IMG/VR virus record: IMGVR_UViG_3300002514_002723 | Span: 1-7,149 of that record | Length of the DNA: 7,149 nucleotides | Direction: 5' to 3' (one strand) | Shown here: piece by piece, positions 1 through 7,149 of the stretch | Layout of the letters: every line of letters starts with the position of its first letter | How positions within the stretch are numbered: the stretch's first letter is position 1 | The notes under the pieces: model-generated | What the model was told of the DNA's origin: nothing | Seen by the model: the letters and a program-made list of their open reading frames with translations, nothing else | Databases searched by the model: none | Position numbers and translations under genes: made by a program

Positions 1-6
1 ACTCAT
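1..6 (-). CDS. 5' end (ATG AGT) of a leftward gene running off the window; product unknown
   Basis: Minus strand reads AGGAGA-cacg-ATG-AGT (SD at 16-11, ATG at 6-4), downstream of a near-consensus leftward promoter. Only two codons are visible. Confidence 0.6.
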
Positions 7-34
7 CGTGTCTCCTGTGGTTGTTGTGCTTTCC

Positions 35-63
35 ACTCTATTGCACCGTGATAGTGATGTCAA
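35..63 (-). promoter_or_regulatory. Leftward sigma70-type promoter
   Basis: Minus strand TTGACA (63-58, perfect -35), 17-nt spacer, TAGAGT (40-35, 4/6 match to -10 with T1, A2, T6 kept). Points at the SD/ATG at 16-4. Confidence 0.7.
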
Positions 64-72
64 TGACATCAC
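54..72. promoter_or_regulatory. Perfect 19-bp palindrome, candidate repressor operator
   Basis: GTGATGTCA-A-TGACATCAC: 9-bp arms with a 1-bp centre, covering the -35 of the leftward promoter, between divergent genes. Confidence 0.65.
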
Positions 73-125
73 CTCGACTGGACATGCTGAGTGATTTGAT
101 GTACTTACTTTTAAGAGGTGAGTCT

Positions 126-386
126 GTGGACATCAGAAGCTACCGAGAGAGTCGGCCAAAGTACAACACTCGTGCGGCATTCTGTCATCGCATGAACTTG
201 TTCCTTCGGCAGTGGGGTTTGAACATTTCAATCCCATATCTGAGAGACTTGGAGTCGGGACGTTCGGTCCCATCGCTTGCTCTTGCGGTTGCAGTTGAAG
301 ATGCTACCGCAGGAAAGGTTCGAGTTCGGGATTGGCCCGGATTAAAGAAACGCATGAAACAGAGGAAGAAACATGCTGCTGTCTAA
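126..386 (+). CDS. Cro-like helix-turn-helix transcriptional regulator (86 aa)
   Basis: Start reassigned to GTG at 126 (SD GAGGTG at 115-120, 5-nt spacing). ISIPYLRDLESGRSVPSLALAVAVEDATAGKVRVRDW matches the Cro/YdaS-like pattern (recognition helix, GxxxP, ExATxGxVxxxDW). Confidence 0.75.
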   Translation: MDIRSYRESRPKYNTRAAFCHRMNLFLRQWGLNISIPYLRDLESGRSVPSLALAVAVEDATAGKVRVRDWPGLKKRMKQRKKHAAV

Positions 387-636
387 GGAAGAGTTGAGTC
401 AGATTCGATCAGAGGTGGGTTCTCGCACTGCGCAATACCAGAACATAGTGCCGAGGCTGCTTCGCCACATCGCTGCGCTTCAGGCAGTCGTCGATGTGCT
501 TGAGGCTGAGGTTCAGGATGCGTGGGCCCTCGCCAAGAAAGCTCCATCCACGAAGGCCCCAGCCACGAAGGCCCCAGCCACGAAGGCCCCAGCCAAGAAG
601 GCTCCATCCAAGAAGGCCCCAGCCAAGAAGAAGTAA
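373..636 (+). CDS. Small protein with helical/coiled-coil N-terminus and histone-H1-like Lys/Ala/Pro repeat tail (87 aa)
   Basis: ATG at 373 with GAGG upstream, overlapping the previous stop by 14 nt. C-terminus is KKAPS-TKAPA-TKAPA-TKAPA-KKAPS-KKAPA-KKK. Confidence 0.75.
   Translation: MLLSKEELSQIRSEVGSRTAQYQNIVPRLLRHIAALQAVVDVLEAEVQDAWALAKKAPSTKAPATKAPATKAPAKKAPSKKAPAKKK
535..624 (+). repeat. In-frame 15-bp tandem repeat, 6 units, encoding (K/T)KAP(A/S)
   Basis: Units at 535, 550, 565, 580, 595 and 610. Units 2-4 are identical (ACGAAGGCCCCAGCC); units 1 and 5 share GCTCCATCC. Confidence 0.95.
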
Positions 637-639
637 GAC

Positions 640-846
640 TCAGGCTTCAGCGGGTGTTGCTGACATGGCCATCTGCATTACCAGAAACGCCTGCTGAAGC
701 CCGACCTCGATCATTAAGCCATCCTCAACTTGTCGTGGCGTTGCGTCTTTGAGCACGGTCTCTCCCTCATCGTCGAGCACGGTCCAAAGACCCTCGGTGT
801 AAATCAAGAGCCAGCCATCGGGAAGATTTTCAATCAGCGTGTGCAT
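640..846 (-). CDS. Small acidic hypothetical protein (68 aa)
   Basis: ATG 3 nt after the helicase stop. Exactly fills the gap up to the convergent gene; protein-like composition; no recognisable motif. Confidence 0.6.
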   Translation of the reverse strand: MHTLIENLPDGWLLIYTEGLWTVLDDEGETVLKDATPRQVEDGLMIEVGLQQAFLVMQMAMSATPAEA

Positions 847-849
847 GGT

Positions 850-2229
850 TTACCAAGTGCATCCAATCCGAGTGTACAGCTTCATTCGCTTCTTGGCGAG
901 TCCGCGCATCGAACCAATGTCATCAACTACATCAATGACGAGTGGTGGCTTCTTTTGTGGATGTGGGCGCATCACTCGTCCGATTCTCTGCTGAATACGA
1001 GCCAGGGCTTTGGTTGGAGTCGTCAGCACAACCGTGTCGAGAGATGGCAGGTCAAGGCCCTCATCAGCAAGCGTCGTGGCGCAGACCACCTGTATTTCTC
1101 TGTCCCTGGCTTTGTTTAAAGTCTCAGCCCGCTGCTTCTTTGTCATGCGTCCAACCAGTTGTTCTGCTGTGTACCCTCGAAATCTAAGCTCTTGAGCCAT
1201 TAAAGAGCAGTGGCTGACCCGGTCGGAAAGAACGAGCACTTGCCGACCCTCCTCGATTGCTCGAACAACTCGGCTGATAATGCGCTCATTTCGGTACATG
1301 TTGCCTACCATCTCATTGACCAGCTTTGGCCAGTCCATCGGACCTTTGGGGCCCTTCCAGTCCGTCATCAGCCACTCCACTCGGGGAGGTAGAACATGCC
1401 CGTCTTTCGCCAAGTCCGCGTTGGTGATCTCATAGACGGCGGGGCCAAGATGCCACCAGAGCATTGACGTAAGGCCGTCTTGTCTGCGAGGCGTAGCTGT
1501 AAGTCCCAGCCGGTACTTAGCTGGGATGGTCATCATGACTCGACTGAACATCTCGGCAGGGACATGGTGACACTCATCAACAATGCAAAGCCCAAACTGC
1601 TTGGCCCACTCGTACCGTTCAAGCCAAGACATTCGGTCAAGGGTTTGGAATGTGGCCACAACAACGCGGCCTGAGTCGTCTCGCTTGCCTCCCCCATAGA
1701 CGCTGGTGGTGCAGCCATCGAGGGTGGTTTCGAGCCGGTTTGTCCATTGTTCTGCAAGGTCGTTGGTGTGTACCAGGATGAGGGCCTTGGTCTCACAGGT
1801 TGTGATTCCAAAGATGCCGATTGTGGTCTTTCCAGCGCCACATGGCGCGACGATGACTCCTTCCTGGTCTTCTTTGATCCAAGAGCTAAGTGCCTCCTCT
1901 TGATATGGTCGAAGCTTGTAGCCACCAACAGGAACGAGCGGTTCTTTGACCAACGGGTAGGTGCGTTTGTCGATTATCTGGAGCCCGCTTCCATCGAGTT
2001 TGGCGTTTCGCGGGATGGCCAGCCCGCCTCCCCATGGGTGCTCAAACGGGATCTCTTGGCATGCGCTGACTCGCTCAGGGGGCATCTGTACCCACCTGCC
2101 ACGACTTCGTAGCCCTTGGGCCATTCTGTAGTCTGGGTTTGGAAGACTGTAGGATTCAGACAACTTTGCTGCGAGTTCACTCCCAGGCTGGAAGTAGTAC
2201 GCGCCTGCTCTCACACATAGATTACTCAT
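850..2229 (-). CDS. Superfamily 2 DExH-box helicase (XPB/Rad25/UvsW/ResIII-like), 459 aa
   Basis: Motifs: Q LRPYQ, I APCGAGKT, Ia LVHTNDLAEQW, Ib VATFQTL, II IVDECHH, III GLTATP, IV VLVLSDR, V TLADEGLDLP, VI QRIGRVMR. Start set at ATG 2229 (SD AGGTG, 6-nt spacing; ATGAGTAA overlap with the upstream stop). Confidence 0.93.
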   Translation of the reverse strand: MSNLCVRAGAYYFQPGSELAAKLSESYSLPNPDYRMAQGLRSRGRWVQMPPERVSACQEIPFEHPWGGGLAIPRNAKLDGSGLQIIDKRTYPLVKEPLVPVGGYKLRPYQEEALSSWIKEDQEGVIVAPCGAGKTTIGIFGITTCETKALILVHTNDLAEQWTNRLETTLDGCTTSVYGGGKRDDSGRVVVATFQTLDRMSWLERYEWAKQFGLCIVDECHHVPAEMFSRVMMTIPAKYRLGLTATPRRQDGLTSMLWWHLGPAVYEITNADLAKDGHVLPPRVEWLMTDWKGPKGPMDWPKLVNEMVGNMYRNERIISRVVRAIEEGRQVLVLSDRVSHCSLMAQELRFRGYTAEQLVGRMTKKQRAETLNKARDREIQVVCATTLADEGLDLPSLDTVVLTTPTKALARIQQRIGRVMRPHPQKKPPLVIDVVDDIGSMRGLAKKRMKLYTRIGCTW

Positions 2230-3553
2230 CGGTATCACCTGTTTTACTTAGTTCAATCACCTTAGTCTTCGTCCAAACATAAACTCTGTTCTCACCAATG
2301 CGCTTGCGGTCCTTCTTAAACCCAAGCTCTCGCAAGATCTCAGCCACACGAATCTCAGCATGTCGAGTCATGTGATTCTTCTCCAGCTTGAGGGCGTCTT
2401 CCATGAGGGTCCGCGTTGAGATCATCCCGTAGTAGTTCTGCGTATACTGGACGATCACGTCTCTCCAGGGGTCCTCCTGGCGGAAGATCTCGCTCTCCTC
2501 TTCGCGCTCCTTCTCCCACTCCTGCTCAAGCCACCATGTCGCGCCAGAGTTGTACTCAAGAATGGCCTCAGCCCAAAGCTGGTCCCGAAACTCCGCAACC
2601 CAATCGAGATCGATCTTCTTGACCTTGATGGGCCAGTACCTACGACTTCCCGTCCAGTCGTTCATGAACTGGCTGTCGTTGGTGGTTCCGGCAAACACGG
2701 TGTGCCGCTTAATGGTTACCGCTCTACGCCCATACGCTGGCCTGTAGGTGTCTTCCTGGGCACTGATGAAGGCTTTGGTTGCCGAGTTCGCTGAGCGCCG
2801 AACAGAGTCAAGCTCGGCTACCTCGTAGATCCAAGCACGCTGAATCTGCGTGTAGGCATTGGCTGAGCCAATATCGAGAGGTGTATCCGAAAAGAAGCTC
2901 TCAGTAGCCAGGGTCCTCAGCAGGCTGCTCTTGCGCGCGCCTTGGGGCCCAATCAGGATCAAGACACAGTCGGCCTTGCTGCCGGGCTTCATCGCGCGAG
3001 CAATCGCCTGAATCAACCACTTGTTGCCCATCATTCGGTTCAACTCGGTATCGTCACACCCGGTGGCCCGAATAAGCCAATCATCAGTTCGTTTGACCCC
3101 GTCCCACTTTACGCTACTGAGCCACTCTTGAAGTGGGTTGATGCCGTTCTCCTCGCCTATGAGCTTGGCGATTCCTGCAACCGTCGTGTCGGCAAACTTG
3201 ATGCCGTATGTTGCGTCAATCCATAGAGAGATCTTGGTGTCGTCGGTGTCCTTGTACTCATTGTCGTTCAAGTACAAGGCCCCATCGAACAGGTTCTCCC
3301 AGATGCTGGCCTTGTATCGACGGTCCAGGCTCAGAATCTTGTAGAGGTTGTTTCGGGACTGCTTGGGAACTCCAGTCAGGTTTCCTTGCTTGTCTCGATA
3401 CTGCTCAAGCTGCGGCAGCACAATCGGGTCTGGTTGGTCCCTACCCAACTGCTCTTCTTCGTCTTCATTCAGGTCTCCTTTGGCTTCAGCGTTCTTCAGC
3501 AAGCTCTGTAGTGATGTCTTCTCTCCGCGCAGCGTTCCGTCGATGTCAGGCAT
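2222..3553 (-). CDS. VapE/VirE-family P-loop ATPase (phage replicative helicase-like), 443 aa
   Basis: Walker A GPQGARKS, Walker B WIYEVAEL, family motifs KAFISAQEDTYRPAYGR, VFAGTTN, DWTGSRRYWPI, RDQLWAEA and DPW, then a C-terminal winged-helix-like segment. Directly follows the primase. Confidence 0.9.
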   Translation of the reverse strand: MPDIDGTLRGEKTSLQSLLKNAEAKGDLNEDEEEQLGRDQPDPIVLPQLEQYRDKQGNLTGVPKQSRNNLYKILSLDRRYKASIWENLFDGALYLNDNEYKDTDDTKISLWIDATYGIKFADTTVAGIAKLIGEENGINPLQEWLSSVKWDGVKRTDDWLIRATGCDDTELNRMMGNKWLIQAIARAMKPGSKADCVLILIGPQGARKSSLLRTLATESFFSDTPLDIGSANAYTQIQRAWIYEVAELDSVRRSANSATKAFISAQEDTYRPAYGRRAVTIKRHTVFAGTTNDSQFMNDWTGSRRYWPIKVKKIDLDWVAEFRDQLWAEAILEYNSGATWWLEQEWEKEREEESEIFRQEDPWRDVIVQYTQNYYGMISTRTLMEDALKLEKNHMTRHAEIRVAEILRELGFKKDRKRIGENRVYVWTKTKVIELSKTGDTDE

Positions 3554-3561
3554 TTTCTGCT

Positions 3562-4602
3562 TTAGGCCTCCAGCGGGACTCGGTAAACCTTGTGGTCGGG
3601 TAGGCCATCAGCAATCACTGTGGCGTATTCGTCTCCTCGGTCGTCAGGGTCGGTCGCAATATAGATTTTGGATGTTTTAGGGATTTGGATTTTTGGGATT
3701 GCTTTGAAGCCACCTGAAGCCGCAGCTACGATGGCCATCGTCATTTCTTCCGAATGCGCAGCACAGCACGCCCGGATAAAATCAGTGAGACCCTCACAGA
3801 TTAACAGTCCGGTTAGTCCAGGGACTACCTGGCCACGCATCATGCGAACCGCATCCGGGTTGGCCATGACCAACTCGCTGGCCTCATAGCGATATGGCCA
3901 TCGAGTCTTTGGGTTGATTTCCGGCACAGCAACGCTTCTTGCGTGGATGCTTGCGAACGTGCCATCAGATTCGTAGACTGGCGCGACTACCCGGTAGTTT
4001 GGAAGCCACTCCTTCCTCCACCACTCTGGCATTTGAACTCGGCCCGGTGGGGGCAGGACTCGGGCTGCTTTGCACTGGTCGAGCAGAAGGGGGGCAAACT
4101 TCCGGCGCAACAGCCACGTTGCCATGGGGTCTGCCCACTCTGGGTCGTCGTTCAGCGACTTTTCAAATGAGCAGGTGAGTCGCCATAGGTCATGTAGCTC
4201 TTCTTGTGGTGGTCGACGGTAGCCGTCGTCAACGACCCGCAGGAGGGCTTTCTTCTTTTCCAGTCCACTTGGTGCATGGGTTTCGCCTGGGCCTGGGCAT
4301 GCTCCTTGTTTTGAAAACCATGTTCGCACCTCAAGCTGTCTGCCTGATGGAAGCTCTCTAAAAGGTAACTCATGGAGCCGAAAGGCTGCGAGGTCGACCA
4401 CATCTCCTTTGATTCCGCAGCGGTGACACTTCCATGCCACCTGATCGAAGTTGACTCCTATTGGTCCTCGGTTGTCATCGGTTCCGCGAGTCTCTGAGTT
4501 GCATGCTGGGCATGGGCCAAGAGAGCGGCCCCGGCGTTTTTGTAAGCCGAGGGCTTTCGCTGCCTTGATGACTGGGAGGTCCTTCGCTTGCTGTATCCAC
4601 AT
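3562..4602 (-). CDS. DNA primase-like protein with N-terminal zinc finger and C-terminal TOPRIM domain (346 aa)
   Basis: GPCPAC...WKCHRCGIKGD zinc-binding module; TOPRIM motifs LLICEGLTD and IYIATDPDDRG. Start reassigned to ATG 4602 (SD AGGAG, 5-nt spacing). Confidence 0.85.
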   Translation of the reverse strand: MWIQQAKDLPVIKAAKALGLQKRRGRSLGPCPACNSETRGTDDNRGPIGVNFDQVAWKCHRCGIKGDVVDLAAFRLHELPFRELPSGRQLEVRTWFSKQGACPGPGETHAPSGLEKKKALLRVVDDGYRRPPQEELHDLWRLTCSFEKSLNDDPEWADPMATWLLRRKFAPLLLDQCKAARVLPPPGRVQMPEWWRKEWLPNYRVVAPVYESDGTFASIHARSVAVPEINPKTRWPYRYEASELVMANPDAVRMMRGQVVPGLTGLLICEGLTDFIRACCAAHSEEMTMAIVAAASGGFKAIPKIQIPKTSKIYIATDPDDRGDEYATVIADGLPDHKVYRVPLEA

Positions 4603-4606
4603 GTCT

Positions 4607-4752
4607 GCTCCTGGTCGTAAACCCACTTGGCCCCGATGAGGCCGCCCAGAGCGCGGAGCACTCTGAGCGACCTGACCAGGAGCCCTGTCCTCCCAAAGGG
4701 AGTGCCAAGGGGATCAACCTTGACGGGCTTTAGGTAGATACCGGATCTACCT
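4607..4752 (-). promoter_or_regulatory. Highly structured intergenic leader upstream of primase, with anti-SD helix
   Basis: Hand-folded stems: 4752-4745/4739-4732 (8 bp), 4729-4725/4685-4681 (5 bp), 4724-4718/4710-4704 (7 bp), 4702-4698/4694-4690 (5 bp), 4673-4658/4654-4639 (16 bp with 3 G:U), 4683-4674/4616-4607 (10 bp, covers SD). Confidence 0.65.
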
Positions 4753-4759
4753 GATTGGA

Positions 4760-5071
4760 TCAAGGTCCAAGGACAACGCCCTCGGTTTGATGGTCTTCGC
4801 ATGAGATTGAGTAGTAAAGCCGCATGTCCGGTGTAATGGTCAAGACCATCTTGAGCCCCGTGTTTGCGTAGACCTTCTTGGTGTACAACGCCAGAGAATC
4901 TACTGTTGGTGGGGGTCTCTTATGGTTCAACTGCTGCCAGAGATGCGAGTACCCGGTCTCAAGAATCTTCGCGGCTGGCCGGACCTTGCCTCCCAAGGCC
5001 CGGACCAAGCTTGCGAGAGCATCGTATGTGTCCACACGAAGCTCCGGTGGTTGTCGTCTTCCCTTTGCCAT
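4760..5071 (-). CDS. Putative HTH (XRE-like) DNA-binding protein (103 aa)
   Basis: Start reassigned to ATG 5071 (AAGGGG SD, 10 nt after the upstream stop). VRPAAKILETGYSHLWQQLNHKRPPPTVDSL fits an XRE-type HTH pattern, followed by a beta-rich C-terminus. Confidence 0.6.
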   Translation of the reverse strand: MAKGRRQPPELRVDTYDALASLVRALGGKVRPAAKILETGYSHLWQQLNHKRPPPTVDSLALYTKKVYANTGLKMVLTITPDMRLYYSISCEDHQTEGVVLGP

Positions 5072-5081
5072 CGGTTCCCCT

Positions 5082-5579
5082 TTACTTGGCTGCCTCTGTC
5101 TCTGAGGCGTTGTCTTCATCTTCATCAGCGACCAAGACCGGCTTGTGAACCGCCTCGCGCACCTGTGGCACGAAGGTGATGTTGCCGTTCTTCTGGATCT
5201 TAGGAAGCTTCTGGAAAAGCTCCTCGTCGATGAGGGCAAGCGCACCAGAGACCCCGCTCTCCTTCAGCAGGTTCGCATCAGCGTCCTTGCCAAGCTTGAT
5301 GGCTTCCTGAATAGAGTCCGCAATCATCCGTGCCGTCTGGGGCCCGGTGATGCCGGAACGCTTCAGGAAGATAGCCAGGGCAAGCTTCCAGGGAATGCGG
5401 CTTGTGCCCTTGGAGTCGAATGCCTCGCCTCGCTTGAGCAGGCCCTTGACTCGAATGAGCATATCGACCTCAGCCTGAGAGCCGTTAGCGATAGCCTTGC
5501 GGGCCGCTTCTGACTCCTTGGTCGAGATGGTCTTCATGATGGCAACGATTTCTTCTGGGGTAAGGTTGAGATCTTCCAT
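5082..5579 (-). CDS. Hypothetical protein with acidic C-terminal tail (165 aa)
   Basis: Strong SD AAGGAG, ATG start, GC-ending codon bias. Ends ADEDEDNASETEAAK. No family recognised. Confidence 0.8.
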   Translation of the reverse strand: MEDLNLTPEEIVAIMKTISTKESEAARKAIANGSQAEVDMLIRVKGLLKRGEAFDSKGTSRIPWKLALAIFLKRSGITGPQTARMIADSIQEAIKLGKDADANLLKESGVSGALALIDEELFQKLPKIQKNGNITFVPQVREAVHKPVLVADEDEDNASETEAAK

Positions 5580-5679
5580 GGTATCGCTCTCCTTTGGTTG
5601 GTTGAGGCATCTATGTCACCGCCCACATGCCTCCCTGCTGGGCCCTAAGGGGTAACAGGAACCCCCCGGTGGTTTTGAA

Positions 5680-5708
5680 ATCTTAACTGGTCTGCCCAAC
5701 CAGTGCAA
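5680..5708 (-). promoter_or_regulatory. Sigma70-type promoter for the replication operon, with overlapping inverted repeat
   Basis: TTGCAC (5708-5703), 17 nt, TAAGAT (5685-5680), with an AT-rich tract upstream. ACTGGT-N7-ACCAGT (5686-5704) spans the spacer and part of the -35. Confidence 0.6.
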
Positions 5709-5722
5709 GAATATTTTGTTGG

Positions 5723-6232
5723 TCAGGACGGGAACCACCGATAAAGGCGAGTCCCGTTGATCATCATCCGCTTTGACTTGTAGCCCATCTTTCGGAGCGC
5801 GGCAGCAATCTTCATCTCAGTCGCGCGCTGTGACGTGCTCATCCCCTCGGGGTCTATCGCTTCACCTATGCGGTCTGTCGTGACCTTTGTGCCGTCGTTT
5901 CGCTTTGCATTGTCGTCCAGCCACTTTGAGATAGCATCGAGATATTTCTTCTCGATATGGGTTTCTCTCTTCTTGCGTGGCGCTTTCGGTGATGATGCTG
6001 CGGCGGCAACAAGGCCAGAGTAAAGCTCCCACCTTGTTGGTGTTATGCCGTACCTGCCCGTCAAATAGACCGAGATGTTAGCCAAGCCCTCTTCATTCAG
6101 CTTTTCTCCGTTGTGACTTAGTTTGCCATTAGAGGTCGTTTTCAGCTTCCCCTGTAGTCGCGAGTCGTGGCGAGCAGCCAGGTAGACTGCATGCCCACCC
6201 CCTGCCTCTGATATCTTGTGTTCGTGCGACAC
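5723..6232 (-). CDS. Putative DNA-binding protein; apparent ATPase-less paralog of the VapE-family protein (169 aa)
   Basis: AAGGAG, 5 nt, GTG start. N- and C-terminal halves align by eye with the N- and C-terminal domains of 2222..3553; no Walker motifs. Confidence 0.7.
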   Translation of the reverse strand: MSHEHKISEAGGGHAVYLAARHDSRLQGKLKTTSNGKLSHNGEKLNEEGLANISVYLTGRYGITPTRWELYSGLVAAAASSPKAPRKKRETHIEKKYLDAISKWLDDNAKRNDGTKVTTDRIGEAIDPEGMSTSQRATEMKIAAALRKMGYKSKRMMINGTRLYRWFPS

Positions 6233-6256
6233 TGTTTCTCCTTACTGTTGAGGTCG

Positions 6257-6721
6257 TTACCCGGCAATAGCGAGTGCTGGGCGTTCTCGGTAGATGTGGT
6301 ACACGGGGCGCGTGACATCCAGCATGGAGCGGATGCACGCCAGTTGAACCAGTTGCCCCAGCTTCATGATGCTGAGCGGAATGCTCTTCCACAGCAGCGC
6401 CCCTGATATGGGCTTTCGGTCTTTCCGTGGGCGTGCCGCAAAGCTTACGGTGACCGTCTTGGAGTCCAGGCCGCTCTGGCACGGAAATGGTTGGCGGATC
6501 TCAATCCTGGCCCAGGACGGGATGTCGTATGTCTTGAGCACTTCACGAAGTGAGGGCTCCAGATCAGAGAGCCCAAGCGCCCTCCGCATCTCGTTTACTG
6601 GGGTCACTCTCCATCCAAGCTTGTAGCTGAACTCCAGCCTTCGCTCCGTGATGCCGGTGAACTCAATGTAGTGTTTGAAGTCCCGGCCTCCGGTGTATTT
6701 GGCAATCATCTCCGTCTCCAT
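6257..6721 (-). CDS. Hypothetical protein (150-154 aa)
   Basis: Long ORF co-oriented with its neighbours and filling the gap. Start is ATG 6721 or ATG 6709 (the latter has GGAG 6 nt upstream). No motif recognised. Confidence 0.7.
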   Translation of the reverse strand: METEMIAKYTGGRDFKHYIEFTGITERRLEFSYKLGWRVTPVNEMRRALGLSDLEPSLREVLKTYDIPSWARIEIRQPFPCQSGLDSKTVTVSFAARPRKDRKPISGALLWKSIPLSIMKLGQLVQLACIRSMLDVTRPVYHIYRERPALAIAG

Positions 6722-6779
6722 GGCTGTGTGCCCTACGTACCACGATTCAGTGAATCAGGCAAGTTGGGTATCGGTGGTT

Positions 6780-6842
6780 AAAAAAAGTGGGCGGGCGCAT
6801 GCCAGGGGTGCAGGAACCTGACTTGCTCTCGACGCCGCCCGC
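6780..6842 (-). terminator. Terminator-like GC-rich stem followed by U7, with an unusually large structured interior
   Basis: Minus strand GCGGGCGGCG...CGCCCGCCC-AC-UUUUUUU. The interior contains the hairpin GUCAGG-UUCCUGCACC-CCUGGC. Confidence 0.5.
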
Positions 6843-6859
6843 GCCGACCCTGGGAGGAA

Positions 6860-6897
6860 CGGGAAGGGTCCAGGGCCCCATCCCTTAACCCTTCCCG
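6860..6897 (-). other. Strong stem-loop spanning the stop codon of the zinc-finger ORF
   Basis: CGGGAAGGGT (6860-6869) and ACCCTTCCCG (6888-6897) form a perfect 10-bp inverted repeat, extendable inward by AGGG/CCCU. Followed only by UUCCU, so weak as an intrinsic terminator. Confidence 0.55.
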
Positions 6898-7052
6898 CTA
6901 CATCCCCTCAGGTGGTTCTGTGCCCTTTTGAGGCTGCGATACGGGCCGACCCTGGCCTTGCAGCATCTGCAACGGACATAGAACAGCGGCCTGAGTCCCG
7001 CTGGGTTTGCGATGAAGATGCCCTTGTTGGGCTGCTTGAGGGGGGTGGTCAT
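6885..7052 (-). CDS. Small basic C2HC zinc-finger protein (55 aa), not in the ORF track
   Basis: MTTPLKQPNKGIFIANPAGLRPLFYVRCRCCKARVGPYRSLKRAQNHLRGCSGKG* contains C-x2-C-x15-H-x3-C. ATG overlaps the upstream stop (TGATG); SD-like GGGGGTGA. Confidence 0.65.
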   Translation of the reverse strand: MTTPLKQPNKGIFIANPAGLRPLFYVRCRCCKARVGPYRSLKRAQNHLRGCSGKG

Positions 7053-7149
7053 CACTCACCCCCCTTGGCTATGCCCTTGCACTTGGGACAAATGCGAAAG
7101 GGTCTGGCGATTAACATGCTCGACTCTGCCAGTAGTTCACTGCCTATGC
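7052..7149 (-). CDS. 3' end of a gene with a CxxC motif (probable zinc ribbon), truncated by the window edge
   Basis: Open frame ...IGSELLAESSMLIARPFRICPKCKGIAKGGE* whose TGA (7054-7052) overlaps the next ATG. Confidence 0.55.
   Translation of the reverse strand, partial: IGSELLAESSMLIARPFRICPKCKGIAKGGE

Follow-up and report, generated by a model that had tools for sequence, protein, structure and literature searches.

A conserved, structured primase leader in uncultured marine phages with two predicted folds that hide or expose the ribosome-binding site

Translation of bacterial and phage genes is often controlled by structured RNA in the 5' leader, where base-pairing decides whether the Shine-Dalgarno (SD) sequence is accessible. 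In the expression platforms of translational riboswitches, such as thiM TPP or SAM-II, SD, anti-SD and anti-anti-SD strands are arranged so that two mutually exclusive helices compete for one strand. Translational operators, including those of T4 gp43, gp32 and RegA, the MS2 coat-protein hairpin and the leaders of ribosomal-protein genes, are instead bound by proteins, and a hairpin with a conserved loop and a variable stem is the usual appearance of such a site. In the leader of the MS2/Qbeta maturation-protein gene, a cloverleaf makes a long-distance pairing with the SD and translation occurs only before the leader reaches its final fold. RNA thermometers of the ROSE and fourU types hold the SD in a hairpin, whereas stable hairpins are used by primases in single-strand initiation (ssi) signals and the G4-type complementary-strand origin. 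Structured cis-regulatory RNAs of phages are nevertheless poorly catalogued, and almost nothing is known about how uncultured marine phages dose their replication proteins. Here we describe a conserved leader upstream of a phage primase gene, which resembles several of these systems but has no counterpart in Rfam.

The window analysed here is the whole 7,149-nucleotide stretch of IMG/VR contig IMGVR_UViG_3300002514_002723, and a 14-kb metagenome contig (L083) contains the primase match at 100% identity. All genes of interest lie on the minus strand (Table 1), and in a 64-kb relative the same module is followed by YqaJ exonuclease and RecT genes and sits in a long same-strand operon. An earlier note, made from the sequence alone, described the 157-nt spacer before the primase gene as an almost fully folded leader in which a perfect 10-bp helix sequesters the SD, with a 16-bp hairpin stacked directly inside it and a junction upstream that partly competes with it. 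Each of these elements was found at the stated coordinates on the minus strand, and the observation is confirmed. A repeat finder reported the same 10-nt inverted repeat. RNAfold of positions 4765-4590 on the minus strand gave -83.4 kcal/mol against a shuffled average of -63.8 (sd 4.6; z = -4.27), and none of 200 shuffles folded as well, while the plus strand gave -70.9 kcal/mol (z = -2.82); comparison with shuffled controls had been set beforehand as a test of the claim. The minus-strand MFE structure contains every helix that the note described, together with one more hairpin (P1) 5' of the junction. Related loci are designated below by L-numbers, L004 being the window's closest relative.

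Table 1. Positions in the window of the genes, predicted helices and pairing strands, with the observations attached to each
Positions	Strand	Feature	Observations
4760-5071	minus	Upstream gene, 103 aa; small XRE/Cro-like HTH protein with a 3-stranded beta C-terminus	Stop codon UGA at 4762-4760, the leader beginning right after it; syntenic homologues in nearly all related loci; gene calls of 101-103 aa in L216, L219, L220 and L221; AlphaFold2 pLDDT 81 with weak HTH fold matches; weak Pfam HTH hits
4603-4759	minus	Spacer (leader), 157 nt
4732-4752	minus	P1 hairpin, 4752-4745 with 4739-4732: AGGUAGAU, loop CCGGU, AUCUACCU	In the MFE structure; in L004 the stem is kept and the loop changed; relatives have a hairpin at the same place with unrelated stem sequences; in most relatives the upstream stop codon lies in its 5' arm
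4725-4730	minus	AAGCCC strand (AGCCC at 4729-4725)	Pairs with GGGCU (4685-4681) in the SD-hidden fold or with GGGUUU (4624-4619) in the SD-free fold; covariation of GCCC:GGGC to GCCU:AGGC (L216) and ACCC:GGGU (L219)
4704-4724	minus	P2 hairpin, 4724-4718 with 4710-4704: GUCAAGG, loop UUGAUCC (4717-4711), CCUUGGC	Stem covaries; UGAUC invariant in all 34 distinct P2 sequences
4690-4702	minus	P3 hairpin, 4702-4698 with 4694-4690: CUCCC, loop UUU, GGGAG	Present only in the 'long' subfamily to which the window belongs; relatives have UUCG or GNRA loops (GUGA, GCAA, GUAA, GAGA) with covarying stems
4674-4685	minus	GGGCU (4685-4681) plus the anti-SD strand GCUCCUGGUC (4683-4674)	The two share 4683-4681; the anti-SD strand covaries with both the SD strand and the SD mimic
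4639-4673	minus	P4 hairpin, 16 bp, 4673-4658 with 4654-4639, loop UCC	Directly inside the SD helix; only non-Watson-Crick pairs are three U:G; against L004, one G:C to A:U, two U:G to C:G and one G:C to G:U change; across the family 96.7% of cells paired and all 11 model pairs changed on both sides
4629-4637	minus	SD mimic, AUCGGGGCC	Alternative partner of the anti-SD strand, extending P4 and freeing the SD; the window's C-G becomes U-A in L216, and U:G/U-A becomes C-G in L054, L059 and L123
4619-4624	minus	GGGUUU	Alternative partner of AAGCCC, closing a four-way junction in the SD-free fold; L004, L221 and L007 have GGGCU here, and L123, L050 and L059 use AUCGC:GCGAU or AACGC:GCGUU; weaker support (72% of cells paired)
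4607-4616	minus	SD strand, GACCAGGAGC	AGGAG at 4612-4608, 5 nt before the AUG; separated from P4 by a 22-nt linker; perfect complement of the anti-SD strand, with which it covaries
3562-4602	minus	Primase gene, 346 aa; zinc-finger region plus Toprim	AUG at 4602-4600; Pfam Toprim_2/Toprim below cut-off; PHROG 47 'DNA primase' at 4e-11; N-terminus M-W-I conserved in 27 aligned homologues
2222-3553	minus	VapE-like ATPase/helicase gene	PF05272 at 4.6e-76 and PHROG 1313; starts 8 nt after the primase stop, so translational coupling is likely (inference)
850-2238	minus	SF2 (ResIII/DEAD) helicase gene	PF04851 and PF00271, and PHROG 16; overlaps the VapE gene by 17 nt

No cultured relative was found. 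Megablast of the window and blastn of the leader against 50,697 phage records returned nothing, as did tblastn with the primase, and only the VapE domain found distant phage hits; a search of a genome collection gave one unrelated MAG contig without the motif. However, a protein-profile search found 80 IMG/VR loci and 77 metagenome loci with primase homologues, to which three further relatives at 93%, 55% and 51% protein identity were added by exact look-up. The leader is recognisable directly upstream of primases only 38-55% identical to that of the window, and occurs in about 70 IMG/VR contigs plus further metagenome contigs, giving 57 distinct leader sequences. In most loci the 100-175 nt before the primase start follow the same plan: P1, usually containing the upstream stop codon; A-rich bases and GCCC; P2 with a (C/U)UGAUC loop; an optional P3; GGGCU fused to a pyrimidine-rich anti-SD; the long hairpin P4; a short purine-rich linker; and the SD. 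A covariance model built from 36 leaders hits once per locus, always ending at the primase start, including in loci of 10-15 kb, and the window scores 71 bits (E = 3e-18). Primase homologues with spacers of only 8-37 nt lack the element entirely. A pattern scan of IMG/VR that was independent of the primase protein returned true instances that were all primase leaders, while odd-length matches were due to chance. Among the 4227 families of Rfam 15, which include self-cleaving ribozymes, cmscan of the window at E<=10 gave nothing in 4590-4800, and cmscan of eight related loci at E<=1 gave only tRNAs elsewhere. ARAGORN found no tRNA or tmRNA genes in the window, and full-text literature searches found no description of a primase-associated RNA motif.

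The helices are supported by covariation. In a structure-naive MAFFT alignment (A3) scored against a hand-drawn structure, 84.3% of cells are paired compared to 76.8% in shuffles, 22 of 37 pairs are changed on both sides, none of 500 shuffles reaches the observed values, and sliding the partners by 1-3 columns drops pairing to 33-54% (at or below 53.7%). The model-guided alignment of 57 distinct leaders gives 87.2%, with 33 of 37 pairs changed on both sides and again 0 of 500 shuffles, although the sequences are phylogenetically related, such that shuffle counts are not probabilities, and alignment A4 was fitted to the model. RNAalifold predicted P2, P4 and the SD helix independently. It also proposed an outer helix between CUAC(A) of P1 and (U)GUGG at the start codon, where there is no variation. 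Similarly, pairing of the P2 loop with codons 2-3 (UGGAU) is possible and appears in one MFE structure, but both sides are invariant, leaving no covariation to consider, and loops ending in A lose a pair.

Several features indicate that selection acts on RNA of the coding strand. The earlier note had argued for the minus-strand fold from the three U:G wobbles, which would be A:C mismatches on the plus strand, and this argument holds across the family: in P4, G:U occurs 35 times and A:C 0 times, compared to 26 against 10 in P2 and 19 against 8 in P2a. P3 loops in relatives are of the GNRA or UUCG type, L004 having CUCC-UUCG-GGAG, and several P1 loops are UUCG or CUCG. In 24 of 28 homologous leaders the coding strand has the more negative z-score, and one strand of the longest-range helix is the ribosome-binding site itself.

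The anti-SD and SD strands change together, from GCUCCUGGUC with GACCAGGAGC in the window to CUCCUGAC with GUCAGGAG in the majority of leaders, CUUCCGGUG with CACCGGGAG in L054, GCUCCCAC with GUGGGAGC in L078 and GCUCCCCA with UGGGGAGC in L134, so that the helix is kept across the leader variants, the L060-63 variant described below excepted. The covarying positions include bases 5' of the SD core that ribosome binding does not constrain. The duplex energy with the own partner is -17.5 kcal/mol, against -13.2 for partners from other sequence types, and is better in every type. In a MAFFT alignment of the long subfamily 93.4% of cells in this helix are paired and three pairs are changed on both sides (UA to CG, AU to GC/CG, CG to UA/GC).

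When 31 leaders were folded one by one, two answers recurred. In 12 the anti-SD strand pairs with the SD, whereas in 16, including L004, it pairs with the purine-rich linker just after P4, which extends P4 and leaves the SD free. This linker is an SD mimic, being UCGGG or UCAGG..CCC in most leaders, UUAGGAGCCC in L034, AACCGGGAGCC in L054 and AUCCGGGGGCC in L123. In a MAFFT alignment (A6) of 13 long leaders the alternative helix is 92.2% paired, with three pairs changed on both sides. The most telling case is the C-G pair of the window that is U-A in L216, because the SD itself stays GGAG, its base opposite the same anti-SD position remaining G and tolerating a G:U. In simple duplex-swap tests, however, the alternative helix is no better than swapped partners in the window group (-12.7 against -12.2) and the L078 group, and in the window lineage its support comes from a few compensatory events among 13 related sequences. 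The note's term 'switch-like' is right, but the competition it named, a 3-nt overlap of GGGCU with the anti-SD strand, is only a minor part; the main alternative is pairing of the anti-SD strand with the mimic, together with a different closing helix.

The two folds are predicted to be nearly equal in energy. The SD-free fold is the MFE for 4755-4595, 4731-4600 and 4800-4560, and the SD-hidden fold for 4765-4588 and 4690-4600; hence, the outcome changes with a few flanking bases, the two folds lie within the error of the energy model, and 'bistable' rests on a model with errors of several kcal/mol. In growing transcripts the mimic helix is predicted to reach a probability of 0.96-0.99 before the SD strand is made, and it still dominates for 3' ends just past the SD strand, apart from one tested end (4580). 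A kinetic bias towards an initially translatable RNA is an inference from these values.

With regard to a possible trigger, UGAUC is invariant in all 34 distinct P2 hairpins while their stems vary freely. The L060-63 variant has lost the anti-SD strand, P4 and the mimic, yet keeps P2 and P3, and there GCCC is predicted to pair directly with the G-run of the SD. This suggests that the P2 domain and its closing helix are the sensing part, and closing that helix would favour SD sequestration because the closing strand GGGCU is contiguous with the anti-SD strand and the mimic also needs it. A scan of 1.27 Mb of related loci for UGAUC-loop hairpins gave 208 hits against about 10 in shuffled loci, nearly all at the leader; the remainder were scattered and about as numerous as in shuffled loci, so no second hairpin that would suggest a regulon was found.

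The interpretation offered in the note, a cis-regulatory RNA that gates translation of the primase by sequestering its ribosome-binding site, is supported by this comparative evidence. We propose, with reasonable though not complete confidence, that the spacer is the 5' leader of the primase mRNA, probably co-transcribed with the small HTH gene upstream, and that it works as a two-state translational switch in a clade of uncultured marine phages. In the SD-hidden fold, AGCCC would pair with GGGCU to close the junction holding P2 and P3 while the anti-SD strand pairs with the SD strand, so that 30S subunits cannot bind. In the SD-free fold, pairing of the anti-SD strand with the mimic and of AAGCCC with GGGUUU would together form a closed four-way junction and leave AGGAG single-stranded. 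Our analyses establish that the structure exists and is conserved, that every helix covaries, including both mutually exclusive ones, that selection acts on the coding strand, and that there is one copy per locus, always abutting the primase start. By contrast, it is inferred from sequence alone that the leader belongs to the primase mRNA, a transcription start within it not being excluded; that the balance between the folds sets primase translation and, through close or overlapping gene junctions, probably also affects the VapE ATPase and the helicase; that the SD-free fold forms first during transcription; and that a trans-acting factor shifts the balance. We think such a factor is most likely a protein that recognises the UGAUC loop of P2 and its closing helix, stabilising the AGCCC:GGGCU closure and so favouring the SD-hidden fold, for example as negative feedback on replication proteins, although the candidates (the primase, or the adjacent HTH protein) are guesses, and a small ligand, ribosome docking or no trigger at all remain possible. 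No promoter-like site on either strand and no terminator-like site on the coding strand were found between the upstream gene and the primase gene.

A more speculative possibility, which we regard as unlikely on present evidence, is that the leader represents a new class of sensing RNA, in which the four-way-junction fold (P2 with its invariant loop, the GNRA-capped P3 and the extended P4) is a true aptamer. It would bind a small molecule, or a replication protein such as the primase itself, and set translation of a phage replication module, which would be the first riboswitch-like control of a phage primase. In a variant of this idea, the loop might be a docking or standby site that lets 30S subunits open the SD helix, as UGAUC(C) is the exact complement of the GAUCA stretch (UGAUCC of GGAUCA) that precedes the anti-SD in the 16S rRNA 3' tail.

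Among the rival explanations, the one that survives best, while still improbable, is a static structure that keeps the SD mostly base-paired so that primase is translated at a fixed low level, or that protects the mRNA from nucleases, the complementarity of the mimic being a by-product of purine-rich sequence. The SD helix is indeed the most consistently covarying long-range helix, the mimic helix is weak by the swap test in two lineages, and no trigger has been identified. However, the mimic changes in step with the anti-SD strand where the SD cannot change (the window against L216; L054, L123 and L059), the mimic helix is the MFE in about half of the leaders, and an invariant loop 100 nt from the SD is not needed for a static clamp.

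The note's alternative, a folded single-stranded DNA element acting as a priming or origin signal for the neighbouring primase, is not supported and we consider it very unlikely. The position next to a primase gene and the stable hairpins with a conserved loop would suit it, but the ribosome-binding site covaries with its partner, G:U pairs are tolerated in P4 where A:C pairs are not, GNRA and UUCG tetraloops are RNA motifs, no iterons, origin-like repeats or AT-rich stretch are present (GC is about 0.57-0.59), and primase homologues with short spacers lack the element. A transcription attenuator is equally doubtful. In the majority subfamily P4 is followed by UCUUUC or UUUU, but this U-rich tail is not conserved across subfamilies; in the window P4 is followed by CAUCGGGG, no terminator-like site was found on the minus strand in 4300-5700, and the covarying partner of the anti-SD strand is the SD. 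A free-standing small RNA or ribozyme would be consistent with a compact, multi-helical fold with tetraloops, but is similarly unlikely given the absence of any Rfam, tRNA or tmRNA match, the constant abutment to and inclusion of the primase SD, and the lack of a bracketing promoter or terminator. A leader peptide was rejected, since the AUG that follows a GAGGUG in some relatives (the L054 group) differs in frame between L054 and L059/L123, is followed by a stop after 4 codons in L050, and is absent from the window. Temperature, one of the triggers suggested in the note, looks unlikely, because the helix has 10 perfect pairs, 7 of them G-C, the predicted share of the SD-hidden fold stays at 0.51-0.81 from 4 to 37 C with no melting trend, and the samples are marine.

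The leader is a well-supported new RNA family and offers an unusually clear comparative signature of two alternative folds, with an anti-SD strand, an SD mimic and the SD all changing in step. At about 125-160 nt it is short enough for direct tests with probing, toeprinting and reporter fusions, and its addition to RNA family databases would improve annotation of viral metagenomes. If a ligand or protein partner were found, it would give a new regulatory part and a handle on replication control in an abundant, uncultured phage group.

Compared with RNA thermometers, the leader likewise sequesters the SD, but the helix is long, perfect and GC-rich, with no predicted temperature dependence. It shares with ssi signals and the G4-type origin only stable hairpins next to or used by a primase, and the evidence here points to RNA. 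Like the protein-bound operators, it would control a phage replication gene at translation through a structured RNA near the ribosome-binding site, and P2 has the conserved loop and freely covarying stem of a protein site, but this hairpin lies about 100 nt upstream of the SD and would act through a refolding relay rather than by direct occlusion, and the binding protein is hypothetical. As in the MS2/Qbeta maturation-protein leader, a multi-branched leader pairs the SD with an upstream complement in its equilibrium fold, and predicted co-transcriptional folding first gives an SD-free state; here, however, there is no sequence or Rfam relationship, the gene is internal to an operon of a DNA phage, and a dedicated SD mimic would stabilise the open state. 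As in translational riboswitches, two mutually exclusive helices, both showing compensatory change, compete for one strand, one of them sequestering the SD, and a structured 5' domain whose closing helix shares bases with the switching strand could couple binding to the choice of fold; no known aptamer matches, and the candidate sensor is a simple hairpin with an invariant loop plus a junction rather than a recognised ligand pocket. The kind of mechanism is thus an established one, but the family, its three-strand design and its invariant loop are new.

The gene immediately upstream of the leader encodes a 103-aa protein predicted to comprise four helices, forming an XRE/Cro-like HTH, and a small three-stranded sheet. 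It is syntenic in nearly all related loci, including those that lack the leader, and could be a transcription regulator or an origin-binding protein; it is also one candidate partner for the leader. Downstream, the gene junctions are tight, since the VapE gene starts 8 nt after the primase stop codon and the helicase start overlaps the VapE end by 17 nt, and control of primase translation could therefore spread to the whole module by translational coupling. In two lineages of related phages, represented by loci L078 and L134, a tRNA gene (Rfam tRNA, 64–67 bits) lies about 600 nt upstream of the primase leader, whereas the window has none.

Coordinates of features in and around the leader, in the window and in related loci
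Location	Strand	Feature
window 4760-5071	-	Upstream HTH gene
window 4775-4788 and 4544-4557		Complementary pair bracketing the leader
window 4756-4763 with 4592-4599	-	Predicted pairing of the first primase codons with a segment next to P1
window 4711-4717	-	P2 loop
window 3553-3564		Primase–VapE junction
window 2222-2238		VapE–helicase junction
window 6547-6567 (L003:~530-550)	-	Second hairpin with a UGAUC loop
window 6843-6916		GC-rich hairpin
L078:1819-1891		tRNA gene
L134:821-893		tRNA gene
L006, L009-L011, L046, L065, L122	opposite to the primase gene	Recurrent hairpin

A 14-nt, 86% complementary pair brackets the whole leader, with one arm in the end of the upstream gene and the other in primase codons 16–20. 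In L004, a close relative of the window, two synonymous C-to-T changes turn G-C pairs into G:U pairs rather than breaking them, although with only two sequences this may be chance. Folding programs also repeatedly pair the first codons of the primase gene (AUG-UGG-AUx) with a segment next to the P1 hairpin, which in the window and L004 includes the upstream stop codon; in relatives, they pair the 3' arm of P1, CUAC(A), with (U)GUGG at the start codon. Both sides are invariant, however, and so this pairing is beyond the reach of covariation.

The GC-rich hairpin at 6843-6916 gives weak, sub-threshold matches on both strands to unrelated Rfam hairpin families (mir-328, mir-4850 and BLV_package), and is probably just a strong inverted repeat near the contig end. 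The second hairpin with a UGAUC loop (GGGCUC, loop UCUGAUCUG, GAGCCC) lies inside an ORF on the same strand; the hairpin scan did not find it in L004, and scattered hits of this kind are about as frequent in shuffled loci, so it is probably fortuitous. A recurrent hairpin (CUGUUCG, loop CUGAUCG, ACGAACAG, with variants), conserved in about 16 loci, falls by our coordinate estimate inside the VapE-like gene, and is probably a by-product of coding conservation.

The P2 hairpin loop contains GATC. In the window and in all relatives the invariant UGAUC(C) is the exact complement of GAUCA/GGAUCA, which lies just 5' of the anti-SD in the 16S rRNA 3' tail, and in the majority subfamily the 5' arm plus the loop (GGGGAUUGAUCC) resembles an extended SD.

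What the first reader, a model, noticed from the sequence alone, without database searches (positions are those of the whole stretch)
5723..6232. 'Mini-VapE': intact paralog of the replicative ATPase keeping both flanking domains but lacking the motor
Seen: residues 16-63 (VYLAARHDSRLQGKLKTTSN-GKLSHNGEKLNEEGLANISVYLTGRYGI) align with residues 70-118 of the VapE protein at 2222..3553 (LYKILSLDRRYKASIWENLFDGALYLNDNEYKDTDDTKISLWIDATYGI), 11/49 identical with one gap. Residues 136-166 (RATEMKIAAALRKMGYKSKRMMINGTRLYRW) align ungapped with VapE 397-427 (RHAEIRVAEILRELGFKKDRKRIGENRVYVW), 12/31 identical. The roughly 220-aa P-loop core between them is replaced by a short basic linker (ASSPKAPRKKRE). 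The gene has a strong SD, an intact frame and deep divergence, so it looks maintained rather than decaying. Known: related primase-associated ring helicases such as P4 alpha and poxvirus D5 carry accessory oligomerisation and C-terminal winged-helix domains, the latter binding the origin in P4 alpha. Inference: this could be a dedicated origin-binding or loader subunit, or a dominant-negative subunit that poisons helicase rings (copy-number control or exclusion of related phages). I do not know of a described example.
Basis: partly seen in the sequence, partly recalled or inferred. Interest (0 to 1): 0.85.

Follow-up and report, generated by a model that had tools for sequence, protein, structure and literature searches.

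The report
Motorless VapE helicase paralog in marine phages
A small, well-conserved phage gene encodes the two end domains of the phage's own replicative helicase with the ATP motor cut out; this is an undescribed protein family that almost always travels with the full-length helicase and probably helps or controls the start of DNA replication.

Summary
ORF 5723..6232(-) is a real 169-aa gene (GTG start, AAGGAG Shine-Dalgarno sequence, dN/dS 0.11). Its C-terminal half is homologous to the winged-helix C-domain of the neighbouring VapE helicase (hhalign 99% probability). The secondary-structure elements of the two AlphaFold models coincide in that register. The best PDB fold match is SaPI1 Rep1, a solved VapE-family helicase-initiator.

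The 224-residue P-loop core is replaced by a disordered linker of about 14 residues. No Pfam, PHROG, NCBIfam or PADLOC family covers the protein, and no cultured phage carries it.

It defines a family (down to 22-25% identity) in uncultured marine phages whose longest contigs are about 60-75 kb. Of 60 VapE-anchored contigs with at least 3 kb of upstream sequence, 52 carry a two-domain copy and 2 carry a long-form variant. Every copy lies upstream of VapE on the same strand. The two genes co-diversify (Mantel r = 0.95).

Function is inferred only. The most likely role is an origin-binding or assembly partner of VapE. A dominant-negative regulator remains a live rival. This is a new variant of the known theme of motorless initiator derivatives.

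The parts
5723..6232 (-). 'Mini-VapE' gene: 169 aa, GTG start, TGA stop
   Evidence: ORF list and sequence. dN/dS 0.107 against the 85%-identical copy in L012. Family alignment A3.
6238..6243 (-). Shine-Dalgarno AAGGAG, 5-nt spacer to the GTG
   Evidence: Read directly from the sequence.
5996..6205 (-). N-domain (aa 10-79), alpha-beta-beta-alpha-alpha, homologous to the VapE N-tier domain
   Evidence: hhalign probability 91.6%, P 8e-7. Shuffle control z of about 14. AF2 secondary-structure match. Weak but position-consistent HMM hits in about 40 VapE proteins, including fused forms at residues 324-379 and 361-423.
5954..5995 (-). Linker (aa 80-93), disordered; takes the place of the ATPase core
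   Evidence: pLDDT below 50 for residues 83-90. Linker length 8-19 aa and net charge -3 to +5 across the family.
5726..5953 (-). C-domain (aa 94-169), winged helix homologous to the VapE C-terminal domain
   Evidence: BLASTP 12/31 identical, E 2e-5. hhalign probability 99.2%, P 1e-19. AF2 gives H-H-H-H-beta-beta. Foldseek hits to wH proteins and to 7pds.
2222..3553 (-). Full-length VapE-type SF3 helicase (443 aa), the parent or partner of the mini
   Evidence: PF05272 E 4.6e-76. PHROG DNA helicase/primase families. Profile hit to SaPI1 Rep1 chain 7pds_A, E 1.5e-63.
3149..3364 (-). VapE N-tier domain (aa 64-135), counterpart of the mini N-domain
2477..3148 (-). VapE P-loop ATPase core and following helices (aa 136-359); absent from the mini
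   Evidence: Pfam VapE-like_dom covers residues 145-355. No counterpart in the mini.
2264..2476 (-). VapE C-terminal winged-helix domain (aa 360-430), counterpart of the mini C-domain
3562..4626 (-). Zn-ribbon/Toprim primase (354 aa), same operon
   Evidence: PHROG_47 DNA primase E 3e-11; Toprim_2 E 9e-4, below cut-off. Conserved synteny.
850..2238 (-). SF2 DEAD/ResIII helicase (462 aa); its start overlaps the VapE stop
   Evidence: ResIII E 4.6e-32, Helicase_C E 9.5e-20.
5082..5579 (-). Conserved 165-aa gene of unknown function between the mini and the primase
   Evidence: Syntenic 160-182-aa gene in L001 and L004. dN/dS 0.22. No family hit.
6257..6721 (-). Conserved 154-aa gene of unknown function directly upstream of the mini
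   Evidence: Syntenic 150-aa gene in L001-L003. No family hit.

Best explanation
The gene encodes a motorless derivative of the phage's VapE-type SF3 helicase-initiator. It has the N-tier domain and the C-terminal winged helix, joined by a flexible linker where the ATPase used to be. It arose once, most simply by internal deletion in a duplicated VapE gene, before this marine phage clade radiated. It has been co-inherited with VapE ever since, as part of the early replication operon.

Proposed mechanism (inferred, not shown):
- The basic winged helix (pI 9.9) binds DNA at or near the replication origin, as the homologous C-domain does in SaPI Rep and P4 alpha.
- The N-domain makes the same homotypic contacts that build the VapE N-tier.
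- Together these let the protein mark the origin and nucleate or stabilise VapE assembly there, acting as an assembly or loader-adaptor subunit.
- The acidic tails in some relatives would add a recruitment handle.

The sign of the effect, helping or restraining, is not settled. I lean towards helping.
For: Shown:
- Both domain homologies, with matching secondary structure in the two AF2 models.
- The top PDB fold hit is SaPI1 Rep1, 7pds (probability 1.0, rmsd 2.2 A over 81 columns). Rep1 is a three-tier NTD/ATPase/CTD ring whose CTD winged helix binds ori iterons (PMC9371898). P4 alpha has the same arrangement (PMC2777425).
- Purifying selection on both domains: omega 0.11 for the N-domain and 0.15 for the C-domain.
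- 52 two-domain copies plus 2 variant copies in 60 VapE-anchored contigs, all on the same strand and upstream, median gap 2.1 kb.
- Contigs anchored on the mini, down to 25% identity, also carry VapE.
- Co-diversification with VapE, Mantel r = 0.95.
- The positions conserved in both families coincide in the recognition helix and wing: K141/R402, G150/G411, R155/R416, R162/R423, W166/W427.

Leaning towards a positive role:
- It is a near-universal core gene of the early replication operon, and no integrase was annotated in the gene tables I read.
- 10 of 47 distinct relatives carry acidic tails of 63-283 aa, net charge -10 to -45. Tails of this kind recruit partners in SSB and in T7 gp4 and gp2.5 (own knowledge).
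- There is a precedent for a helicase-N-domain-like module docking on a helicase collar: the DnaG C-domain resembles the DnaB N-domain (own knowledge).
Against: - No DNA binding, oligomerisation or VapE contact has been shown or modelled. No multimer prediction was available.
- No iterons or ori were found in the 7-kb window.
- Co-variation between the mini and the resident VapE recognition helix and wing (P 0.004-0.014 in 7 lineages, chosen post hoc) was not replicated in independent loci (P 0.13-0.56).
- VapE keeps its own winged helix, so a separate origin binder is not obviously needed.
- The fused primase-VapE lineage (L078, L083, L087) and L085 do without a mini.
- The function of the N-tier domain is unknown even in SaPI Rep (PMC9371898).
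- The window's copy has no acidic tail.
Confidence: 0.45

Rival explanations
1. Dominant-negative or copy-control regulator. The mini competes with VapE for origin sites through the shared winged helix. Alternatively it inserts into or caps VapE rings through the shared N-tier domain. Because it has no ATPase, it would limit initiation, time the switch between replication modes, or exclude related phages and satellites.
For: It has the same domain homologies as the main explanation. ATPase sites in SF3 rings lie between subunits, so a motorless subunit should poison a ring (established knowledge; PMC9371898 shows inter-subunit nucleotide sites).

Known analogues are all negative regulators:
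- HSV-1 OBPC/UL8.5, a truncated form of UL9 (PMC7184758);
- papillomavirus E8^E2 and E2-TR (own knowledge);
- P4 cnr, which sits directly upstream of alpha in the same operon and controls copy number (PMC8628076).

Lineages lacking the mini replicate with VapE alone, so it is dispensable in principle.
Against: An inhibitor co-transcribed with its target as a near-universal core gene fits plasmid or temperate lifestyles better, and no integrase or partition genes were annotated in the gene tables I read. Acidic recruitment-type tails in relatives are not expected of a simple competitor. No homology to P4 Cnr was found.
Confidence: 0.25
2. Exapted transcription factor. The winged helix now binds promoters of early or middle genes, the N-domain only provides oligomerisation, and there is no functional link to VapE beyond ancestry and linkage.
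For: The C-domain fold matches many wHTH regulators such as MarR, PerR and PadR. In L007 and L008 the gene is the first of the rightward operon, next to a divergent gene. The protein is small and basic.
Against: The residues conserved in the VapE C-domain are the same ones conserved in the mini. The N-domain is the most conserved part of the family, which argues for a retained specific partner surface. Tight co-inheritance with VapE fits this reading too, because linkage alone would produce it, so it does not discriminate.
Confidence: 0.12
3. Decoy or anti-defence / anti-satellite protein. It mimics exposed VapE surfaces to absorb a host sensor of phage replication proteins, or it interferes with VapE-type Rep proteins of satellites.
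For: VapE-type Rep proteins are typical of satellites (SaPI: PMC9371898; P4). The architecture presents VapE surfaces without any activity.
Against: There is no PADLOC or other defence-related signal. Its conserved position is inside the replication operon, not in a variable accessory region. No data bear on it directly.
Confidence: 0.05
4. Not a real feature: chance similarity, or a decaying fragment of a duplicated VapE gene.
For: BLASTP alone detects only 31 residues.
Against: dN/dS is 0.11. There are 47 distinct intact copies spanning 22-100% identity. The shuffle control separates the real score by about 14 sd. The AF2 model has pLDDT 83.
Confidence: 0.02

Closest known systems
SaPI Rep1 / PriRep5 (Staphylococcus pathogenicity-island helicase-initiators; PDB 7pds; VapE family)
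   Same: Homologous N-tier domain and C-terminal winged-helix domain. It is the best fold match of the mini and the closest solved relative of the window's VapE (E 1.5e-63). Its CTD winged helix recognises ori iterons (PMC9371898).
   Different: The mini has no ATPase tier, so it cannot be a helicase. It is a separate gene alongside a complete VapE. No iterons were found next to it.
Phage P4 alpha (primase-helicase with C-terminal origin-binding winged helix, PDB 1ka8) and its regulator Cnr
   Same: Alpha has a primase, an SF3 helicase and an origin-binding wH (PMC2777425). cnr is a small gene immediately upstream of alpha in the same operon and controls replication copy number (PMC8628076). 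This matches the mini in position and in being a small partner of a helicase-initiator.
   Different: No sequence similarity was detected between Cnr and alpha, or between Cnr or alpha and the mini family. Cnr is a single small domain, not an N+C derivative of the helicase.
HSV-1 OBPC (UL8.5), the truncated form of the UL9 origin-binding helicase
   Same: A motorless protein that shares the origin-binding end of the virus's own initiator helicase and is expressed alongside it (PMC7184758 lists UL8.5 as an N-terminally truncated form and cites Baradaran 1994).
   Different: OBPC is made from an internal start in the same gene. It keeps only the C-terminal part. UL9 is SF2, not SF3. It is not homologous to the mini.
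DnaG C-terminal helicase-binding domain, which resembles the DnaB N-terminal domain
   Same: A precedent for a helicase-N-domain-like module in a partner protein docking on the helicase's N-tier collar (own knowledge; not tested here).
   Different: A different fold and family. The module is fused to a primase, not to a DNA-binding winged helix.
Papillomavirus E8^E2 / E2-TR repressor forms
   Same: Shortened initiator-associated proteins that keep the DNA-binding and dimerisation domain, lack the effector domain, and restrain replication (own knowledge).
   Different: They derive from the loader E2, not from the helicase E1. They arise by splicing or an internal promoter. They are unrelated in sequence.

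Membership tests
VapE / COG5545 helicase family (Pfam PF05272 VapE-like_dom) | P-loop (Walker A/B) ATPase core domain | tested here: not met
   No PF05272 hit in the mini at E up to 1, whereas the neighbour scores 4.6e-76. hhalign aligns nothing reliably to VapE 136-359. The AF2 model has only a disordered linker there.
VapE / COG5545 helicase family | N-tier domain preceding the ATPase (alpha-beta-beta-alpha-alpha) | tested here: met
   hhalign probability 91.6%, P 8e-7. Shuffle control. Secondary-structure register match.
VapE / COG5545 helicase family | C-terminal winged-helix domain | tested here: met
   hhalign probability 99.2%, P 1e-19. BLASTP E 2e-5. The mini C-domain HMM hits VapE C-termini at E 1e-15 to 1e-18.
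Winged-helix DNA-binding proteins | Helical bundle followed by a beta-hairpin wing | tested here: met
   AF2 gives H95-107, H119-126, H128-133, H135-148, E151-158, E161-168 with pLDDT 71-90 by 10-residue block. Foldseek hits wH domains such as DnaD-N, MarR/PerR and KAT6A WH, but all at E above 0.05.
Winged-helix DNA-binding proteins | Sequence-specific DNA binding | not testable with these tools
   Only indirect support: net charge +12, pI 9.9, and conserved basic residues in the helix and wing.
SaPI-Rep-type initiators | Iteron array (ori) adjacent to the gene | tested here: inconclusive
   No iteron-like repeats in the window apart from a coding 15-bp array at 525-630. The window covers only 7 kb of a genome that is probably about 70 kb.
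P4 Cnr (DUF5375) | Sequence similarity to Cnr | tested here: not met
   hhalign of A3 against P4 ORF106 gives probability 0.1%. No DUF5375 hit in Pfam.
SSB-type acidic-tail recruiters | Long acidic C-terminal tail | tested here: not met
   The window's protein ends one residue after the wH domain. Tails occur in 10 of 47 distinct relatives only.

The most novel reading that the evidence does not exclude
The mini is a dedicated origin-licensing subunit that either forms a motorless two-tier ring on its own or co-assembles with VapE. This would split origin recognition from unwinding between two paralogs, a phage-scale analogue of the initiator/helicase division of labour, and the presence or absence of the mini would tune when and where the SF3 ring closes on DNA. 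If the co-assembled ring is dead, it would be the first separately encoded ring-poisoning paralog of a phage replicative helicase.
Probability: 0.25. Interest if true: 0.75.

Novelty: new variant of a known kind. Interest (0 to 1): 0.58.

Why it matters
SF3 helicase-initiators of the VapE, P4-alpha and D5 type are described as self-loading, and the role of their N-tier domain is unknown (PMC9371898). This family offers a natural dissection of that machine: the two outer tiers kept under selection without the motor, for as long as a whole phage clade has existed. If the mini binds VapE or the origin, it gives a direct handle on what the N-tier does. It would also show that some 'self-loading' helicases have a paralogous helper or brake. 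More practically, it gives a name and a testable role to a gene that is present in most of the related marine phage contigs examined (54 of 60 testable) and has no annotation in any family database.

Tried and rejected
- Near-identical DNA and tblastn searches of 50,697 cultured and deposited phage genomes found no mini homolog.
- Pfam, PHROGs, NCBIfam and PADLOC gave nothing for the mini or for its two conserved neighbours.
- A PDB sequence search with the family profile gave only noise, from the long-form tail.
- The search for iterons, tandem repeats, composition shifts, promoters, terminators and RNA families in the window found nothing that marks an origin or a regulatory site near the gene.
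- Co-variation test, asking whether the mini's recognition helix and wing resemble the resident VapE's more than those of other genomes: positive in the first 7 lineages (P 0.004-0.014), but the sub-region was chosen after looking at the alignment, and it was not replicated in 10-21 independent loci (P 0.13-0.56). I treat it as inconclusive.
- P4 Cnr as a possible homolog is rejected on sequence.
- The idea that the mini is closer to foreign VapE C-domains than to the resident clade came from the hit list. It is rejected, because the deeper profile hits the resident clade at E 1e-15 to 1e-18.
- The search for related loci with the broad alignment A3 failed for lack of a conserved stretch. A1 and A2 were used instead.
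- Foldseek does not report aligned ranges, so I could not tell which mini domain gave the 81-column match to 7pds.

Full report
**1. What is in the window**

The window is the whole 7,149-bp IMG/VR contig IMGVR_UViG_3300002514_002723. Almost all of it is one minus-strand operon. In order of transcription it holds:
- a 56-aa ORF;
- a 154-aa gene (6721..6257);
- the finding (6232..5723, 169 aa);
- a 165-aa gene (5579..5082);
- a gene of about 103 aa (5071..4760);
- a Zn-ribbon/Toprim primase (4626..3562);
- a VapE-type SF3 helicase (3553..2222; PF05272 E 4.6e-76);
- an SF2 DEAD/ResIII helicase (2238..850).

Two small genes at the left end lie on the opposite strand.

The finding's ORF starts with GTG. 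AAGGAG sits 5 nt upstream of it, and the upstream gene stops 24 nt before it.

**2. The observation**

It finds nothing at the N-terminus.

The protein had only four relatives in the word-indexed search. An exhaustive profile search of 1.84 billion cluster representatives found 39 proteins. About 22 of these span both halves of the query, and I aligned them with close relatives as the 23-sequence alignment A3.

With that profile, the domains compare as follows against a 37-sequence VapE alignment (A2):

| Domain | Mini residues | VapE residues | hhalign probability | P |
|---|---|---|---|---|
| C-domain | 94-169 | 360-430 | 99.2% | 1e-19 |
| N-domain | 7-72 | 63-127 | 91.6% | 8e-7 |

With only five sequences the same register had come out at 21-48% probability.

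As a control I shuffled the columns of the VapE N-terminal alignment 120 times. Scores were 10.9±2.1 (maximum 17.9), and the reversed alignment scored 12.6, against 39.9 for the real one.

A plain HMM of the mini N-domain also hits about 40 VapE proteins weakly, and always at the same place just before the ATPase core. In two longer, fused proteins that place is residues 324-379 and 361-423.

**3. Structure**

AlphaFold2 models of the mini (pLDDT 83) and of VapE (pLDDT 82) show the same elements in the hhalign register:

| Region | Mini | VapE |
|---|---|---|
| N-domain | H12-22, E30-32, E38-40, H47-61, H67-79 | H67-76, E84-87, E93-95, H102-116, H122-135 |
| C-domain | H95-107, H119-126, H135-148, E151-158, E161-168 | H362-373, H380-387, H397-409, E413-419, E422-428 |

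Residues 83-90 of the mini are disordered. VapE residues 136-359, the P-loop core and the two long helices after it, have no counterpart in the mini.

The best PDB fold match of the mini is 7pds (probability 1.0, rmsd 2.2 A over 81 columns, E 0.05). This is SaPI1 Rep1 bound to DNA, and it is also the closest solved relative of the window's VapE (E 1.5e-63).

The paper on that structure describes a three-tier ring (PMC9371898):
- an N-terminal tier of unknown function;
- the ATPase tier;
- a C-terminal tier whose winged helix recognises the iterons of the origin and is needed for helicase activity.

So the mini is the top and bottom tiers without the middle one. Matches in the viral structure library point the same way but are weak.

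**4. Is it maintained?**

Against the 85%-identical copy in L012, dN/dS is as follows:

| Gene or region | dN/dS |
|---|---|
| Mini, whole | 0.107 |
| Mini N-domain | 0.11 |
| Mini C-domain | 0.15 |
| VapE | 0.039 |
| Primase | 0.081 |
| SF2 helicase | 0.048 |
| 165-aa neighbour | 0.22 |

Forty-seven distinct intact copies were recovered.

**5. Co-occurrence**

Contigs found through the mini carry the same module at 52%, 40%, 34% and 25% identity (L001/L002, L004, L007, L097).

For the reciprocal test I fetched contigs through VapE only and scanned their six-frame ORFs with the mini domain HMMs:
- Of 60 loci with at least 3 kb upstream of VapE, 52 carry a two-domain mini.
- Two more (L088, L090) carry a long-form variant.
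- All 53 minis in VapE-anchored loci are upstream of VapE on the same strand. The median gap is 2.1 kb and the maximum 8.6 kb.

Exceptions with ample flank are L085 and three loci (L078, L083, L087) in which VapE is fused to an N-terminal primase domain.

Pairwise identities of the mini and VapE across 54 loci correlate with r = 0.95 (Mantel P at most 0.0002). The mini diverges 1.5 times faster. The split therefore predates the radiation of the clade, and the pair has been inherited together.

**6. Family variation**

Most members are bare two-domain proteins of 165-172 aa. Ten of 47 have C-terminal tails of 63-283 aa, all strongly acidic with net charge -10 to -45. The longest forms add a weak second winged-helix copy and a conserved terminal module.

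Proteins with the N-domain only or the C-domain only also exist. The linker's basic charge is not conserved.

**7. Mechanism**

Nothing functional is shown. What follows from established knowledge is this:
- The homologous C-domain is the origin-binding module in SaPI Rep (PMC9371898) and P4 alpha (PMC2777425).
- The N-domain builds the N-tier of the ring.
- The mini is basic (pI 9.9, net +12).
- It conserves the same helix and wing positions as VapE.

I therefore propose that it binds origin DNA and contacts VapE through homotypic N-tier surfaces.

Whether it helps loading or restrains it is open. Near-universal conservation inside the early replication operon, the absence of any annotated integrase in the gene tables I read, and the acidic tails make me lean towards a helper. 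The known analogues (HSV OBPC, papillomavirus E2 repressors, P4 Cnr) are all brakes, so that rival gets substantial weight.

A co-variation test that could have tied the two winged helices to one DNA target was positive post hoc but did not replicate.

**8. Comparison and novelty**

The protein fails the defining feature of the VapE family, the ATPase core, so it is a derivative and not a member. It is not related to P4 Cnr. No family database, solved structure or cultured phage contains it, and two literature searches found no description.

The theme of a motorless relative of an initiator helicase is known. This architecture is not described as far as I could find: a separate gene that keeps both outer tiers of an SF3 ring, and is stably paired with the full-length enzyme. 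I rate it a new variant of a known kind, of moderate-to-good interest, with its value depending on experiments that are straightforward to run.

Noticed in passing
window 373..636 (+), repeat array 525-630: An 87-aa ORF whose C-terminal half is encoded by a 15-bp tandem array (6.6 copies, 88% matches). The array gives lysine-rich PA(T/K)KA repeats, like the tails of histone H1 or HU-like proteins. The NCBIfam Rv3852 family hit (E 7.5e-5) is far below its cut-off.
   Followed up: partly
window 21..636 (+): Two small genes lie on the opposite strand to the replication operon: 121 aa with a weak HTH_3 match (E 0.011), and the repeat protein above. A similar inverted pair (100 + 86 aa; 71 + 81 aa) sits after the SF2 helicase in L001 and L004.
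   Followed up: no
window 4760..5245 (-): The mechanical 161-aa ORF overlaps the 165-aa gene. The real gene is probably 103 aa, starting at the ATG at 5071 (preceded by AAGGGAG). This matches the 101-aa syntenic gene in L001.
   Followed up: partly
window 2222-2238: The VapE stop and the GTG start of the SF2 DEAD/ResIII helicase overlap by 17 nt. The primase stop and the VapE start are 8 nt apart. Both suggest translational coupling of the three replication enzymes.
   Followed up: no
L078, L083, L087 (VapE ORF 9119-11209/11227); L085: Relatives in which VapE is fused to an N-terminal primase domain (697-703 aa) have no mini within about 9 kb upstream or 0.3-6 kb downstream. L085 also has none. 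This may be a single evolutionary event.
   Followed up: partly
L006 1131-2498; L010 3348-4676; L081 992-2338; L092 2836-4257; L088 672-1778: Long-form family members (369-455 aa) add an acidic stretch, a weak second winged-helix copy and a conserved C-terminal 'LEWDAEE.IW' module. The L088 form has lost the first winged helix but keeps the rest.
   Followed up: partly
P0160 (226 aa), P0147 (203 aa), P0143 (208 aa): Other rearrangements of the same modules: three tandem copies of the mini N-domain helix segment (P0160), two C-domain copies (P0147), and an N-domain with an 83-aa N-terminal extension and no C-domain (P0143).
   Followed up: no
L001, L004, L014-L016: The wider module is conserved: primase, VapE and SF2 helicase are followed by a YqaJ exonuclease and a RecT recombinase. 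Several contigs also carry a T4 endonuclease V-like gene (Pyr_excise) and paired DUF2589 genes. The longest contigs are 60-75 kb.
   Followed up: no
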